Shown: positions 1 through 64,000 of the stretch, piece after piece
Layout: the number at the start of each line of letters is the position of its first letter
Position numbering within the stretch: the stretch's first letter is position 1
Translations under genes and position numbers: made by a program
NCBI GenBank assembly: GCA_963717465.1
Contig: OY970340.1
Span: 2,048,001 to 2,112,000, forward strand
Reading direction: 5' to 3'
From: Candidatus Bathyarchaeota archaeon
GTDB lineage: Archaea; Thermoproteota; Bathyarchaeia; Bathyarchaeales; Bathycorpusculaceae
Length of the DNA stretch: 64,000 nt
Notes under the pieces: model-generated
The model's input: only the letters and a program-made list of their open reading frames with translations
What the model was told of the DNA's origin: nothing
Databases searched by the model: none

Positions 1-23
1 TCTTGAGGCTAAACGGTATGGAA

Positions 24-332
24 ATGTCACGGTGGGCTGATTATCTTATTTCAATGGTAAAGTATGATCAATCAAAGACACATATTGTGTCAGTTGAAGT
101 CCGAGAGGACATGGGTACCGCTGTCTCATATAAAACAGAAATTGTTCCCAGGGAGACTGTAGTCCAGAGTATTGAGCATAAGAGACGATACATGACTGTT
201 TTCGAAAATCCAAATGGCAAATGGAGCAAGGGACAAAAAGTGGAAATAGTAATTATAAATGGAGAAAAGTTCCTTAAAACTTCAAACGATGGCCTAGCTA
301 AAGACAGTCTTGGCGAATTACCTGAATTTTAG
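24..332 (+). CDS. DUF3892-like protein
   Basis: N-terminal WADYLISMVKY and C-terminal NGEKFLKT...KDSLGELPEF resemble DUF3892 proteins. Confidence 0.7.
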   Translation: MSRWADYLISMVKYDQSKTHIVSVEVREDMGTAVSYKTEIVPRETVVQSIEHKRRYMTVFENPNGKWSKGQKVEIVIINGEKFLKTSNDGLAKDSLGELPEF

Positions 333-415
333 AAAAAAAGTTTTTCTCCTGCATTCGTTCTTTTATATTTGTGTTTACATTACCACTTTGGTGAAAACGC
401 TGGGAGGTATTTTGG

Positions 416-1099
416 ATGGAAATAATTGAGGGAATCCATAGGGTGGATAAAGCAAGCGCTAACATGGCTCACTCCAACGTTTACTTGTTGGTTTTAGGAG
501 ACGAATTAATCGTTGTCGACACTGGAACTCCTGGGAACGCTAAAAAAATAGTCGAATACGTTCAGAAAATAGGACGGCGACCATCAAACGTTTCAACGAT
601 TATCTTAACCCACTATCACATGGACCATGCAGGCAGCGTCAAGGAACTTAAGGACTTAACTAACGCCAAAGTAGCTGTTCACGAGGAAGACGCGGATTAC
701 GTTTCAGGCAAAAAACCCTTGCCAAAACCTAAGAACGTATTTTTCAAGGCCTTTTCATCCTTCGTCAAGATTGCGCCCGTTCAACCAGATATCCTTCTTA
801 AGGACAAAGATACGATTGGGCCGCTCACTGTAATTCACATTCCGGGGCATACACTTGGAAGCATTGCTTTTCTTGACGAGGATAAAAAAGTGCTATTCGC
901 AGGTGACACCCTTAGGTTCGACGGCAAGCAATTAAGCGGTTCACCAGAGCAATTCACCCTTGACATGACCAAAGCAAAAGAATCAATCGGAAAAATATCC
1001 ACCTTAAACTTCGACATTATGCTATGTGGACACGGAGAAATACTCAAGCCCAACGCATCCGCGGCTGTCAAGAAATACTATGAATCACTAAAACAATAA
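416..1099 (+). CDS. MBL-fold metallo-hydrolase
   Basis: THYHMDHAG (HxHxDH), PGHT, GDTL and GHG motifs. Confidence 0.92.
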   Translation: MEIIEGIHRVDKASANMAHSNVYLLVLGDELIVVDTGTPGNAKKIVEYVQKIGRRPSNVSTIILTHYHMDHAGSVKELKDLTNAKVAVHEEDADYVSGKKPLPKPKNVFFKAFSSFVKIAPVQPDILLKDKDTIGPLTVIHIPGHTLGSIAFLDEDKKVLFAGDTLRFDGKQLSGSPEQFTLDMTKAKESIGKISTLNFDIMLCGHGEILKPNASAAVKKYYESLKQ

Positions 1100-1292
1100 A
1101 TTCTGCTTACACGATGCTCTTGCTTTTACTTCGTTGCAGAGATTGAATAATTTTTTCCGCGTAACTCAAAGTAAAAGTAGATTTGGACGATTATTATCGG
1201 CGTTTTTACATGTACACTCTTTAAGAGTGATTTGTTCTTGTTCAAGAAAATGTTTTATATTGACGACAAATAACGTGTCATGGTGATGTTTT

Positions 1293-2075
1293 ATGGTAAA
1301 GGCGGATTATGAGCAGTTTTTGGAACTTTGCCAGTATAGGCGAAGCATTCGCAAGTTAAAACCTGACCCTTTGCCAAAGGGAACTGCGGAAAAAATTTTG
1401 GAGTGTGCTCGTCTTAGTATGTCTGGAGCAAACTCTCAATCCTGGGAGTTCATAGTAGTTGAGGATTCAGAAACAAGACGGCGGATAGTGGAGGCATATG
1501 CAAATCGCAGAAGCTTAACCGCTAATATGGAGAAGATGCGTGCCCCACAGTACAGGCACCCAGCATTTAACTTTCCAGACGAAGAGTACACTGAGAAAGT
1601 GAAAGCTTCATCGCTTGGTTGGAAGGATGCTCCCTTGTTGATAATTCCATTGTACGATCCGAGGAAACAGTGGGGAACAGTTTTAGCTGGGCACGGTGAG
1701 ATTAGTTGGGCTCAACCTCAAGGCGTGATCGGAGCCTGCTCACATGGTCACATGAATATGCTTATACACTTAGCCGCTGCATCATTAGGACTTGGCAGCC
1801 AACGTGTAAACATTAATTGCCAATCCCCCTATAGGGAAATCTTGGGTTACCCTGAACCGTTAACTGCTGGACCAATAATTCCAATCGGATACAGAGCTTA
1901 TGAGCCTGGTACGTGTACATCAAACAGGTGGCCACTTAAGAAGCTTGTACATTACGACAAATATAACATGGAATTGTACCTAAAGGATGAGGATTTCTTA
2001 AAATATATTTTAGACATCAGAAAAATGAGCAAATCTGGCTATGTACCTATCATAAATCAAAATGGAAAAAAATAA
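1293..2075 (+). CDS. Nitroreductase family protein
   Basis: RRSIRK and SGANSQSWEFIVV motifs, AAASLGLGS. Confidence 0.88.
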   Translation: MVKADYEQFLELCQYRRSIRKLKPDPLPKGTAEKILECARLSMSGANSQSWEFIVVEDSETRRRIVEAYANRRSLTANMEKMRAPQYRHPAFNFPDEEYTEKVKASSLGWKDAPLLIIPLYDPRKQWGTVLAGHGEISWAQPQGVIGACSHGHMNMLIHLAAASLGLGSQRVNINCQSPYREILGYPEPLTAGPIIPIGYRAYEPGTCTSNRWPLKKLVHYDKYNMELYLKDEDFLKYILDIRKMSKSGYVPIINQNGKK

Positions 2076-2147
2076 GGAAAAATACGCGCATGCTGATTTC
2101 AGGCACTTTCGCTAAAATAGTTAAAATAATACTTGTTAGTACCTGCG

Positions 2148-3785
2148 CTACTGTCGAATACTTTTAACGTACATTACTGCTACCGCAGCTGATAAGCCGC
2201 CGATAAGTCCAAGTCCAATGTACAGACCGTATGCATCAATGAATGAGGGTCCGTTAACAGTTACCTGAATTTCATTGCTGTTGCATGGGTAAGTGTCATT
2301 GCTTCCCAGAAAGGTTGCTTGCAAAAGATAAGTTCCCGTCCCGCTTGGTTGAAATGAAGCCGTGAAAGTACCGTTATCGAGGCTTGTACACTGAATGCTT
2401 TCTTCGCTTTTTACAGACATGCATGTAATGTTGATCGGAGCGTTTCCAATCGAAATTGTCCCGGTAACAGTTATGTTATTTCCATCGCTCACGCTGCTTC
2501 GTAGAGCGTTAAACTGGGTTATTGTCGCGGTATCTTTCACTGCGAAGTTTCCTGACGCAGTAAGCTCATTTTCAAGTGTGTCGCAAGCTTGAATTTCGTA
2601 TTGCACTAATGAACCAGCTTGTTGTTGTGGAATTGTAGCATTGCAAGTCATGTTGTCACGCGCCATGTTAATTTCTGTTGCAGTTTCCCAATTGTCAGTT
2701 GTATACTGAAGTGTAGCGTTTTCAAGTGCAGTCGTGTTTGTAGTATAAGATATCAAAGTCTCGTTATTAGGCGTAACTCTAATTGGTGTTGTTAGAGGTG
2801 TGAGCGCCTCATCATCGAAGCTGGTTTTAACTAAGAATTGAATTGTCCCCGAACCAGAGTGACCCATAAAGACTAAATGGTAAACTTTCAAACTCGATGA
2901 AGCTGCGCTATTGGAAGTGTAATTGATAAACATGTCTTGTCCAGAAAATTCAGAACTTGCGTAGATGATGCCTTGATATGATCCACTATCCATGTTATAT
3001 CCTCCAACATCAGTGATGTTTCCATACAATGCACTCTCTACGGGCAAAATTACACCATTTAACTGCATTGAACTGCTGTCACTCATCAAATACAGTCTTG
3101 CCTCATACATGTCAAGAGAATCAGGCACGTTCACGTATACCTCAATTTGCGAACTGTTTGTCACAAACTCAAAGGCCCAGTTCGTATTATACTGTGACTG
3201 GTCTCCATTCATGCCTTGGACAAAAAGAGAATACCAAGTGTCACATTCTGCATGTTCCATTATCATGAAAGATGCCGCTTCCGAGCCGTGACTTTCTCCC
3301 ACGTCATTACTAATGACAAAAGTATAATTACCCGTGAATTCGGGAATAAAATATGGATCATCCACAGTTGTGCCTAAATTAGGTGCAACGCCTGCGGCGG
3401 GTGTATGCGCGCTTTCTAACGTACCATCAGGATTGTAAACATAAACGTCATAGTCAGTTAACGCCGAGGACCCATTGCTAATGTAAGCACCGTAAAGATA
3501 AATATGATACATGTGATTTGCTTGCAAGGGACAAATTATGGTATAGTTTTGTCCAATAGGAATACTGTTGTTTGCAATATAAACTGGAAAACCTGGTTTT
3601 TCAAGGTAAGTATAATTGCCCCATGTTGAACTGTACAAGTTGTTTAAAACATAACTTTGATACTCCGTCTGCCCTTGCGCTACGTTTACTTTTAAGCCAA
3701 ACGACATAAAGACTAATAGGATTATTACTGCAAACGTTAAAGCAACGTTAATTCTCTTGTATAGCACTCTTTTCAAGATTGGCAC
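2148..3785 (-). CDS. Secreted/membrane-anchored protein with Ig-like C-terminal region
   Basis: N-terminal signal peptide, Thr/Ser/Asn-rich beta-type sequence with many NxT/S sequons, C-terminal TM helix. Confidence 0.7.
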   Translation of the reverse strand: MPILKRVLYKRINVALTFAVIILLVFMSFGLKVNVAQGQTEYQSYVLNNLYSSTWGNYTYLEKPGFPVYIANNSIPIGQNYTIICPLQANHMYHIYLYGAYISNGSSALTDYDVYVYNPDGTLESAHTPAAGVAPNLGTTVDDPYFIPEFTGNYTFVISNDVGESHGSEAASFMIMEHAECDTWYSLFVQGMNGDQSQYNTNWAFEFVTNSSQIEVYVNVPDSLDMYEARLYLMSDSSSMQLNGVILPVESALYGNITDVGGYNMDSGSYQGIIYASSEFSGQDMFINYTSNSAASSSLKVYHLVFMGHSGSGTIQFLVKTSFDDEALTPLTTPIRVTPNNETLISYTTNTTALENATLQYTTDNWETATEINMARDNMTCNATIPQQQAGSLVQYEIQACDTLENELTASGNFAVKDTATITQFNALRSSVSDGNNITVTGTISIGNAPINITCMSVKSEESIQCTSLDNGTFTASFQPSGTGTYLLQATFLGSNDTYPCNSNEIQVTVNGPSFIDAYGLYIGLGLIGGLSAAVAVMYVKSIRQ

Positions 3786-4121
3786 TTAACCTCATCAATA
3801 TGGATAATCAGCGTTGACTCTTTATGATGATATAGGTTATGAAAAGTCGATACAAATTTAAAATCAACATTCAAACTTACCTTTTTGAGCCTCAATTAAC
3901 AAAAAGATTCGACTAATCGGAAGACGTTTTCTAAAGAATCAAAAACGCATTTAAAACAAGACTATGTATGCATAACCGATATGACATCCTCATGTTGCTT
4001 TCTCGGCTTAAATTTGCCTTTGTTACCGGCGTGTACTGATGCAAAACGTGCCCGATGACCTTTTGTGTGAAATTCGGATAACTATTATATACTCAGGCAC
4101 TTTAGGTGTATTGCTAAGGCG

Positions 4122-4487
4122 ATGTTTTTGGGTAACCTCAATTTTGTGGAGGCAGTTAAGGGAAAGTCTGAGCTCGAGTTGACCGTCACAGGTAGAAGGA
4201 CAAAAAAAGCACATTCCATGACGGTTTGGTTCTGTGCAGATGCAGACAAAATTTATCTTATACCCGTCAACGGTACAGATACTGAGTGGTACAAGAATAT
4301 CTTAAGGGATTCAAGCATCACTTTGACTATCGGTAAGACATCTGTTAAAAGCAAGGCTGAGACTATCACTGAACCTAATCGCGTGAAGAAAATAGTGGAG
4401 CTTTTCGCTAAGAAGTATGCTCGGATGGGTGAGATGAACAAGTGGTACAAAAAATTGGATGTCGCTATCGAGATTGCCTTGGCATAG
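4122..4487 (+). CDS. Deazaflavin (F420)-dependent nitroreductase-like split-barrel protein
   Basis: LTVTGRRT...WF...WYKNI pattern typical of Ddn-like proteins. Confidence 0.7.
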   Translation: MFLGNLNFVEAVKGKSELELTVTGRRTKKAHSMTVWFCADADKIYLIPVNGTDTEWYKNILRDSSITLTIGKTSVKSKAETITEPNRVKKIVELFAKKYARMGEMNKWYKKLDVAIEIALA

Positions 4488-4562
4488 ATTACGGTGGACT
4501 TTTTTGTGACTTGAAGCAAGGCGTTGGTTAATTAATAGCGGCACCGACACCTGAATTTGTCT

Positions 4563-5612
4563 TTATTTGAAATGGGCGATGAGCAAGGGCAGGTCGACAG
4601 TCGTTCGAATTCCTGGGGGACCATCGCACACGGTGGGAATCGCGTTCACGCAGATGTTAGAAACATAGGCGGGCGAGGTGTTTTTGTAGTCTTTCTTGTC
4701 AAAGCGAATGTCAATGTCTAAGGGCGCGTCACCCTCAATCTCGACATGCCAGCCATTGTAGTCTCGAATATTTAATGCTGGTTCGAGGTCTTTAGTGATG
4801 TACCAAGTGGGGCGGAATGTGATTAGGGGTTTTCCGTTAAGCATGCCGACAACTTCGAATTGCCATGCTCCTACTTTGCCTGCCTGGATTGTTGCTACTC
4901 CAATCTGAACCGTTTTTTTTGCGGCTGCTACTATTCCTTTTGCTTTGACCTCGTCGATAGGTACCGAGAAAGCTTTTGCGATTTGGCGAAAAGATTGACC
5001 GAATTGATAGCAGAGGCTTTCGGCAACACCGCTTAAGTCCATTTCTGATGGATTGCTGCCGAACATCATGTCGACGAGTTCTGGTGAGGCACGAGTTGTC
5101 ATATCGGCAAACTCTTCGATAAGCAAGTGGTCGAGTCTACAAACCATGGTGGTCGCAGCAAGCGGAATGATTTCAGTGATGAAACCTGGACTTGGACCAG
5201 TAGCGTAAAGCGATGTTTTGCCACGGGCGCAAGCATCCTCGATTTGGTGTCGTATATCCTGATCAATGCTCTCTGGGTCATGATAATCCGTGTACGACGT
5301 TACGATATTAATTCCAGATTCTAGAAGGTGGCATATATCGTTAAGATCTGCACCTCCAGTCATTGGCATATAGAGCACGCAGTCTGGCTTAGCGGCGATT
5401 ATATCATCAATGTTGTTAGTGGCTATAATTCCTGTCCTTTCAACTCCGCACAATTCACCTGCATCTTTACCTACTTTTTCATCTGAGTACACATACACTC
5501 CAACCAATTCGTACTTCGGGTGCTGTATAACTGTTCGCAAAGCGCGCTTTCCTGTATGACCTGTTCCCCATTGTGCCACACGATAACGCTTTTTGATATT
5601 ATTTTTGTCCAT
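4563..5612 (-). CDS. Dihydrodipicolinate reductase-like / 2,4-diaminopentanoate dehydrogenase-like NAD(P) oxidoreductase
   Basis: VAQWGTGHTG Rossmann motif, KVGKDAGELCG, TGPSPGF, NAIPTVCDGPPGI. Confidence 0.8.
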   Translation of the reverse strand: MDKNNIKKRYRVAQWGTGHTGKRALRTVIQHPKYELVGVYVYSDEKVGKDAGELCGVERTGIIATNNIDDIIAAKPDCVLYMPMTGGADLNDICHLLESGINIVTSYTDYHDPESIDQDIRHQIEDACARGKTSLYATGPSPGFITEIIPLAATTMVCRLDHLLIEEFADMTTRASPELVDMMFGSNPSEMDLSGVAESLCYQFGQSFRQIAKAFSVPIDEVKAKGIVAAAKKTVQIGVATIQAGKVGAWQFEVVGMLNGKPLITFRPTWYITKDLEPALNIRDYNGWHVEIEGDAPLDIDIRFDKKDYKNTSPAYVSNICVNAIPTVCDGPPGIRTTVDLPLLIAHFK

Positions 5613-5958
5613 TAAAAAACCTCACAAATGTTACCATAGAAAGCTCTTATATAATGTTGCATATATCATGCTTTCTATATTCTCACAAATGGATGAGCAA
5701 CACTCGTTATACCGTGAACTCGTTGCCAACACATTTGTCACAGATTCGCCATCCAAATTGAAAAATGCTGCCTAAATTCTATAAATATTGTAAGATTAAA
5801 TTTAAAAAATGAACAGAGTCTTGTTCTTAAAGAGGAAAGTTAAGAGGGGCAGCACGTACTCCTAATTCATTTATCTCCTAATTTTACTCCCCTCTAACTA
5901 TCCGACTTTTTCGAAGCTTATTTGCAATTTCTGAGAATAACAATAAATGTAACTGATG

Positions 5959-6534
5959 TTAAATCGTGGTTTTTCTTTGTTTAAGATAGTCTATTTTTGC
6001 ATCTGGTGGAAGGAACAGTGATTCAATGTTTCTTAGCGAGAATGGTTTGAGAACGAGGGCTTCTTTGTCTGTGGTAATATTGAAATTTTGCATGCTCCAT
6101 GTGCGACTTTTCTGTTCGCCTCTTAGTCTTCTGAGGAATGACAAGTAGCTTTCATAGTTTTTGTGAACAGATATCATCATTATGTTTGCGTCCAAGCCTT
6201 GTCCTTCCATGCAGCAGAGTATTTCTGGTTGTTCACCCATCCATTTCCGAGCTTTTGATATTTGTTCCTGTGTTAGCGGCGCGGCAGGCGCACCGAATGA
6301 GAGTGCAATAATCTCTATGCCAAGCTTGTTGAAATTGGGTATCACTGTATACTCGTTTATGTAACCTTCTTGTTCTATCTCTTTCCTTCGTCTGGACGCT
6401 GAAGTGTTGGTTATTCCTAAATGTCTGGCAAGTTCTCTGTCGCTGCTTGCCCCTGCCTTTATTAGAGCCGCAAGAAACCTCAACTTTTCAAGAATTTTTT
6501 GGTTTTGACGGTTCTGTCTTGATCTTTCCGTCAC
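5959..6534 (-). CDS. Lrp/AsnC family transcriptional regulator
   Basis: HTH SDRELARHLGITNTSASRRR followed by EGYINEYTVIPNFNKLG; divergent from the Mo-enzyme gene. Confidence 0.85.
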   Translation of the reverse strand: MTERSRQNRQNQKILEKLRFLAALIKAGASSDRELARHLGITNTSASRRRKEIEQEGYINEYTVIPNFNKLGIEIIALSFGAPAAPLTQEQISKARKWMGEQPEILCCMEGQGLDANIMMISVHKNYESYLSFLRRLRGEQKSRTWSMQNFNITTDKEALVLKPFSLRNIESLFLPPDAKIDYLKQRKTTI

Positions 6535-6719
6535 TCTTCCTCACAGCTTAATTTATAGGACAATATACTATTAAAACTTGGCAATCTATTAAATCTTTTA
6601 CATATGTTCTAATAGTGTTGAAAAATTGGTTTTTTTGTTTAGATATATAGATGTAAATGCAACCAAGTTTTATTAATCGATAGTCACATGTATCCAATCT
6701 TAGCTATAGAGTAAATAAA

Positions 6720-9050
6720 ATGGGAGATAGAATGATGAGTGAACAAATTGTAGACCCTAAAAGTTTCGATGGACTTCACAGATGCATATGCGGTTTTTGC
6801 AGTACCGGATCTTGTCAATTGCTTGAAACAGTTCAAAACGGTAAAATCGTTAAGGTTGAACCTGACTGGGAAAGCCCATTTAACCCTGGGCCGTACTGTC
6901 AGAAGTGGAAGTACAGTCTAGAATACATTTACAACAAGGACAGGCCAATGTACCCAATGAAGCGCATTGGCAAGCGTGGCGAAGGCAAATGGCAAATAAT
7001 ATCCTGGGAGCAGGCGGTAAGCGAAATAGGCGCTAAGATGAAGGAAATCATTGCAAAGTATGGTGCTGAAACTACTTGTGGTTTCTGGGGTACAGGTCGA
7101 GCCGCAAACTTAGGTTTAGGGCTTGCTAGTTATTTTGTTTTGATTGGCAGTCCGAATTTTGGTTCGATTGCGGCTCAGACATGAGCTGGACCCACGAACC
7201 AGGCCCTAGGATTGGGTTATGGCGTGGGAATTACGTATGCAATGATTATCCCTGGCAAGACGAAAGGTATCTTTGTTGCTGGTACGAACCCGAGTGAGTC
7301 TTGGACTTATTCTTGGCCTGCTTTCGTTGCGGGATTGGAGGCTGGCACGAAAATGCTCTGTATTGATCCGCGATTCAGTGAGACTGCGAGGCTTTCTGAA
7401 AAATGGTTGGCGATTAGACCTGGGACTGATGCTGCATTGTTTATGGCAATGATAAACGTGCTCATTGAAGAGGACCTGTATGATCATGATTTTGTGGAGA
7501 AATGGACTTTTGGATTTGACAAGCTCAAGGAACGGGCTAAGCAGTATACGCCTGAGAAGGCTGCAGAGATAACTTGGATTCCAGCTGAGAAGATCAGGGA
7601 AGCAGCAAGGTTCATAGCGAAGAACAGTCCATGCACTTTCCCGTTTGCCTACGCGATTGAATCATCAGGCAGGAACTCTTTAAGCAACGTTCGCGCAAAA
7701 TACATGATGCCCGCGTTAACCGGCAACATCGATATTGAAGGCGGCGAATACCTACACGCAAAACCGAAATTTCTTGGCGGCACAATGGCAATGCACGATA
7801 TAGCTGCGTCAGCAGATGTTGATCAAATGATGAAGCAGGTTGGATTGGATAAGTATAGAGCGTTGAACTTTACGATTGCTCCCTTGATTAATCAGGCAGC
7901 TGATGCAAAAGGATACTGGACAGGTGGTGCTCACTCCTCTGGAACAAGAGGTCCAAACTTCCCGACCTTTACAGATACAATGGTATCAGAGAAGCCCTAT
8001 CCAATCAAAGCTATGATTTCCGGTGAAGTAGGTCCAATGCGGAATTATCCAAACATCAAGAAAGTCTATGAAGGTTTGAAGAAGCTTGAACTGTTCGTTT
8101 ACATTGAATGCGCTCAAATGACGCCTGAAGCAATGATCGCAGATTATGTTTTGCCTGGCACTAGTCAATTTGAGAGAAATTCCGGCTACGCGACTGTTTC
8201 ATGTCAAGGTGAAATTGAGTTTGAGATCGCTGGTGATCGTGCCGTTGCTAGCAAAATACCTGGACTATGGGATCTAAGAGATGATAGCATAATATACCGT
8301 GATCTCGCAGTTGCAACACTTGGAAACGAAAAAGTTGATAAAGTTTGGCCTTGGAAGACTTTAGAAGAGTTTCAGGACATTTTCTATGAGCCTGCTGGTT
8401 GGACGCGCAAACAGGTGATTGAGGAATGGAAGGGTGTTCCGCCGTATGAGCCGAAATTCAAGAAGTACGAGGAGATTGATCCTGAGACTGGACAGATTAG
8501 GGGCTTTGGTACTCCTGAGGGTAAAGTTGCTTTCTACTCTACGATTTTGGAGCAGCTTGATTATGATCCGTTGCCGTATTATCAGGAATGTGCTTGGACG
8601 CCAATCAGTGCACCTGACATCGCAAAAGACTTTCCGTTGATCATGTGTAGTGGTGCCAGATTCCAGGAAGCTCACCATGGCGAACTACGACATATTAGCT
8701 TGATGCGTCATTTGCGGCCTTTTCCACGTGTAAAAATGCATCCTTTGACAGCGCGTAATATGGGTATTGGTGATGGCGAGTGGGTTTACATTGAGACTCC
8801 TGTTGGCAGGTGCATGCAGCAAGTGCGGTACGATTTCGGCGTTAATCCGAAGGTTGTTTCGCCTGAGCATGGTTGGTGGCGTCCAGAATTGCCCGGTGAG
8901 GAGCCATTCTTGCATGGATGGACTGACTGGAACATTGACGTTACAATCCCGAACGATGCAGAACAACTTAGCCCAGAACTTGGAGCCTGGTGCTTCAAAG
9001 CGGCGCTCGCAAAAGTGTACTCAGCCAACATTGGACCAATGGGACCATAA
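6720..9050 (+). CDS. Molybdopterin (Mo/W-bisPGD) oxidoreductase, acetylene-hydratase-like, with in-frame UGA (candidate selenocysteine) at 7182-7184
   Basis: ORFs 6720-7184 and 7212-9050 are in the same frame, separated only by one TGA; N-terminal CxxCx4C..C 4Fe-4S motif; IDPR, RPGTDAAL, C-terminal molybdopterin-dinucleotide domain; TGA lies in GSPNFGSIAAQT* matching GSPN...C of acetylene hydratase. Confidence 0.88.
7191..7228 (+). promoter_or_regulatory. Candidate bacterial-type SECIS hairpin
   Basis: CCCACG/CGTGGG, CCA/TGG and GGCCC/GGGTT stems with a TAGGATT apical region, starting after a 6-nt spacer 3' of the UGA. Confidence 0.5.
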
Positions 9051-9169
9051 ATTACGAGAAAATAGATCTTTCCTCTTTTCTTTTTTTTTTAAATCTCACG
9101 GCTTTATCAAATATTCTGATTTGATTTAATCATCACATTTAAAAGGACATAATAAACAAAAAGGGGTTC

Positions 9170-9532
9170 ATGAAAGCTAAAATAGTGAAGGCTAACTCGT
9201 TAAAGGAAACATTAATACGTGAAAACTGTGGTGTAGCCGAGAATTATCGTTCAAGAACTGTTTCCATCGCTCAAGCTCGAGTAAAACCTGGTAAAACAAC
9301 AGTTGCTCATCATCTTAAGGATGTTGAAGAAATTTATTTAATCATACAAGGCACAGGCAAAGTTTTTGTTGGCGACCTAACGCCTACTGAAATTGGAGTC
9401 GGCGATGTTGTTGTTATTCCGCCAAATGTCTCCCAGAAAATAGCAAACGTTGGCAAAACTGACCTAATTTTCAGCTGCATCTGCACTCCCTGTTTCACAG
9501 CAGAATGCTACGTGGATGAAGAAAAGCAATAG
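9170..9532 (+). CDS. Cupin domain protein
   Basis: HHLKDVEEIYLIIQGTG and GDVVVIPP cupin motifs. Confidence 0.88.
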   Translation: MKAKIVKANSLKETLIRENCGVAENYRSRTVSIAQARVKPGKTTVAHHLKDVEEIYLIIQGTGKVFVGDLTPTEIGVGDVVVIPPNVSQKIANVGKTDLIFSCICTPCFTAECYVDEEKQ

Positions 9533-9636
9533 CCAAACTCCTTTAACTCCTTAATGCAGCACAGAATTAGAAATACCGCAAACACCCTATTCTATGCTAA
9601 AAAAGGGAAGGGTAGAGCTGTATAGTTTAGTTCTTT

Positions 9637-9783
9637 CTACCCTTTTCTGATTTTTACTGTTTGGTTGGCCTCTTGTTTAGATTTATTCGCCCCATATTCA
9701 TTTCTGCAGGGCCCGCAAAGCCGCATACCGGCAACCATATATACACCCTTATTCTTTGCTCCGCATTTCTCACAATCTGCCAT
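9637..9783 (-). CDS. Small zinc-finger micro-protein (48 aa)
   Basis: Manual translation MADCEKCGAKNKGVYMVAGMRLCGPCRNEYG...; two CxxC motifs; below ORF-track cutoff. Confidence 0.6.
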   Translation of the reverse strand: MADCEKCGAKNKGVYMVAGMRLCGPCRNEYGANKSKQEANQTVKIRKG

Positions 9784-10067
9784 TATTCATCCCTTTTAAC
9801 AAGTACGGTATGAACATACATAAAAATTCTTCGCTTGATAATGGTGATAAGATAAATTGTGATTCGCACGAATATATTTGAATGCATTCTTTCATAGGGC
9901 GTTTAGATTTCGTTGATTGTTGCATTACTTATGTGTGAAAATAAGAATATAAAGAAGAGAATGAACTTATCGAACTTGCAATTCTTGGGGAAATGCGAAT
10001 TTTTAGGAAAATTCTTATAAGTCGTTTTTTCTTGAGCTATCTGTCTAAGAATTTCTGAGGATCATAT

Positions 10068-12019
10068 ATGCAGTTTAAGTTAACAGCGCCCTACACGGCT
10101 TCACCGGGGCAAGAGGAAGCCGTCAAAAAGCTTGTCACTAACTTGGCCCACAAAGATAAGCAGACGCTCTTGGGCATCACAGGCAGCGGCAAAACCTTTG
10201 TTATGGCGAATTTAATTAATAAACTGCAAAAGCCCACCTTGATCATAGCTCATAATAAGATTTTAGCCGCCCAATTGTATGGTGAACTCAAAGAGCTTTT
10301 TCCTGAAAACCGTGTTGAATATTTTATTTCTTTTTATGATTATTACCAGCCTGAATCCTACATGCCTACAACAGATACGTACATTGAGAAAGATTCAGAT
10401 GTAAATGAACAGATTGAGAAAATGCGAATGCATGCTGTTTCAAGCATTGTCAGCCGTAACGACACGATTATTGTGGCAAGCATCAGTTGCATTTACAGTC
10501 TTGGTAACCCGGAAGATTTCAAAAGCCTAGCAGTCGAGTTAACTGTTGATAAACAATTTACTCGACAAGAGTTAATTCATGCTTTAGTTGATATGCAGTA
10601 TGAGCGTAACGATATGGCACTTGAACCGGGCAGGTTTCGAGTCCGCGGAGACGTGATAGATGTTGTTCCCGCCTACGAGAATGACATTTTGCGCGTAGAG
10701 TTGAATGGAAATAGAATTTGCAAAATTAAAGAAGTTGATCATTTAACTGGAAACGTAAAAGTGACTCTCGACAGAACCACACTTTACCCAGCAAGGCAAT
10801 ATGTAGTCCCTGAGGAAAAGCATGCACTTGCGCTTGAGCATATACAGCAAGAGTTGGATCAGCGGTTGCTTGAGCTTCCGCCTTTTGAAGCGCACAGGCT
10901 TAAGCAGAGGACAAATTATGATTTAGAGATGATTACGGGAAATTGGTTTCTGTTCTGGAATGGAAAATTACAGCAGGCATTTCGATGGGCGAAAACCAGG
11001 TGAGCCGCCGTTTACTTTGATGGATTATTTCCCAAAAGATTACTTGTTGATTATTGATGAGAGTCATCAGACAATTCCGCAATCAAGAGCCATGTACAAC
11101 GGTGACTATGCAAGGAAAAAGAACCTTGTGGATTTCGGCTTTAGACTGCCAAGCGCTATCGATAACAGGCCTTTAAAGTTTGAAGAGTTTGAGAAGAAAA
11201 TGGGCAAAACCCTTTTTGTATCTGCAACGCCTGCTGAGTATGAGTTGGAAAAAAGTGGTCCCGCCGGTGGAATTGATTACCCGGCCAACTGGTTTGCTTG
11301 ATCCAGAGATTGAACTTCACCCGATTGAAGGTCAAATGAAGCATTTGATGCTTGAAGCTAAGAAGACTATTGAGCGTGGAGACCGCATTTTAGTTACTAC
11401 GCTAACTAAGAGGATGGCTGAGGATTTAGCGGATTACCTTGCTAAAGAAGGCTTTCGTGTAAGGTACATGCATTCGGAAATTGAAAGTTTAGACCGTATA
11501 GAACTTGTGCGTCAACTAAGAGTAGGCGAATTCGATATTTTAGTGGGAATAAACTTGCTGCGTGAAGGTCTGGACATTCCAGAAGTTGCATCCATCTTCA
11601 TCTTAGACGCAGATAAAGAAGGCTTCTTACGAGACGAGCGAAGTTTAATTCAAACTATCGGGCGGGCTGCAAGAAACGTTAATGGAAAAGTATTCCTTTA
11701 TGGTGACGTTAAAACTCAGTCGATTAAGCGTGCGATGGAAATAACAAATTACAGGCGTGCTTTCCAAATGCGGTACAATAAAGTGCACAATATAACGCCT
11801 AAGACAATCGTAAAAGGTGTTTCTCATAAGGAAGGAGTAATCAAGGGTGCGAAACATTTGCCGAAGTCAGATATTCAAAGGCAAATAATCGAGTTTGACG
11901 CGCAAATGAGAGAGGCTGCTGAGAGACTGGATTTTGAGAAGGCTATTGAATTAAGAGATACGATCGCCATGTTGACTAAGTCGTTGTCTCAGAATGCGAG
12001 AATTGAGCAGTTGACATAG
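10068..12019 (+). CDS. uvrB: Excinuclease ABC subunit B (two frameshifts, probably sequencing indels)
   Basis: [26 protein letters not shown] and C-terminal UVR domain across ORFs 10068-11003, 10960-11301, 11180-12019. Confidence 0.95.
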
Positions 12020-12097
12020 GAAAATAACTGGTTTGATGCAAAAAGATACAAAAGCATAAATTAAAAGGTAGTATCTTGCGAAAGGCAGAAGGGAAAA

Positions 12098-14996
12098 TTG
12101 AGCGTCAATCATAAGAGATAATATTACAATTAAGGGCGCTCGGGAACATAATTTAAAAAATATTGATGTTGAGTTGCCCAGAAACAAGTTAATAGTGATT
12201 ACTGGGCTTTCAGGCTCAGGAAAATCCACTCTTGCATTTGACACAATTTATGCGGAGGGACAAAGGAGATACGTTGAAAGCTTATCCGCTTATGCAAGGC
12301 AGTTTTTAGGTTTAATGGATAAGCCCGATGTTGACTCTATTGAAGGTTTATCTCCAGCTATTTCAATTGAACAAAAAAGCACAAGCAAAAATCCTCGTTC
12401 AACAGTGGGCACAGTCACAGAAATTTATGATTATTTGCGACTTCTCTACGCGCGAATTGGAGTCCATCATTGTCCAAAATGTGGCAGTTCAATTCACCCT
12501 CAAAGCCCGGAAAACATCACAAGCCTTGTAATGTCTGAGAAAGGTAAAACTATGATCTTTTTAGCGCCAGTAATCAGGGGCATGAAAGGAACGCACGAGC
12601 AGGTTTTCGACGATTTAAAAAAGCAAGGATACACAAAAATCAGAGTGGACCAGAAAATTTACGATTCCGACTCAATCAAGGATGAAGTGAAACTGGTCCG
12701 CTATGAAAAGCATTGGATAGAAGCAGTCATAGACACGGTTAAGAATTGATGATGAAGAACGTTCGCGAATTGCTGAGGCAGTAGAGCAAGCGCTTCAATT
12801 CGGCAAAGGAACAATGATTGTTATAGACGCCGAGAACACGGATGCAAACAAAAAAAGAGAGCTCGAACGATTCGAAGCTGAAACAATCTACAGTACCTTT
12901 GGTGCTTGTCCCAATCATCCAGAAATTGTTTTTGAAAGCTTAGAGCCGCGAATGTTCTCGTTTAACTCGCCTTTTGGTGCATGCCCAAGTTGTCACGGTC
13001 TTGGGGAAATAATGGAGATAGCTGAAGACCTTGTGATTCCTGATAAGTCAAAATCCATAATGGATGGTGCGTTAGAAGTCTATGGCAAAATGGAGTTAAG
13101 TTGGCGTGCACAGCAGCTTGCAATGGTGGGCAAAAAACATGATTTTGACGTTTTCACTCCAATCGCTGACTTTTCTGAGAAGCAACTGCATGTTCTATTG
13201 TACGGTGATGCAGAGCCAATAAATGGCAGTTGGTCTAATGGCGCTAACATGTGGATGCGCAATGGTTGGGAAGGCATTATGCCCCAAACTATGCGGCTTT
13301 ATCGCCAAACAGAATAGTGAATGGAGAAAAGAAGACATTGAGAAATTTATGATTTATAAACCCTGCAATGTGTGTCAGGGCAAAAGGCTTCAGCCAGTGG
13401 TTCTTGCCGTTCGAGTATTAGACAAAAGCATAATCGACGTGACTGACCTTTCAATTGACGAGGCAGTTAACTTTTTCCATAATTTACCAGAGAAACTAAG
13501 CGAGAAGGATATGGCGATTGCCAAACAGGTGCTTAAGGAAATTAATGAGCGATTAGGCTTCCTTAAAAATGTAGGGTTAGGCTATCTCTCGCTTTCCAGA
13601 GCCGCAAGAACGCTCTCAGGCGGAGAAGCTCAACGTATCCGTTTAGCTACACAAATCGGCAGCAACCTAATGGGCGTTCTCTACATTTTAGATGAGCCAA
13701 GCATTGGCTTGCATCAAAGAGATAATGCTAAATTAATCGCTACACTCCGCAAGTTACGTGATCTTGGGAACACTTTGATAGTGGTTGAGCACGACGAGGA
13801 AACTATTCGAAGTGCAGATTACATTGTGGATATGGGTCCAGGAGCTGGAATTCATGGAGGTCACGTTGTTGCTGAGGGAGCGCCATGGCAAATTGAGAAG
13901 AACAAGAAGAGCCTTACGGGGAAGTATCTTTGTGGCGAATTAAAAATTGAGGTTCCTTCACAGAGAAGAAAAATCCTTGATTACATAACGGTTTCTGGTG
14001 CTCAGGAAAATAACCTGAAGAATCTTACGGTTAAGCTTCCGTTAGGCGTTCTATGCGGTGTAACTGGTGTTTCAGGTTCAGGGAAGAGCACGCTTATGAA
14101 CCAGACAGTTATGCCTGCTTTAAGGCAAAAGTTTGGAGAACGCGTTGACAAAGTAGGAAGGCACAGTCAAATTGATATTCCTCGATTGGTAAGGAACGTT
14201 ATAGTTATTGACCAAGATCCCATTGGCAGGACTCCGAGGAGTAATCCTGCAACTTACACGAAACTTTTCGATGAAATCAGGCGCATTTTTGCCTCAACAA
14301 AAGAAGCAAAAGCACGTGGATACAAGGAAGGTCGATTCTCGTTTAACGTTAAAGGTGGCAGATGCGAAACATGCAGCGGCGATGGCGTTTTACGGATTGA
14401 AATGAACTTTCTCCCAGATGTTTACGTGCAATGCAGCGAATGCAAGGGTAAACGCTACAACAAGGAAACCCTTAGCATCCTCTACAAGGGCAAGAACATC
14501 GCTGAAGTGCTAGATATGACTGTGGAGGAGGCTGCAGTGTTCTTTGAGAATGTGCCCTTTATTTCAAGGAAACTTCAGACGTTGCTTGATGTTGGGTTAG
14601 GTTACATTAAGCTTGGGCAGAGTTCAACAACGCTTTCTGGAGGAGAAAGCCAGCGTATCAAGATCACTCGTGAACTTAGCAAGAACAAGTCGGGGCACGT
14701 AGTTTACATGTTGGATGAGCCTACAACGGGGCTTCATTTTGATGATACCAAGCGGCTTATTGCGGTTTTGAATCGGCTTGTAGAAAAAGGAAACACTGTT
14801 TACGTTATCGAGCACAATTTGGATGTGGTTAAGAGTTGCGATTACCTTCTTGATTTGGGACCTGAAGGTGGTCTGGCAGGAGGAGAAATTCTTGCCAGCT
14901 GGGACGCCTGAAGAAGTCGCTGAAAACTCGAACTCATACACAGGGAAATTCCTGAAAAAAATGCTGACTAAACAGGCAATGGCGATTCAACAGTGA
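12098..14996 (+). CDS. uvrA: Excinuclease ABC subunit A (several frameshifts, probably sequencing indels)
   Basis: [18 protein letters not shown], zinc fingers, LSGGEAQR, second ABC cassette [16 protein letters not shown]; final TGA overlaps the uvrC GTG. Confidence 0.95.
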
Positions 14997-16591
14997 TTCC
15001 AATTTCTGCTCCAACTGAATTCAAAAGCAGTCAGATTCCACTTAATCCTGGAGTATACTTGTTTAAAGATGAGTCGGGTGAAATCTTGTATGTTGGGAAA
15101 GCCAAGAGTCTACGGCAGCGAGTTAAAAGTTACTTTGCAAATTCTGATCAGCCAGCCAAAACGAGGCAGTTGGTTTCAAGAATTAGAAACATTGACTGGA
15201 TTGTCGTGAATAATGAAGTTGAAGCGTTGCTTTTGGAGAATAAACTTGTTAAGCAGCACTCGCCAAGATACAATGTTAACCTTAAAGATGCTAAGACATA
15301 CGCTTACATCGCTTTTACACGTGAAGAATACCCGAGAATTTTGACTTCACGCAAAGTATCACGCAAACTCGAATCTTTCGGACCCTACACCGACGGGTTC
15401 ACTAGGCAAGATTTACAACGGTTGGTTGTGCGAGTTTTTAAATTGCGGACTTGCAAGAAACTACCCAAACGTGCCTGCTTGAATTTTCACATCGGCCTCT
15501 GCACAGCACCCTGCATCCAAAACGTCACGGGCGAAAAGTACATTCGTCAGGTGGAGCAAGCGCGTTCTTTTCTGAATGGGAATTATCAGCAGACAATTGA
15601 ATTGCTTAAGGCGCAAATGGAGAAAGATTCTCAAACGCAAAAATATGAAGAGGCGCTTGATTTGCGAAATCAAATCTTTTCCATCCGCCTTTTAACCCAA
15701 CGCCAGGTAGTTGATAACGAGAGAAGGTTTGACCAAGACGTAATGGTCTTTAGACAATTCGGCGAGAAAGTGAACGTTGTGCAAATGGGTGTGCGGAAAG
15801 GGGTTTTGCTGGGGAAGAAAGAGTTTTCAGTTGATTTGCAGCCGCAGATTGAGCAGGAATTTCTTAAAGCGTTTTACGCAACGAACAGGATTCCAAGAGA
15901 GATACTGCTTAACAAGCCTTGTTGGCAAGATAATGATGAAAAGGTTGCTTTGGAAGAGTTTTTGTCATCGAAACGGTTGGCGCCTGTAACGTTGGTTGTT
16001 CCGAGGCGTGCAGATAAGCTTGCGCTGGTAAAGTTGGCAGAGAAAAATTTGGAGTCCACTATGAACGTTGATGGTGCATTGGTTGATTTACAAAATACGC
16101 TAAATCTTGCAGTGCTGCCTCGGTTAATTGAATGTTTTGATGTTTCAAACTTGGGTCAAGAGCACGTGGTTTCCGGCATGGTCAGCTTTAAAGACGCAAA
16201 ACCCAACAAGAATGGCTATCGCAAATTCAAAATTAAAACTTTCACGGGGCAGGATGATTTTGCAGCAGTCAACGAAGTGGTAACGCGAAGATACAAGCGC
16301 GTAATGGAAGAAAAAGCTGTATTGCCTGACTTGGTGGTTGTTGATGGAGGACCTGGACAAGTCAGCGCCGCAAAAACTGCTCTACAATCGTTGGGGCTTC
16401 AGCTGCCGCTGATTGGTTTAGCTAAGGAGCATGAGGAGATTTATTTGCCCGATGGATCCTCTGCTCTGAAATTTGATGAAAACAGTAAGATGATGCTTTT
16501 GTTGAGAAGGATCAGGGATACAGCGCATAACTTTTCAGTTGGTTACAACATTAAACGCAGAGAAATGAAAATGCGTGAAGATTTCGAGTGA
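14993..16591 (+). CDS. uvrC: Excinuclease ABC subunit C
   Basis: GIY-YIG (PGVYLF...YVGKAKSL), Cys cluster, RNase H-like IECFDVS, VDGGPGQ. Confidence 0.95.
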   Translation: MIPISAPTEFKSSQIPLNPGVYLFKDESGEILYVGKAKSLRQRVKSYFANSDQPAKTRQLVSRIRNIDWIVVNNEVEALLLENKLVKQHSPRYNVNLKDAKTYAYIAFTREEYPRILTSRKVSRKLESFGPYTDGFTRQDLQRLVVRVFKLRTCKKLPKRACLNFHIGLCTAPCIQNVTGEKYIRQVEQARSFLNGNYQQTIELLKAQMEKDSQTQKYEEALDLRNQIFSIRLLTQRQVVDNERRFDQDVMVFRQFGEKVNVVQMGVRKGVLLGKKEFSVDLQPQIEQEFLKAFYATNRIPREILLNKPCWQDNDEKVALEEFLSSKRLAPVTLVVPRRADKLALVKLAEKNLESTMNVDGALVDLQNTLNLAVLPRLIECFDVSNLGQEHVVSGMVSFKDAKPNKNGYRKFKIKTFTGQDDFAAVNEVVTRRYKRVMEEKAVLPDLVVVDGGPGQVSAAKTALQSLGLQLPLIGLAKEHEEIYLPDGSSALKFDENSKMMLLLRRIRDTAHNFSVGYNIKRREMKMREDFE

Positions 16592-17187
16592 CTTGTTTCC
16601 CGTGACTGGTGGGAAAAGGGTTGAGGGTTTGTGGCGTTCGGTTGTTTTTGAACTGTTGTTTAGTTTAAGTTGAATGGTGCTGTGAGTTTTTGGTGTGGTG
16701 GATCCTAATTTTGAAAGGCTTAACGCACTCATTATAGAGAAGTAGAAAAAGAAGGTTTTCCGGCAGATGAATCAAGGGTTCTTTGAAGTTCGTTTCATTC
16801 TCTCAAAACTAATTTGAATAACTGTCCAGAATAAAGTGATATTCTAAAAAAGGAGAGTGACTGCGTAGAATTAGGAGAATTGGCGATGTCGCCAGTCTGT
16901 TGAGGGTTCGAATCCGACTATCTTTGTAAAAAGCACCGAGGGTTTGGTTGAAAGCACGCAAGCCTATCGAAAGCTCACTTAGAAACTGCTCGCTAAGCAA
17001 AAATTTTAGCAGTTCCTTAAAATTTAGTTTACCCATAGAACATTGACTTAACATATTGGAAAGTTTTATGTAGTCAAACAAGCCAACAAGTTAAGCTTAA
17101 CCTCCTTTTTTCCATAAATTGGGGGAAATTGGTAAGGAAAGGGAATGAAACATAATACCACAAGAAAATAGAAGCTTAAAACTAGCA

Positions 17188-18369
17188 TTGCTTACTATCG
17201 GTCAATTTACGTTCTCGATGTGTTTCACTGGTCCTTTGGCTATACTTACGCCTTACGTACAATTACTTGGTGGTACTCTAATAGAGGCAGGACTTGTAAT
17301 CGGCATCATATTTCTGTTGCAGGCTCTAATGATGATAGTATTTGGAGTTATCGGTGATAAATATGGAAAAAGGCTTCCTTTGTTTATAGGCTGCTTGGTG
17401 ATGTCAATAGGCACTTTACTTTGTCCATTGGCACCTAACGTAATATGGCTGGTTGTCTTTAGGGCAATCGTGGGAATAGGACTAGGAGTGTTCGGTCTTT
17501 TTGGTGGTGCCTTTGCTGCATTTTTCTCGCGAGAAAGAACTTCGGTTGGAATGGGGGTCTATATGACTACGCAGGGAATAGGTGGTTTCATTGGAACTTT
17601 AGTCGCCGGAATAATAGCTGCAGTATTTGGCGGTGGAATATTTGGAGATCAAATGGTGTTCTACATCCTTGGTACACTTGGCTTAATAGCAACAGTAACT
17701 GCAACCATTGGAATTGTTGAGATGCCACACGTAAAACTAGCAGTACCAACAGCAGAGAAACCAAAAGGAAGAGGTCTAGGGGCAATCATCAAAACTCGAA
17801 ATATTTGGCCGGTCATCATTGCGCTGATATTTGTGGTTATCGGCATTCAAACAACGGGAGCATTCGGTTCAGCTATGGCTCTGGCTATCGGTGCACCCGC
17901 GGCATTAATTGGGTTGGTGGCAGGCTTCACATTATTGCCTTCAGCGATCATGGGTGTTTTCATGGGAACAGCCGTGCTTAAAATTGGAACCAAGAAACCA
18001 GCTGTTATAGGAGCTTTCTTAGCCGCCGTGGCGATAGCCTTAATAGGGTATGCCTTCGTGATAGCATCATTTATTTTCTTGTTGATCGCGTGCCTTTTAC
18101 TCAGTATTTTCATAGGCTTTAACCAGACACCATGTTTAGCCATGGCAGCCGGATCCGTTGCGCCTGAAGAGCACAACAGGGCTATAAGTCTGATTATGAT
18201 GGCCGCTATCCTTCCAGGTTTCCTAACCATACTAACAGGAGCTCTAGCAATGACTGCAGGATACGCAACAACATTTTACATCGTAGCTGTTCTAGTAGCC
18301 GTCGGAGCATGCTTTTTGCTTTTAACAAAAGAAATAAAACGCGACAAAACGCGCCACCCCAGAACATGA
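17188..18369 (+). CDS. MFS transporter (true start may be ~17145 via frameshift)
   Basis: ~12 hydrophobic segments, motif A GVIGDKYGKR. Confidence 0.9.
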   Translation: MLTIGQFTFSMCFTGPLAILTPYVQLLGGTLIEAGLVIGIIFLLQALMMIVFGVIGDKYGKRLPLFIGCLVMSIGTLLCPLAPNVIWLVVFRAIVGIGLGVFGLFGGAFAAFFSRERTSVGMGVYMTTQGIGGFIGTLVAGIIAAVFGGGIFGDQMVFYILGTLGLIATVTATIGIVEMPHVKLAVPTAEKPKGRGLGAIIKTRNIWPVIIALIFVVIGIQTTGAFGSAMALAIGAPAALIGLVAGFTLLPSAIMGVFMGTAVLKIGTKKPAVIGAFLAAVAIALIGYAFVIASFIFLLIACLLLSIFIGFNQTPCLAMAAGSVAPEEHNRAISLIMMAAILPGFLTILTGALAMTAGYATTFYIVAVLVAVGACFLLLTKEIKRDKTRHPRT

Positions 18370-18510
18370 AAAAATCGCGCAATTAAAACTGTGAAAAGAG
18401 GACTTTGAAATCTGCAAATTAAGGCTTGTTTTTTTAGCTAACGTATTATAAAAAAAGGGAACTTTGCGGAGTAAACGAGTTTGCTGGCGACATCACCTCT
18501 CTCGATAGCG

Positions 18511-18533
18511 TCCGAATCCCTTCCTCGGCGCCA
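18511..18533 (+). repeat. tRNA-Ser-like 3' fragment (possible att remnant)
   Basis: TCCGAATCCCTTCCTCGGCGCCA = T-loop, acceptor 3' strand, G discriminator and CCA, with no upstream GCCGAGG 5' half. Confidence 0.55.
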
Positions 18534-18712
18534 TTTTACCAGTTAGTGGTTCAATTTAAGCCTTATTTGTTATAAAAACCGCGAATATTCATTATTAGTT
18601 TTTGCGTTTCAACTCTTCCAAGAAAATTCTTGGGCTGGCAATAAGAATCCACTTTTGTAGGAGATAATTTGCGGGTACTATTCCAGAAGCAGAATACTGC
18701 CAAATGCTATAA

Positions 18713-19885
18713 TCAGTGTCTGGCATAGTAGGAGGCTACTGCCCGGAATGCCTCTTTGGGTTCCCAAGGCATATCAGTGTAAGTGTCTCCTCTCTTGTCA
18801 AATTCACCGGTGAATTTTGACATTTCCTCTGGAGCTAAATCAACACCTAAAAGTTCCTTTCCTTGTCGTTCAGTCTGCAAAGTTATTTGTTCAAAAGTGT
18901 CTTTCTCAGGATAGCTTTTTACTAGGCTGTAGCTGCCCATGTCGCCGTCGAATCTAGGGTCTGGGGCGTATGTGGAAGTCGGAGACACAAAAGTGAAAAC
19001 GAACGCTCCCTCAACGCCTGCCGCGTCAAATGTAACGAGTTGTTCTATGATCTCTTTTGCTTGTAAACTTTCGTCGCGAATGTAGTGGCCGTCAGCCTTC
19101 GGAATGACCTTGAGCATTTCCTCAATCATTTTGGGCAAAGTTATCTTTGGTCCAAGGTAATCAGCCATCATACCGAAAATGACGATGAAGCCATTACCAC
19201 CAAGCATATCCGCCCCTCGGTAAGTGCAGCAACCGAATTCACCTATCATGACGGGCTTGTTGTAGGCTTGGTAACCGCTGACAATTTTGCCGAATACATT
19301 TTTGATTCGAGCATCCCGATAAAGATCAGCGCCAATGAAGTCAAACGGGTTCCAGTCCACTGTTTCGAGCGGGACTGAGAAATAGGTAACCTTGCCGTTA
19401 AACACCTGTCTGACAGCCTGGTTTGCCTTTGCAAGGAATTCATTAAGTGGCTTGTTATGTCTGCCCTCTTTGATGCTAATCCAGAATGAGGGGTTGTTCA
19501 TCCGTTCAAAGAAATTTTTGCCTTCAATTATTCCTTGAGTAAAAAGGGTCAATTCTGACCCCACACTGAACACTACTTTTTCCGACCACCGCTTTCTCAA
19601 CAATTCTGCAGCCTTGGCGGCTGTCACGAGGTATTGGAGAGTCTCCTCTTGGCTTCTGTCCCACATCTCAGGTGAGAACCACACTTCCAACCCTTGCCTT
19701 AATGCTTCCTCGCTGGCAGTTACCAGTCGCTTAATGTCAAGACCACAAATTCTCACAACGTTGCAATGCAAGTCCTTTTTGATTATTTCGAGTTCTCGAC
19801 GTACAATTTTAGAGTCGAATTTAGGGCGCCAATTACTGCCCATCATTACTCGTCCAACATCATAACATACACCTTTTCGATTCAT
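18713..19885 (-). CDS. TIM-barrel glycoside-hydrolase-like protein (family often labelled 'abortive infection protein')
   Basis: KGVCYDVG, LHCNVVRICG, GSEL, KPVMIGEFGCCTYRGA, WEPKEAF. Confidence 0.7.
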   Translation of the reverse strand: MNRKGVCYDVGRVMMGSNWRPKFDSKIVRRELEIIKKDLHCNVVRICGLDIKRLVTASEEALRQGLEVWFSPEMWDRSQEETLQYLVTAAKAAELLRKRWSEKVVFSVGSELTLFTQGIIEGKNFFERMNNPSFWISIKEGRHNKPLNEFLAKANQAVRQVFNGKVTYFSVPLETVDWNPFDFIGADLYRDARIKNVFGKIVSGYQAYNKPVMIGEFGCCTYRGADMLGGNGFIVIFGMMADYLGPKITLPKMIEEMLKVIPKADGHYIRDESLQAKEIIEQLVTFDAAGVEGAFVFTFVSPTSTYAPDPRFDGDMGSYSLVKSYPEKDTFEQITLQTERQGKELLGVDLAPEEMSKFTGEFDKRGDTYTDMPWEPKEAFRAVASYYARH

Positions 19886-19887
19886 TA

Positions 19888-20514
19888 TTAACAGACCTCT
19901 TGTTTGTCTGGTTTTAGCATTCGCAGGATGATTTTGGCATCTGGGAAATACTTCTTGCTGTCGCTTAGGTCAAGCATGGTTGCTCTTTTCATTAATCCGT
20001 TAAAACAAGCCAGCAACGCAACCATAAGCTGGTCAGGGTCATCCTTAACGATTTCTCCAGTAGCCTGCCCTTCAATGATAAGCTGACGCATAATATCCTG
20101 AATGGCCCTACCGTTTCTTTGAACAAGACCTTTAAGATCGATAGGTGCCTTTTCATCTTCCAAAACATTATACATTAACTGGGACATCCCGGGGTTTTCA
20201 CGATAGTTTTCAAGAATGTAGGTGATTAGAAGTGCAAGACGTGTGCCTGGTTTACCTTGAATTTGGGCAATGCGCTCGGTTGGCCCACCGCCTGCTTCTG
20301 CTGCTTGCTTAACTAAGACAGCGAAGATTTCTTCCTTGCTTGCAAAATAGTGATAGGCTAATCCCTCACTAACTCCAGCTTTGGCTGATATTTCAGCCAT
20401 TGTTGCAGCCCGCCCTTTGATTGCAAATACGGCTATAGCAGCGTTCAAGATTTTTTGTGTTGTCTCTTTTCTAATTTCTTCGTTTGCTTCTTTGCTTCTA
20501 GGCAATATAACCAC
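19888..20514 (-). CDS. TetR/AcrR family regulator
   Basis: ATMAEISAKAGVSEGLAYHYFASKEEIF HTH. Confidence 0.92.
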   Translation of the reverse strand: MVILPRSKEANEEIRKETTQKILNAAIAVFAIKGRAATMAEISAKAGVSEGLAYHYFASKEEIFAVLVKQAAEAGGGPTERIAQIQGKPGTRLALLITYILENYRENPGMSQLMYNVLEDEKAPIDLKGLVQRNGRAIQDIMRQLIIEGQATGEIVKDDPDQLMVALLACFNGLMKRATMLDLSDSKKYFPDAKIILRMLKPDKQEVC

Positions 20515-20521
20515 ATTTTTT

Positions 20522-20540
20522 ATTGAATGATTTATTCAAT
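20522..20540. promoter_or_regulatory. Palindromic operator upstream of tetR
   Basis: ATTGAAT-N5-ATTCAAT between a TATA-like box (~20544-20551, minus strand) and the tetR start. Confidence 0.6.
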
Positions 20541-20749
20541 CAACTATAAAAGGTTAAACCAGTTCATTCAAAAAGACTTATTGCCTGACTGTAGGCGCGT
20601 TAGAGAATTCTTTTTGCCTATCTTTCCCGACGTTAATTTATTTCCACCTCGAGGGGCAATATTATTTGTTAAAACAAAATCGAATACAGAAAATGAAAAA
20701 AAGAGGGTTTGCGGGTGCTGGCCCCCAGGCGTGGGGTCAAAATTGTAGC

Positions 20750-20873
20750 GGCCCCTATGGAAGAACTGGATTTTAACTCTAGTAACAGATTGGTTTGAGT
20801 TAGACCGATACAGCAATGACAGCTTAGAATGATTTACTAGTAAACTAGGGCTCAAATCCCTTTCCCAGGGCCA
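20750..20873. other. ~125-nt imperfect inverted repeat with tRNA-like 3' end
   Basis: GGATTTTAACTCTAGT pairs 14/16 with ACTAGGGCTCAAATCC; termini GGCCC/GGGCC; internal hairpin 20789-20809; ends GGGCTCAAATCCC...GCCA. Confidence 0.4.
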
Positions 20874-20914
20874 ATTTTAAAATTAATCGGAGCTCCCAAG
20901 GGAAGAAACGTATA

Positions 20915-21231
20915 TTATTGTGTTTTGAGTTCGCCAAGTCTTTTGGTTAGCTCATCAAAAATTACTTGCTTCTTCTCGTTACCCAAGTGGAAAACGACTT
21001 TTGAAGCCATTTCATTTGATATAGTGAAGATATAATTCAATTTTATAACGCTGTCTTTCAATGCGCCTTCGCTCTTGGTAAGGGGGATTCCTTTCATTTT
21101 GAGATTACTGGTAACGCCCGCAACGACAACGTTTCCAATTCCTCGAACAGAACTACGGCTGGTCTAACTTTCACTTCAGCGGTGTCTGTGAATTGGACGG
21201 TTGCAAGAATAACGTCTCCAGACTTAGGCAT
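20915..21231 (-). CDS. PemK/MazF family toxin (one frameshift ~21140)
   Basis: Manual translation MPKSGDVILATVQFTDTAEVKVRPAVVLF...VVVAGVTSN joins ORF 20915-21097. Confidence 0.8.
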
Positions 21232-21340
21232 TTTCCCAAGCCTCGTCTTCCTCGTTATCCCATAATTCCCTCATTTTCGCTTGCTGAATTTTATGCAAAA
21301 ACTCGTCATATTGCCTTCTATTTTTGGATTCCTTTGCCAT
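21224..21340 (-). CDS. Putative antitoxin (38 aa)
   Basis: MAKESKNRRQYDEFLHKIQQAKMRELWDNEEDEAWENA; acidic WDNEED tail; overlaps the toxin start. Confidence 0.7.
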   Translation of the reverse strand: MAKESKNRRQYDEFLHKIQQAKMRELWDNEEDEAWENA

Positions 21341-21418
21341 CCTAATCAGATCTATTATGATTTCTTTGTACGTTTTTCTGGGATGCTAAATGCAATTAAA
21401 TTATGTGTCCCAACAAAG

Positions 21419-22174
21419 CTATTTCTTTAATTCTTCAACCAATTCTTCAACATGCTCGATAATGTACTCGTTTATTTTTTTGCCCTTTTCCTCTGTTGCC
21501 AACGTGGGGTCGCCATGCACGCCGCTTGGGAAAAACCGTTCTGGATCAGCAACAACCTCAAACCGCGGCATTTTTGAAGGAGCAGGTTTATGCGGATTCT
21601 TGACAATTTCAGGTTTAATTGCCATGACCCGGGAAGTCTCAATAGCTCCCGCGTGACCATCGTTTTCCGGAGCATACTTGGATCTTAATTCCTCAGCAAA
21701 ATCGTAATCTGACAAAACCATTATACGAGTTTTCTTGTCTGGCTTTTCTTTGTTTTTGTCTACAACCGTTTGTGCCGCAAGCCGCAGCGCCACCATATGT
21801 GATTGACCTGCATGGCCACTAAGCACAATAATTCTTGTAAAACCATTCCGCACCAATTCGGATAGTACATCTAACGCCAAATTGTAAAGCGTGTTAAATT
21901 GAATAGTTAAAGTACCCTGAAAATTCCTTGCTGCGTTACAAATGCCATACCTCAGAGGTGGAGCGACAAGGCAACCCGTTTTCTTGGCAACTTCCAAGGC
22001 AACATATTCAGGTTGCAGGCTGTCAGTGCCAAGGGGTAAGTGATCGCCGTGTTCTTCAACGCTTCCAACAGGAAAAATAACCACAGTGCCCTTTGACGCG
22101 GCTTTTTCTGCTTCTTTCGTGGTTAATTCGTCAAACCATAAATGCTTCTGATTAGATCTTGATTCCTTTGTCAT
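21419..22174 (-). CDS. Creatininase / creatinine amidohydrolase family protein
   Basis: PVGSVEEHGDHLPLGTD, SGHAG, HAGAIETS, GVHGDP. Confidence 0.9.
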   Translation of the reverse strand: MTKESRSNQKHLWFDELTTKEAEKAASKGTVVIFPVGSVEEHGDHLPLGTDSLQPEYVALEVAKKTGCLVAPPLRYGICNAARNFQGTLTIQFNTLYNLALDVLSELVRNGFTRIIVLSGHAGQSHMVALRLAAQTVVDKNKEKPDKKTRIMVLSDYDFAEELRSKYAPENDGHAGAIETSRVMAIKPEIVKNPHKPAPSKMPRFEVVADPERFFPSGVHGDPTLATEEKGKKINEYIIEHVEELVEELKK

Positions 22175-22286
22175 ATGTTAAGAGTGAATGCTTGGGTTTT
22201 TCTGTTTTTCGGAAGCATTCAAGCATTAATCTTCAAGTTTTGTAGCGTTTGCTTGTGCAGGTTTAAATAATTCATGTGAGACTCAT

Positions 22287-23150
22287 TTGACTATGGGTTT
22301 CAGATCTCAAACGGGTTCACGAAGAGGTTCAAGCGGGAAATTTCAGAAGTCCAACCACGAAAAAGCAAAGATGAGAGAGCGCAAAAACAAATCGGGCAAA
22401 AACCAATTTCAAGAAGAAGCTCCTGCGCCTTCCTTAAAAGAACTTGAGGATAAAACTGTTGAGAGCTTAAATCGTTTGGGCCACCAAACTTTTGCATTGT
22501 CGCCCTTTAGCCAATACTTTGATGATTGGTTGGTAAGTCTTAAGCAAGTTGTTTCAGAGTTTGAATCAAACCCAAACGTTAACGCAGATGACTTGTTCAT
22601 TAAGGAACGCTCTCAAGTATTCATCGATATTGAAAGCAGCTTTGCTGAAAACCGAATTCAAGAATCAGACATAGCTAAAGTAAACAGTTCTTTATCGGAG
22701 AATAATCATCAATTAGTCGAGTTAGACGCTGAATACGCCGCAAAAAACAGGGAACTCGACGGAAAACGTAATTTAGATATTCAAATTTTAACCCATAGAA
22801 TCCATGACTACGAAATTGAATCAGACGTCCATAAAAATAAAGCAACAAAAGGTTTTAATCCATTCGCTAGAAGGACAGCTGCGCAAAAACTTGTATTAAT
22901 CAATCAAGACTTGACTGCTGCAAAGAACGAGTTAGAAGTCACTTTACAAAACTTCAAAATCGAACAGGAAAAACTTCACGATAACTACGAGATAAAAAAA
23001 CAAGAAGTTATAGCGAAAGTTGAAAGTTTACAAAAAGAACTTGAAAAACTTGAAATTGACAATTCAATAAGTGCTAGAGCAAGCAGCATGCAACGCATTT
23101 ATCAACGCCATTAAAGCACTAAACGAAAGGACGCAGCCAAAAGCCAATTG
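22287..23150 (+). CDS. Coiled-coil hypothetical protein (C-terminal frameshift likely)
   Basis: Heptad-rich E/K/L sequence; another frame continues to TGA at ~23150. Confidence 0.6.
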
Positions 23151-23337
23151 ACGCATTAAACACGTTACCAACGTTAATTTTTAGTGTAATTGGCTTGCTT
23201 TTGATTTCACACCTGAAAGCCTTGCGAACAGCCGATTAAGAAAAACTGAAGACCTAATTTTCTGCAATACCTTTTTTAATCATTATTTTTCTTTTTATTC
23301 GCGGTGCAAAAGAACGGCAGCAAAAAATTGGATTCCT

Positions 23338-24342
23338 ATGGATGGAGATACGTTCGTTACTAAAGACGGATTTATCCTAAACACCTTTGGTTATGAGCAT
23401 CCTGAAGATCGCGTTTTTGCGTTTCTAAAATACATTCCAGCGCAGTTCAAAGAGATGTTCCAAGTGGAAATGCTCGAGCGAACCTGGAAATTTGGGGAAA
23501 ATACCCTATTCCGCGCAGAGAAGCTGTACACAGCCAAAAACTACAAGTCTTTTATCGAGACATTTCGCAAGAATTTTCCTGATTACCTGTATTTTTGTCC
23601 CTTTAGAAATAGAGAAATAATTACTACACCTTTAAAGTTAATTGAGCATGTTTTCGTTCCACGCGAACGTTTAGTTTGGCTTGAAAATCTTAAAAAACGT
23701 GACACTTTACAGCAAATGGCTCTGGATTTAATTCATTTAATTTCCGAAGAATCGACTGTGAGCTTTAGTGATTTAGGAGTTCACGGGTCCATTGCTTTGA
23801 ACATGCATGCTCCAGAATCAGACATTGACTTCGTAGTGTACGGGTCAGAGAATTTTCGACTCGTGGAATCTGCCATTGCACGGCTAGTTAATGCTGGAAA
23901 ATTAACGTATCTTGCCAGCAACAGGATTGAAGCTGCACGAAAATTCCAAGGACGCTACCAAAACAAAATTTTCATGTACAACGCCACAATGCAGTTTGAC
24001 GATGCTAAAAACATCAAATATGGGGCTTATCGGTACGTAGCATTGGATCCCGTGCAATTCAAATGCACCGTGTGCGAGGACTCCCAGACTATGTTTCGCC
24101 CAGCATTCTACAAGATATCTGGTTATAAACCCTTAAATTCAATATCAGAACTGCCGCCTGAAAAAACTCCCATCCAAGTCATGTCAAACATCGGCTGCTA
24201 CCGAAACATCGCCCGCAAAGGCAGCGAAATTAAAGTTGCTGGAAAACTTGAACGTGTCGAATCAACCAAAAACAACGAAGCCTTCTACCAGGTAGCTGTG
24301 GGAACAGCAACTTCAGAGGAAGAATACCTTTGGCTAGTTTAA
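23338..24342 (+). CDS. Archaeal Pol-beta-like nucleotidyltransferase (COG1665-like), paralog 1
   Basis: FGYEHP, GVHGS...SDIDFVVYG catalytic motif, OB-like C-terminus (GKLERV). Confidence 0.8.
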
Positions 24343-25403
24343 GACTACGAGACCGCGATGGCATCCTTACCCAGGAAGGTTTCATATTTCGCGTCTTCGG
24401 CTACTCTCATCCAGCAGACGCTTATATTTGCGATGCCGAATATGCATCGGAAAAAATTTTTAAATCAACAGATCCCCGAGCCCCAAGAACAGGTGCAAAC
24501 CAAACTTACTACAAGTTTTATGATGATGAAGGCTGGAAGCTTATTTCCGCAAAATTCCCAAAATACACCATTCTGCATGAAATGCTTGACAAAAAAATTG
24601 TCGGCGTAAACGAATCAGATATTGCTGAAACAAGAAAACCTGAAAAAAGATTACAAGAAATGATTAAGCGCGGACCTAACGACGTGTTGGAAAAGGCTTC
24701 TTTGAATGTCCTTAATGTTTGCCTTGAAAACTCAGGTTTAGTGTCTCCGAATTTTGGCGTTTTCGGTTCGATGCTTCATAATTTTCATCATCCCAAATTT
24801 TCGGATATTGACCTTGTAGTTTACGGAAAAAAAGAAAATACTGCTATGAGAAAAACGCTCGAATCCATGTATGCGGATAAGGGTTCAGGCTTTAGAAACG
24901 AGTTTGAGTCAGAGCAGGCGATGGCGGGTAAACGTTGGCGTTTTAAGAATTTTGATGTTGCAGATTTTGTTTGGCATCAGAGGCGCAAACAGATTTATGG
25001 TTTATTCGATGATACAGCGTCGAGCGGTAGAGTGATAAAGGCGGAATTTGAGCCAGTAAAGGCTTACAGCGAAATCTCTTCGGAGTATGACGTTTCAGGA
25101 AGGATTTCAGTGAAAGGCTGGACAAGAATAAAGGCGCGAGTGGTAGCTGATGATGATTCGCCATTTATTCCCTCAGTTTACCGTATTGAACCTTTAGAAG
25201 TGCTCACTGGACCCAAAGAAGCAATTGAAGCAGTAAGAGTTTTCTCTTACATGGAAGAGTTTCGTTTACAGGCACGAAAAGATGAAGAGATTATTGTTGA
25301 AGGCAACTTGGAAGAAGTAACATCTCCGAAAGGCAGCTTTCACCAAGTCACCTTGACTTATTGCCCACGTTACTATGAGCAAGTATTGAAAGTTCTGCAT
25401 TAG
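24330..25403 (+). CDS. Archaeal nucleotidyltransferase, paralog 2
   Basis: FGYSHP, GVFGS...[15 protein letters not shown]. Confidence 0.8.
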
Positions 25404-26420
25404 TGCTGTGAAAGAATCATGTAATCTTCAGGCTTATTGCCCAACATCAAACGATAATATTCACTAGAAGTTTTCTTGTTGTTTACCAATTCAATTTTAC
25501 CCTGCGCTTCTATTACTTCGCCGTTTTTTGCGTGTTCACAGAATCTGCCGCGAAAAGATACAACTTCTTTAATCGGTGCCAGTTTTGGTCCTTCTAAAAC
25601 TTTTACGTTATTGATTTGGTAAGTGCAAGGAGTAAAAAGTGAATCTGCATCGTCAATTATCGTGGCTAAAATTTTAGCGTAGCCACAGTTCTTGTACAGA
25701 ATGTCTCCGTACTGTTCGGTGTTTTCATCCCAATTCTTCACGAAGCGGACAAAATAGTCAGTTTGCATGTATTTGCCTTGGAAGGCTTTTCGATTTTCCA
25801 CTTTTTCGAAGTCTTCGAAGCTCATCTTAGTATCTTTCGAACGAAAATCGAAGAGCTCAAGCAGTTCTTTTTCAGTATATAGTCTTGAAGTTAGAGTTTT
25901 GATTTTTACGCAAATCCTGAAGGGCAGCATACGCTTTTCGGCAATTTAGGGTACCGTAGACTACTGGGTCAATATCTGATTTAACAGTATATAATCCTGC
26001 AAGGATTGAACCAGAAATTCCAATCGCACTCCATGGAATGCCTGCTTGACTCTTAAGATCGATAGCCAACTGCAATGCTTTTTTCTCTAAGCCATCCAAT
26101 TCTTTGCTTTCTCGTAATTCCTGCAGTTTTTTGCTTGGCTGATAGTGCTCAGCTACTTCGGTTGTTGGCACTTCGCAGAGGGTTTCACCGAAAACGGGGT
26201 CAGGTACAATGAGGTTTGGCAGGTTCTCTTGAAGAAATTTGAATCGTTCACTTAAACTGTAGATTTTGCCGTAATTGCCGTTTTTTCCTTGTCTTGGACC
26301 TTGATTCATAGGGATGAATCTTGGAAAAGCAACAATCTTATCTGGAGGATGAACTAGTCCTTTAACGTCAAATATTACGTTACTTCTTGTTCTTATCAAA
26401 TCGCCTTCACATGCATTCAT
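25400..26420 (-). CDS. Archaeal nucleotidyltransferase, paralog 3 (frameshift ~25880)
   Basis: KGLVHPP, GISGS...SDIDPVVYG in 25872-26420; SFRGRF...GKIELV in 25400-25930. Confidence 0.8.
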
Positions 26421-26525
26421 GTCGGTTGTCCTCTATCATTGTAATATTGTTCAATTGTTTGTAATTTTTTACATAATATTAATAAAGCTTTTATTAAACC
26501 TCTATAGCCTTGTCGTGCAATTTCA

Positions 26526-27473
26526 ATGGAAAACTGCGAAAAAGCAAAGCATATTTCCAGATGTTTACAATTGGCGATACTGCTTGAAGTCAGCGCTGAC
26601 AAACCTGGAAACGTAAATTTCGTAGTAGGTTTTGAAGGAACCCGAGTTGAACATTTCTTGGCCTCAGCCGTTGCTGCAGTGTCATCATTTCAGGAGGCTG
26701 CTTACCGGGGAATAGAAGTAGCAGAAAAGAAACGAGCTATTAGCAACGCTGGCTTAGGTGAACTCATAAAAGCGGGTATTGCTGAGATAAGTGAATGGCA
26801 AACTGGCGGAAACACATTGCTAGGAACGATAATGTTGTTTGCACCACTTGCAGTTGCCGCTGGCATGACGCCGACAAGAGAAAAATACGTTTATGATTTT
26901 CAAGAGTTAAGAGCTAACCTTGATTTAGCGATTAAATCCACAACAGCTCAAGATTCAGTTGCAGTTTATGAAGCCATAGAAATAGCAAAGCCAAGCGGGC
27001 TTAATAGTGCACCAGACCTCAGTGTTAAAGACCCCAGCTCCAAAAAACGGTTAATTAAGGAAAATGTTTCGCTCTACAAAGCTTTTAGCATCGGTAAAGA
27101 TTTTGATGACATTTGCTCTGAGTACGTAAATAATTATCCGATAACCTTTGAGTGTGCTTATCCTCATTTGATGAAGCAACTGAAAAGTACGGATTTAAAC
27201 ACGGCCATCGTTAACACTTTCCTAAAAGTTCTCTCCGAATATCCAGACACGTTCATTTCAAGAAAAGTCGGCTTGGAAAAAGCTCGTGATGTTTCAAGCG
27301 ATGCCAAAAAAGTTTTAGAGCTTGGCGGCGTCGAAACTGAAGACGGCAAACAGTGCCTGATAGCGTTTGATCGGAAACTACGCAAAGCTGGGAACGATTA
27401 TAATCCCGGAACAACTGCGGATATAACGGCTGCTGCATTGGCGCTTTGCACTCTAAGCGGTTATAGACCATGA
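26526..27473 (+). CDS. citG: CitG-like triphosphoribosyl-dephospho-CoA synthase family protein
   Basis: LEVSADKPGNV, NTLLG, DTFISRKVG, NPGTTAD. Confidence 0.88.
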   Translation: MENCEKAKHISRCLQLAILLEVSADKPGNVNFVVGFEGTRVEHFLASAVAAVSSFQEAAYRGIEVAEKKRAISNAGLGELIKAGIAEISEWQTGGNTLLGTIMLFAPLAVAAGMTPTREKYVYDFQELRANLDLAIKSTTAQDSVAVYEAIEIAKPSGLNSAPDLSVKDPSSKKRLIKENVSLYKAFSIGKDFDDICSEYVNNYPITFECAYPHLMKQLKSTDLNTAIVNTFLKVLSEYPDTFISRKVGLEKARDVSSDAKKVLELGGVETEDGKQCLIAFDRKLRKAGNDYNPGTTADITAAALALCTLSGYRP

Positions 27474-27549
27474 TTAATAGCGCAATTTTTCTTGCTTTAA
27501 TTTAAATACTAAAATAAAATCAGTAATATGACAAATCAATTAAGGTGAA

Positions 27550-28517
27550 ATGTTACGGGCAAAATTATAAGCGTAAATCAGTTAGCATGGAAACTTTCCC
27601 AAAAACTAATTGATAACCCAGAAATCCTCGGCGTAGAAGTATATAAGTCATCTGCGGGAGCCACCATTGTAGATGCTGGCATTAAGGCGCCTGGCGGTTT
27701 TCAAGCTGGGAAACTCTTAACGGAGTTGTGCATGGGTGGCGCTGGAAAAGTCACATTAGGCTTCAAATCCTATGGAGAATTAACGTTTCCTTCAATAACC
27801 GTATGTACAGATCATCCTGCGATTGCGTTGTTGGGCTCTCAGTTTGCAGGCTGGCGCATCAAAGAAGGCGAAGCAATAGCCATCGGTTCAGGTCCCGCAC
27901 GTGCTTTAGCTTTGAAACCCAAGGAAGTTTATGAAGAGATCGGCTATACTGATGCAAGTGACAAAGCAGTGCTTACGCTGGAAAGCAATACCCTTCCGTC
28001 GGATGCGCTTGTTGAGAAAGTTGTTGGTGCCTGCAAGATTTCGGCTCAAAACTTAATCATTGTGGTTGCTCCAACTGCAAGTATTGCAGGTTTAACGCAA
28101 GTTACTGGAAGAGTTGTTGAAGTTGGTATTCACAAACTTCGAACCCTTGGATTAAACCCCAAAGTAATTCGTTACGCATGGGGTTTTGCTCCAATTTCCC
28201 CGTTAGGCACAGACTTCGAGGTAGCAATGGCGAGAACAAACGATGCTATCTTGTACGGAGGAACAGTCTACTGCACGGTCGATTTTGATGATGAAGCAGC
28301 GTTGCAAAAAATGGTTGAGGCTGCGCCGTCAATTAAGTCAAAAGATTATGGCAAACCATTCCTGCAGATTTTCCGCGAGGCAGGCCGAGACTTCTACAAA
28401 ATTGATCACAACTTGTTCGCTCCAGCCGTAATCATGATAAACAACGCTAAGACAGGCAACACTTTCAAGGCGGGACAAATCAACACTAAGGTCTTAAGCG
28501 AAAGCTTAGGTCTTTAA
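27550..28517 (+). CDS. mch: Methenyltetrahydromethanopterin cyclohydrolase (N-terminal frameshift)
   Basis: Frame open from ~27560: ISVN...GATIVDAG...ELCMGG, SQFAGW, GSGPARAL, RTNDAILYGG, DFYKID.NLFAPA. Confidence 0.95.
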
Positions 28518-28562
28518 ACTATCTTTGTTATTTTAAGTGACCTAATTTTTCATGCTTGAGCA

Positions 28563-28579
28563 GATTAAATTTTAATCCC
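28563..28579. repeat. 17-bp near-palindrome, copy 1
   Basis: GATTAAATTTTAATCCC, identical to 29624-29640. Confidence 0.7.
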
Positions 28580-28803
28580 ACACAACACAAAACAAAAAGA
28601 AATTGGGTGAGTCTGTAAAAGAACTCGTTTTGGGCGTTTATAATAAAACCTTAGGACAGCCAATGCCAGCAGCACGAAACTACTATAATTGTGGTTCGTG
28701 TCGGTTTTTCTTAGCGGAAAATATCGGGCCAGTATTCAACGTGATTGTAGGATCCAGTGAAGAATCTTTTTAAACTAATCCAGTATGAAATAATTGAAGA
28801 ATT

Positions 28804-29349
28804 ATGGTTCAAATGAATTTTTTTGAAAAATTTTTTGTTAATCGGTTTAATGAATTTCGGGTTCCCCGAACCGTTTTTTCTATGCTGAAGGGAGCAAACC
28901 TGCAAATCAGTGGGTTATTCTTGGAAATTGGTGCAGGATTAGGCTATACATCTTTAAAGATATTTGATAAATATCATCCAGAAAAAGTTGTAATAACCGA
29001 TTATGATCCAAATCAAGTTAAAGACGCGGAACGATATGCGTTAAAAAAATATGGCTCGGTGCCATCAGAAATTCACTTTCAACGAGAAGATGCGTTGCAA
29101 CTCTCCTTTGAAGATGAGACCTTTGATTTTGTATTAGGGACATTATGTTTTCATCATATCGAAACTCGGGTTCTCGATTTTGTAAATACGCCTAAAGCAT
29201 TAGAACAGATTTATCGCGTCTTAAAACCAAATGGACATTTTATCTATTGGGATCGCTATAACAGAGATAAAATCGATGAATTCTTTCTCAGTCATGGGGG
29301 TTCGATTCAATATTCTGGAAGAGGAAAAGCCATTTATCGAAAAACTTAG
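28804..29349 (+). CDS. Class I SAM-dependent methyltransferase
   Basis: LEIGAGLG, DALQLSFEDETFD, RVLKPNG. Confidence 0.9.
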   Translation: MVQMNFFEKFFVNRFNEFRVPRTVFSMLKGANLQISGLFLEIGAGLGYTSLKIFDKYHPEKVVITDYDPNQVKDAERYALKKYGSVPSEIHFQREDALQLSFEDETFDFVLGTLCFHHIETRVLDFVNTPKALEQIYRVLKPNGHFIYWDRYNRDKIDEFFLSHGGSIQYSGRGKAIYRKT

Positions 29350-29623
29350 GATTAACTAGGGATGAAAAGCGCGCTAGTGCGAGCGCTGAACGAGAAGAGC
29401 GATAGTGAAGGAATTTCTTTTGTCTCGTCTCCCCCATAGCGAGCAACTGCCGTAACGCCCGGAAGGCAACCGTCTTTTTTTTGTTTGTGAGTTATGTGTT
29501 ATACTGTATTCTATATACTCAATATACTCATATTTCCAATCTTCTAATTGTATTCGTGTGATGAAGGGATATTAGAAGAGAAGGATTAGGATGAGGATTA
29601 GGATATAAGAAGGGTTGGATTGG

Positions 29624-29640
29624 GATTAAATTTTAATCCC
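29624..29640. repeat. 17-bp near-palindrome, copy 2
   Basis: GATTAAATTTTAATCCC inside a longer imperfect inverted repeat GGGTTGGATTGGGATTAAA/TTTAATCCCCAAACCC. Confidence 0.7.
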
Positions 29641-29933
29641 CAAACCCAAACGATAACACTCACGATGATAATACGGCGACGATAACACTTACGAGGTCAA
29701 TGATGACCACCATCACCACTACAATAAGTGCACGTCGAAGATGTCGCATTGAGCTGACAAAGATATCACACATAGAGATAACAATTAGAGATGAACACTA
29801 TTAAATTAAACGATAAACAAATAGATGATAACTCTTAAACATAGCATAAACTTCAAGGTCTTTTAGATTTTGGAGTTATGATTCATAAGTTATTTAAGTT
29901 TATAGTATTCAAAAGGGCTTAAGGTGTAAAACG

Positions 29934-30425
29934 TTGCCTTTAGAAGATCATTTGTTGCCTAAGGAAAATATACGATATCAAAGCGATTTTAATGTAGAAT
30001 ATGGTGGCAAAGTCTATACATTAATTCTAACCGATGTTCGACTAGTATTGTATGCTCGTAGAGGCTTAGTTTTCAAAGGTGATGATGTTGTAACTGAGGC
30101 GATTAGAGACGTGCAAGGAATAAAATATAAGGAAACTGGCATGCTTACTAAGACCTCACATCTTATTGTCCAAAGTAAAACAACAATCGACCTAATCGGT
30201 AAACAGAGCTCAATTAAAACATTGTATCAACGGCTACTGCCTTTTCTATCGCCAGAACTTCGGCAACCTGCACCAAATATGTATATGCCTCCAACTCCAT
30301 CAGCTTACCAAATTCCAGCACAACAAACATCTTATGCCTCTTCCAAATTCTGTCCTAATTGCGGGATACAATTATCATCAAATAGTAGATTTTGTCATAA
30401 TTGTGGCAAGCCCAGTGCGAGTTAG
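29934..30425 (+). CDS. PH-like domain plus zinc-ribbon protein
   Basis: LILTDVRLVLY PH-like signature, Pro-rich linker, FCPNCG...FCHNCG. Confidence 0.75.
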   Translation: MPLEDHLLPKENIRYQSDFNVEYGGKVYTLILTDVRLVLYARRGLVFKGDDVVTEAIRDVQGIKYKETGMLTKTSHLIVQSKTTIDLIGKQSSIKTLYQRLLPFLSPELRQPAPNMYMPPTPSAYQIPAQQTSYASSKFCPNCGIQLSSNSRFCHNCGKPSAS

Positions 30426-30430
30426 CCAAG

Positions 30431-30940
30431 ATGGATAAACAAACCTTTCAAGGGTATAATTGCGACCTTGCTCAATTACAAAACAATGTGGCAACTTACT
30501 TTATTGGAAGATGTTATAAAGTCACGAATTTTTATAAAGAAAAAATGTATTTGACTCAAGCTTATAAAAATCAAATGGGAAGCAAAACAATTATTTGTCA
30601 AATACAAGGTATTCATGAAAATTTTGATGTATCAATAGGATTATCCGTAAAAATAATGAATATAAATGCTCTGCAGCCACTTGAAAAAATACCGTTTGAC
30701 ATCAAAGTTCTATTAGGTGAACCACTTTTAGAAAGGACTTTCTTGAATTATATCCTTACTCAAGTAGAATTAAATAGGAATACTTTTGAACTTTTGAATA
30801 CTGATAACTCACGGTTAGCTTCAATCTGGAAGGAGAGAGAAATAGTTAGAGAAATTGAAGTTGTCTATTGCAGATATTGTGGTGCCAAGAATAACGCAAG
30901 ACAAACAAATTGCACTAAGTGCAATGCTACTTTACATTGA
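30431..30940 (+). CDS. Zinc-ribbon domain protein
   Basis: C-terminal CRYCG...CTKCNA. Confidence 0.65.
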   Translation: MDKQTFQGYNCDLAQLQNNVATYFIGRCYKVTNFYKEKMYLTQAYKNQMGSKTIICQIQGIHENFDVSIGLSVKIMNINALQPLEKIPFDIKVLLGEPLLERTFLNYILTQVELNRNTFELLNTDNSRLASIWKEREIVREIEVVYCRYCGAKNNARQTNCTKCNATLH

Positions 30941-31066
30941 TTTCATGATCAATCAAAAAACAAAAAAATAAGATTAGAGACGAGAATTCTCGGAATCCAC
31001 TCTTTTCATCCCTCAGATACTTTGCTATCAACAGAGCTTCTTCGTTGATTAATGTTTCAATTCGCG

Positions 31067-32344
31067 CTATTCATATCTCAAAGCATGCACGGGATCTAGC
31101 TTGGCTGCCTTTCGAGCTGGATATAGACCAAAGATTAAGCAGATGCCGATGGAGAACACCAGAGCAATAGCTGTCCATTCAGGCGAGAAAACGGGCGTAA
31201 TGGTGAGGCTAGTGCTTCCAGGTGAGCTAGATGATGAGACTTGAAATAATCCAGACACGCCGAATGCCAATGCATAAGAGAGTCCGTATCCCGTTATTAT
31301 TCCTATTAAGCCGCCGATTAAGCCTATCATCATCGTTTCTGTGAGGAACATGGAGAGAACAGTTCGACTTGTGGCGCCGATAGCTTTCATTATTCCAATT
31401 TCGCGGGTTCGCTCCATAACCGATACAGTCATTATATTCATGATGCCGACTCCTGCTACTATGAGTGATATTGACGCTACCGATAAAAGAAAAACCGTTA
31501 TCAAATTCAGAATGCCATTAACCTGATTTACTAGTGATGATGGAACAAATACTGTAATCGAGTAAGGCGGAAACTTACTCTCAATCGCATTAGACACGCT
31601 TTCAGCATTCTTTGAATTATCCACTTTTACAAGTATTAATTGATAGCCTCCACTTGCACTAACTCCTGGTATTTGTTCGATCGCTGTAGTTAATGGAATA
31701 AATGCCCAATAATCAAAATCAGTCAGTCCAGACGTTCCACCCTCGATAAGAACGCCAGTTATTGTAAATGTTTCATTGTAAAGATAATACGAGGTTCCAT
31801 TTGTGACCAACATTTGAAGAGTTACATTGTCACCAACGTTTGCAATCACTGTTCCGTTCAATCTTGCGGCATCATAACCAAGAACCATGCCATTGGGCGT
31901 CGATGAGTTAGGGAAGGACCCTCCAGATTGCAAGATAAACCTGTTGGAAAGCATTTCCTGCATTTCAGTAAAGTTTACAGCTCCAACCGTAAGTGCCCCC
32001 AGTTTCTCACCATCCAATGTCCTATTGACTTGCGCTCTTGGAAAAGTCATAACAGGAGTTGCCAAAGTCACATTATCTATTGACCTGATGGTGTTCACAT
32101 CACTCTGCGAAAATCCTGCACCATTCAGCCCAGCAGCAAAGCTTCCTGGAATTACTATCAAATTGTCTAGCTCAAATCCTTGCTGAAATTGACTGTTAAC
32201 AGCAAATCTAAGCCCATCGCCCAGCGAAGCCAATGCGATTATCGTTGTAATTCCTATTATAACGCCAAGCGTAGTCAATGAAGTTCGGAGTTTTCGCTTC
32301 TTCAAGTTATCCCACGCTATTGAAACCATTCTCCCTGTTCTCAC
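31067..32344 (-). CDS. ABC transporter permease (MacB/LolE/FtsX-like)
   Basis: RTSLTTLGVIIGI, GIMNIMTVSVMERTREIGIMKAIGA, PARKAAKLDP. Confidence 0.93.
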   Translation of the reverse strand: MRTGRMVSIAWDNLKKRKLRTSLTTLGVIIGITTIIALASLGDGLRFAVNSQFQQGFELDNLIVIPGSFAAGLNGAGFSQSDVNTIRSIDNVTLATPVMTFPRAQVNRTLDGEKLGALTVGAVNFTEMQEMLSNRFILQSGGSFPNSSTPNGMVLGYDAARLNGTVIANVGDNVTLQMLVTNGTSYYLYNETFTITGVLIEGGTSGLTDFDYWAFIPLTTAIEQIPGVSASGGYQLILVKVDNSKNAESVSNAIESKFPPYSITVFVPSSLVNQVNGILNLITVFLLSVASISLIVAGVGIMNIMTVSVMERTREIGIMKAIGATSRTVLSMFLTETMMIGLIGGLIGIITGYGLSYALAFGVSGLFQVSSSSSPGSTSLTITPVFSPEWTAIALVFSIGICLIFGLYPARKAAKLDPVHALRYE

Positions 32345-33045
32345 GGTCCAGTCCTCCCAGCATTTTCTTTGATATCTTCGATTAAACCATCCTTCAAGTT
32401 AACAACGCGGTCTGCACTTTCAGCAACTGTTGTGTCATGAGTTATTATTACTAGGGTGAGACCTTCTTCTTTGTTTAACTTACGCATTAGTTGAACGATT
32501 TCTCTGCCAATCTTAGTGTCAAGGTTCCCTGTAGGCTCGTCAGCCAAAATTATTTTTGGGTTATTTATGAGTGCTCTTGCTATTGCCACACGTTGTTGCT
32601 CTCCCCCGCTTAGTTCAGACGGACGGTGATCAACTCGTGATTCAAGACCAACGAGTTTCAGCGTCTTTTTTGCTCTTTCTCTTGACTCTTTTTCTGGCAA
32701 ATCAGCGATAGCTAACGGCAACTCCACGTTAGCTAACGCTGTTATTCGGGGCAACAGATTGAAAAATTGAAAAACAAAACCGATTTTCGTTAACCGCAGC
32801 TTTGCCAATTTGTCATTATCAAGCTGAAGAAGGTTTGAGCCATCGACGATGATGTCTCCTTCATCTGGGCGGTCTAAGCCTCCAATCAAGTGAAGCAATG
32901 TTGATTTCCCGCTGCCTGACGGTCCAAAAATGGTTAAGAATTCACCCTTATCTATATTAAAACTGACCCCTCGCAAAGCAGGCACAGAAACCTTCCCCAG
33001 TTGATATGCTTTCTTAACGCCTTTAACTTCGACAATGGGCACCAT
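32341..33045 (-). CDS. ABC transporter ATP-binding protein (LolD-like)
   Basis: [25 protein letters not shown]. Confidence 0.95.
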
Positions 33046-33226
33046 AACTAACCCAAGTTAACGTTTAGAAATAGAAAATCTGTAACTTCCATATTAAAGT
33101 TATTAAATTAAATGTCAACCAATTATTAATTGAGAATCAGTTGATTAATTCTGTTAGAATGCAGGTTAAGCTACTTCTAAATTCAAATTCTTTTCGAATC
33201 TTTGAAAAATAAGGGAGCGAACTGTG

Positions 33227-33802
33227 TTAAAGTCTTAGGTATTTTCTTAATCTGTTTGCAATTAAGTAGGCTGCTGGGATTGTGTAAAGTGCTAATGTTG
33301 CGTTGAATACTGCAATCAATGGTAGAGCTGCTATGACAGCTACTAGAGGATAGCTAAAACCAATCGGTGGAGGTTGGGGTAGTCCTATGAAATTGACTAA
33401 TGTCATGCCTGCGACACGGGTTGTGATGCCCATTGCTGTTGCGGCTGCAATCCACTTGGCAGAGTAAACCAAATCAGTTTGCTTATTTTTGTTATTGTAA
33501 ACTTTTTTGAAAATAAGTTCCACAACTAGAATACCCAGTTGCATTGTTAGTACAGCAGCTAAATTGTAGATTGGTCCGGTTGGTAGGTTGCCCGGAAATA
33601 TTGCAATCAAGACGATTGCGTTAAGCACGGAGATTAGCAATCCTGCTAAAGGGCTTATTAATATAAAGGCGATTACGATAGGGATTTCCCAAATTTGGTA
33701 GTAGAGAAATGGTATGTATGGAGCTGGCACTCTCACTAATTGGCCTAAGACAAGCGTTAAAGCAGTAAAGACTATTATTAATGCGAGTTGTTTTGTTTTC
33801 AC
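33227..33802 (-). CDS. ECF transporter S-component-like membrane protein
   Basis: Hydrophobic ~190 aa, IIVFTAL, PFLYYQIWEIP. Confidence 0.65.
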   Translation of the reverse strand: MKTKQLALIIVFTALTLVLGQLVRVPAPYIPFLYYQIWEIPIVIAFILISPLAGLLISVLNAIVLIAIFPGNLPTGPIYNLAAVLTMQLGILVVELIFKKVYNNKNKQTDLVYSAKWIAAATAMGITTRVAGMTLVNFIGLPQPPPIGFSYPLVAVIAALPLIAVFNATLALYTIPAAYLIANRLRKYLRL

Positions 33803-33928
33803 GGTCTTTTCTCCTTGGCTGTTTATTGCTGCATTGTTAACTATTTAAGAGTAGCTACCCAAAGTAGAGTACAAATTTGGCTAAAAATTGATAAACAGGA
33901 CGAACCACTAAGTCTTTAGTGACATCGG

Positions 33929-35179
33929 TTGACTGAAACAATCCAATTCTCCACCACTAACGAAGCAAGACGCTGGCTTGAAAATCAAACAAACGCAACA
34001 TTGACGCCAGTGCAAAATCAAGCGAAAAAGCTCCGCGATGAGATGAACCTTGCTATTCAAGGTATCAACGGTGCATGCAAAATGTTGGCGGATAGCAGTT
34101 CGAAGGAAATCGAGAAAAGAAACATGAGAGTCTACAATCGCGCCAGAGCCTTAAGCAAACTAGCAAACCTTTTTTTGGACAGACTAAAAAAAATCAGTCC
34201 TCCAGAACAGGTCACTTACGACAGCCTAAGTAGGTATGCAGTAGAAACACAAAAGATTCTCAATGTTATCGACGTGGACGTTAAGAACTGGTTTCCGAAA
34301 ATTTCACCTTTCTTCATCATTGATAGGCGCAAATTCTTAACTGTTTACGAGAAAACTAAACTGACTTACTCACTGATGAATGATTTCTTAACAAAGGAAT
34401 ACGTGAAAACAAAAACCTTGGAGGAAACCTTTCAGCTTCTAAATGAAATTACCAATCTTGAAGAAAAAGTCGCTGAAACTCAAAAAGAAAAACAAGCCAT
34501 AAAAAACGAGTTAATTCCTGTTAAAATAGAAATTGCTGACTTAAACAAGAAAATCGATGAGTTGAGAAATAAAGGGCCGATAAATACTTTGAACTCGGCA
34601 AACGCTGAAATAGCTGGAGTGACGATAGAGCTGAAACGTCTCTTGGATCACCTGCAAAAACCATTCGTTAAGATGCAGGCATTGGCAACTTCAGGCGGCG
34701 GAGGCGGCATTACTCCTGATGAGCTTCATAAACTTACTGATTACTTGGAGAAACCTTTTGAGGCGCTAGCTTCTGAGGAAAAAGATTTTCCACTGCTTAA
34801 GGAGATTTTCCGAAAGCTGTCAGGTTTAATAAGTGAGGATAAACTTAAATTAAAACCTGATAAAGCAAGAAAAGCTGAACAAACAATCGATGAAATTCTC
34901 AACAAAGCCGCATTATCAAAACTGGAGTTCCGTGTTAAAGAGTTAGCTAAACAAAAGCAGCAACTGCAAAATTCTCCTGATTTAGATGATGTTAAAAGAA
35001 GTTTAGCCAAGTTTCAGGAGCAACTAGAGACACTTAAGGCTAAAAAAGTAAGCATTGAATCTCATGAGGCAGTTAAAGAGCAATTACTCAGTTCTACGTT
35101 GACGGAAATAGACAACCATAAGAAAACTGTAGAAAAAAACATTTATGTAGCGTTAGGCAAAAAAATGCGACTCGCCTAA
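33929..35179 (+). CDS. Coiled-coil hypothetical protein
   Basis: 416-aa helical K/E/L-rich ORF, 15 nt upstream of the phosphatase. Confidence 0.7.
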   Translation: MTETIQFSTTNEARRWLENQTNATLTPVQNQAKKLRDEMNLAIQGINGACKMLADSSSKEIEKRNMRVYNRARALSKLANLFLDRLKKISPPEQVTYDSLSRYAVETQKILNVIDVDVKNWFPKISPFFIIDRRKFLTVYEKTKLTYSLMNDFLTKEYVKTKTLEETFQLLNEITNLEEKVAETQKEKQAIKNELIPVKIEIADLNKKIDELRNKGPINTLNSANAEIAGVTIELKRLLDHLQKPFVKMQALATSGGGGGITPDELHKLTDYLEKPFEALASEEKDFPLLKEIFRKLSGLISEDKLKLKPDKARKAEQTIDEILNKAALSKLEFRVKELAKQKQQLQNSPDLDDVKRSLAKFQEQLETLKAKKVSIESHEAVKEQLLSSTLTEIDNHKKTVEKNIYVALGKKMRLA

Positions 35180-35194
35180 TTGACGTGAATTACG

Positions 35195-36118
35195 TTGGAT
35201 TTAGCCGATTTGATTCAAGAATCAAAGATTGCTTCAAGCAGCCATTTTATAGATGTTGTTGAATCTGCCATTAAATTGTTGAAAAGTGAAACTGGCAAAG
35301 TTGGCAACTTTATAGTAACAGAGCGTTTAGTTCGACTTGCACCCGAAGGCGAGGCATTAATAATCGGCGATTTGCATGGGGATCTAAAAAGCCTTAGCAT
35401 GATCCTGACTGAAAGCGAGTTCATAAAAATAATGCAGCAAACAAAAAAGGCAAAACTGGTTTTTCTTGGCGATTACGGCGATCGTGGACCTTACTCAGTT
35501 GAAGTATACTTTGTTATTTTATCTCTCAAACTTGCTTTTCCTGAACAGGTCTTTCTTTTACGTGGGAATCATGAGGGTCCAAAGGACTTGATGGTTTCGC
35601 CGCACGATTTGCCCCTTCAGTTTAAGTCTCGATTTAAGGATGATTCTGGCGAGGCTTATTTGAAAACCCGTAAGCTATTTAATTATTTGTACAACGCGGT
35701 TTATGTGAGTGAACGTTACCTTATTGTTCATGGTGGTCTGTCGCCTGAAATCAGAAGCCTAAAAGACATAGCGCAAGCCAGCCAGCGACATCCGAAGGAA
35801 GCAACGTTGGAGAATTTACTTTGGAGTGACCCAGATGAAACAATAGATGGCACCGCTTCTTCACCTCGCTGTGCAGGATTACATTTTGGTAAAAAAGTTA
35901 CTGAAACAGTTTTAGAAAAATTGAATGCTAAAATTTTGATTAGAGGACATGAACCGTGTGAGCAAGGTTTCAAGATTAACCATGATGGAAGAGTACTAAC
36001 ATTATTTTCCATGAAAGGCGCGCCTTACTTTAACGAGTATGGCACTTACTTGCAAGTTGATTTATCCTCTAAGCCGCAGAACGCAAATGATCTAGTCTTG
36101 TTCATACACAAGTTTTAG
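35195..36118 (+). CDS. PPP-family Ser/Thr protein phosphatase
   Basis: GDLHG, GDYGDRG, RGNHE, HGG, LLWSDP, IRGHE. Confidence 0.92.
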   Translation: MDLADLIQESKIASSSHFIDVVESAIKLLKSETGKVGNFIVTERLVRLAPEGEALIIGDLHGDLKSLSMILTESEFIKIMQQTKKAKLVFLGDYGDRGPYSVEVYFVILSLKLAFPEQVFLLRGNHEGPKDLMVSPHDLPLQFKSRFKDDSGEAYLKTRKLFNYLYNAVYVSERYLIVHGGLSPEIRSLKDIAQASQRHPKEATLENLLWSDPDETIDGTASSPRCAGLHFGKKVTETVLEKLNAKILIRGHEPCEQGFKINHDGRVLTLFSMKGAPYFNEYGTYLQVDLSSKPQNANDLVLFIHKF

Positions 36119-36211
36119 TCATCAGAGTTTTTATTATAGTCCCTTGGTAGTATGGCACAAAAGACTTAATAATCAACACATAAGCATGTTGAAAACAACA
36201 ATCAAAGAAGA

Positions 36212-37099
36212 GTGCCGTCTTTGAAATTTGGAATAATGACCAGAAACATGGAGGCTTGGAGTTCCGCTCAGGTTAGAGAGGCATTGGCGAATCGTGGCAT
36301 ACCCTATGAATGCTTCACTTTTCCAACATTAGTCGCGAGACTCGCATACAAACCATACTTTAAAGTAATGGGAACAAGCATCCTTGACGATTTGGATGCG
36401 CTGATAATTCGTCCGATTGGTCGTGGTTCGCTTGAAGAACTTGTATTCAGAATGGACATGCTATACAAGCTGGAGCGTCAAGGATTTTACATGGTTAACC
36501 CACCAACCGCGATTGAACATTGTGTGGATAAATATGACATTTTAGCACTGCTTGAGGATGTGGGAGTTCCAGTACCGCTGACATTGGCTACAGAAAGCGT
36601 AAATGAAGCCATAGCCGCTTTCGATGAATTAGGCGGAGACGTTGTAGTTAAACCGATTTTTGGTTCAAGAGGACAAGGAGCAACTCGTATCATCGACAAA
36701 GATATCGCAGACACTATATTCAAGGCCATTACTTTTCATCATGGAGTTATTTACATGCAGGAGTTTGTGCCGCATGGGACATCGGATTTGCGGGCATTCG
36801 TCATTAACGATCAAGTAGTAGCGTCAATGCGTCGGGTAGCAACGGGTTGGAAAACTAATTACAGCCAAGGCGCAAAGCCTGCACCAGCTAAAATTAGCCC
36901 AGAATTCGAAGAATTAGCGATTAAATCTTCTCAAACAGTCGGCTGCAAAATCGCTGGAGTTGACATCCTCGAGGGCCCAAAAGGTCCACGCATTGTTGAC
37001 GTTAACAGTCAACCTGGATGGAAAGGCCTGCAAGCGGTTACAAACGTCAACATTGCCGACGAAATAGTAAAATTCGTTTTGTCAGAGCTTAAAAAATAG
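36212..37099 (+). CDS. RimK-family ATP-grasp ligase, probable H4MPT:alpha-L-glutamate ligase (MptN-like)
   Basis: GRGSLEELVFRMD, KPIFGSRGQG, WKTNYSQG, VNSQPGW. Confidence 0.82.
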   Translation: MPSLKFGIMTRNMEAWSSAQVREALANRGIPYECFTFPTLVARLAYKPYFKVMGTSILDDLDALIIRPIGRGSLEELVFRMDMLYKLERQGFYMVNPPTAIEHCVDKYDILALLEDVGVPVPLTLATESVNEAIAAFDELGGDVVVKPIFGSRGQGATRIIDKDIADTIFKAITFHHGVIYMQEFVPHGTSDLRAFVINDQVVASMRRVATGWKTNYSQGAKPAPAKISPEFEELAIKSSQTVGCKIAGVDILEGPKGPRIVDVNSQPGWKGLQAVTNVNIADEIVKFVLSELKK

Positions 37100-37267
37100 C
37101 TATTTGCTAGAAAACAGCGCGGTCGGCATAAATCGGCAACATAAAGTTTTTTTTCTTTCTCTGAGAAGCAATCCTTGACCTCTTATACTTTCGGCGAGCG
37201 TTTTGAGTAAGGAAGTAACTTGGGTCGCTTCATTGGTTTATAAAGTTAAGCCCGTTGCTCGAGTTTT

Positions 37268-37882
37268 TTAGCTCCCAAGAAACGATCCATCTTTGGTTTT
37301 AATCAAGTTTTGATTTAAATCGATGATTAAATCCGTGTGGTTAAGTAGCGAATCAATCGCTTGTTTTTCTCGTTTGTTTATTCCGGTTTTTTTATCGTCT
37401 GCAAGCTTTGAACCATAATACGCTGTGACTAAGACAGTTTCAGACAATTGCATGCATTCTAAGATTTTTGTAAGTTTACCACAGTGCAAGTAAAGCGTTA
37501 CATCGTTTAATAAAAGAATTTTTGAGCTATTTTTTAAAAAGCAGTCGAGATACGGAGTCATATTTTCCATGTTTAGTTTCGCTAATTTCATGATTTCTAT
37601 CGCTGATTTGCCCATAACCCTAGGTGCGTAAACTGTTTTAGGCGAGAAATACGACACTTTGTCCATTTCAGTATAATCTTTTATTTTTCCACCAATTTGA
37701 CCCAGTTTTTCAGGTGCAAAATCAATCACAGTTATCTCTTCAGGTTTAGCTACAAGAATTAGATCCCTCAAAAGTTTAGCAGCTAATACGGTTTTACCCG
37801 TATTTACGTCGCCCATTATCAAAGTTTTCTTTTGGATAATGTCTTTGCCGTTTAATCGAATTTCTTTGCCATTACTTTCCAA
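37268..37882 (-). CDS. P-loop NTPase of unknown function
   Basis: GDVNTGKT Walker A, LLLND Walker B-like; at the end of the thi operon. Confidence 0.7.
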   Translation of the reverse strand: MESNGKEIRLNGKDIIQKKTLIMGDVNTGKTVLAAKLLRDLILVAKPEEITVIDFAPEKLGQIGGKIKDYTEMDKVSYFSPKTVYAPRVMGKSAIEIMKLAKLNMENMTPYLDCFLKNSSKILLLNDVTLYLHCGKLTKILECMQLSETVLVTAYYGSKLADDKKTGINKREKQAIDSLLNHTDLIIDLNQNLIKTKDGSFLGS

Positions 37883-38447
37883 ACAATTTTTCCCTACTAA
37901 TCCCTATTTTGTACAACGCCAACAAAATTACAAACCCAATTATGCATCCAGGTATGCAACTTAAAGCCCATCCAGCGCTAAAAACTGAGAAAGCAAACAA
38001 TGGTCCCTTGCCGAGTAAATTCAATAAGCTTGAAGTACCAATCACTGGAGCAAACAAAAAGAGAGATAGAGGTGCACCGATAAAAATAGTTCCTAAGGGT
38101 TCGGTAAGTGCTGCCAATAAACATTTTCTTTCGCTGAATTTTAAAGATTTAAATAACCAGTAGAAGACGCCTACGATAACGCCTCCTGGTATACCTCCAG
38201 GAAAAGCGTAGAGAGTTCCAGTGCCCAACATGTTACGCACACCTCCGATCGCAATTGCACTGCCCGCCGCCCAGAGCGGTCCTAAAAGTACGCCCATAAT
38301 GGCATTAATCATGTGCTGAGTAGGATTCGCCAATGTGCCTAAAATTGCGAAAGATGTGAATTGAGATAAAACAATTCCCAAAGCGGAAAGAACGATAAAC
38401 AGCGTAAGCTTCCTGAGATAAATTGACCTTTTTTCCATTTTTTTCAT
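37872..38447 (-). CDS. thiW: Energy-coupling factor S component ThiW
   Basis: NPTQHMINAIMGVLLGP, RNMLGTGTLYAFPGG, EPLGT. Confidence 0.9.
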   Translation of the reverse strand: MKKMEKRSIYLRKLTLFIVLSALGIVLSQFTSFAILGTLANPTQHMINAIMGVLLGPLWAAGSAIAIGGVRNMLGTGTLYAFPGGIPGGVIVGVFYWLFKSLKFSERKCLLAALTEPLGTIFIGAPLSLFLFAPVIGTSSLLNLLGKGPLFAFSVFSAGWALSCIPGCIIGFVILLALYKIGISREKLFGK

Positions 38448-38449
38448 AT

Positions 38450-39820
38450 TCAGGCGTCTCGCTTTTCATGTTCTTGGCTCTTAATGGCCAGTTGCGTGAG
38501 AAGTTTTACTAATTCAGATGGTTCTGGACCTGAAAGTACAATCATCGGTTCCTTGCCGATTGCGCCTCTATGATAAATGACGTCTGGGACTTTGCCTGCC
38601 CTTTTAATGGCTTGGTTTACTCCCCAAGGAATAGTCATACCTTCAGTTTGCCTAATGTCTTCAGGTTCTTCTTGCCGGTCATAACATGAGATCGTGAGGT
38701 TGCTTTGCTTTAGAAGCCTAAGAAGGTCATCGGAAAACTTTATGTTAACAGCACAGACTTTCTTTTCATCATACTTGGAAATCTCCATTATGTACCTTGC
38801 AAGGTGCGAGGAACGCCCGAATTTTACGCTACCAACAGCTTTTGGTCCATCAACGGTTCTCGTAATCCTACCATCGATAGACGCAACATCTTGATTTCCC
38901 TGCGGGTTAGGAATAGCCATAGCGATGTTCATGCCGACTTCAGGAATTAAAACTGAAATTTCAGGCTGCTCAAGAATTTTTTTTGTTTTTTCCAGTTCTT
39001 TTATGACGGTGTATCTTGATGAGTCTCGATAAATATTAGCAAAAGGATTGACTGAACCATAACCGTGCCCAACGTTTATCCCGAATTTAATTGCAGAAGT
39101 TACCAAGTCCTTTGCTTTTTCTATAGCACAGGGAATATCCAAGCCCATAGCGATGCATGCTGTAATGGCTGCTGAAAAGCAGCAGCCTGTTCCATGTGTT
39201 GTCTTAACGTTTAATCTTTCGTTGCTAAACGTTTGGAATTTGCCTTCATAATATAACAAGTCAGTTGCGTTCTTTTCTTCCAAGTGCCCTCCTTTAATTA
39301 CAACTGCCTTTGGCCCCATTTTCGAGATTCGCTCAGCCGCGGTCTCCGCATCTTTTATGTTCTTTACCTCTATTTCTGCAAGCTTTTCAGCTTCAAACCT
39401 GTTTGGGGTTATTACAGTAGCTTTGGGTAAGAGCACCGTTTTGAAAACTTTCAAAGCGTCTGGTTCGAGCAGTTGTGAACCCGCTTTGGCAATCATAACA
39501 GGGTCGACAACAACTTTGAAATTGTGCTTTGATAATTCAGCGGCAACTGTTTTGATGATTTTTTCTGTGTGAAGCATGCCTGTTTTTGCCGCGTCCACGA
39601 GTAAGTCTTCAGTTATTGCTTGAATTTGTTCTTGAATAATTTTCGGGGGTAAGTCTTCAATCGCGGTGATTGATTTGGTGTTTTGAGCGGTTATCGAAGT
39701 TATTGCTGATGTTCCGTGCACGCCTAGTGCTGCAAAAGTTTTGAGATCAGCTTGAATTCCCGCTCCTCCAATAGAGTCGCTTCCCGCAATTGTCATGGCA
39801 ACGGGAATTTTATTTTTCAT
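38450..39820 (-). CDS. thiDN: Bifunctional HMP/HMP-P kinase - thiamine-phosphate synthase ThiN fusion
   Basis: TIAGSDSIGGAGIQADLK, HGTGC; C-terminal IPEVGMNI...GKEPMI ThiN domain. Confidence 0.92.
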   Translation of the reverse strand: MKNKIPVAMTIAGSDSIGGAGIQADLKTFAALGVHGTSAITSITAQNTKSITAIEDLPPKIIQEQIQAITEDLLVDAAKTGMLHTEKIIKTVAAELSKHNFKVVVDPVMIAKAGSQLLEPDALKVFKTVLLPKATVITPNRFEAEKLAEIEVKNIKDAETAAERISKMGPKAVVIKGGHLEEKNATDLLYYEGKFQTFSNERLNVKTTHGTGCCFSAAITACIAMGLDIPCAIEKAKDLVTSAIKFGINVGHGYGSVNPFANIYRDSSRYTVIKELEKTKKILEQPEISVLIPEVGMNIAMAIPNPQGNQDVASIDGRITRTVDGPKAVGSVKFGRSSHLARYIMEISKYDEKKVCAVNIKFSDDLLRLLKQSNLTISCYDRQEEPEDIRQTEGMTIPWGVNQAIKRAGKVPDVIYHRGAIGKEPMIVLSGPEPSELVKLLTQLAIKSQEHEKRDA

Positions 39821-41117
39821 TTCGTGCTGCCTCGGTTGCCATTGCTTCTTTTAAAAGTTTTATTGCACAATACTGCGAGCACATAGAGCATGTCCCGCCG
39901 TCCTTAGTGGGGACACGGTTATGGATTTCTTGAGCTTTTTCAGGGTCTAACGCGGTTTCAAACTGTTTTTTCCAGTCAAGGTTCGCCCTAGCTTTTGCCA
40001 TCTTTAAGTCTCGAGCAGAAGCTTTAGCACCAAGCTTTACAATATCTACGGAGTGAGCTGCTATTTTTGATGCTATTACGCCTTCCCTGACATCTTCTAA
40101 ATTCGGCAAAGCCAAATGTTCCGAAGGTGTCAGATAACATAAGAAGTCCACGCCGGCAAGCCCAGCTATTGCTCCTCCAATGGCTCCGACAATGTGATCA
40201 TATCCAGGTGCAATATCAGTAACAATTGGACCGAGCACGTAGAAAGGGGCGCCATCGCAAACTGATTTTTCAAGTTGAATGTTAGCGTTTATGTCGTTTA
40301 ACGGCAAATGGCCTGGTCCTTCAACTATGGTTTGCACGTTAGCACTTCTTGCTCTCTTCACGAGTTCTCCCAGGGTTAAAAGTTCGTGAATTTGAGCCCA
40401 ATCTGTTGAGTCGGCTATACATCCAGGTCTGAAGCCGTCTCCAAGGCTTAGCGTAAAGTCGTACTCTGCAGCCATTTCTAAAAGGTAATCAAAGTTAGCG
40501 TATAACGGGTTTTCTTTGCCATGGTGAAGAATCCAAGTAGCGAGGAAAGTTCCGCCGCGGCTTACAATACCCATTACCCGTTTATGTTTCGCAAGTTGTT
40601 TAACGATATCTTGAGTTACACCGCAGTGAACTGTCATGAAGTCCACGCCATCTTTCGCTTGTTCTCGTATAGTGTTGAAAAGGTCATCTTCTGTAATATT
40701 AAGGATCGAACCTTTTTTAACAGCAGCTTCAACGGCTGTTTCATAAATAGGAACTGTTCCGAGTGGGACGCTAACTGTTTTAATCAGCGCTTTTCGCATT
40801 TCATGAAGGTTACCGCCTGTGCTCAAGTCCATAATGGTGTCAGTGCCATATTTAGTCGCAATTTTTGCCTTTTCAATTTCCAATTGAAAGTCGCACATAT
40901 CCTGGCTTGTTCCGATGTTTGTGTTTATTTTTGTACTTAGTCCCTTGCCAATGCCAATAGGATGAATGTTCTGACGCTGTAAATTACGAGTTATAACAAC
41001 AGTTCCTTGAGCAACTTGATCGCGTATAATTTCAGGTGATACATCTTCATCAGCAGCAACGATACGCATCTCGTCAGTTATTTGTCCATTTTTTGCTGCC
41101 TTCATTTGAGTGCTCAT
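39810..41117 (-). CDS. thiC: Phosphomethylpyrimidine synthase
   Basis: TKINTNIGTS, MDLSTGG, VSRGG, EGPGH, CSMCSQYC. Confidence 0.97.
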   Translation of the reverse strand: MSTQMKAAKNGQITDEMRIVAADEDVSPEIIRDQVAQGTVVITRNLQRQNIHPIGIGKGLSTKINTNIGTSQDMCDFQLEIEKAKIATKYGTDTIMDLSTGGNLHEMRKALIKTVSVPLGTVPIYETAVEAAVKKGSILNITEDDLFNTIREQAKDGVDFMTVHCGVTQDIVKQLAKHKRVMGIVSRGGTFLATWILHHGKENPLYANFDYLLEMAAEYDFTLSLGDGFRPGCIADSTDWAQIHELLTLGELVKRARSANVQTIVEGPGHLPLNDINANIQLEKSVCDGAPFYVLGPIVTDIAPGYDHIVGAIGGAIAGLAGVDFLCYLTPSEHLALPNLEDVREGVIASKIAAHSVDIVKLGAKASARDLKMAKARANLDWKKQFETALDPEKAQEIHNRVPTKDGGTCSMCSQYCAIKLLKEAMATEAARNEK

Positions 41118-41247
41118 TTAGTTCAACTCCATTTCAATTATAAAGAGTAAACAAAGAACTGAAAGCACACTCAAAAGCGCGTGTATTTTGTGGATAACAA
41201 TTTCTGCGAATATTGCCTAGAATTGAATAATTTGGTTTGGTTCACAT

Positions 41248-41340
41248 TTTTCCCTCCGCCAGTATTACCTGGTTCAGGTTCGTTGGGTCGACAGCACATT
41301 AGCTGTCCTCTCAGCCGGGTTCTCCCAGCTCCCCATTTAA
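41248..41340 (-). ncRNA. TPP riboswitch
   Basis: Minus strand GGGGAGC...GGCTGAGA...GACCC..GAACCTGAACCAGGTAATACTGGCGGAGGGA matches the THI-box consensus, ~130 nt upstream of thiC. Confidence 0.93.
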
Positions 41341-41545
41341 CCTTGCAGATAGATGAGTCATTTAGTGATATTTTAATTTTCCTAATTTTTTTAACGTGTT
41401 TTCATCAAGAACAGTATATTTGTGGAAAAGAAAAAATGATTGAATTAGGAAGGCTATCCTGATGATTCCTTCTTGCAGCTTTTACTCTAAAAGTAAATAA
41501 ATAACTTATCCCTACTTTAGGGAAACCTGATGCATGGTGAATTAA

Positions 41546-43304
41546 GTGAATCGAGTTCCTGTAATCATCCTCTTATTGGCTGTTTCAGTTGCTTTAATCT
41601 TGCCTGCTGCATTATTTGTGCAAACGGTTAATGCACAGTCTAATTATACTATACAAAATGTGAATCAAACAGTCGAAGTCATGTATTCTGGTCAAACAGT
41701 CATAAGTTATGTCATTAGTGTGAATGGAACTTTGCCAAGTGATTTTCAAGTTGGTTTGCCATCGAATTTCAGCGCTGATGTAATTAAAGGGTATGCTTAC
41801 GATAGCCAAAATAACACTTACCAGGTTGAACTCGGGACACAACTTGGCAGCCAATCAGGTTTTTACGCTGCCCAAATTGATTTGAACGGTAAATCCCCTC
41901 AAGTCTTAACTCTAGTACTTATTGTCTCGAATAGTCTGCTTTCCCAGAGCTCTGATGTTTACACGCTTAGTTATCCCGCTTACCCAGGTTTGACACAAAC
42001 TGCTGCTGCATGTAGCGTTACTTTTGAACTGCCAGTTAGCACGACGAGCATAAGCATTACAAAAAGCGATGGCGACGTAAACTCGCTTAGTTATTCACCA
42101 CCAACCACAAGTTTGGCAGCATTTACTAACGAGGAGGCAGTAGCCACATTCAACTTAACAAGCGCATACATCCAGAACATGGATATTACGCAATTAAGCC
42201 GACAAGTAACCGTTAATCCAACGGGAACAGTAACAGCCATCGACACCTATAATATAGAAAATACTTCACCAAGCTCATTAAGCACGTTTGTCTTTGACTT
42301 GCCCTCCCAAGCTTCAAGTGTTACTATCACTGATTCAAGCGGCAATACGTTAACAACCAGTGACTTAAATGCCACTGCAAACTCAATACAGATCCTAGCA
42401 ACTTTATCATCTGATGTCGCAAGTGCGCAATCAACTGTTTTAATAGCCCAATATACTCTTCCCTCAGCCACAATACAGGGTACAACTTACACTGCAACCT
42501 TCAATCAATTCCCTTCAACTAACTATTACATTGACACAGCAACTCTAACTTTCACTTCGCCAGAAGGCGCGACTATTTCCTCAGCAAGTCCAGATTCATC
42601 AATAAGCATAGAGAGAACCAATTACCAAGAAAGCATCACATCTACGCAACAAGGGATAAGCTTCGTAAACTACAACTTACCCGGAGCAACAACGCTACAA
42701 GTAAAATTCGATTACAACACTGTTTGGGTTTCTTTTAGACCCGTTATAATTATTCTAGTTTTAGCAGTTATAATCTGCATCGGAATAATCATTTGGAAAA
42801 AATATCAAGTCTAGGGGCGAAAAGAAACAGCCAACTGAAACACAAGAGGAAGAGACAGGAACTGCTCACAAACCTGCAATGGTAACTCAGGCTCCACTGA
42901 GAGATTTCACTGATATATTTGACGCAAGGAAACAAATCACTTCAGAAATAACCGCGCTAGATGCAAGGGCCAGAAAGGGCAAGATTCAAAGACAGCAATA
43001 CAAAGCTAAGAAACGAGAATTAGAAGCAAGATACGAATCGTTAACCCGAAAGATCGAGGAGTCAAAACAGGCCTTCCGCAATTCAAGTCCAGAAAATGCA
43101 GATTTGATTAAGCAATTTGAGCATGCTGAATCAGGCTTGAAAGAGCTGGAAGAAAAAATTAGAACAATTGAAGCGCGTCAGGACAACCAACAAATCTCAC
43201 TTGAAGAATACAAGAAATCAATTGATGAATATCAACGTCAGAAAGAAAAAATTGAGGCAACAATCAACGGAATTCTTCTTAGATTACGTGAAAAAGCGCG
43301 CTAA
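41546..43304 (+). CDS. Ribophorin I (OST1/RPN1)-like membrane protein with cytoplasmic coiled-coil tail (frameshift ~42810)
   Basis: Signal peptide, two beta-sandwich repeats (IQNVNQTVEV; ITQLSRQVTVNPTGTVTAIDTYNIEN), TM helix, helical tail in ORF 42879-43304. Confidence 0.6.
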
Positions 43305-43373
43305 AACACCTAAATGCTTTTATCCAACTTATAAAACTGTTCAATTTCAGCAGTATTACAGAGGTACATTAAA

Positions 43374-43553
43374 ATGGTAAAAATAGTTATAGACCCTAAA
43401 TGCACTGGATGCGAAACATGCGTCAGTACCTGTCCCGTAACCATATTCGAAGTTAAAGATGGAAAATCCGTTGCCTCAAAAATTGAGGAATGCCTTGTGT
43501 GCAGAGCATGTGAAGCTCAATGTCCAGAAGGTGCAATTCAGGTAATCGAATAA
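43374..43553 (+). CDS. 2x[4Fe-4S] ferredoxin (59 aa)
   Basis: Manual translation MVKIVIDPKCTGCETCVSTCP...ECLVCRACEAQCPEGAI. Confidence 0.95.
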   Translation: MVKIVIDPKCTGCETCVSTCPVTIFEVKDGKSVASKIEECLVCRACEAQCPEGAIQVIE

Positions 43554-43696
43554 ACTTACACTTATTGAACAAAAGTTTTTTTCTCAGAATCTGAGAAATA
43601 TCCCATATTTCTTATTCAAAAAATATAGATTATTACACACTTTATTTGGGCTCTTGTTATCATGAGAAATTGAGCGACTTTTTGCACTTCAATTAG

Positions 43697-45139
43697 TTAT
43701 TTGCTGTTTTGAAACAGTTCATTTACATATTCTTTTACTGTTTTGCCATGTTTTTTAGCTATTCTATATATGGCGCTATTTATTCCGGTAGAATATTGAA
43801 CTGCTTTTTTAGGTTTATCCGATATTGAACTAGGCAACCCAACATTCTTGGCCACTTTTCTCAGCACAAGTTTTCTTGGAGAGTCTTGATTGCTTTCAAA
43901 TTTTAATTCTAAAGGCAAATCTAATGCAAATTCGACAACGTCTAGCGATGCAAAAGGTAACCTTAATTCAACATTATGAAAAATGCAGATTTTCTCATCC
44001 CTTTCTAAGTTACTTTCATGAATGTTTACCACATCATTAAACATTGTCTTTCGTATCTCTTCAACTCCTTCACTGCAGTATTGTTTCACGTAACGTTGAT
44101 AACCTCCAAACAACTCATCTGCTCCCTGCCCAGCTAAAAGCACTTTAAATCCAGCCTCAGCAGCTTTCTCAGCCGTCCAAAAAAATGGCAATCCAATACT
44201 TGCTTTGATGGGATCAGCTTCCTCGATAATATCCACAATTTTAGGCAGCCCTGCCTCAACATCCGATTCTTTAAACAAGTGCACTTGCAAAGGCAGCTTC
44301 AAATAATCAGCAGCACGGATAGCTTCCTCCGTTTCGTTTTGGTTTTCCAAGCTTACGTGAATCAGGTTAACTTTCACTTTACACTTGCTAGCCAAAAAAG
44401 CAATTAAACTGCTATCTAATCCTCCTGAAAAAGCAACCGCAACCTCCTTAACATCCACAAGTCGCTGCTGAACTGATTGCTCAATTAGCTTCTGCAGCGT
44501 TTCAGCCGCTTGTGGCATTGTACTGGATTTGGGATTTGAATAAGCAAATGTTTTAACTGCGTTAAACTCGAAGCCATCCTTGTTTGCAAAAGCTAAATGC
44601 CCTGGTGGAAAAGACGATACTTTCTCCAATCCGAGTTTCCATAATGCTTTCCTGTTTGAAGCAACTGCAACAAACTTTTTGTTTTCACCAAAATAAAGAG
44701 GCATAACTCCCACCGGATCTCTTCCCGCGAAAAAGCAATCATTTTTGACGAATACGAACGAGTATTCACCGTCCGCTTCGTTAATTATTCTCTCTAATAC
44801 CTTTTCACTTTTGTTTAGGTGATTAGCTATCTGCTCCATAATTGAAGGTTTTAACGTTGATGCGTATGTTCTTCCTTCAAAAAATAATGATCCTTTTTCA
44901 GTTTTTAAAAATTCACGGGTATAAATTGGATGCATTTTTGAATGGGCATAGCTAACAACTGAATTCGAATTAATCTCCCGTCTTGTTATGGCATCCATGT
45001 CCTTTTCTTTTAGGATTTCTGTGGGTGAGACGAGCCCAAAGCTTGATGGAGCATCAGCATATAATGAATTAAGTGCCTCTAATACCGAAGGAACGGCGTT
45101 TTCACCCTGCTTATTTATTGCCGCAATGATGGTTTTCAT
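43697..45139 (-). CDS. Asparagine synthase-like protein
   Basis: RDPVGVMPLY, SGGLDSS, GQGADELFGGY, ELRLPF; lacks N-terminal Cys. Confidence 0.85.
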   Translation of the reverse strand: MKTIIAAINKQGENAVPSVLEALNSLYADAPSSFGLVSPTEILKEKDMDAITRREINSNSVVSYAHSKMHPIYTREFLKTEKGSLFFEGRTYASTLKPSIMEQIANHLNKSEKVLERIINEADGEYSFVFVKNDCFFAGRDPVGVMPLYFGENKKFVAVASNRKALWKLGLEKVSSFPPGHLAFANKDGFEFNAVKTFAYSNPKSSTMPQAAETLQKLIEQSVQQRLVDVKEVAVAFSGGLDSSLIAFLASKCKVKVNLIHVSLENQNETEEAIRAADYLKLPLQVHLFKESDVEAGLPKIVDIIEEADPIKASIGLPFFWTAEKAAEAGFKVLLAGQGADELFGGYQRYVKQYCSEGVEEIRKTMFNDVVNIHESNLERDEKICIFHNVELRLPFASLDVVEFALDLPLELKFESNQDSPRKLVLRKVAKNVGLPSSISDKPKKAVQYSTGINSAIYRIAKKHGKTVKEYVNELFQNSK

Positions 45140-45561
45140 CTAGTTTACCACTCTTCAAGTATTAATTTGATATTGGCTTTGCAAGATATTAATAAAATAC
45201 GTTTCTCACGTAATTTTAAAAGAATATTTTCGCAAAGCATATTCTTTTGTTAACACGCTTGAGAGTAACACTTAAAGGTTTATGGAAATAGTTTTTTTTG
45301 GCTAAAGCTGTAGTGTTGTATTCTGACGCTATTTCCCCTGCGCTGAAGAACCCTTTGTCTGCCACATGTTTGATGCTTTATTGTTTTTGCCGTAGAATCA
45401 AACTTATTCTATCTTAAAATGCCTTTGACTGCTCTGTTGTAATGTAACAAGAGATAGAGTTTTCAGCTAAAAGCTTTTTAAATAGAGCAATAGCTTGTTG
45501 TCAATAATTCAATTAAGTTTAAACGAGGAAAAAGGAAGATTGTGCTTAAAAGCGCGGGATG

Positions 45562-45867
45562 TTATTCTTGAAGTTCTTTCTGGATGGCATCAATTTTTTT
45601 GACGAGGTCATTAACATTAGACTTTATTTCTGAAAGTTCTGTCGACATTTGCGCTAATGCTTTGGTTGAGGGTTTTTCACTGTCCATTTTCGTTTGGAAG
45701 TATTCAAGTCCGAATCCTACTATAAGGGTTACAACGAAGGCAGTCATAACGAGTAAGGCAACAGCTATGTCCGTTCCCCAGTTAATTCCTCCTACCGCAA
45801 GATACATGGCAGCTATCACGGTTACAGCTAACCAAGCAAATCCGAGTATTACTGGTCTAGAATCCAT
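45562..45867 (-). CDS. Small membrane protein with coiled-coil tail
   Basis: Two TM helices; overlaps the ArsR-like gene end. Confidence 0.7.
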   Translation of the reverse strand: MDSRPVILGFAWLAVTVIAAMYLAVGGINWGTDIAVALLVMTAFVVTLIVGFGLEYFQTKMDSEKPSTKALAQMSTELSEIKSNVNDLVKKIDAIQKELQE

Positions 45868-46170
45868 TGTTTTCCACCTCCTTTCTAAGGATTTGAGGAG
45901 TCAATTTTACGGTAAAATCTTGAAGCTTGTAATAACGAAGGGCCTTTGCTTCTCCTTCAACTATTTCAACTCTGCTTACTACCAAACCAGCTTTCTCAAG
46001 CTTCTTAAGGTGTACCTTTGCCAGCGCTCTGTTCACGCCCAAATTATTCGCAATTTCATTCAAATACATCTCTTTACTGGCAAGCAACGACACAATCCTA
46101 ATCCTCAAAGGATGACCTAAAGCATCCAAAGTTCTTGCAAGCTCAATGATTTTAGACGTGCTTTAGGCAT
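45857..46170 (-). CDS. ArsR-family winged-helix regulator (5' frameshift likely)
   Basis: DALGHPLRIRIVSLL...HLKKLEKAGLV. Confidence 0.85.
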
Positions 46171-46229
46171 CTTCCTGCAGTCAAGTTATTTTAGGCCTCA
46201 TCCTCTACCTTGCGCTTTCATAACGGTTG

Positions 46230-46901
46230 CTAGGGCTTGGAGGCAATTGATGATGGGTTGAATCCTTTGACTATGAGCCATGCTGCTAGTACCATTTCTT
46301 GTATCGCTATTGGAAGAGCTAAAACGGTTAAGAAAGCGCTAAACATTCCCAATAAGCCCGCTGTTAGCACTAATACGGCTCCAATAAGACCCCAGATTGA
46401 CAACCAAAGGGGAACAAGTTTTGATTTATACAATAAGCAGTAGAACATTAGAGCGCCTATACCGAAAATAATCGGATTCAATGGAAAAATCCAGCCAAGT
46501 GCGCCTTGTAATAGAGCGCCTGAAGTTTGATAATAGGAAGTAGCCGGTGACCCTGCGTTGACATATTGTTGACTTAAAGTTACCAGTAATAGTAAGCATA
46601 TGGTATTTGCAATTAGGGTTACGGACTCCAAAATTCTGATGCTAAAATAGCCTAGAGCCACTCCTTGATTGTATCGTTTAAGGATAGGAAATAGCATAGC
46701 TGGAATTAGAGCAATTGAGATAGCAGCACCCAGTGTAAAGAGCGCTCCTATTATCACTTGGTTTTCATTAGTGGAAGCTTTAACAAGATAATCTGAAGCC
46801 CCTGTTATTGGTCCAGTAAGTGCACTGCCTACCAGAGATAAAACAGTGGCAAGTATGAATAATATTCCAACTATTATTGCAGTTTTTCTACTTAAGTCCA
46901 T
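46230..46901 (-). CDS. DUF4386-like membrane protein
   Basis: TAIIVGILFILA, LYKSKLVPLWLSIWG, EMVLAAWLIVKGF. Confidence 0.8.
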   Translation of the reverse strand: MDLSRKTAIIVGILFILATVLSLVGSALTGPITGASDYLVKASTNENQVIIGALFTLGAAISIALIPAMLFPILKRYNQGVALGYFSIRILESVTLIANTICLLLLVTLSQQYVNAGSPATSYYQTSGALLQGALGWIFPLNPIIFGIGALMFYCLLYKSKLVPLWLSIWGLIGAVLVLTAGLLGMFSAFLTVLALPIAIQEMVLAAWLIVKGFNPSSIASKP

Positions 46902-46936
46902 TTTTTTATGTTCCTCCTTAGTTTTAAATTAATTAC

Positions 46937-46956
46937 ATGTAACTAAAATGTTACAT
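46937..46956. promoter_or_regulatory. Palindromic operator candidate
   Basis: ATGTAAC-N6-GTTACAT upstream of the DUF4386-like gene. Confidence 0.5.
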
Positions 46957-47064
46957 TTAAACTTTGCCAAAGCCAATAAAAAATTTGCCTAAAGGGCAAT
47001 AGCTAAATAATGGTTTGAAACAATAATCTTTAATCTGCATATCTTTTCAGCGAGGAAGCAATAC

Positions 47065-48404
47065 TTGCCCATCTTACCTATAGATACTGGTCGATATGGA
47101 ACCAAGGAAATGTTAAATGTTTTTGTTGAAGAAAACAGGCTTCAAAAATTGCTTGATGTTGAAGCCGCGTTAGCTTTGGCACATGCGGAAGTTGGGAATA
47201 TCCCAAGCAAAGACGCTGAAAAAATTGCTGTGATGGCTTCGACCAAGTATGTTAAAGTAGAACGTGTTAAAGCGATTGAGAAAGAAATTAAGCATGATAT
47301 AGCTTCACTTGTTCGTGCGTTATCTGAGGTCTGTGGTTCAAGCGGTGCTTATGTGCATTTAGGAGCGACGAGTTACGATATTGTGGACACTGCTAACGCG
47401 TTACAGTTAAAAGATGCAGCTTTCAATAATAGAGAAAAAACTAGTTGCTTTGAATGAGATATTGCAAAAACAGGCAAGCCAGTATAAATCCACTGTGATG
47501 ATTGGTAGAACACATGGGCAACATGCTTTACCGATTACTTTAGGCTTCAAATTTGCAGTCTGGGGCTATGAGATCTCACGGCACATGCAACGATTGGAAG
47601 ATTGCAAAAAACGCGTTTTAGTCGGGAAAATAAGTGGAGCAGTTGGTACGCAAGCGGGTTTAGGTGAACATGCTCAGCTTATTCAAGAGCTTGTAATGAA
47701 GCGATTAAACATTGATGCTGCAGAGATTTCAACACAAATTGTTCAACGCGACCGCTACGCAGAATTAATCTGCCTTTTAGCATCAGTTGCCTCTTCGCTG
47801 GAGAATTTTGCGACTGAAATACGAGAACTGCAAAGACCTGAAATAGGTGAACTTTTTGAGTCTTTTGAAGAGAAAAAGCAAGTTGGTAGCTCCACAATGC
47901 CGCATAAACAAAACCCAGAAACATGCGAAAGAGTCTGCGGTTTAGCTAGAATCGTTCGAAGCTTAGTGATTCCATCTTTAGAAGACGTTGTTACTTGGCA
48001 TGAACGGGATTTAACTCAATCCTCAGCTGAACGATTCATTCTTCCAGAATCATGCATCTTACTTGATTACATCCTGAATTTAATGTGTAATATTGTGGCA
48101 AACTTGCGAGTTGACGAGCAGAAAATGCTGCAGAACCTGGAGTTAACTCAAGGAAGAGCAATGTCCGAATCAGTCATGATGGCGCTAACAAGAAAAGGCG
48201 TCAATAGACAAGAAGCCCATGAACTACTCAGAAAACTAGCGATAAAAAGCAATTCTGAAAAACAAGACTTCAAAGACAATTCTCATGGACGACAAATTTG
48301 TAAGCAGCAAGCTGAACGAAAAAGAAATCAACGATGCTTTAAATCCAAAGAAGTACTTGGGGACGGCAATTGAACAAGCCGAAAAATTTGCTAAAACTGA
48401 GTGA
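47065..48404 (+). CDS. purB: Adenylosuccinate lyase (two frameshifts)
   Basis: HLGATSYD, GRTHGQHA, GSSTMPHKQNP signature. Confidence 0.95.
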
Positions 48405-48453
48405 CAAATGAAGAGTTACAAAGTTTTATTGAATTAGGACTCAGGGATGAATT

Positions 48454-48765
48454 ATGGTAACAAAATTGAAAATAGACCCTGGTAACTGCTTGATAAAGGC
48501 AATTGTGACTGTTCAGAAAAAGATTCCTAACGAACGAAAGAATCCGCAAATGGCAGTTGATATTTTTATTGAAACGTCATGCAAAAATTTGGATGCGTTT
48601 AAAGAGAAGTTTAAGACTGTTACCATGGCAACTTATCCACAGATTATGCAAGAAGCTATACCTCATTGTATTTGTCCCATTCCTTTAGGTGTTGCCAAAG
48701 CTTGCGAAATGGAAATGGGCTTAGGCTTAAAAAAAGACATAAAATATGAGATTGAAAAAGAATAA
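48454..48765 (+). CDS. Small Cys-containing protein (DUF6951-like)
   Basis: DPGNC, TSC, HCICPIP...KACEMEMGL pattern. Confidence 0.55.
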   Translation: MVTKLKIDPGNCLIKAIVTVQKKIPNERKNPQMAVDIFIETSCKNLDAFKEKFKTVTMATYPQIMQEAIPHCICPIPLGVAKACEMEMGLGLKKDIKYEIEKE

Positions 48766-48795
48766 CTGACTTTTCCATGAGTTTTTATGCACGGT

Positions 48796-50038
48796 TTATT
48801 TTCTTATTTGTCCATTTCCAAGAATAACGTATTTTGTTGTTGTCAAATGCTGTACGCTCATTGGTCCTCTTGCGTGAAGTTTCTGTGTGCTTATGCCAAT
48901 TTCTGCTCCTAAGCCAAACTGGTTGCCATCAGTGAATCGTGTGGATGCATTCCAGTAAACTGCTGCTGAATCAACTTCCCGTATGAACCGCATTGCCTTG
49001 TCAAAATTGGCTGTTAGAATTGAATCTGAATGTTTAGTTCCGTACTTGTTAATGTGAGCTATTGCTTCAGTTAAGTTTTCAACAACTTTTACGCCCATGA
49101 TTAAATCAAGGTATTCAGTGTACCAGTCTTCTTCACTTGCAGCTTTCACGTCAGGAACAATCTTGCGTGTTTCATTGCAGCCTCTAACTTCTACGCCTTG
49201 CTTTCGAAGAGCAGCAATAACAGTTGGCAAATAACTTTTAGCAATTTTACTGTGAACCAGCAGTTTCTCTGCTGCATTGCAGGTTCCTGGACGTTGACAC
49301 TTCGCGTTAACTACAATAGCAGTTGCCTTCTCTAAATCAGCATCTTCTTCAACGTACACATGGCAATTGCCTGTTCCAGTTTCAATCACAGGAATTCTTG
49401 ACTTTTCCACGACAGTATTTAATCAAGTCAGCTCCGCCACGGGGAATAAGCACGTCAATGTACTCTCGCATACGCATAAGCTCTTCAGCAACGCTTCGCT
49501 CAGGAGAAGCAACTACTTGAACAGCATCCGCAGTAACGCCGCAAGCAATCAAAGCAGATCTTAGCACCTCGCCAATGCTACATTAGAGTTTAATGGCGTC
49601 TGAGCCGCCTCGAAGAATAACAGCATTTCCTGATTTAAGGCAGATTCCTGCTGCATCAGAAGTTACATCAGGGCGTGATTCGTAAATTACGCCAACAACA
49701 CCTAAAGGTACGCGGACTTGGCTGATTATCAAGCCGTTAGGTCTTGTCCACGTGTTAACAATCATGCCTATAGGATCATTTAAGGCTGAGACTTCTCTTA
49801 AGCAGTTTGCCATATTCTGAATTTTGCGTTTATCAAGCAAAAGTCGATCTAAAAGTGAAGCTTTAAGTCCTTTAGCTTTTGCAGCTTCAACATCCGCCTT
49901 GTTGGCCTCAATAATCTTATCCGTATCGGCAACGAGTGCATCAGCCATCTTGCAAAGTACTTGGTTTTTTGTTTCAGAAGAAAGCTTTGCTAACTCGACT
50001 GAAGCTGCTTTTGCTTTCTTGCAGATTTCCAGAATCAT
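48796..50038 (-). CDS. proA: Gamma-glutamyl phosphate reductase (two frameshifts)
   Basis: RVPLGVVGVIYESRP, IPRGG, CNAAE, NASTRFTDG, KLHARGP. Confidence 0.95.
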
Positions 50039-50039
50039 T

Positions 50040-51164
50040 TCATTTCTCTCCGCTTGTTAAATGAATGTTTCTGTGCTCAATTACATCTTTTGGTTTTACG
50101 CTTAATTTTTTTTCTACTTCTGATACCTGTAGCCCTCTGATTAGGTTTAACTCGCCACTATTATAATTCGGGTTCCCCTTTGCGAACTCGACTCCATCCG
50201 CATCGACGATACTTACGACGTCACCATCATGAAAGTGGCCTACAACACGAATTATTCCAACAGGCAGTAGACTTGAACCTTCAAGAATGGCTTTTTTTGC
50301 TCCTTCATTTACGAAGATTTGTCCTTTTACTGCTGCTCCGTAAGCGATCCAACGTTTGACGGCTCGCATTTTATTTTGAGGCTTAAAGTAAGTGCCAACA
50401 TCCTTGCCTGCAAGAACATCAACAATAACGTTTTCTCTTCGGCTGTTCGCTATCACAACAGGTATTCCGCAAGAGGTGGCGATTTCGGCAGCTTTTATTT
50501 TGCTTTGAATTCCGCCTCGACCCAACTTGCTTTTTCCCTTCAGTGAATCCTTAAGTTCAGGTGTAATCGCATCTACAGTCTTTATCATGGTTGCGTTTGG
50601 GTCGCTTGGGTCTTTCGTGTATAAGCCTTCAACATCAGAAAGTATAATTACCAAGTCAGCACCAACAGCGCTTGCGACAAGAACCGACAGAATATCATTA
50701 TCGCTAAAATTAACTCTGTAGCCTTCAGATTGTCTTAACTCATCTACAGAAGTAACGTCATTCTCATTAATTATGGGTATAACACCTGTTTTTAGAAGCA
50801 TTTCAAGAACGTTACAGGTGTGCAGGTACGAAGCCCTGTTAGAAAGATCTTCAGCAGTCAGCAAAATCTGTGCAACCTTCAAGTTATGACTTTTGAAGAA
50901 TTCACGGTATTTAGCCATAAGTACACTTTGCCCAGTTGCAGCACTAGCCTGCTGAAAAACCACATCATTAGGTTTAGGAGTAATTCCAAGTTCAGCTATT
51001 CCAGCTGCCACCGCACCGGATGTGACCAGAATAATCTTATCCCCGTTCTTTGTTGCAGCGGCGATTTGACTGGTTAACCGTTGCATTTCTGTTTCGTCGA
51101 GTTTTCCTTTGCTTGTTGTTATTCCGCTCGTGCCAACTTTGATAACAATTAATTTTGAAGGCAT
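50040..51164 (-). CDS. proB: Glutamate 5-kinase with PUA domain
   Basis: IVIKVGTS, VTSGAV, INEND, FSDND, GRGGIQSK; start set at MPSK. Confidence 0.95.
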   Translation of the reverse strand: MPSKLIVIKVGTSGITTSKGKLDETEMQRLTSQIAAATKNGDKIILVTSGAVAAGIAELGITPKPNDVVFQQASAATGQSVLMAKYREFFKSHNLKVAQILLTAEDLSNRASYLHTCNVLEMLLKTGVIPIINENDVTSVDELRQSEGYRVNFSDNDILSVLVASAVGADLVIILSDVEGLYTKDPSDPNATMIKTVDAITPELKDSLKGKSKLGRGGIQSKIKAAEIATSCGIPVVIANSRRENVIVDVLAGKDVGTYFKPQNKMRAVKRWIAYGAAVKGQIFVNEGAKKAILEGSSLLPVGIIRVVGHFHDGDVVSIVDADGVEFAKGNPNYNSGELNLIRGLQVSEVEKKLSVKPKDVIEHRNIHLTSGEK

Positions 51165-51343
51165 AATCTTCAACTCTTTTTCTCTTCGAAATGGTGCAAA
51201 CAGTGCAGTAATTGAAAATATGTTTCTCTTATTTAAAAATGCAACCGACAACAACACAAAAAGGCATAAAAAAGGAGATTTTCGCCAAAAACAAGGAAAA
51301 AATATATTAACCAAATAAGCAACCCTCTGACAGGTTATTCAAC

Positions 51344-53515
51344 ATGAATATAGCACTTGATATCCTAACCATTAATTCACCCCTCATATTTTGGATAGCA
51401 CCAATAGCAGGAGTAATCGCATTAATTACATCGATGCTATTGATGTGGAAAATTGGAAGAATGAGCCAGGGCTCACCAAAAGCAATTGAAGTGGGAAAAG
51501 CTATACGCGTTGGTGCCTACGCATTTTTAAAAAGGCAATATTCAACAATCGCAGTTATCATCGCGGTTGTTTTCGTTTTAATCGCGGTATTTCTAAATAA
51601 TCCTTCAATTCCATATTCAGGCCTAAAAACTGCTGCTGCTTTTTTGGTTGGTGCTGTTGCATCCTTAACAGCGGGTTATATTGCAATGGATAATGCCACG
51701 AAAGCGAACGTTCGAACAGTCGCCGCAGGCAAAGACGGGCCAAACAAAGCTCTTCAAACTGCATTTTATGGCGGAGCAACAATGGGCTTTGCAGTAGTAG
51801 GCTTATCCCTTTTAGCCGTAAGTTTAATGTTTCTACTCTATGGCGGTTGGGGTGCTTTATTCGGCGGATCTGCAGATAGCACATTAGGTGTCCAAGCAGC
51901 CACAGCAATTATCGGCATGGGTTTTGGTGCATCATTAATTGCCTTGTTTGCTCAACTCGGCGGAGGCATATACACTAAAGCCGCAGATATTGGAGCGGAC
52001 TTAGTAGGCAAAGTCGAAGCTGGTATTCCGGAAGATGACCCAAGAAACCCGGCAGTTATTGCCGATAACGTTGGAGATAACGTTGGTGACTCAGCTGGAC
52101 GTGGAGCAGACTTGTTTGAGTCTGCCGTTGTAGAAAACATCGGTGGCATGGTTATAGGTGGTATCGTCAGTGCTGCAACAGGCAACATATTGTTCCTGAT
52201 TTTCCCGTTGATTGTTCGTGCTCTCGGTGTCTTCGCAACCTTATGCGGCATGCCATTTGTGAAACTAAATCAAAATGAAATAAAAAACCCGATGAGGGCA
52301 CTCCGCAAAGGCTTAACCGTAACAACTATTGTCTCTGCAGTAATCTTCTTAATAGTTTCAATACTCTTCTTTGGCACGTACTGGTATTACATATTTGGCT
52401 GTTTACTTATCGGATTAATCTCAAGTGTTCTTATCGATCAAATAACAGATTACTATACTGGACGTGACAGAAAACCAGTCTACAGCATCGCTGAAGCCAG
52501 CAAAACTGGAAGCGCAACAAACATCATTACTGGAATTGCGGTTGGCTTAGAAACAACTGCTTTGCCCATAATTACTCTAGTAATAGCATTAATTATTTCG
52601 TACTTTTTAGGCTCACAATTTGGAGCGCAAATTGGAATAAATCCTTATTACGGAGGCGTTTACGGAACAGCGTTAGCAACGATGGGTATGCTTGCAGTAA
52701 TGGGAATGATCTTAGCTTTAGACGGGTTTGGTCCAATTGCTGATAATGCTGCAGGTATTGCAGAAATGGCAGGAGAAAAAATTGGCATTGACACAATGGA
52801 AGCTCTTGACGCAGTTGGGAACACAACTAAAGCTTTAACGAAAGGTTTTGCTTTAGGTTCAGCTTTGCTTGCTGCACAGTTACTCTTCCAAGCGTACGGT
52901 TCAGAAGTTATAGCTTACTACCACTTGAATATCTCAGTCTTCACCATTGACATTGCAAACCCCATAGTACTAGCTGCAGGATTTATCGGTGCAATGCTTC
53001 CGTTCATATTCTCTTCAAGAGCCATTGCCGCAGTCGGAAAAGCAGCCACTCAAATGGTCAACGAAGTCAGACGTCAATTCAGGGAAATCCCAGGTATCAT
53101 GGATGGCACAGGAAAACCAGAATACGATAAAGCCGTAGACATCAGCACTCGAGCAGCCTTGAAAGGCATGATAGTTCCAGGTATAATCGTCGTTGCCGTT
53201 CCAGTGATAATGGGCATTTTCTTAGGTCCAATTGCGGTCGGCGCAGTCGTCGTTGGAGTTACTATAACAGGCGTTCCATTAGCATTGTTCATGAACACTG
53301 GCGGTGGCGCATGGGATAACGCTAAGAAATTCATTGAATCAGGTAACTTTGGCGGTAAGAAGTCTCCTGCTCATCAAGCTGCAGTTGTAGGCGACACTGT
53401 TGGCGATCCGTTAAAAGACACTGCTGGTCCAAGCCTTCATGTGCTTATAAAACTGATGGGTACGCTGTCAATTGTGTTTATTCCGCTGTTCCTTGGCCTT
53501 CTACATTTAATCTAA
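51344..53515 (+). CDS. hppA: Membrane-bound H+-translocating pyrophosphatase, K+-independent type
   Basis: GGGIYTKAADIGADLVGKVE, DNVGDNVGD, GNTTKA (Lys), GDTVGDPLKD. Confidence 0.96.
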   Translation: MNIALDILTINSPLIFWIAPIAGVIALITSMLLMWKIGRMSQGSPKAIEVGKAIRVGAYAFLKRQYSTIAVIIAVVFVLIAVFLNNPSIPYSGLKTAAAFLVGAVASLTAGYIAMDNATKANVRTVAAGKDGPNKALQTAFYGGATMGFAVVGLSLLAVSLMFLLYGGWGALFGGSADSTLGVQAATAIIGMGFGASLIALFAQLGGGIYTKAADIGADLVGKVEAGIPEDDPRNPAVIADNVGDNVGDSAGRGADLFESAVVENIGGMVIGGIVSAATGNILFLIFPLIVRALGVFATLCGMPFVKLNQNEIKNPMRALRKGLTVTTIVSAVIFLIVSILFFGTYWYYIFGCLLIGLISSVLIDQITDYYTGRDRKPVYSIAEASKTGSATNIITGIAVGLETTALPIITLVIALIISYFLGSQFGAQIGINPYYGGVYGTALATMGMLAVMGMILALDGFGPIADNAAGIAEMAGEKIGIDTMEALDAVGNTTKALTKGFALGSALLAAQLLFQAYGSEVIAYYHLNISVFTIDIANPIVLAAGFIGAMLPFIFSSRAIAAVGKAATQMVNEVRRQFREIPGIMDGTGKPEYDKAVDISTRAALKGMIVPGIIVVAVPVIMGIFLGPIAVGAVVVGVTITGVPLALFMNTGGGAWDNAKKFIESGNFGGKKSPAHQAAVVGDTVGDPLKDTAGPSLHVLIKLMGTLSIVFIPLFLGLLHLI

Positions 53516-53534
53516 ACAATACTGTATGGTGGAT

Positions 53535-53837
53535 TTACTCCACCCAACTTTCCTCTTTGATCTTATCTGCAAGTTCTATGCCGCTTTGGGTTAGACAAAA
53601 AATTTTGTAGGTGTTTCTTCCGCTTCTAGTTACTCGGGTGTCTTCTGTAAATAATTGAGCATCACGCAAAAGTTCACAATTCTTCAAATCTGAAGATGGC
53701 ATAAGCATGCCTTCACTTGACTCAAGATACATGATGCAATGGTCTTTATTATCTAATGCAGCAAGCAAGTACTTCTTGAAAACTCCGACTCGGTTGGCGA
53801 TATATTCAGAAAGGTACGAACCTAAAACTTGAGACAT
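53535..53837 (-). CDS. Hypothetical protein (possible winged helix)
   Basis: 100-aa ORF with LTQSG wHTH-like end. Confidence 0.55.
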   Translation of the reverse strand: MSQVLGSYLSEYIANRVGVFKKYLLAALDNKDHCIMYLESSEGMLMPSSDLKNCELLRDAQLFTEDTRVTRSGRNTYKIFCLTQSGIELADKIKEESWVE

Positions 53838-53923
53838 AATACTAGGTTAAAAAACAAACAAATTTAAGTGTTCTCTTCAGTTCAAATACTGCAACATCAA
53901 CATTTGTAAGTCGTGATTCAGAT

Positions 53924-54997
53924 TTGAAGATTATTGAAAAAAACCTCAGGCAAGGATTCGTTAAGGTTGTTCCAGATTCACAGGATGATCTTTGGCATCT
54001 GTATAATGTCATTTACAAAGGTGATGAAGTCTACGCTTATACGTCAAGAGCCATAAAAAATGACACTGAAAGTTCACGCCCAAAAAGTGGTGAACGATTC
54101 TCAGCCTTCATGGGTGTGACAGTCGAGTCGGTTGGCTGGGATAAGTTTCTTGGTAAACTGCGTGTTCACGGTTTAATCTGTCACGCTCCAGAGATTGTTC
54201 CCACTGGCGCGCATCATACGATTAGCATTGCTTTGAATCATCCTTTAACAATCGTTAAAAAAGAATGGCCAAAACACCTCTTAGATCGGCTTGTTCGGGC
54301 GAGTGAGGTTGAAAAGCCGATTTTGATTATTTCGATTGACGATGAAGGATTCGCCATAGCTGAAACTAAGCAGTACGGTGTTGAAATTAAGGTTGAAGAA
54401 AGAATGAGGTTGCCTGGGAAACTTGAAGCTGACAAACGCGTTGAAGCTACAAAAGCCTATTTCCGCCGTGCCCTTAACGCCCTAACTCAATTGTGGAGTC
54501 CCAATCACAACGCAATCGTAATTATCGGTGTGGGCTTTGTGAAAAATGATTTTGCAAAATACTTGTCTGATGAAGCAAAAGAAATTTCGCACGCAGTAGT
54601 TGATGTAAAAAGCGTCAACAACGGTGGAACAGCAGGAATATATGAAGCTCTACGTTCAGGCGTCTTGTTAAAGGCATCTCACAAACTGCGGATTGTCGAA
54701 GAAACAGAGACCATGGAGGAAATACTGAAGCGACTTGGCAAGGGTGAAGGAACAATTACTTATGGGTTAGAATCCGTCGAAAAGGCAATTATGATGGGTG
54801 CGGTCGAAAAACTTGTTCTTGCCGACACAGCGTTACGTGATGCAGGTGATGATCAAAGATTAAAACTTGAAGAGTTGATGCGTGACGTGGAAAAGCGGAA
54901 TGCAAGCGTAACAGTCATTAGTACAGAGCATGAAGCAGGCTCAAAACTCCTTTCACTTGGTGGAATTGCAGCCCTGCTTAGGTTCCCTATCCAATAA
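53924..54997 (+). CDS. pelA: mRNA surveillance protein Pelota
   Basis: DDLWHLYN, LRVHG, GAHHT, LGGIAALLRF. Confidence 0.95.
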   Translation: MKIIEKNLRQGFVKVVPDSQDDLWHLYNVIYKGDEVYAYTSRAIKNDTESSRPKSGERFSAFMGVTVESVGWDKFLGKLRVHGLICHAPEIVPTGAHHTISIALNHPLTIVKKEWPKHLLDRLVRASEVEKPILIISIDDEGFAIAETKQYGVEIKVEERMRLPGKLEADKRVEATKAYFRRALNALTQLWSPNHNAIVIIGVGFVKNDFAKYLSDEAKEISHAVVDVKSVNNGGTAGIYEALRSGVLLKASHKLRIVEETETMEEILKRLGKGEGTITYGLESVEKAIMMGAVEKLVLADTALRDAGDDQRLKLEELMRDVEKRNASVTVISTEHEAGSKLLSLGGIAALLRFPIQ

Positions 54998-55024
54998 TTG
55001 AATTCGATCACAAACTTAAATTTT

Positions 55025-55693
55025 TCAAAAAAGTTTCGTCTGCTGAGTATTTCTACCGTTTAATGCTTTTTTTGCCGGTTTCCATGATTTCCTTATGCAA
55101 TCTGGAAAGTCATTGTTTTTTTTCAGCCATTGATTGATGAAAATCATGGTTTTCTCGTCTGTTAGGTATCCACTTCCAAAATCGCCATACTTATTTCTTA
55201 AGTCAGCTATTTCTTGGTCGCGTTGAACTTTTGCGATAATAGAAGCAGCAGAAACTATCGGGTATATTCTGTCCGCTTTATGCTTAGAGATTATTTTTGA
55301 TTTAGTTGTTAAGCATTCCTGAATGTGCTGTCTAAAACGATCTTCAACGCACGTCTGCTGCGTCAACGTAGACCTCGTCCGGTTTTAGAAAATCAATTAT
55401 TTTCGCCATTGTTTGCGCTTCAAGCCTATTCAGTTTATGGAGTTTTCTTTGACTTTCAACGACCTTATCGATTTCGCTTGGCGCAAGTTTTATCGTATGA
55501 AAACTTTTGGTTAACTTTGTAATTTCAATGTATAATTCTTCACGTTTCTTAGGCGACAAAAGTTTTGAATCTTTCACTCCGAGCTGGCTTAAAAACTGGA
55601 GGTTTTCTGTTTCCAATGCAACTCCCGCAACAACAAGCGGACCAACTACGCATCCACGTCCAGCCTCGTCAACTCCAGCAATTAACAGTTCAA
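55025..55693 (-). CDS. rnhB: Ribonuclease HII (frameshifted; start approximate)
   Basis: IAGVDEAGRG, GVKDSK, VDAAD, HKAD...VSAASIIAKV, GSGY. Confidence 0.93.
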
Positions 55694-55912
55694 TACACCC
55701 TTTTTCAACGAGTAACTTGGATAATAGATTTCTTAGCTATAAAATTTTTTCATAAACATCTTCTTCAAGGTATTCAGCGTTCTGTTCAGCCTACCCAAAC
55801 CTAAAACATCAATCTGCACCAAAAGCCGTAATCAGACTGAATTCTATCTGATTTTTCTCTAAGAAAGGCTTATAGGCTAATGTTACGGGTTATTTTAAAA
55901 GAGCGCCATTTT

Positions 55913-55928
55913 GGGCGGGTAGATCAGT
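55913..55928 (+). tRNA. 5' fragment of host tRNA-Ala(GGC) (attL)
   Basis: GGGCGGGTAGATCAGT complements the acceptor 3' strand CCCGTCC at 57973-57979, including G3:U70; TATA-like TATTTTAAAA at 55891. Confidence 0.8.
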
Positions 55929-56016
55929 ATACGCCCAAAACGAAAGCAACCCGCCCAAAGAAACAATCCAGAAAATAAAAGACGCACTCCAAGCAATCAA
56001 CGAAACCGAAAACCTG

Positions 56017-56958
56017 ATGAAAGCAAAACAAGACGACAACGAACATATAAAAAAGACAAAAAGAACACTAACACGATTAGCATCAGAAACAGACATTTTT
56101 AACCCAACCGCAGTTTTAACATACATAAAAGACTTAAAAAGAGACAAAAAATCAGCCATAAACCAAGACGTAACACCCGACAAACCACTAACAAAAGGCT
56201 ACAAACTAAAAATAATATACGCCTATGCAGTATTTTGCCAAGCCAACGAAATACCTTTCAAACCACCAAAAATAAGTTACGAATCACCAATACCAATAAT
56301 TCCAAGCACAGAAGAAGTCAATCAAATAATAGGATGCACTTCTAACAACTATGCAACAATTTTCACTATAATGAAAGAAACCGCCGTAGAATCAGACGAA
56401 CTACATAAAACATCAAAAAACCAAATTGACAAAGAAAAAGGCATTCTAAGCATTATAGGAAACAAACAACATAGTAACGGAACCTATAACCTCACAATAC
56501 AAACCGCAACAACGCTAAGAATATATTTAGACAAACCAGAAAAGAAAACAAATTTCAAGCGACAAATACCAAAAGAAGAATATCCATTCCCAACAAGAAA
56601 ATCAATAAGCAAAGCATGGTTAGACGCAAGAACCAAAGCATCCATAAAATACCAAAATAAAAACCTCTTAACAATACCATTAAAAAACTTAAGAAACTAC
56701 GCAGGCGCAGTCTATTATTTTACTTATGGCAAAGACGCAATAGCAACACAACAATTTATGAGACATAAAAATTTGCAACAAACAAGCAACTACCTAAGAG
56801 GAATAAAAGGATTCACAATGCGACTACAAAAAATCGGAAAAATCACAACAACCGCGGAAGAAACAATGGAACTAATACTACAAGGATTCAAAGAAGAATC
56901 AGTATTTAATCAAGGAACACCAAACGAAAAACACGTTTTAACAAAAATAAACATATAA
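56017..56958 (+). CDS. Tyrosine recombinase/integrase
   Basis: LKNLRNYAG (HxLR-like) and FMRHKNLQQTSNYL (H...Y) motifs; very A/C-rich strand; frame open back to 55876. Confidence 0.8.
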   Translation: MKAKQDDNEHIKKTKRTLTRLASETDIFNPTAVLTYIKDLKRDKKSAINQDVTPDKPLTKGYKLKIIYAYAVFCQANEIPFKPPKISYESPIPIIPSTEEVNQIIGCTSNNYATIFTIMKETAVESDELHKTSKNQIDKEKGILSIIGNKQHSNGTYNLTIQTATTLRIYLDKPEKKTNFKRQIPKEEYPFPTRKSISKAWLDARTKASIKYQNKNLLTIPLKNLRNYAGAVYYFTYGKDAIATQQFMRHKNLQQTSNYLRGIKGFTMRLQKIGKITTTAEETMELILQGFKEESVFNQGTPNEKHVLTKINI

Positions 56959-56964
56959 ACATAA

Positions 56965-57039
56965 TGGACAAGGGGGGATTTGAACCCCCGACCTCTACAA
57001 TGCCAATGTAGCGTTCATACCAAACTGGACTACTTGCCC
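56965..57039 (-). tRNA. tRNA-Ala(GGC), intact, element-borne
   Basis: GGGCAAG/CTTGTCC acceptor with G3:U70, CTACA-TTGGCAT-TGTAG anticodon arm, GGGGG-TTCAAAT-CCCCC T arm. Confidence 0.93.
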
Positions 57040-57333
57040 ATATTTTTTAGTTCTACTCCGTATTACCCTTTAAAGGTTACTAAACAGAAAAGCAAAATAA
57101 AAAAAGGAAAAATAATTATTTATCAACCACCTAAAACACAAAGACAATTAATCAAGCAATAAAAAGCACGGAACAGGTGAACATGCGCTATCACACTTTT
57201 TGCCCACTAAATCACAGTCATATTTCAGGAAAACAGAAAACTAGATTATACACTTAAATGTAAAATACGGGTAAAATTAACAAATCATTCGACCGACCAC
57301 CCAACAATAGAGTTAGCCATTGGTCAATGAATC

Positions 57334-57684
57334 TCATCGATGTTCTATTAGACAGAGTCTGACTCCATTCGGGTCTTCGATAAAGGCACACCTTCCAACG
57401 AGTATGGGAATGGGTTCCATTGTGATCTTAGCACCTTTGGCTCTTAGCTCGTTCAAAGTGGCATTCAAATCCTCTACGTCCACTCCGATTGAATACAACC
57501 CTACTTGATAATGTGGGTCTTCTATAACCTCAATCATGGCATCTCCTTCCCCTTTCAGAAGGGTAATCGTCGATCCTGATCGGGGTTTGTATTGACTATC
57601 AACCGTAAACCCCATGACAGAGGTGTAGAATTTTACCGTTTCTTCCATGTTTTTTACTATCATGGTAGAATATTTAACTTTCAT
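57334..57684 (-). CDS. VOC/glyoxalase family protein
   Basis: [35 protein letters not shown]. Confidence 0.9.
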
Positions 57685-57905
57685 AATTTTAGCAACCTTT
57701 GAATAACTTTTAAAGTTTGCGTTTGAGACAACTGAGGCTTTTTCTTTTTATTAGTTTTTGAAAGCGCAAATAAAATAAACCTGCACTGATGGTAACTTAC
57801 GTTAGAGTGATTGCTATGTCTGGAACAGAAACGTTGCTTCCGTACGTTAACGATAAGAAAAAGCCAACGGAAACGAAAAAACCGTTTTGCACAAAAACAA
57901 TTTGA

Positions 57906-57983
57906 CGACAGGTTGATCAGTCTGGTACGATCGCCACGTTGGCATCGTGGAGGCCGCGGGTTCAAATTCCGCCCCGTCCACCA
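57906..57983 (+). pseudogene. 3' part of disrupted host tRNA-Ala(GGC) (attR)
   Basis: Complete D, anticodon (CCACG-TTGGCAT-CGTGG) and T arms plus ACCA, but the local 5' strand CGACAGG has two mismatches and lacks G3. Confidence 0.8.
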
Positions 57984-58367
57984 TTTAACTTCATGTTTAA
58001 AGCTTATTTTTGACTTACTGATGATGAGAAGGAATTAGAGAGTTTCAATAGTTATTAGCGAATGCAGAAGCTGAGTCCTTTGAGAGCTTATGATCTGCTG
58101 ATGGATTATGCAAAGAAAACTGATTCTAAAAATAAGACTGGCCGTTTCGAGAAACTTTTTATTGCTTGGCTTGGAACCGCGCGAAGCAAAACTTGAAAAC
58201 TCAGTCAAGCCGGCAAGAAAGCGCAGGCCAAGTTGAATAAATTAATTTTCTTAGTTATCTTTCTAATTTTTAGACAAAAAACGGAAAAAAATTTCTAAAT
58301 AATGATTGCTTTTTACACTATGTTATTGCCAAAGAGAATTTTTGAACATGCTGGCTGTTTTCTTTGT

Positions 58368-58502
58368 TTAAGCAAAGCTTGCTTTATCGACTAGGTGTGC
58401 TGTTCCATCGGGACAGTAGACTTTTCCGCCTTCAGAAACTTTTTGATAGCGCAAAATGCATGATTTCTGCAGTTCGCATCCATCACAATCTCGAGAAATC
58501 AC
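58368..58502 (-). CDS. Cys-rich micro-protein (44 aa)
   Basis: Manual translation MISRDCDGCELQKSCILRYQKVSEGGKVYCPDGTAHLVDKASFA; GAGGGGG SD-like upstream. Confidence 0.6.
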   Translation of the reverse strand: MISRDCDGCELQKSCILRYQKVSEGGKVYCPDGTAHLVDKASFA

Positions 58503-58666
58503 TTTTTATTCTTCCCCCTCTACGGTGAGCTAATATAAACGACTGTGGAATCTTTTAAGGCATTTTACATGACACCCCTTACCTCTGCAGACGCTCAAGT
58601 ACGATTATTTAGTCAAAAATCTTAAGTTGTACCTTGCAGTATCGCTTAGAAAATGGAGAAACCCAA

Positions 58667-58957
58667 ATGAGCGCAGTAGAAACGGCAATGAGCATTGCGA
58701 GCATCATCAACTTTATTGCTTTATTGTTACTGTTGCAAGCCGTTATAAAGAATCGAAACGGGCTTAAAGGATACAGCATAACAGGCTCATTCTTAACATT
58801 TGTATCCCTCTGTGGCTTTGAAGTTGCCTACTACTTAATGAACAACCTTGTCAGCTTGATTTTAGGTTTTGCAGCGGTAATCTTTTGGTTAATAGCCTTC
58901 ATTTACACATTCAAACAAAAACTAAGCAGCACAAAACCAAAAAATCAAGAAGCTTAA
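58667..58957 (+). CDS. Small three-TM membrane protein (PQ-loop/SemiSWEET-like)
   Basis: Three hydrophobic helices, KNRNGLKGYS loop; GGAG upstream of ATG 58667. Confidence 0.6.
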   Translation: MSAVETAMSIASIINFIALLLLLQAVIKNRNGLKGYSITGSFLTFVSLCGFEVAYYLMNNLVSLILGFAAVIFWLIAFIYTFKQKLSSTKPKNQEA

Positions 58958-59156
58958 TCGGCAACTAAAAATTCAATTTTGGGATTATTTTCAAAGAGTC
59001 AAGCAAAACTAACACACATATTTTTTCTTGTATTCCATGGCTGAGGTGTACCCGAGACCGGAAATGAGAACGCGAATTGCGAGAGAGAACGCTTATAAGA
59101 TAAAAAAGCTCCCTTAAACATTTAACACCGCAAAATAGAAATTAACTAACACATGA

Positions 59157-59229
59157 AGCCCGGTGGTGTAGTGGCCAAGCATAGCGGGCTTTGGACCCGC
59201 CGACGAGAGTTCGAATCTCTCCCGGGCTA
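59157..59229 (+). tRNA. tRNA-Gln(TTG)
   Basis: AGCCCGG/CCGGGCT acceptor, GCGGG-CTTTGGA-CCCGC anticodon arm, GAGAG-TTCGAAT-CTCTC T arm. Confidence 0.95.
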
Positions 59230-59307
59230 CTTTTACACTTGTTAAAGAATACCAACTTTCCCTTTTTCCTTGCTTTGATTTAGTGTTCCTGCCCAGTAGC
59301 CTAAAAG

Positions 59308-60272
59308 TTGGTGTCTCTAAATGGCTTCCGCAAGGATTACTTAAGGCTAAACTTCTCGATCAATGAAATTGTTATACAATTCAAAGAATGGGCTACTGAA
59401 GACACATATATGATACTAAGCAAATGGAACCCTAAAAAGTGGAAAAACGACGTTTTTGCGGTTAAATGTGCAAAACGCGGGAATGATGTTTACCGTAGCA
59501 GGGTTGAGAGTAGATTCAGAGGATTAGCCAATAAGGCTGAGGCATTAGCGTTTTTTAACCCGAAAGCGAGAGGAGCGTTAGCGACCTGAGCATTATGGTT
59601 AACATTGATTTACGATACTGAACTCTACGCTTACAAGGATGCATGGGCGAAGATCGGTGTTGAGTTTAACGGTTTCATTGCTTACGTTAGGAGCCGTTTT
59701 GGTAAGGTTTCGTGTTGTCGGGTGTTTGAGTCTTTTGAGAATGGTTATCCTCATATCCATTGTATTTTGCTTTTTCAAGAATACTCCTTCTTAGTCTTTA
59801 GGGATGGTAAGGGTCACTTTAGAGTAAAAGAGAAAGAGGCTATCGATAGTGTTTGGCATAGTAATGTTGACGTTAAAGCCATGAGTTCTCTGGCTGGCGG
59901 TTTCTCTTACCTTAAGAAATATCTTTTGAAAGGAATAGATTTTGAGAAGGCTGATTTAAAGGGTTTGAAGCCGTTGGCTTTATGTTGGTTGTTTAGGAAA
60001 GGGCTTTTTCTGTTAGTGGCAGTTTCCGTAAGGCGTTATCCGACTTGATAATGGATTTGCAGTAGTCAAACAAGAGGTTGGTTCAGGTTACGCTTTTGGG
60101 TGAGGAGATTGTTGAGGAGAAATTCTATGTGTTAGGTTTTGTTAGTTCCGATGTTATAGGTATTGAAAAGGATTGTTGGTTTGCGATTTTATCCTCTAAG
60201 CAAATTGATTCTTTGAATAGCCATCTATCAAAATTCAAGAATTTTGTGATGGATTTTTCAATCTTGAATTAA
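59308..60272 (+). mobile_element. Rolling-circle HUH replication initiator (Rep), copy 1, with in-frame TGA at 59587 and 3' frameshifts
   Basis: Motif I LWLTLIYD, motif II FESFENGYPHIHCILL, motif III YLKKYLLK. Confidence 0.8.
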
Positions 60273-60450
60273 ATTTTAATCTTTCTCTCTCTTCCCTAAT
60301 TAAAAACTAAACGACTGCTAGCGCGCACGCAAACAAAACTAAAACGCGCTAAAAATTCTGCTCGCCAATTTCTTTCTTACGGCGCGTTGATGCCAAGCGC
60401 AAGCTTTAAATCGAATTCGTATGGTGTTAAAGGGAATTAGGGGAAGGTAG

Positions 60451-62154
60451 ATGAAGTTTAAGGTTTGGAAAATTTTATGTTTATTATTTGCTGTGATTTT
60501 TGTTTTGTCAACAATTCATGCAGTCCACGCCACCACTGAGATAGTCGGCACAATACCAGTGGGAATTGATCCAGAGGGCGTTGCTTATGATTCTGGCATG
60601 GGCGAGATATTTGTAGCCAATGAAGCTTCAAACATGGTCTCAGTTATAAATGACACCACCAATGCTGTGGTCGCGAACGTGACTGTAGGATCCTACCCAT
60701 TTTGGCTAGCCTATGATTCTGGCATGGGCGAGATATTTGTAGCCAATGAAAATTCCGGCACGGTCTCAGTCATAAATGACACCACCAACACAGTAGTTGC
60801 AAACGTAACCTTAGGATCCTCCTCATCCGCAATAGGCGTTGCTTACGATGCTGGCAAGGGCGAGATATTCGTAACCGACAGCGGTATGGCCAAGGTCTGG
60901 GTTATATCTGACAGCAACAACACTGTGGTCGCAAACGTGACTGTAGGAGCTGAACCGTTTGGCGTTGCTTATGATCCTGTTCAAAACGAGATATACGTAG
61001 CTAATTATTGGTCCGGCACGGTCTCAGTCATATCTGACAACAATAACACTGTGGTTGCATCAATACAGGTCGGAACAGTCTCCGGGTTTGGATCTTGCTG
61101 GGGGATTGCTTATGATTCTGGAAAAGGTGAGATGTTCGTAGCCAATTGTTACGATAATGATGTTGCAGTTATCAATGACACCACAAACACCGTAATTACA
61201 ACCGCGTACGTGGGAGACTATCCCGAGGGTGTTGCTTATGATCCCGATACAGGCGAAATATTCGTAGCCGACTTAAACGGTCATGATGTTTCAGTGATAA
61301 ATGACACCACCAACAACGAAATCCCCTCGGACCTCAGCTTGGACGGTGGTCACCCTCAGGGCATTGTTTATGATTCTGGTATGGAAGAGATATTCGTGCC
61401 CACCGGCTCGTTAGACACTGTCGCGATAATAGCAAATCCAGCTACTTTGTCTCCTCCAACGGTGACACCTTCACTGAGCACTGTCACTCAAGGGCAAGAC
61501 AGCAATTTGACTTCAACCGCAGTAACCACAGGTACTTCGCCATACACATATCAATGGTTCAGTCAAGCCCCTGATGCATCATCTTACATAATGATCAGCG
61601 GCGCAAATATGTCAAGCTACGACTTCGTATCCACAACTTCAACAGCAACAGGCACATGGAACTTCATACTTCAAGTAACAGACAGCACTGAGGCAGCAGT
61701 GAACGCCACCGCAGCATCAGTAAATGTCAGCACGCTTGCAGCTACTACTACTCCAACGCCATCGCCAAGTCCAACAGCAACATCCTCACCAACAGCTACG
61801 CCGGCGGCATCATCATTCACTTTATCGCCTATTGATATGGTTGCAATCATAATTGTGATTGTTGCGGTTATTGTTTTGTTGCTTTTGTTGCTTTTGTTCA
61901 TGGGTCGCCACACTATTGACGCTTCAGCAGACAAAAATGGCACTATAACTCCGGATGGGAAAATACGCGTAAGCCGCAATGCAAACAAAACCTTCGAAAT
62001 CAAACCCAACGCGGGCTATCAGATATCTGATGTTCAAGTGGATGGAAAACCAGTTGAGGCCAAATCCACCTACACTTTCGAAAACGTCAAAGAAAACCAC
62101 ACAATCGTTGCAACCTTCACAGCAGAACAACCAGACAAAAACAAAAAAACTTAA
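60451..62154 (+). CDS. Secreted YVTN/YncE beta-propeller surface protein
   Basis: Signal peptide, seven GVAYD...EIFVAN...TVSVIND repeats, Ig-like segment, T/P linker, TM helix, C-terminal repeat domain. Confidence 0.9.
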   Translation: MKFKVWKILCLLFAVIFVLSTIHAVHATTEIVGTIPVGIDPEGVAYDSGMGEIFVANEASNMVSVINDTTNAVVANVTVGSYPFWLAYDSGMGEIFVANENSGTVSVINDTTNTVVANVTLGSSSSAIGVAYDAGKGEIFVTDSGMAKVWVISDSNNTVVANVTVGAEPFGVAYDPVQNEIYVANYWSGTVSVISDNNNTVVASIQVGTVSGFGSCWGIAYDSGKGEMFVANCYDNDVAVINDTTNTVITTAYVGDYPEGVAYDPDTGEIFVADLNGHDVSVINDTTNNEIPSDLSLDGGHPQGIVYDSGMEEIFVPTGSLDTVAIIANPATLSPPTVTPSLSTVTQGQDSNLTSTAVTTGTSPYTYQWFSQAPDASSYIMISGANMSSYDFVSTTSTATGTWNFILQVTDSTEAAVNATAASVNVSTLAATTTPTPSPSPTATSSPTATPAASSFTLSPIDMVAIIIVIVAVIVLLLLLLLFMGRHTIDASADKNGTITPDGKIRVSRNANKTFEIKPNAGYQISDVQVDGKPVEAKSTYTFENVKENHTIVATFTAEQPDKNKKT

Positions 62155-62262
62155 CCAATATTTCCTTTTTTTTTTTAACTTTCCGAAAATATAAAATTGG
62201 AAATGCACACTTTTCTGCTCTGCCTTAAATGTAAAAAACAGTTCAACGTACAGCGCGTCGCT

Positions 62263-62425
62263 TTGTCCCTAAATTAGGTATTGAAGTGAATTGGTGATAA
62301 TGCCTTCGCATATTTGTCCATTGTTTTGAGCTGCCTCCCGATTGAAAATCAAACAAAGAACGCTACTAACGCGTAGAAGATTTGAGATCCCATTTCTTCA
62401 AATAAATTTTTTAATTTAGGGACAA
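62263..62425. mobile_element. MITE-like element with 14-bp perfect terminal inverted repeats
   Basis: TTGTCCCTAAATTA (62263-62276) / TAATTTAGGGACAA (62412-62425), plus inner TTGAAG/CTTCAA. Confidence 0.55.
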
Positions 62426-62583
62426 GCCCGCCGTTAAGTTGCTATTGCATTAATACTATCAGTTGCTGTTCTAAATACAAAGCGTTAAATGTGTAGCCTA
62501 ATTAAGTTTGTTATTCTAGATGGAGCCGTAGTCAAAAATCTTTTAAAGTTCATTGCATCAGTAGAAGTTAGAAGGAATAAGAA

Positions 62584-62970
62584 ATGAGCAATCCAGATTT
62601 AGTTCAAAAGAAAAGTAAGAAGAAACTTTATGTTGGAATAATAGCTAGTTGTTTTAATTGTAATAATAGTTGGAGCAATTTCGCTTTATTACTTAAATTC
62701 AAATTCAAATGCAACTGCAACACCAACTCTGTCAAGTATGGCTGGTACATATGTCGAACAAACTTCAAGCGGAACAGGATACACTATAATTCTTTATGAA
62801 AATGGCACAGCTCTATTTAGTACATATTCTGGCACATGGAATATAGTCAACTCAACCACTTTCGAAGGCACATATAGAGTACTATTGGCATAACTCAAAA
62901 CGATTATTTCACAATCACAAATAACGGTTTCACCGCAGTTCAAACAGGAAACGTATACGTTAAAAAGTAG
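62584..62970 (+). CDS. Small membrane-anchored protein (frameshifted)
   Basis: KKKLYVGII-TM start, then AGTYVEQ...LYENGTA...SGTWNI beta domain after frame correction. Confidence 0.5.
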
Positions 62971-63290
62971 ACATACGTGCTTCTAACACTTTTTTTGTTT
63001 CTTCTTTTAGAAAGAGAAAAGCATTATTCTAGTCGGCCAGTACCGTTAAGTTTGTTTTTTTTTGTTAATGTAATAAAATGGATGTTATTGTACAGCTAGC
63101 GGCTCTATGTCCATAAAGTCTAATGCCTTAAACACTCTATTGCCTAGTTCTTTCAATTTAGGACTCCAATAATGCCGTATGAAAATACTAATCAGAATTC
63201 TACCACAATGAAGGCCTTGTTCATCTCTGCTAACACCCAGTGACAACAAATATGCCTGGTAATATAAAGAAAAACAATAAAATCTTACGG

Positions 63291-63631
63291 TTTTCTTAAG
63301 AATTATCTTCGGCTTAATTTTGACTTGCGAAGATTTGTAGGCGAATATCAGGATTGGGTTTCTGAAGCTACTTATATGGTTCTTGTTCGCTGGAATAAAG
63401 AGGAATGGAAGAATGATGTTTTCGCCGTTAAAGGTGCTAAGCGAGGAAATGATGTTTACCTAAGCCGAGTTGAGAGTAGATTCAGAGGATTAGCCAATAA
63501 AGCTTTGAGGAGTTAGCGTTTTTTAACCCGAAGGCGAGGGGGGCGTTAGCGACCTGAGCGTTATGGTTAACATTGACTTGCGATACTGAACTCTGCGCTT
63601 ACAAGGAGGCATGGGAAAAGATTGGCGTTGA
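63291..63631 (+). pseudogene. Truncated Rep copy 2
   Basis: Clear nucleotide homology to ~59330-59663 (WKNDVFAVK.AKRGNDVY...LAT*ALWLTL); ends before the HUH motif. Confidence 0.82.
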
Positions 63632-63818
63632 AGCGCGCATTCGACACAGTAATCGATTGTAAAGTCTTTTATAGTTCGTCTATTCAAATGATAGTAAAAC
63701 TGGGGATTATACGCATGTACAGGTTGCGGGGGAGGATGTTAGTAGTTTCTACAATTTTCGTTCTTTCTGCGAGCATGTCGTCGACATCAACGAAGGATTT
63801 GATTGGTGAGGTGAAAGA

Positions 63819-64000
63819 ATGAAGCATGGGACAACAAAGACTTTGAAAGTTAGCTGTCTCTTTCTAATATTCTTCTTCTTGTTTAGTGCTATAGCATTAT
63901 TGCCTCAGCCAGTTAAAGCAGGCGTACAGGCGATAACAATCACTCAGGGATATCCTGACGGTGTCGCTGTATCGCCCGACGGCAAATACGTCTATGTCGC
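63819..64000 (+). CDS. Secreted YVTN-type beta-propeller protein (partial, runs off window)
   Basis: MKHGTTKTLK signal peptide then YPDGVAVSPDGKYVYV. Confidence 0.8.
   Translation, partial: MKHGTTKTLKVSCLFLIFFFLFSAIALLPQPVKAGVQAITITQGYPDGVAVSPDGKYVYV

Follow-up and report, generated by a model that had tools for sequence, protein, structure and literature searches.

A UGA codon at the predicted metal-ligand position of an acetylene-hydratase-like enzyme family in a Bathyarchaeia genome: probable selenocysteine codons followed by a conserved hairpin

A 64,000-nucleotide stretch of contig OY970340.1 from Candidatus Bathyarchaeota archaeon (assembly GCA_963717465.1; the whole stretch is called the window here) contains a gene for a putative molybdenum or tungsten enzyme that is interrupted by a single in-frame TGA. 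Is this codon a stop, or is it read as selenocysteine (Sec)? As originally reported and as the sequence confirms, the TGA (7182-7184) lies between two ORFs of the same frame, 6720-7184 (154 aa) and 7212-9050 (612 aa). Read through, the peptide across the codon is ...GSPNFGSIAAQT-U-AGPTNQ..., and the residues around the Sec position are ...IAAQT-U-AGPTNQALGLGYGVGITYAMIIPGK. The read-through protein has all three domains expected of the DMSO-reductase/MopB (bis-MGD) superfamily above the Pfam cut-offs: Molybdopterin (102.3 bits, cut-off 24), Molydop_binding (43.6 bits, cut-off 26.8) and Molybdop_Fe4S4 (32.9 bits, cut-off 22.7). Its top solved relative was acetylene hydratase from Pelobacter acetylenicus (2e7z), which aligned with residues 22-767 at E 1.6e-104, the runner-up being at 3.1e-56. 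The two proteins are alike over their whole length, in the three domains, in the N-terminal [4Fe-4S] motif and in the metal-ligand position. In the alignment of homologues, C27 and C60 of this motif were invariant and C24 was nearly invariant.

The features of the locus are collected in Table 1. Translation probably starts at the ATGATG at 6732, as the same start arrangement (ggagata..ATGATGAGTGAA) precedes three of the paralogues described below (p3, p9 and p10). With this start, Sec would be residue 151, not 155. No twin-arginine signal was seen by eye at the N-terminus of the translation, and no gene for an electron-transfer partner adjoins the copy at 6720-9050; the enzyme is apparently cytoplasmic and single-subunit.

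Table 1. Positions in the window of the enzyme gene, its sequence elements and its neighbours
Feature	Position	Strand	Basis or remark
Gene for a probable Sec-containing acetylene-hydratase-like bis-MGD (Mo/W) enzyme	6720..9050	+	776 codons read through
Probable ribosome-binding site GGAGAT (6723-6728), then ATGATG (6732)	6723..6737	+	Suggested by paralogue comparison
Cys24, Cys27, Cys32, Cys60, [4Fe-4S] ligand motif (CX2CX4C...C)	6789..6899	+	Alignment to 2e7z
Ser28, position of the acetylene-hydratase catalytic Asp	6801-6803	+	Alignment to 2e7z
UGA read as selenocysteine U155, predicted Mo/W ligand	7182..7184	+	Alignments, paralogue conservation
Conserved hairpin, candidate in-ORF SECIS-like recoding signal	7191..7228	+	Covariation, synonymous constraint; putative function
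Hairpin basal stem CCCACG / CGUGGG	7191-7196 / 7223-7228	+	
Hairpin apical stem	7202-7206 / 7214-7218	+	
Hairpin 7-nt loop UAGGAUU	7207-7213	+	
T-rich run, likely transcript terminator	9070..9090	+	About 20 nt past the stop codon
Divergent winged-helix (HTH_24) regulator	5959..6534	-	Paralogous regulator family accompanying enzyme copies
Cupin-domain gene, downstream	9170..9532	+	120 aa

The TGA had been placed at the metal-ligand position of the enzyme, and this placement held. U155 aligned with the metal-binding Cys of acetylene hydratase (chain residue 138), with the Cys of PhsA and with Sec140 of E. coli FdhH (X in chain 1aa6), whose motif U-x-G-P-[ST] it shares. A Sec ligand to the metal of a bis-MGD cofactor would be common to FdhH and the present enzyme, which differ in that their similarity (about E 1e-38) covers the N-terminal half only and that FdhH belongs to a different clade. 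In the homologues (36-43% identity), the column of U155 was Cys in 25 of 25 aligned sequences. Elsewhere in the genome TGA is an ordinary stop, closing 253 of 1032 long ORFs.

The gene is one of eleven Sec-bearing paralogues and not a lone oddity. Ten further copies, 43-94% identical, are encoded in the same genome, and the homologous codon is TGA in all eleven, while the flanking residues differ among the copies. A stop at exactly this codon had been judged unlikely to be random, and its recurrence in every copy bears this out; with TGA recurring eleven times, raw-read confirmation is not needed to exclude a sequencing error. Three copies (p8, p9 and p10) are disrupted by frameshifts or stops, and because they are broken, p9 and p10 were excluded from the codon analyses and all three from the tree. 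A crude and noisy genome-wide scan for further TGA-interrupted genes identified no additional selenoprotein besides SelD; of its candidates, 20 were tested and proved to be adjacent genes, a transposase or an MttB-type nonsense mutant.

The Sec machinery that such a codon requires was found in the genome. There are two tRNA-Sec genes with the anticodon TCA (71.8 and 61.8 bits), and the tRNA-Sec acceptor stem has a U:U mismatch. SepSecS is present (488.9 bits), and SelD itself has a TGA at its active-site Cys position. Two PSTK-aSelB fusion ORFs each consist of KTI12/PSTK, GTP_EFTU and aSelB_III parts, in which the winged-helix domain of bacterial SelB was not found. No SelA was found in the genome, so the Sec route is archaeal. 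The second tRNA-Sec adjoins the second fusion protein, which is 54% identical to the first and has altered GTPase motifs (GHCKHGKT, EMPGN and SKID vs GHVDHGKT, DLPGH and NKID). Relatives of the fusion at about 70% identity carry the names Bathyarchaeota or Bathyarchaeia, and a protein-atlas search with the fusion protein returned CysNC-like look-alikes only. The original prediction placed archaeal Sec use mainly in Methanococcales, Methanopyrus and Asgard archaea; to these Bathyarchaeota must be added, where Sec use is documented with exactly this fusion ORF (Mukai et al., PMC8762117; review PMC9499178). The accessible text of these two papers describes the machinery only, and mentions neither this selenoprotein family nor a SECIS position nor a second, divergent tRNA-Sec/fusion pair. 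We found no description of Bathyarchaeia selenoproteins in the literature, and none in a 2026 review (PMC13188914).

Of all RNA structures in the gene, a hairpin that begins six nucleotides past the UGA, inside the ORF, is the best conserved. Its positions were paired in 88.8% of cells, vs 24-50% with slid partners, and five pairs were changed on both sides, a level reached by 2 of 500 shuffles; this covariation is drawn wholly from paralogues of one genome, which are related and possibly subject to sequence exchange, and one of which was the source of the structure as first drawn. RNAalifold recovered the same hairpin independently. It was the best of 308 sliding windows along the gene (-14.9 to -16.9 kcal/mol, the next best being -8.2), and its window had the highest synonymous-codon identity of 307 (0.862, mean 0.564). 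The five 4-fold-degenerate codons of the arms are all identical in 8 copies, as are only 16 of 168 such columns. Three arm codons are rare ones (CCC 15%, ACG 15%, GTG 16%), and the rare codons are unchanged in 10 of the 11 copies; p11 retains the 6-bp stem with CCAACG/CGTTGG. The basal stem does not vary among 10 of the copies and so demonstrates conservation, not compensation. Taken as a single sequence, the hairpin has no exceptional folding stability (z = -1.40), an equally good fold being reached by 17 of 200 shuffles. A second stretch with high synonymous identity, aa 254-269, was dropped, being made up mainly of two-fold codons and having no outstanding consensus fold.

As judged from the sequence, the gene has neither room nor signal for a 3'UTR SECIS, and this, together with the conserved hairpin 6 nt past the UGA, is new here. 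With a likely terminator so close behind the stop codon, little 3'UTR remains. In the Sec-type paralogues examined, a T-run comes straight after the stop codon, and in p5 the following gene begins about 45 nt past it. The Rfam SECIS families gave no match around the gene at E <= 10 and none in the window at the gathering threshold, and no common SECIS-like stem-loop was seen in the 5' regions of the paralogues (24-36% GC). The accessible text of PMC9499178 places archaeal SECIS elements in the 3'UTR apart from one in a 5'UTR, leaves an in-ORF element unmentioned and calls the linkage between SECIS, aSelB and ribosome an open question. The hairpin resembles the bacterial in-ORF SECIS, a stem-loop located directly 3' of the UGA within the coding sequence; like it, the hairpin has an apical loop that starts 22 nt past the UGA and contains G residues. 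The bacterial system differs in that here the machinery is an archaeal PSTK/SepSecS one, aSelB is without the bacterial winged-helix domains and an Rfam SECIS match is absent. SelD of this genome and of two Sec-type relatives also has a conserved long stem-loop about 12 nt past its UGA. Its post-UGA fold (mean -41.4 kcal/mol in 4 Sec-type genes) is about 1 sd more stable than that of 36 Cys-type genes (-34.3, sd 6.0), which is suggestive only.

What the enzyme acts on was approached through its pocket, its relatives and its neighbours. In acetylene hydratase, the catalytic Asp is Asp13, and the hydrophobic ring around the substrate consists of Ile14, Ile113, Ile142, Trp179, Trp293 and Trp472. 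Here the ring positions are Thr29, Arg127, Ala156, Trp195, Phe309 and Cys495 in the 2e7z alignment, so that one of the six is kept. The motif CGFCS had been read as having Ser in place of the catalytic Asp, and Ser28 does occupy this position in that alignment; the tungsten-ligand Cys is replaced by the Sec codon. Scores against the NCBIfam equivalogs were 234 bits for Fdh-alpha (cut-off 666) and 253 bits for PhsA (cut-off 694). The wHTH regulator gene adjoins most enzyme copies; the one beside this gene was aligned with seven others, identity being 34-43% among six of these, and every copy seems to be controlled by a winged-helix regulator of its own. The paralogues have as neighbours an MttB-like methyltransferase with a corrinoid protein, an MtmB-like methyltransferase and OYE-type flavin reductases.

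Catechol dehydroxylases are each induced by their own substrate. Like the present enzymes, they occur as several paralogues per genome. Those of Eggerthella and Gordonibacter (Dadh, Cldh and others; PMC7028382) belong to the clade nearest acetylene hydratase. That paper works with thresholds of >30% identity and E < 1e-34, and the word selenocysteine has 0 occurrences in it. Our matches in Gordonibacter, Adlercreutzia and Eggerthellaceae genomes, at 30-33% identity, pass those thresholds; the Gordonibacter and Adlercreutzia loci matched at E of about 1e-93 to 1e-97, and some of these loci may encode the characterised dehydroxylases. In the tree, sequences from catechol-dehydroxylase genomes are placed far from the Sec clade.

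Could the gene be a pseudogene, its TGA due to nonsense mutation or faulty assembly? Broken genes do exist in this genome or its assembly: uvrA and uvrB each lie in three frames, three of the paralogues are disrupted, and an MttB-type gene carries an in-frame TGA opposite an Arg of its 84%-identical paralogue, an ordinary nonsense change. However, elsewhere in the window genes are broken by indels, as first proposed, and not by substitutions, while the TGA of the enzyme is kept in eleven copies that differ at 6-57% of their residues, falls exactly on an invariant Cys column and is accompanied by a full Sec machinery, which makes a pseudogene hardly credible. A UGA that is a real stop, with the enzyme made as an FeS piece of 154 aa and a second piece of 612 aa initiated anew at TTG 7212, and with the hairpin serving translational coupling, would agree with the split made by gene callers, with the public protein sets, which hold only pieces of about 600 and 140 aa, and with a start codon 9 codons past the TGA. 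It is very improbable nonetheless, because the split removes the sole protein ligand of the metal, invariant in the homologues, because the paralogues preserve, as protein (AGPT.QALG), the nine codons that separate TGA from TTG, and because the Sec machinery is present. Decoding of the UGA through tRNA-Sec as Cys or another residue, either by conversion of Sep-tRNA-Sec or by the divergent second tRNA-Sec/PSTK-aSelB pair, is suggested by the altered GTPase motifs of that pair's fusion protein and by the ability of SepCysS to take Sep-tRNA-Sec (accessible text of PMC8762117). The same text interprets the fusion as a device against such cross-talk, SepSecS and the Sec-type SelD are both present and intact, and Cys inserted by a special UGA machinery would have no evident gain over TGY; we give this decoding only a slight chance. 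On these comparisons the TGA is very probably a genuine Sec codon, and the reading as a whole, that of an archaeal Sec-containing acetylene-hydratase-like enzyme, is one in which we have high confidence.

Acetylene hydratase is not known to have a partner subunit or a twin-arginine signal. That neither was seen here, together with a match to 2e7z by far better than to any other solved structure, would fit a true acetylene hydratase with Sec for Cys. This identity is nevertheless doubtful in the extreme, given the Ser for Asp beside the second FeS Cys, the five of six pocket residues that differ, the eleven diverged copies, most with an adjoining regulator, which suggest many substrates, and a genomic context of aromatic O-demethylation and flavin reductases. 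From gene neighbourhood and distant similarity, we tentatively propose that the enzyme and its ten paralogues act not in acetylene hydration but perhaps on phenolic or lignin-derived aromatics, by dehydroxylation, hydroxyl transfer or hydration. The remaining rival concerns the hairpin: Sec may be inserted with a distant cis element or none, and the hairpin may serve ribosome pausing or mRNA stability. The weak single-sequence z-score, the described UTR positions of archaeal SECIS (accessible text of PMC9499178) and an aSelB without a known SECIS-binding domain speak for this, whereas no other conserved structure was found in the gene and none was noticed in its AT-rich flanks, the position and size of the hairpin match the bacterial in-ORF rule, and SelD also has a conserved post-UGA stem-loop, though just about 1 sd beyond the Cys-type genes. 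We regard a hairpin that is not the signal as rather unlikely.

In the explanation that we favour, the gene product would be a bis-MGD Mo or W enzyme of the acetylene-hydratase/catechol-dehydroxylase clade, with the selenocysteine from UGA155 as protein ligand to the metal. Sec-tRNA would be made in the archaeal way, from SerRS to PSTK to SepSecS, with selenophosphate supplied by the Sec-containing SelD, and would be delivered by the PSTK-aSelB fusion protein of the system described for Bathyarchaeota. On balance, we infer that the in-ORF hairpin marks the UGA as a non-stop codon, from a bacterial-style position and not from the archaeal 3'UTR. That PSTK-aSelB reads this hairpin, directly or indirectly, and that one species gained or retained the duplicated Sec apparatus mainly for its eleven-member family of Sec-ligated Mo/W enzymes, is possible, and we put it forward with reserve. 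If true, this would be a third way of arranging Sec insertion, in which an in-ORF signal works with archaeal machinery, and the long-sought archaeal SECIS reader could be looked for in a natural system.

Also new here is the absence of the family from 119 other genomes of the same genus (no member at E <= 1e-60) and of the Sec trait from 36 of the same genus. In a phylum sample of 400 other genomes, 12 had matches, in Cys form throughout, and no Sec-type copy of the enzyme occurred in five relatives that use Sec. The relatives retrieved from genomes and metagenome contigs all lay at <= 41% identity and lacked the TGA. C-terminal pieces 63-79% identical, compared as protein, occur on NCBI contigs, and four short proteins of about 140 aa from other sources, known as protein only, end exactly one residue before the U155 column. 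A quick ML tree united the eight Sec copies included in one clade (SH-aLRT 97) with a Cys form as sister; row L175, cut from the wrong strand or in the wrong frame (38 stops), has a meaningless placement in this tree.

With these genes, a new clade, acetylene-hydratase/catechol-dehydroxylase-like, would join the few enzyme groups with Sec as Mo/W ligand. A short in-ORF hairpin that exists in eleven natural variants, in genes where hardly any 3'UTR is left, can be put to the test directly. Because gene callers split all eleven genes, the metabolic potential of a lignin-associated archaeal group is under-read. A selenium-dependent step in the anaerobic breakdown of aromatics is suggested by the O-demethylase and flavin-reductase genes that stand beside these enzymes.

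As the original prediction stated, one TGA separates two ORFs in the same frame (see table). The readthrough product has 776 amino acids and contains ...GSPNFGSIAAQT-U-AGPTNQ..., in which the TGA-encoded residue is U155 when counted from the ORF start at 6720. Comparison of the 5' ends of paralogues suggests that translation would truly start from ATGATG at 6732, preceded by a GGAGAT site. The readthrough protein has the Pfam domains Fe4S4, Molybdopterin and Molydop_binding, and no NCBIfam equivalog model reached its cut-off (PhsA, 253 vs 694 bits; Fdh-alpha, 234 vs 666 bits). The best match among solved structures was acetylene hydratase 2e7z (E 1.6e-104, residues 22-767), and the runner-up was thiosulfate/polysulfide reductase (E 3.1e-56). 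U155 aligned with Cys138 of the 2e7z chain, which corresponds to the tungsten ligand Cys141 in the enzyme's own numbering, with the Mo-ligand Cys of PhsA and with X (Sec140) of E. coli FdhH; the TGA thus lies at the predicted metal-ligand position. Sec is a known Mo/W ligand in formate dehydrogenases. Judged from sequence, the metal here would be either W or Mo.

Features of the window around the enzyme gene and elsewhere
Feature	Positions	Strand	Remarks
Winged-helix regulator	5959-6534		divergent; flanks enzyme gene
Upstream ORF	6720-7184	+	terminates with TGA 7182-7184
Downstream ORF	7212-9050	+	same frame as 6720-7184
Cupin gene	9170-9532		flanks enzyme gene on other side
uvrB	10068-11003, 10960-11301, 11180-12019		three reading frames
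uvrA	12174-12749, 12814-13317, 13223-14911		three reading frames
uvrC	14993-16591		whole
TPP riboswitch match	41234-41345	-	57.9 bits vs gathering score 54.3; upstream of gene ending 41117
tRNA-Ala(GGC)	56964-57040	-
Second tRNA-Ala(GGC)	57906-57983	+	lower Rfam score, 43 bits

Acetylene hydratase has Asp after the second FeS cysteine, whereas the Ser of CGFCS is in the aligned place here, as predicted. The six residues of its hydrophobic substrate ring align with Thr29, Arg127, Ala156, Trp195, Phe309 and Cys495, and only one of the six is kept. With these differences, the sequence marks the enzyme as acetylene-hydratase-like, not acetylene hydratase itself.

The proposed check for Cys among homologues gave a uniform answer. 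Cys occupied the U155 column in all 25 full-length sequences aligned (36-43% identity), which were named Chloroflexi, Deltaproteobacteria, Syntrophales, Bathyarchaeia and Nitrososphaerota, among others. The source genome (G000; single contig C1, 3.05 Mb, with the window at G000:C1:2048001-2112000) holds ten further copies, p2-p11, each with TGA at the homologous codon and with varying adjacent residues. Eight of the 11 Sec-type copies appear intact (the window copy, p2-p7 and p11), and p8, p9 and p10 are disrupted by frameshifts or other stops. These 11 are among 14 MopB-domain matches in G000; a twelfth relative, p12 (33% identical), has no stop. What is left of yet another copy is an isolated 137-aa C-terminal fragment (76% identical; G000:C1:1076144-1076551). 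A quick ML tree placed the eight Sec copies that it contained in a single clade (SH-aLRT 97) with the Cys-bearing metagenomic protein P0012 as sister (SH-aLRT 100), which would fit a single Cys-to-Sec change followed by expansion.

A random stop would look different. Like the TGA under study, codon 339 of an MttB-superfamily methyltransferase gene (G000:C1:1121393-1122982) is an in-frame TGA, but a paralogue of 84% identity has Arg at the aligned position; we rejected it as Sec and regard it as a nonsense mutation, which shows how a random change appears, unlike the TGA of the enzyme. The other broken housekeeping genes of the window carry indels, as had been noted, uvrA and uvrB each being spread over three frames; the splits reflect either genuine loss of nucleotide-excision repair genes or assembly indel errors. 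TGA is otherwise an ordinary stop in G000, terminating 253 of 1032 long ORFs. An IS240/IS6-type transposase (G000:C1:2012787-2013914) with an in-frame TGA within its DDE domain is probably a pseudogene.

The machinery for Sec, whose presence the original prediction proposed to check, was found in G000, with no SelA detected in that genome. It comprises two tRNA-Sec genes (anticodon TCA), a SepSecS gene adjoining tRNA-Sec1, a SelD with its own in-frame TGA (...VHG-U-SCK), and two ORFs (732 and 730 aa) in which PSTK/KTI12 is joined to GTP_EFTU, domain 2 and aSelB_III. Both tRNAs have the acceptor-stem U:U mismatch that PMC8762117 reports for a wetland-sediment Bathyarchaeota lineage. The PSTK-aSelB fusion is described there and in PMC9499178 in 'diverse Bathyarchaeota and one Archaeoglobus', and ~70%-identical relatives of the G000 fusion are named Bathyarchaeota/Bathyarchaeia. 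Archaeal Sec use had been placed mainly in Methanococcales, Methanopyrus and Asgard archaea; to these the Bathyarchaeota system of the same two sources is to be added. Homologues, paralogues, machinery and stop usage agree, and on this sequence evidence we regard 6720-9050 as a real selenoprotein gene.

The second tRNA-Sec (TCA) directly adjoins the second fusion (G000:C1:2827363-2829725, outside the window). This fusion is only 54% identical to the first, has altered GTPase motifs (GHCKHGKT, EMPGN and SKID versus GHVDHGKT, DLPGH and NKID), and falls in a 90% cluster with no member outside G000. Its role may be that of an additional Sec-delivery factor, either specialised or impaired in GTPase function.

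The SECIS elements known from archaea lie in the 3'UTR, apart from a single 5'UTR example (PMC9499178). In the enzyme copies, T-runs occur within about 20-40 nt after the stop codon, and the gene following p5 begins ~45 nt past it. The 5' regions are 24-36% GC, with no common SECIS-like stem-loop seen, and Rfam SECIS gave no match at E <= 10. A hairpin inside the ORF (7191-7228) begins 6 nt 3' of the UGA; its basal stem, CCCACG/CGUGGG, is separated by an internal loop from an apical stem of 4-5 bp, which is capped by a 7-nt loop UAGGAUU. The basal stem is invariant in ten copies, and genome-wide the exact arms occur in these close copies only; the p11 arms, CCAACG/CGTTGG, restore six pairs with the register moved one base. 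Standard pairs fill 88.8% of pair cells versus 24-50% with slid partners. Five pairs vary on both sides (matched by 2/500 shuffles), and the covariation score is 0.179 vs 0.107 (1/500).

When a nine-copy codon alignment was scanned blind in 308 60-nt windows, the post-UGA windows had the best consensus energy (-14.9 to -16.9 vs -8.2 kcal/mol, a factor of two). Codon identity peaked at aa 158-170 (0.862 vs a mean of 0.564 over 307 windows of conserved-residue codons). Of 168 four-fold-degenerate columns, only 16 show no difference among the eight close copies, and five of the 16 are the five hairpin arm codons; the chance of this would be ~4e-6 for independent columns, although these are not independent. 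Three of the five codons are seldom used in G000 (CCC 15%, ACG 15%, GTG 16%). Pairing, consensus energy and codon conservation speak for selection on the hairpin. Against it, or limiting the evidence, stand the lack of variation in the basal stem, a single-sequence fold that is not exceptional (z -1.40; 17/200 shuffles equally stable), and the absence of a bacterial SECIS-binding domain from the aSelB parts of the G000 fusions. The SelD genes of G000 (G000:C1:951702 onward) and of two Sec-type relatives (L279, L287) share a conserved ~85-nt stem-loop that begins ~12 nt past the UGA, the lower stems being conserved and the top variable; the G000 SelD stop lies only 60 nt from the next gene. SelD lends weak independent support to a post-UGA recoding structure; compared with 36 Cys-type SelD genes, the gain in stability is only ~1 standard deviation. 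From these data, those on the hairpin all coming from paralogues of one genome, we lean slightly towards the hairpin being the UGA recoding signal.

A search of 119 further genomes from the genus (E <= 1e-60) found no member of the enzyme family. Among 400 other genomes in a sample of the phylum, 12 had relatives (<= 41% identity), none with the TGA. Of 61 relatives, just G000 and G051 had a SepSecS match, and none was found in 36 genomes of the genus. SelD occurred in 24 of these 36, none with TGA at the Sec position; a TGA in one (G016) lies at the end of the match beside a frameshift. Selenophosphate is presumably put to non-Sec use there. Sec-type SelD was found in five of 401 genomes sampled across the class (G678 and G690, both of a sister genus, G593, G051 and G541), and none of the five had a Sec-type copy of the enzyme. 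Public protein sets contain only split pieces of the enzyme. Searching with the 154-aa N-terminal piece brought up four short proteins of other origin (P0283, P0311, P0314, P0394), one of them on a 75-kb contig; each ends exactly one residue short of the Cys/Sec column. These protein ends hint that Sec forms may exist elsewhere in the clade.

A paralogous regulator gene adjoins most of the enzyme paralogues, and of seven others that were aligned, six share 34-43% identity with the regulator beside the window copy. The neighbours include an MttB-type methyltransferase and corrinoid protein (p3, p8), an MtmB-type methyltransferase and ferredoxin (p6), and, beside p2, p5, p7 and p10, OYE-type flavin reductases that carry a pyridine-nucleotide domain. 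The window copy, on its own between the regulator and the cupin gene, has no adjacent electron-transfer subunit, and no twin-arginine signal was seen by eye at its N-terminus. Each of the eight copies p3-p10 has a TTTTGT..C.AAA motif ~100 nt ahead of its start (e.g. G000:C1:616512, 1211072, 481137, 133249); the looser form of the motif has 123 matches genome-wide. For p4, p7, p8 and p9 a stricter pattern also matches, with a AACCTTAAATA box ~20-30 nt further on. The motif looks like that of a regulon extending to the neighbouring methyltransferase genes. The window copy and p2 have a common promoter region, different from that of p3-p10.

Catechol dehydroxylases are the characterised enzymes nearest acetylene hydratase, and their wider group extends to 'diverse bacteria and even Archaea'; selenocysteine is unmentioned in the text consulted (PMC7028382). 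Genomes of Gordonibacter, Adlercreutzia and Eggerthellaceae encode relatives of 30-33% identity to the window enzyme, but these lie far from the Sec clade in the tree. From this kinship and the methyltransferase and flavin-reductase neighbours, hydroxylated-aromatic substrates are proposed. Tentatively, the family might act on hydroxylated aromatics freed by O-demethylation, each copy with its own substrate.

Elsewhere in the window, the opposed tRNA-Ala(GGC) genes flank a short ORF (57334-57684) and may have arisen by duplication at a site of integration.

The PSTK-aSelB system in Bathyarchaeota and the acetylene-hydratase/catechol-dehydroxylase clade are already known. In the text consulted of the literature searched (including PMC9499178, PMC8762117, PMC5424206, PMC13188914 and PMC7028382), we found no Sec-bearing member of that clade, in-ORF SECIS-like element in an archaeon, or second divergent tRNA-Sec/fusion pair, nor a description of Bathyarchaeial selenoproteins, though supplements may bear on the last point. 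The gene adds a new Sec-using branch to a known enzyme superfamily, and the candidate recoding signal within it is unusual and testable.

Follow-up and report, generated by a model that had tools for sequence, protein, structure and literature searches.

The gene considered here raises two questions: by which signal is an in-frame UGA in an archaeal mRNA marked for selenocysteine (Sec), and which machinery reads this signal? It is located in a stretch of 64,000 nt from Candidatus Bathyarchaeota archaeon (contig OY970340.1, positions 2,048,001 to 2,112,000), in the following referred to as the window. Relevant sections of reviews up to 2026 place archaeal SECIS elements in UTRs and mention placement in the coding sequence (CDS) for bacteria only (PMC13188914, PMC11227280, PMC9499178); in a section of a 2026 review the archaeal record comprises 19 selenoprotein genes. 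No published description of a coding-region SECIS in archaea was found in the open-access literature. An earlier note on this DNA had described a SECIS-like hairpin directly behind the UGA and had explained it either by a bacterial-type Sec decoding system or by recent import of a bacterial gene. The SECIS-like element in bacterial position and the lack of a UTR SECIS were borne out by our analysis, but neither of the two explanations was. The best reading of the data is a SECIS in bacterial-style position that is read by archaeal machinery. The features concerned are the following:

6720..9050, + strand: putative selenoprotein gene for a 776-aa enzyme of the acetylene-hydratase-like clade, an ORF with one in-frame TGA
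7182..7184, + strand: in-frame UGA at the metal-ligand position, probably decoded as selenocysteine (U155), in a column aligned with Cys of homologs
7185..7190, + strand: unpaired 6-nt spacer from UGA to hairpin, the first paired base being at index 9 from the U of the UGA
7191..7228, + strand: candidate SECIS, a 38-nt coding-region hairpin supported by RNAfold, paralog pairing, window rank, and synonymous-site conservation
9051..9169, + strand: 3' flank with a T10 run at 9081-9090, probably a terminator; G+C 0.32, best 60-nt window -7.9 kcal/mol

The 776-aa product is a cytoplasmic molybdopterin (Mo) enzyme of the DMSO-reductase family with the Pfam domains PF04879, PF00384, and PF01568 and with Sec predicted at residue 155. 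Among solved structures, acetylene hydratase 2e7z is the best relative (E 1.6e-104, residues 22-767 aligned). The reading frame is open on both sides of the single TGA, and in the alignment with 2e7z U155 corresponds to the Cys of 'YMCIGNT'. This column holds Cys in 17 out of 17 bacterial homologs aligned across it and an invariant Cys in 9 full-length homologs of 39-43% identity. An in-frame UGA at the catalytic Cys column, coding conservation on both sides, and Sec machinery within the same genome suggest that this UGA is read as Sec. Otherwise TGA is an ordinary stop codon, ending 471 of the 1797 ORFs of at least 200 aa. The nearest relatives of the Mo enzyme outside this genome share at most 43% identity and carry Cys at the ligand position, and a search for related loci yielded bacterial relatives only (28-40% identity). 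Since homologs were found in 0 out of 40 relatives and 0 out of 119 same-genus genomes, a close Cys ortholog for a direct test is lacking. The G+C content of the gene equals that of its surroundings.

RNAfold predicted a single hairpin (7191-7228) with an MFE of -19.6 kcal/mol, starting 6 nt past the TGA, in agreement with the hairpin directly after the UGA that had been noticed before. It is composed of a basal stem CCCACG/CGUGGG (7191-7196 with 7223-7228), a middle stem CCA/UGG (7199-7201 with 7220-7222), and an upper stem GCCC/GGGU (7203-7206 with 7214-7217). The 7-nt apical loop UAGGAUU (7207-7213) is located 23-29 nt past the A of the UGA, precisely the distance given previously. Dinucleotide shuffles of the same 59 nt resulted in z = -1.54, with 12 out of 200 shuffles folding as well, and the single copy alone is therefore non-significant. 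Because dinucleotide shuffling of a single hairpin is too weak, it was replaced by resampling of codons, ranking of windows within the gene, covariation among paralogs, and conservation at synonymous sites. The earlier note had named stability no greater than that of codon-shuffled controls as an argument against the hairpin; upon synonymous-codon resampling it was more stable, with z of -2.25 for the window copy and -1.5 to -3.7 across 11 paralogs. These per-copy values are modest because the peptide GPT...GYGVG is Gly-rich and resampled codons already reach -12 to -14 kcal/mol. Among the 42-nt windows of its own gene, the hairpin ranked first out of 748 (gene mean -6.7, sd 3.0). A degenerate DNA pattern of the hairpin, searched against genome contigs, had one match, in a Verrucomicrobia MAG and at chance level. 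The sequencing runs listed for this stretch comprised no RNA run, and one DNA run contained a 0.05 share of its words.

The genome encodes 11 paralogs of the Mo enzyme sharing 43-94% identity, and in all 11 the ligand column is a TGA with the same hairpin behind it. Across 14 pairs and 11 paralogs (154 cells), 89% were paired versus 23-47% with slid partners; 5 of the 14 pairs vary on both sides, and 0 out of 500 shuffles matched the observed pairing or covariation score, although covariation among related paralogs overstates independence. A compensatory example is the change from C:G to U:A via synonymous changes in two Leu codons. The upper stems of p10, p7, and p11 differ yet pair, and in p11 the basal stem pairs again, in a shifted register, owing to a synonymous change from GUG to GUU. 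In 7 out of 8 intact paralogs the hairpin window ranked first among ~746 windows, and the hairpin of p7 was weak (-15.4, rank 6). Synonymous-pair codon identity, analyzed for 8 of the 11 paralogs with p2, p9, and p10 left out, was 0.77-0.79 over the hairpin versus a gene mean of 0.526 (sd 0.075), corresponding to rank 1-2 of 711 windows. Together, pairing and codon conservation demonstrate at the level of sequence comparison that the hairpin is a conserved RNA structure under RNA-level selection. As a Cys control, 17 Cys-containing bacterial homologs of the Mo enzyme were folded, and their structure did not exceed expectation (mean z -0.11). Cys homologs of 39-43% identity do not conserve the peptide that follows the ligand residue.

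The same arrangement was found in an HdrA-MvhD gene that is unrelated to the Mo enzyme. It contains two UGAs, U212 and U682, with a hairpin starting 6 nt past each, and the five most stable of its 840 windows are those right after UGA1 (-26.0) and UGA2 (-22.2). In a genome-wide scan of 15,345 TGA contexts, HdrA U212 ranked first and 12 out of 14 Sec-UGAs fell among the 186 sites with -17 kcal/mol or less. The first paired base is at index 9 from the U of the UGA in 10 of the 14 Sec sites of the genome and at 7-10 in two more, and the spacer sequence between UGA and hairpin is not conserved across gene families. The other TGA-interrupted genes of the genome code for HdrA, MvhD/VhuD, and SelD, classic archaeal selenoproteins, with the TGA at known Sec positions. 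Seven other sites of the scan combining TGA and hairpin (C1:1226997, 157563, 198360, 1217174, 2922522, 1018587, 2430577) were unlike selenoproteins upon sequence inspection. The TGA at 2430577 was assigned by sequence to the natural end of a BadF/BcrA-type ATPase. For FlpD (PF02662) in 151 class genomes, there was no TGA-interrupted case among the 150 matches listed (242 further).

Orthologs of HdrA-MvhD were compared in a class sample of 44 loci. At site 1, UGA orthologs (n=5) had a mean of -25.3 (-20.7 to -27.4) versus -9.3 (-2.7 to -17.7) in Cys orthologs (n=39), and at site 2 the means were -22.4 (n=5) and approximately -13.3 (-7.7 to -20.8; n=39); these contrasts overstate independence because the orthologs are related, the UGA forms of HdrA being one tight clade 81-86% identical to the copy of this genome. 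A second set of 10 UGA and 3-4 Cys loci, probably overlapping the first, displayed the same contrast. An equal presence of the hairpin in Cys homologs, which the earlier note had considered, was thus observed neither in the bacterial Mo-enzyme homologs nor in HdrA-MvhD. These comparisons link the hairpin to Sec-UGA codons of this Bathyarchaeia-type genome in three sequence contexts that are unrelated to one another, and they document its loss in Cys orthologs.

That no SECIS lies at 9050-9170 had been noted before, and the low G+C content, T10 run, and weak folding of this flank listed above are in accordance with it. A search with Rfam at E<=10 over 6500-9400 found no SECIS family, only chance snoRNA matches, and 3' flanks had no stable stem, which concerns Asgard- and eukaryote-like kink-turn elements as well. 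The only matches at Rfam gathering thresholds in the whole window were 3 tRNAs and a TPP riboswitch. Among the paralogs, 9 reach a normal stop (p1-p8, p11); their flanks are rich in A+T, contain T runs a few tens of bases or less past the stop, and have no common structure, and the 3' flank of HdrA-MvhD is likewise unstructured with a T-tract after the stop. Comparison of the 3' flanks is not possible for p9 and p10, which are interrupted within the gene. For 10 selenoprotein genes, a scan of the CDS with 400 nt upstream and 600 nt downstream gave no match to the GAA_A-type pattern, and there were 2 matches genome-wide. By folding, Rfam, and pattern scan, no UTR SECIS was found for the hairpin-bearing genes.

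The trans machinery of this genome is archaeal, comprising tRNA-Sec, SepSecS, and a PSTK-aSelB fusion. Two tRNA-Sec (71.8 and 61.8 bits; SeC(tca) according to ARAGORN), two PSTK-aSelB fusion genes, and SelD are present, and tRNA-Sec adjoins SepSecS. The SelB part of the fusion can be aligned along its entire length, domain IV included, with aSelB 4ac9 of Methanococcus, and no additional domain is present compared with this aSelB, a user of 3'-UTR elements. PSTK-aSelB relatives with the same architecture (67-90% identity) are named Bathyarchaeota or Bathyarchaeia. The bacterial combination of winged-helix SelB and SelA was not found: the best match to SelA (TIGR00474) scored 20.5 bits versus a cut-off of 267.9, and a search of the genome, 88% complete, for SelB-wing_3 (PF09107) was negative. 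The same PSTK-aSelB fusion is known from Bathyarchaeota and one Archaeoglobus, and is discussed as a guard against SepCysS cross-talk in the sections on it (Mukai et al., PMC8762117; review PMC9499178). These sections describe no cis element with the fusion, and the word SECIS occurs 0 times in the main text of PMC8762117.

In its position the element is similar to bacterial SECIS such as that of E. coli fdhF, with a CDS stem-loop directly 3' of the Sec-UGA in the 11 paralogs and at both HdrA-MvhD UGAs. The apical loop of bacterial SECIS is small, contains G in the first positions, and is located 16-37 nt from the UGA. Here apical loops about 25-31 nt from the U of the UGA, a distance fitting bacterial SECIS, contain purines or G: UAGGAUU has G at loop positions 3-4, and the HdrA hairpin loops are AAGUAUA or GAGGUAAAU and GUGCA or GAGCG. 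There is no motif common to the three hairpin types. The stem-loop in the bacterial HdrA of Thermincola (L150/L151), at indices 20-37 past the UGA, lies at a comparable distance. In contrast, bacterial SelB binds the SECIS through its C-terminal winged-helix domains and Sec is formed via SelA in bacteria, and neither these domains nor SelA were found here; moreover, our stems follow a fixed 6-nt spacer and no Rfam SECIS model matches.

The class of trans machinery (aSelB, PSTK, SepSecS, archaeal tRNA-Sec) is shared with Methanococcus and Methanopyrus. The SECIS of M. jannaschii fdhA is located in the 5' UTR. Euryarchaeal SECIS are otherwise characterized by location in the 3' UTR, a GAA_A internal loop, and three G/C pairs, according to the section on them in PMC13188914. 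In contrast, the element described here is located in the CDS, does not contain this loop and pair signature, and the GAA_A pattern is missing from 10 genes and their flanks. Asgard lokiSECIS are placed just downstream of the stop codon and have a kink-turn-like AUGA..GA core, as outlined in sections of PMC4989117 and PMC11227280. The selenoproteins HdrA, VhuD, and SPS are common to both systems, but HdrA and VhuD share a single signal in Loki, whereas here each UGA of HdrA-MvhD is directly followed by a hairpin of its own and the 3' flanks lack structure. Eukaryotic SRE (e.g. SEPN1) also are CDS stem-loops a few nt past the UGA, and a 6-nt distance from UGA to stem is typical of SRE and known recoding stimulators as well. 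However, an SRE only assists a 3'-UTR SECIS bound by SBP2, and a distal element was not found here by flank folds, Rfam, or GAA_A scan.

SelD is the exception to the proximal-hairpin rule. Its UGA (U14) has no hairpin at +6 in this genome and two relatives (-6.6 to -9.1 over +5..+55). A longer stem-loop from ~23 nt downstream of the UGA folds equally in Cys orthologs, and 93-nt folds had a mean of -29.6 with UGA (n=5) and -28.1 with TGC (n=28). A UGA-specific structure was sought in SelD of the lineage by comparing folds of UGA and Cys orthologs, and none was found. Hence, another signal may exist.

From these sequence-based data we assign a probability of roughly 0.7 to the hairpin being a cis-acting selenocysteine-recoding signal, a working equivalent of a SECIS located in the CDS 6 nt past the UGA. 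With the UGA in the ribosomal A site, the stem starting 6 nt later would still be intact at the mRNA entrance. It may then bind the PSTK-aSelB:GTP:Sec-tRNA complex, with contacts made by domain IV of aSelB or by the basic C-terminal portion of the PSTK fused to it. Alternatively, it may hold the ribosome, letting this complex beat the release factor aRF1. More tentatively, and with odds clearly below even, Bathyarchaeia with the PSTK-aSelB fusion might possess a third SECIS architecture, in which one local CDS hairpin per UGA at a fixed 6-nt spacing is bound directly by the fused factor.

An SRE-like accessory stimulator that slows the ribosome or hinders the release factor, with the true aSelB-recruiting SECIS elsewhere, would account for the spacing known from recoding stimulators, for three hairpin types without a common loop motif, for a SelD UGA without proximal hairpin in three genomes, and for an aSelB with the usual archaeal domains only. 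It seems unlikely in view of the A+T-rich, unstructured 3' flanks of p1-p8, p11, and HdrA-MvhD, the negative GAA_A and Rfam searches, and the fact that no other gene window is comparably conserved or stable. A bacterial Sec system with SelA and winged-helix SelB, or recent import of a bacterial gene with its SECIS, had been the explanations of the earlier note, and hairpin position and shape as well as the mostly bacterial distant relatives of the family point in this direction. Both are extremely improbable: neither SelA nor SelB-wing_3 was detected, SelB is aSelB-like and fused to PSTK, SepSecS is present, the 11 paralogs are diverged, the G+C content of the gene is native, no bacterial homolog exceeds 43% identity or carries UGA, and the same hairpin rule applies to archaeal HdrA-MvhD.

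It is also very unlikely that the UGA is not Sec, i.e. that the genes are split or dead or the UGA is read as another residue, with the hairpin serving otherwise. The TGA is located exactly at the essential metal-ligand Cys column in 11 out of 11 copies, down to 43% identity and with coding conservation on both sides, the Sec machinery is complete, and the other TGA-interrupted genes are HdrA, MvhD/VhuD, and SelD at known Sec positions. Against this stand 3 of the 11 paralogs that are also frameshifted, and gene callers that split the gene, database entries of the Mo enzyme being fragments of ~600 aa. Finally, the stem could be a functionless by-product of a Gly/Pro-rich peptide and local G+C, as the stable codon-resampled controls and the low dinucleotide-shuffle score would allow. 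We consider this highly improbable, since synonymous-site conservation peaks exactly at the hairpin and synonymous compensatory changes occur. Furthermore, the HdrA-MvhD hairpins occur with unrelated peptides at the same UGA distance and are lost in Cys orthologs whose peptide is nearly identical, and the Mo-enzyme peptide itself is not conserved in Cys homologs.

With the hairpin read as a recoding signal, archaeal Sec biosynthesis combined with a hairpin right behind the UGA breaks the domain rule on SECIS placement. It adds a selenoprotein family to the archaea, a putative Sec-containing acetylene-hydratase-like enzyme with 11 copies in one genome, and a CDS hairpin explains why selenoprotein finders restricted to the 3' UTR and gene callers miss or split such genes. 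One fused factor and one short RNA form a compact testable system for archaeal Sec decoding. If the third architecture is true, a bacterial cis-layout is joined to an archaeal/eukaryal trans-machinery, and one protein together with a 38-nt RNA would suffice to test for the SECIS-binding activity long sought in archaea. The finding also bears on the order of origin of local and distal SECIS; under the same premise, Sec recoding could have begun with a local hairpin, and UTR elements could have arisen later.

The acetylene-hydratase-like molybdopterin enzyme (Mo enzyme) of the window is encoded in one frame that a single TGA interrupts:

6720..9050, + strand, Mo enzyme gene, with the TGA at 7182-7184

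The readthrough product of 776 aa has the Fe4S4, molybdopterin and dinucleotide-binding domains of the DMSO-reductase family and scored below the cut-off of each of the named NCBIfam subfamilies. Its nearest solved structure is acetylene hydratase 2e7z (E 1.6e-104; residues 22-767 aligned), in which the TGA column is the Cys of 'YMCIGNT', presumably the tungsten ligand Cys141. Cys was also found in this column in 17 out of 17 bacterial homologs, these being the loci among 80 retrieved in which the short query fragment aligned, and it was invariant among nine full-length homologs (39-43% identity). Given its alignment with Cys in all three comparisons, the UGA takes the place of the metal-ligand residue, which is what selenocysteine would be expected to do. 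TGA is otherwise an ordinary stop in this genome: of the 1797 ORFs that reach 200 aa or more, 471 end in it.

Eleven copies of the Mo enzyme (p1 to p11, 43-94% identity) are present in the genome (3.05 Mb, one contig, C1), all with TGA at the same column. Eight are in a single frame, and three (p8, p9 and p10) are additionally frameshifted.

C1:2054720-2057047 (window 6720-9047), window copy; 10 further loci elsewhere in the genome

A Cys paralog (33% identity, C1:1817834-1820047) adjoins the Sec copy that has diverged most (C1:1822102-1824357). No homologs at E<=1e-80 were found in 119 same-genus genomes, nor a close Cys ortholog among the relatives and loci searched; a single other assembly, with contigs of 75-201 kb, appears to share the family. 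Elsewhere in the window, uvrB is split (10068-11003 and 11180-12019, + strand) and uvrA is in pieces (12174-12749, 12814-13317 and 13223-14911, + strand) by frameshifts, pseudogene formation or errors of assembly. Taken with the frameshifts in three Mo paralogs, this suggests assembly indel errors or continuing gene decay.

RNAfold recovered the hairpin that the earlier note had described after the UGA, at 7191-7228 (-19.6 kcal/mol), with a 7-nt loop, UAGGAUU, 23-29 nt past the UGA. A stability beyond that of recoded controls, implied by the same note, was seen for the window copy against resampled synonymous codons (z -2.25) and only to a slight extent against dinucleotide shuffles (z = -1.54; 12 of 200 shuffles equally stable). 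The codon-resampled controls, averaging about -12.5 kcal/mol, already fold well because the peptide GPT..GLGYGVG uses many G+C-rich codons.

The same hairpin is present in all 11 paralogs, its first pair lying 9-10 nt from the U of the UGA, and RNAalifold, unaided, predicted the basal and upper stems. In the ungapped alignment the 14 pairs are 89% paired versus 23-47% with the 3' partners slid by 1-3 columns, five of them show two-sided changes, and none of 500 column shuffles equalled the observed pairing or covariation score, although the common ancestry of the paralogs means that such statistics overstate independence. Compensating change is partly synonymous: Leu CUA/UUG became UUA/UUA, turning C:G into U:A, and in p11 a synonymous Val GUG to GUU change mends the basal stem, which there pairs with its register shifted. 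In p7 and p10 the upper-stem peptides differ and pairing is kept. The segment UGA+6..+47 is the most stable 42-nt window of about 746 in seven of the eight intact paralogs (per-gene mean about -6.5, sd about 3) and ranks sixth in p7, whose hairpin is weak. Suppressed synonymous change is a classic sign of an RNA element overlapping coding sequence. Among eight paralogs (p2, p9 and p10 left out), codon identity at same-residue pairs was 0.77-0.79 in the hairpin versus 0.526 (sd 0.075) in the gene, rank 1-2 of 711 windows. Hence, the hairpin is much more than chance once the comparative context is counted, and barely so as a single copy. p1 and p2 alone could form another stem, GGUUCG/CGAACC (window 7161-7202, + strand), which would enclose the UGA; at -19.5 (offset -21) it nearly reaches the stability of the hairpin and competes with its basal stem.

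A genome-wide scan took in each TGA with at least 10 stop-free codons before, at least 8 after and a downstream G+C no lower than 0.42. Of these 15,345 sites, 186 reached <=-17 kcal/mol when +5..+55 was folded. Once filtered for coding potential, the ranking began with HdrA U212 (-25.8), one Mo paralog and U682, and then came other Mo paralogs. U212 (site 1) and U682 (site 2) belong to one HdrA-MvhD fusion gene (854 aa). Among its 840 windows (mean -6.1, sd 3.8) the top five in stability all follow UGA1 (-26.0) or UGA2 (-22.2). The Mo enzyme hairpin and these two share no common sequence and encode unrelated peptides. Twelve out of 14 recognised Sec-UGAs were in the <=-17 list, p7 and SelD being the missing ones, and at 10 of these 12 the first paired base was index 9.

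Fold stability after the two HdrA-MvhD sites in a class sample of 44 loci
Site 1: UGA, n=5, mean -25.3 (-20.7 to -27.4); Cys, n=39, mean -9.3 (-2.7 to -17.7)
Site 2: UGA, n=5, mean -22.4; Cys, n=39, mean about -13.3 (-7.7 to -20.8)

The difference between UGA and Cys homologs anticipated in the earlier note was thus borne out in HdrA-MvhD, with hairpins in the UGA forms and weaker folds in the Cys forms. The site 1 peptide is almost unchanged in Cys orthologs (IEGPKMVDV.RHPNI versus IEGPRMVEV.RHPKV). A second set of 10 UGA versus 3-4 Cys loci, labelled as or resembling Bathyarchaeia, agrees; both sets were drawn from one species collection and probably overlap, and they represent few independent events because the UGA forms are one tight clade, sharing 81-86% identity with the copy of this genome. 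Bacterial MAG names (Sulfotelmatobacter, Limnocylindrales) are attached to two contigs whose Sec-HdrA is Bathyarchaeia-like (85-86% identity), probably through mis-binning. The 17 distant Cys homologs of the Mo enzyme showed no structure excess (mean z -0.11; -1.86 to +1.38), and the peptide 3' of the ligand is not conserved among its Cys homologs, which suggests that peptide conservation after the ligand in the Sec clade is itself imposed by the RNA.

SelD is the exception among the Sec-UGAs.

C1:951663-952679, outside the window, SelD gene, UGA at the catalytic position (U14)

In 251 class genomes sampled, SelD was present in 24, and the U14 UGA recurred in four other genomes; Cys occupies the position in the 29 same-genus orthologs retrieved, out of 81 genomes that gave a match. 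Two distant UGA-SelD genes have a stem from index 9. SelD neither backs nor clearly contradicts the hairpin rule, since no stem was found at +6 of the UGA in this genome and two near relatives, and a longer stem-loop about 23 nt downstream is as stable in Cys orthologs (93-nt folds: UGA n=5, mean -29.6; TGC n=28, mean -28.1).

The earlier note had seen no obvious SECIS in the 3'-UTR (9050-9170), and our searches agree. Of the 11 Mo paralogs, nine (p1-p8 and p11) have A+T-rich 3' flanks, with T runs soon past the stop (T10 at 9081-9090 in the window) and no common stem; p9 and p10 are uninformative because the break within the gene leaves coding sequence after the first stop. The HdrA-MvhD flank is of the same kind. 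In view of what is generally known of archaeal termination, these T runs probably act as terminators. A euryarchaeal GAA_A pattern, made from the description in PMC13188914, occurs at only 2 places genome-wide and at none in 10 selenoprotein genes together with their flanks (400 nt upstream, 600 nt downstream). In window 6500-9400 Rfam gave no SECIS match at E<=10. For the whole window it reported a TPP riboswitch in this archaeal genome (41234-41345, - strand; 57.9 bits, gathering score 54.3) and two tRNA-Ala(GGC) on opposite strands less than 1 kb apart (56964-57040, - strand, 61 bits; 57906-57983, + strand, 43 bits).

The trans factors are archaeal. Neither SelA nor a bacterial SelB wing domain was found in the genome (rated 88% complete). 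Two tRNA-Sec were detected (71.8 and 61.8 bits; ARAGORN SeC(tca) for both); SepSecS adjoins the first, and the first SelB gene has SelD immediately upstream. In both SelB genes an N-terminal PSTK (KTI12 family) is fused to EF-Tu-like domains and aSelB domain III, and the SelB part aligned end-to-end with Methanococcus aSelB 4ac9, domain IV included.

C1:2827363-2829585, - strand, second PSTK-aSelB
C1:2829638-2829725, - strand, second tRNA-Sec, adjoining it

The second fusion has degenerate GTPase motifs (GHCKHGKT, EMPGN, SKID); no close counterpart of it, or of the Mo enzyme expansion, was found elsewhere. Relatives of the fusion (67-90% identity) carry the source names Bathyarchaeota or Bathyarchaeia, as do the nearest HdrA loci, and the archaeon is accordingly assigned to the Bathyarchaeia.

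The label of a bacterial-style SECIS in an archaeon therefore holds, given the coding-region position and the paralog and HdrA-MvhD evidence. The two explanations offered with it do not: SepSecS and PSTK-aSelB in place of SelA and the SelB wing speak against a bacterial decoding system, and 11 diverged paralogs with the same hairpin rule in HdrA-MvhD against a recent bacterial import. We consider the hairpin to be the main Sec-recoding signal, with a probability of roughly 0.7. Its spacing is like that of the eukaryotic SRE, and it might act as an SRE-like helper of an unseen distal SECIS, which we regard as improbable; a distal partner was not found here. In place and shape it is like bacterial SECIS elements but differs on the trans side, and it does not belong to them because the genome is without SelA and bacterial SelB domains. 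Nor is it a euryarchaeal or Asgard-type SECIS, since both location and motif are unlike.

The PSTK-aSelB fusion of Bathyarchaeota has already been published (PMC8762117, PMC9499178), with a Bathyarchaeota Sec gene cluster in Fig. 9B of PMC8762117; the main text of that paper does not use the word SECIS. Archaeal SECIS elements are placed in UTRs by reviews (PMC13188914, PMC11227280). Neither a coding-region SECIS in an archaeon nor a Sec-containing enzyme of the acetylene-hydratase-like kind in Bathyarchaeia was found described in the open-access full texts searched.

A stem beginning 6 nt past a UGA in the A site would be positioned where the mRNA enters the small subunit, as bacterial SECIS elements and recoding stimulators generally are. 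The stem may tether PSTK-aSelB:GTP:Sec-tRNA via domain IV or via the basic C-terminal segment of the PSTK portion; it may equally stall the ribosome or impede aRF1, to the advantage of the Sec complex. With the hairpin as main signal, both modes fit the evidence. What the sequences show is one conserved stem per Sec-UGA, SelD apart, at a fixed 6-nt spacing, with other signals not found, together with archaeal trans factors.

Follow-up and report, generated by a model that had tools for sequence, protein, structure and literature searches.

Mobile elements classically insert into tRNA genes because the target survives integration unharmed, and the rule, in the parts of the literature available to us, is that integration into a tRNA gene reconstitutes an intact copy (Williams 2002, per PMC8371274 and PMC6563490). 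The locus described here raises the question of what happens when the target is not mended. In a genome of Candidatus Bathyarchaeota (G000), the two parts of a tRNA-Ala(GGC) gene lie on either side of an insert that carries another tRNA-Ala gene with the same anticodon. Here, we asked how this arrangement could have arisen and which gene the cell now uses. Coordinates refer to the window, i.e., the whole stretch of 64,000 nucleotides that was analysed, and the features of the locus are as follows.

55860–55912, +: native promoter region of the host tRNA-Ala(GGC) gene, aligned with the relatives' block and now pointing into the element
55913–55928, +: displaced 5' fragment of the host gene (nt 1–16, attL side), unique and identical to the relatives' 5' end
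55929–55958, +: element-side recombination arms (inner arm 55929–55936; outer arm AACCCGCCCAA, 55948–55958)
56017–56958, +: tyrosine integrase, 313 aa from the first ATG (Pfam, homologs, XerA profile)
56964–57040, −: complete cargo tRNA-Ala(GGC) (ARAGORN; Rfam 61.3 bits; G3:U70, A73, no encoded CCA)
57067–57076, −: TATA-like box CCTTTAAAGG, putative promoter read from the sequence, ~28–37 nt upstream of the cargo tRNA
57334–57684, −: VOC/glyoxalase-family cargo gene, 116 aa (Pfam Glyoxalase, 58.4 bits)
57901–57921, +: right end of the element (attP left arm), with a degenerate tRNA 5' arm (57906–57914) and the second overlap copy (57915–57921)
57922–57983, +: 3' part of the host gene (nt 17–76 plus CCA), compared with 19 relatives
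58634–58957, +: conserved downstream neighbour, a membrane-like ORF of 107 aa by which the canonical tRNA-Ala(GGC) locus is recognised

The interrupted host gene and its locus in relatives

The first 16 nucleotides of intact tRNA-Ala(GGC) genes in relatives are identical to 55913–55928. This 16-mer occurs once at zero or one mismatch in the whole 3,053,889-bp genome, and the chance recurrence considered by a first-pass annotation of this DNA is not seen at that stringency. At two mismatches it is found at five places including itself, two of which are the 5' ends of tRNA-Ala(CGC) and tRNA-Ala(TGC). The ~55 nt upstream of 55913 align with a block (taagaaaCGCTTATTAAA...) that is conserved upstream of tRNA-Ala(GGC) in relatives, and the TATA part of this block is changed to CTTATAGGC in G000. 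Judged by these alignments, 55913–55928 is the true 5' end of the native tRNA-Ala(GGC) gene, with the native promoter still in front of it.

When 55913–55928 and 57922–57983 were joined by script, a tRNA-Ala(GGC) with a perfect cloverleaf was obtained, in which the acceptor stem pairs at 7/7 positions including G3:U70; the proposal that the two halves rebuild a complete tRNA with a 7-bp acceptor and the alanine identity pair thus stands. Relative to the 19 relatives, the 3' part has two private changes, a D-loop C at 57928 and U61 at 57968, the latter giving G53·U61. This pair had already been taken as a sign of decay, and the D-loop C and the altered TATA block now stand beside it.

A contiguous tRNA-Ala(GGC) gene starting GGGCG[G/A]GTAGATCAG is present at every one of the relatives' 19 loci, which answers the earlier call for an intact site in related genomes. 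The synteny that had been proposed between rnhB and tRNA-Gln held on one side only. Downstream of tRNA-Ala(GGC), homologs of the 107-aa ORF (50–61% identity) are found in G019, G004, G009, G010, G022, G266, G299 and G277, while on the left flank the relatives' upstream gene differs from that of G000. We considered the element as the cause of this left-flank break (350-aa gene, G000 990222–991268) and rejected it: the breakpoint lies upstream of the tRNA promoter, and the break is thus independent of the att site. The adjacent rnhB appears frameshifted, perhaps through indel errors. As read from these comparisons, the gene interrupted by the element is the native, single-copy one for tRNA-Ala(GGC), and the cut falls in its D-arm, at an overlap of 7 bp.

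The element, its integrase and the recombination site

The element comprises 1,993 bp (55929–57921), and its contents, a tyrosine integrase, an intact tRNA-Ala(GGC) on the opposite strand and a VOC-family gene, match the first description when checked with ARAGORN, Rfam and Pfam. AT skew is 0.3–0.5 across 55850–57200 and about zero in the flanks. The VOC gene has no match at E ≤ 1e-10 in any of the 90 other genomes of the genus, and the integrase family is patchy, occurring in 50 of 301 genomes including G000. By its AT skew, the absence of the VOC gene from congeners and the patchiness of the integrase family, the insert is foreign. Short contigs of other samples are identical to parts of the element (56222–56527 and 57092–57322), and one contig from another sample spans the integrase 3' end and the tRNA at ~95% identity. 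No contig of four public DNA runs (6–11% of sampled words) extends across attL or attR, an empty attB or the junction of a circle. The contigs of these runs hold pieces of the element plus many foreign tRNA-Ala genes. Viral contigs scanned with the homolog P0002 and with the integrase-family alignment yielded no relative.

The integrase frame is open back to 55876, and where the closest homologs have their start codons an ATA (55975–55977) is found. Similarity to known profiles is weak, with 20.3 bits (E 5e-4) against Pfam PF00589 (Phage_integrase; cut-off 27.1) and 35 bits against NCBIfam XerA (cut-off 220). A profile built from 27 members of the family aligns with XerA 4A8E along almost all of its length (E 2.8e-7, positions 19–287). 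There are 56 homologs, the best being P0002 (82% identity) and then P0003 (81%), and several have a precomputed PF00589 match. In the alignment to XerA, the catalytic residues K150, R226, H250 and Y259 find their counterparts and do not vary within the family; the position of the first catalytic Arg holds Glu (E125) throughout the family, and that of the first His holds Lys (K223). We infer integrase activity from the sequence, and the enzyme may be impaired, given the ATA at the homologs' start, the Glu for the first Arg and the Pfam score below cut-off. The SSV-type (self-splitting) design, to which the pTN3-like integrases belong and in which attP sits within the integrase ORF so that integration divides it into int(N) and int(C), was rejected since a TGA (57914–57916) stands in the integrase frame of the right arm; no in-frame N-terminal piece is present there. 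For the homologs of G275 and G303, the att core precedes the start codon.

The premise that tRNA-targeting integrases normally cross over in the anticodon loop, the T-loop or at the 3' end proved overstated, as integration in the 5' half is documented (PMC8371274, PMC3293823). Within the family itself, the 5' end of a tRNA gene is adjoined by 37 of 62 members, and in the one member with a plain tRNA and aligned repeats (n = 1) the 5' half is duplicated. Family targets include tRNA 5' halves, the 3' end of RNase P RNA and the ends of protein genes. The direct repeats that bound relatives of the element measure 36 bp (G111), 21 bp (G303), ~30 nt in four copies (G275) and ~36 nt, imperfect (G056). 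At these loci, 5'-part tRNA integration is routine in the distant clade of the family, and the members of that clade that were checked normally restore their targets. The first-pass annotation had asked whether homologs of this integrase sit in D-arm-split tRNAs with a same-anticodon cargo tRNA. The preference for tRNA 5' ends is borne out, while a tRNA downstream of the integrase was found at none of the 91 other family loci examined, a set that does not include the loci of P0002 and P0003. Metagenome loci of the integrase number at least 57, and P0002 and P0003 are not among the matches listed.

The overlap GATCAGT occurs at 55922–55928, as the last 7 nt of the 5' fragment, and again at 57915–57921. 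The 16-mers at the two junctions are identical at 12/16 positions, with mismatches at tRNA positions 1, 3, 5 and 9, so that 11 nt are shared with one mismatch; the core first described is thereby reproduced. The outer arm AACCCGCCCAA is an inverted match of the host's TTGGGCGGGT (55911–55920). Upstream of related integrases, inverted arms (GGCNRGT ... ACYNGCC) come out as the top pair at 12 of 20 loci, and at 7 of the 20 they are perfect (8/8), a result reached by ≤3 of 100 shuffles for each. GATCAGT takes the exact place of the 7-nt spacer in L084, L027 and L083. In arrangement, then, both junctions follow the att layout typical of the integrase family, as aligned here. A better natural target for the right arm was sought among 90 congeners, two of which have a match at three mismatches against nine reversed-control matches, i.e., chance level.

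An unrestored target, a cargo tRNA and the competing explanations

The tRNA-like copy at attR (57906–57983, +) scores 43.0 bits with the Rfam model, and the native genes of relatives about 59–66 bits. It carries C1·C72, A3-U70 in place of G3:U70, A5·C68 and U9, and its acceptor stem pairs at 5/7 positions. By its pairing, the element-supplied arm fails to rebuild either the acceptor stem or G3:U70, as had been claimed for an element that targets the D-arm and does not properly restore the gene. Differences are found at 4/9 element-derived and 2/62 host-derived tRNA positions (Fisher p = 0.0017, with sites treated as equally mutable). This clustering suggests that the arm differed from the tRNA before integration, and with an arm already differing no functional tRNA-Ala would have been rebuilt at attR.

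The cargo gene is the only intact tRNA-Ala(GGC) in the assembled 3.05-Mb genome (estimated completeness 88%), which upholds the report of an intact isoacceptor on the element. Its score lies inside the range of relatives' native genes (59.2–65.9 bits). Its identity to the native, syntenic gene is 97% in the congener G266 and 96% in the congener G299; what it has in common with the congeners' gene is the mature body and neither flank. The CCTTTAAAG box is also found upstream of the native tRNA-Ala in L003, and near-identical boxes (GCTTTAAAG, CGTTTAAAG) in L007 and L010. On these features the cargo tRNA gene looks functional, and its product is presumably expressed and charged. GCU and GCC account for 15,467 of the 30,673 Ala codons counted in ORFs of ≥300 aa. 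Since the only host gene is cut and unmended and the element has a complete copy, the cell probably depends on the element's tRNA-Ala(GGC). Precise excision would rejoin a nearly normal gene, and thus the dependence on the cargo tRNA would not be strict.

On balance, and with moderate confidence, we favour the explanation that an integrative mini-element entered tRNA-Ala(GGC), left it unrestored and supplies its own tRNA, while the host remnants decay. The 1,993-bp element, bringing a classical non-split tyrosine integrase, a promoter-bearing tRNA-Ala(GGC) and a VOC-family gene, would have entered the native single-copy gene by site-specific recombination of the tyrosine-recombinase type. Strand exchange would take place in the 7-bp GATCAGT, which covers the D-stem's 5' strand and the first part of the D-loop, and the acceptor's 5' strand (GGGCGGGT) would be the arm that the integrase binds on the host side. 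The native promoter and nt 1–16 would then stay at attL, directed into the integrase gene, and nt 17–76 would be fused at attR to an element arm that already differed, leaving no functional tRNA-Ala there. From then on, GCU and GCC would be decoded by the element's tRNA-Ala(GGC), whose allele is the native one in other species of the genus, and decay of the host remnants would have begun since.

Non-restoration together with a cargo tRNA is a single case among the loci studied.

An unlikely yet serious alternative is that integration was at first restoring: the arm was once a good copy, the gene was rebuilt at attR, and it then decayed beside the second functional tRNA-Ala(GGC). Relatives of the element do restore their targets (G111, 36 bp; G303, 21 bp; G275, where the match to RNase P RNA covers the entire model). 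The reverse complement of the outer arm (55948–55958) equals the tRNA 5' end at 10/11 positions, ends in GGGTT and fits an ancestral GGGCGGGTT followed by GATCAGT, and the two private changes in the host-derived part and the changed promoter also agree with decay. However, the differences cluster in the 9 element-derived nt, and there is a 2-nt length difference just upstream of that arm; taken together, these are not predicted by uniform neutral decay.

It is improbable, in our estimate, that the tRNA was only a look-alike (secondary) site for an element whose real target lies elsewhere, e.g., at the start of a DegT-type aminotransferase gene, the cell having survived through a tRNA-Ala(GGC) that the element carried by chance. 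The right-end arm is similar to the one found where the DegT gene starts in L084 and L027 (TTTGGCAGGTTGAT...), the exact sharing of 7 bp is short for this integrase family, and relaxed-site integration is reported for SSV1 and SSVK1 in the portion of PMC8371274 available to us. Against this, the outer arm fits the tRNA-Ala 5' end (10/11 positions) better than it fits the DegT-type arm, the DegT 5' end of G000 itself is a poor match, and the integrases of L084 and L027 are only 43% identical to that of the element. Moreover, the cargo is exactly the isoacceptor that was destroyed, which would have to be a coincidence.

A chimeric join, either of the insertion or at one junction, is very improbable: although this is a single-contig, metagenome-type assembly with a frameshifted rnhB, the overlap is clean, family-typical arms stand at both junctions, and the contigs of other samples described above match within the element and across the integrase and tRNA. 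Hardly credible is the idea that the halves still yield a working tRNA, either by trans-joining of the products of a split gene or because the 2-kb insert is taken out like a giant intron; archaea do have split and multi-intron tRNA genes, and related elements seem to put D-arm insertions into rebuilt tRNAs (L049, L054; PMC3293823, as far as the consulted part describes them), but the insert has an integrase, an opposite-strand gene and direct repeats at its ends, the trailer–leader duplex of −7.5 kcal/mol lies within the shuffled range (mean −8.5; 59% of 300 shuffles as good or better), and ARAGORN in intron mode (≤3,000 nt, anticodon-loop introns only, by which a D-arm insert is uncallable) gave no such gene.

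Relation to known systems and biological meaning

The closest parallel is an insertion of 1,868 bp that carries a recombinase gene and lies at tRNA-Thr(GGU) in Caldiarchaeum subterraneum; it was put forward as one way in which tRNA genes become disrupted (Sugahara et al. 2012, PMC3293823). In the part of that account available to us, it resembles our element in size (~2 kb), in its one recombinase ORF, in its place within the 5' portion of an archaeal tRNA gene that exists in one copy, and in having the tRNA 5' fragment with upstream sequence on one side and the remainder on the other. However, the downstream gene is rebuilt there (with an extra intron at 24/25) and the element brings no separate tRNA gene, whereas here the copy is defective and a same-anticodon gene is carried; the junction is at nt 16/17 here and at nt 24–27 in Caldiarchaeum. 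As the consulted sections of the review PMC8371274 put it, pTN3-like integrases of Thermococcales use the tRNA 5' half as attB (Cossu et al. 2017) and restore an uninterrupted tRNA gene that is expressed from the integrase promoter. Our element likewise targets the 5' side and places its own DNA upstream of the tRNA body, but its integrase is unsplit and the tRNA gene unrestored.

With classical non-split integrases and XerA it shares the whole integrase gene beside attL, and the inverted arms around a 7-bp overlap are like those of lambda-type sites, as outlined in PMC8371274; it differs from them in its weak similarity (Pfam below cut-off) and in the Glu at the first catalytic Arg. Like phages and genomic islands, as the sources consulted present them, it uses a tRNA gene as attB, has direct repeats at both ends and has its integrase adjoining one junction, whereas the target is not reconstituted and a separate cargo gene supplies the function. 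The 5'-part integration was thus already known; the novelty lies in a target left unrestored together with a replacement gene of the same anticodon, a pairing for which a keyword search of the literature found no published account.

If the favoured explanation is true, this is a horizontal replacement of a chromosomal tRNA gene, the cargo allele being the native allele of two congeners. Tentatively, it is possible that this represents a 'disrupt-and-replace' lifestyle, in which an element knocks out an essential single-copy tRNA gene, supplies its own allele, grows hard to lose as the remnants decay and moves tRNA alleles between species. An element could in this way become indispensable without a toxin, and an essential tRNA allele would be exchangeable between species. 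The locus would also provide a concrete intermediate for the long-debated origin of fragmented archaeal tRNA genes by mobile-element insertion. Finally, it gives this widespread and uncharacterised family of integrases from Bathyarchaeia-type archaea a candidate recombination site, built of two 8-bp arms around a 7-bp overlap.

The element and the divided tRNA-Ala(GGC) gene

The element occupies 55929-57921, and its interior holds an integrase ORF, a minus-strand tRNA and a VOC gene; ARAGORN calls three tRNA genes in the whole window. Here, attL and attR denote the left and right junctions, the cargo tRNA is the element's own tRNA-Ala(GGC), and the attR copy is the 3' part of the host gene fused to the element's right arm.

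Features of the locus (window coordinates)
56017-56958, integrase ORF, 313 aa; Pfam Phage_integrase 20.3 bits, under the cut-off of 27.1
56964-57040, minus strand, cargo tRNA-Ala(GGC); ARAGORN, Rfam tRNA model 61.3 bits
57067-57076, TATA-like box of the cargo tRNA, read from sequence
57334-57684, VOC/glyoxalase-family gene, 116 aa; 58.4 bits
57906-57983, plus strand, tRNA-Ala(GGC)-like gene (attR copy); ARAGORN, Rfam tRNA model 43.0 bits
59157-59230, tRNA-Gln(UUG); ARAGORN, Rfam tRNA model 62.1 bits

Over 55850-57200 the plus strand has a strong excess of A (AT skew 0.3-0.5, versus approximately 0 in the flanks), and the VOC gene had a match in none of the 90 other genomes of the genus.

The first-pass annotation described the sequence of this locus accurately. 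Joined by script, 55913-55928 and 57922-57983 form a tRNA-Ala(GGC) in which the acceptor stem is fully paired (7/7, including G3:U70), just as had been claimed. Chance recurrence of the 55913 match was not found, as the 16-mer has a single site in the 3.05-Mb genome when no more than 1 mismatch is allowed. With 2 mismatches allowed, four further sites appear, two of them tRNA 5' ends, those of tRNA-Ala(CGC) and tRNA-Ala(UGC). The 62-nt 3' part, used as a query, found a match in 38 of 41 genomes (G000, the genome under study, counted), and a contiguous tRNA-Ala(GGC) gene starting GGGCG[G/A]GTAGATCAG was present at 19/19 relatives' loci examined. The conserved promoter block of these genes ('taagaaaCGCTTATTAAA...') aligns with the 55 nt 5' of 55913, with its TATA part changed in G000, while the DNA 5' of the attR copy is unrelated to it. 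Anatomy and comparison give good support to the interpretation that a mini integrative element has broken the native tRNA-Ala(GGC) here and brings a replacement with it.

Comparison of the interval between rnhB and tRNA-Gln with relatives agreed on the right side, where eight other genomes also have the 107-aa ORF (58634-58957) as a conserved downstream neighbour of tRNA-Ala(GGC), and failed on the left, where relatives have a 350-aa gene whose G000 ortholog lies at genome 990222-991268. The break in synteny falls between the promoter of the 350-aa gene (retained at 991 kb) and the tRNA promoter (retained at attL), and is therefore a separate rearrangement; its being part of the insertion is ruled out, since the breakpoint is upstream of the tRNA promoter kept at attL. 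The order of 350-aa gene, then tRNA-Ala is found in five relatives and broken in G000 (genome 990222-991500 versus window 55700-55912), where the ORF after the 350-aa gene resembles glycyl-tRNA synthetase (judged by eye from the translation) and the tRNA locus adjoins rnhB, 1.1 Mb away. The rnhB gene itself (RNase HII, window 55025-55700, minus strand) is divided into two ORFs that overlap (55025-55366 and 55344-55616) and each match Pfam RNase_HII, through either a frameshift or an assembly indel.

Directly past tRNA-Gln(UUG), split plus-strand ORFs (window 59308-60048 and 63325-63631) show a weak match (22 bits) to PF23343, a family of rolling-circle Rep proteins. A second copy of about 220 nt from this segment, 85-89% identical, lies 3.97 kb further downstream. 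After the first copy comes a surface-protein gene rich in repeats (60451-62154; seven of ~126 nt), and after the second an ORF of similar kind truncated by the window end. The segment may be a second integrated or duplicated module.

The tRNA-Ala(GGC) locus is an integration hot spot, with other insertions in two congeners. In G022 (L024 8088-18850) about 10 kb separate the tRNA 3' end from the conserved downstream ORF and an integrase of an unrelated clade adjoins the tRNA; in G010 (L025 5760-11288) a 456-aa integrase ORF ends 36 nt 5' of an intact tRNA-Ala(GGC).

Recombination site and the unrestored right copy

The site was compared over 20 loci without an upstream tRNA-like hit, G000 counted. 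At the junction beside the integrase, inverted arms GGCNRGT ... ACYNGCC were the best inverted pair in 12 loci and were perfect (8/8) in seven, a level that at most 3 of 100 shuffles per locus attained. In L084, L027 and L083 the site can be read off directly as an 8-bp arm, a 7-bp spacer and the second arm. In G000 the host arm is the tRNA acceptor strand (TTGGGCGGGT, 55911-55920), GATCAGT fills the 7-bp spacer, and the element's outer arm (AACCCGCCCAA, 55948-55958) is an inverted match of the host arm at 10/11 positions; the GCGGGT-to-ACCCGC spacing is 28 nt here and in the relative G275. Since this junction fits the family layout, tRNA-Ala(GGC) looks like the cognate target and the crossover like a regular site-specific event.

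The attR copy nevertheless carries C1·C72, A3-U70, A5·C68 and U9, which supports the claim that the element-supplied strand fails to restore the host gene. The right end of the element is the same as the native 5' fragment at 12/16 positions and differs at tRNA positions 1, 3, 5 and 9, unlike other family members with aligned repeats, where a good copy of the target arm is present. The host-derived part does show decay, as G53:U61 had been taken to suggest: U61 (57968) and a D-loop C (57928) are two private changes absent from all 19 relatives. Uniform later decay of the attR copy could account for the arm. However, the differences are concentrated in the element-derived stretch (4/9 nt, versus 2 private changes in 62 host-derived nt; Fisher p = 0.0017, sites taken as equally mutable), which favours an arm that already differed from the tRNA at integration. 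Because the test assumes equal mutability of sites, we regard uniform decay as unlikely, yet still a serious alternative.

The integrase and the target choice of its family

The protein collection holds 56 integrase homologs, the best two (82% and 81% identity) both from short metagenome contigs; 50 of 301 genomes of the family, G000 counted, have a match at E<=1e-20, and the homolog records are titled Bathyarchaeia or Bathyarchaeota MAGs. A profile built from 27 family members matches Pyrococcus abyssi XerA (4A8E; E 2.8e-7) and places K150, R226, H250 and Y259 at catalytic positions. In the family alignment (A1), Glu (E125 in G000) stands family-wide at the first catalytic Arg of XerA, and Lys at its first His. 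As clean att repeats show the family to be evidently active, its active site may be arranged differently from that of XerA.

Upstream of 56017 the integrase frame stays open through attL as far as 55876, but its first start codon is the ATG at 56017. In the alignment, G000 shows ATA (55975-55977) where G275 has its ATG and the close homolog P0002 its first residue (V); with ATA at the homologs' start position, the integrase may lack part of its N-terminus or be translated poorly. At attL, the native tRNA promoter is now directed into the integrase gene and may drive it. An SSV-type split integrase was rejected, given a TGA in the right arm in the integrase frame and homologs that start downstream of the att cores.

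In a more distant clade (33-42% identity), 37 of the 62 upstream regions examined have a tRNA gene (Pro, Gly, Arg or Ala by best library match) directly before the integrase, always on the opposite strand and with its 5' end toward the integrase; at both ends of the G111 element, nt 1-36 of tRNA-Pro(GGG) are present as a direct repeat of 36 bp. This clade therefore routinely targets and rebuilds the tRNA 5' half. Two metagenome loci of this clade, L049 (4168-4300 versus 6593-6630) and L054 (2101-2200 versus 7516-7550), have a ~30-60-nt insertion in the D-arm region of the tRNA copy adjoining the integrase and a distal 5'-half copy without it; the element seems to have delivered an intron, a route also proposed for Caldiarchaeum.

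In the closer clade (at least 43% identity), a tRNA upstream of the integrase was found in none of 13 upstream-region rows, two pairs of which are the same locus. In G275 (L118; 58% identity, the closest integrase with context) the element lies where the archaeal RNase P RNA gene (Rfam 174.6 bits) has its 3' end, and ~30 nt of that end are present four times over 9 kb (L118 2415-11711), which suggests three elements arrayed in tandem. A perfect repeat of 21 bp is found in G303, and an imperfect one of ~36 nt in G056, at a protein-gene end. Elements in L084 (5842-5861) and L027, at the same site, adjoin a DegT-type aminotransferase gene at its start codon, and the first ~20 nt of that gene thus form the host arm; in the G000 DegT ortholog (genome 477147-478247, minus strand) the 5' end has diverged.

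The cargo tRNA and its precedents

Whether or not intron mode is on, ARAGORN calls no tRNA-Ala(GGC) in the genome other than the cargo gene and the attR copy, and a blastn search with this region matched, apart from the two GGC genes, only the CGC and UGC isoacceptors. Its Rfam score lies inside the relatives' native range (59.2-65.9). In ORFs of 300 aa or more, 15,467 of the 30,673 alanine codons are GCU or GCC, the two that a GGC anticodon reads. That the cargo tRNA compensates for the broken gene, and that the host depends on it, are reasonable readings of these sequences.

The cargo tRNA is 97% and 96% identical to tRNA-Ala(GGC) of the congeners G266 and G299, where the gene stands in the canonical locus (350-aa gene upstream, 107-aa ORF downstream), and both of its differences from G266 are present in native genes of other relatives. 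Identity is confined to the mature tRNA, positions 1 to 73 (window 56965-57039 versus L134 9926-10000); the congeners' promoter block, encoded CCA and trailer are not shared. An identity ending exactly at the mature ends is odd for capture by imprecise excision. A contig from an unrelated sample spans the integrase 3' end and the tRNA (56836-57083, ~95% identity), and the linkage is therefore not private to the G000 assembly. Among the other family loci examined, a tRNA downstream of the integrase was present in 0/91.

Elsewhere in G000, an integrase paralog (genome 909814-910601) has a match that begins inside tRNA-Val(UAC), two identical tRNA-Thr(GGU) genes lie 600 bp apart (2554848 and 2555448), a degenerate second tRNA-Ile(GAU) lies at 923819, and two similar 'SeC-like' tRNA calls at 845695 and 2829638.

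The premise that 5' targeting is unheard of was wrong in view of published 5'-half cases. A review of archaeal tyrosine recombinases describes pTN3-like integrases as unique in archaea for use of the 5' half, and notes that attB sites may reach over the D-loop (PMC8371274); Krupovic et al. 2019 consider 5'-distal recombination considerably less frequent (PMC6563490). The review also has an intact tRNA gene reconstituted after integration, whereas the attR copy of G000 is defective. Sugahara et al. 2012 describe a 1,868-bp recombinase-bearing insertion in Caldiarchaeum tRNA-Thr(GGU), leaving a 5' fragment (nt 1-27) and a gene rebuilt with a new intron (PMC3293823); in G000, by contrast, the attR copy is not restored. 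In a limited word search of the literature, no case emerged in which an insertion leaves its tRNA target unrestored and also carries a complete gene with the same anticodon. Through this one locus, the G000 case bears on mobile-element biology and tRNA gene evolution.
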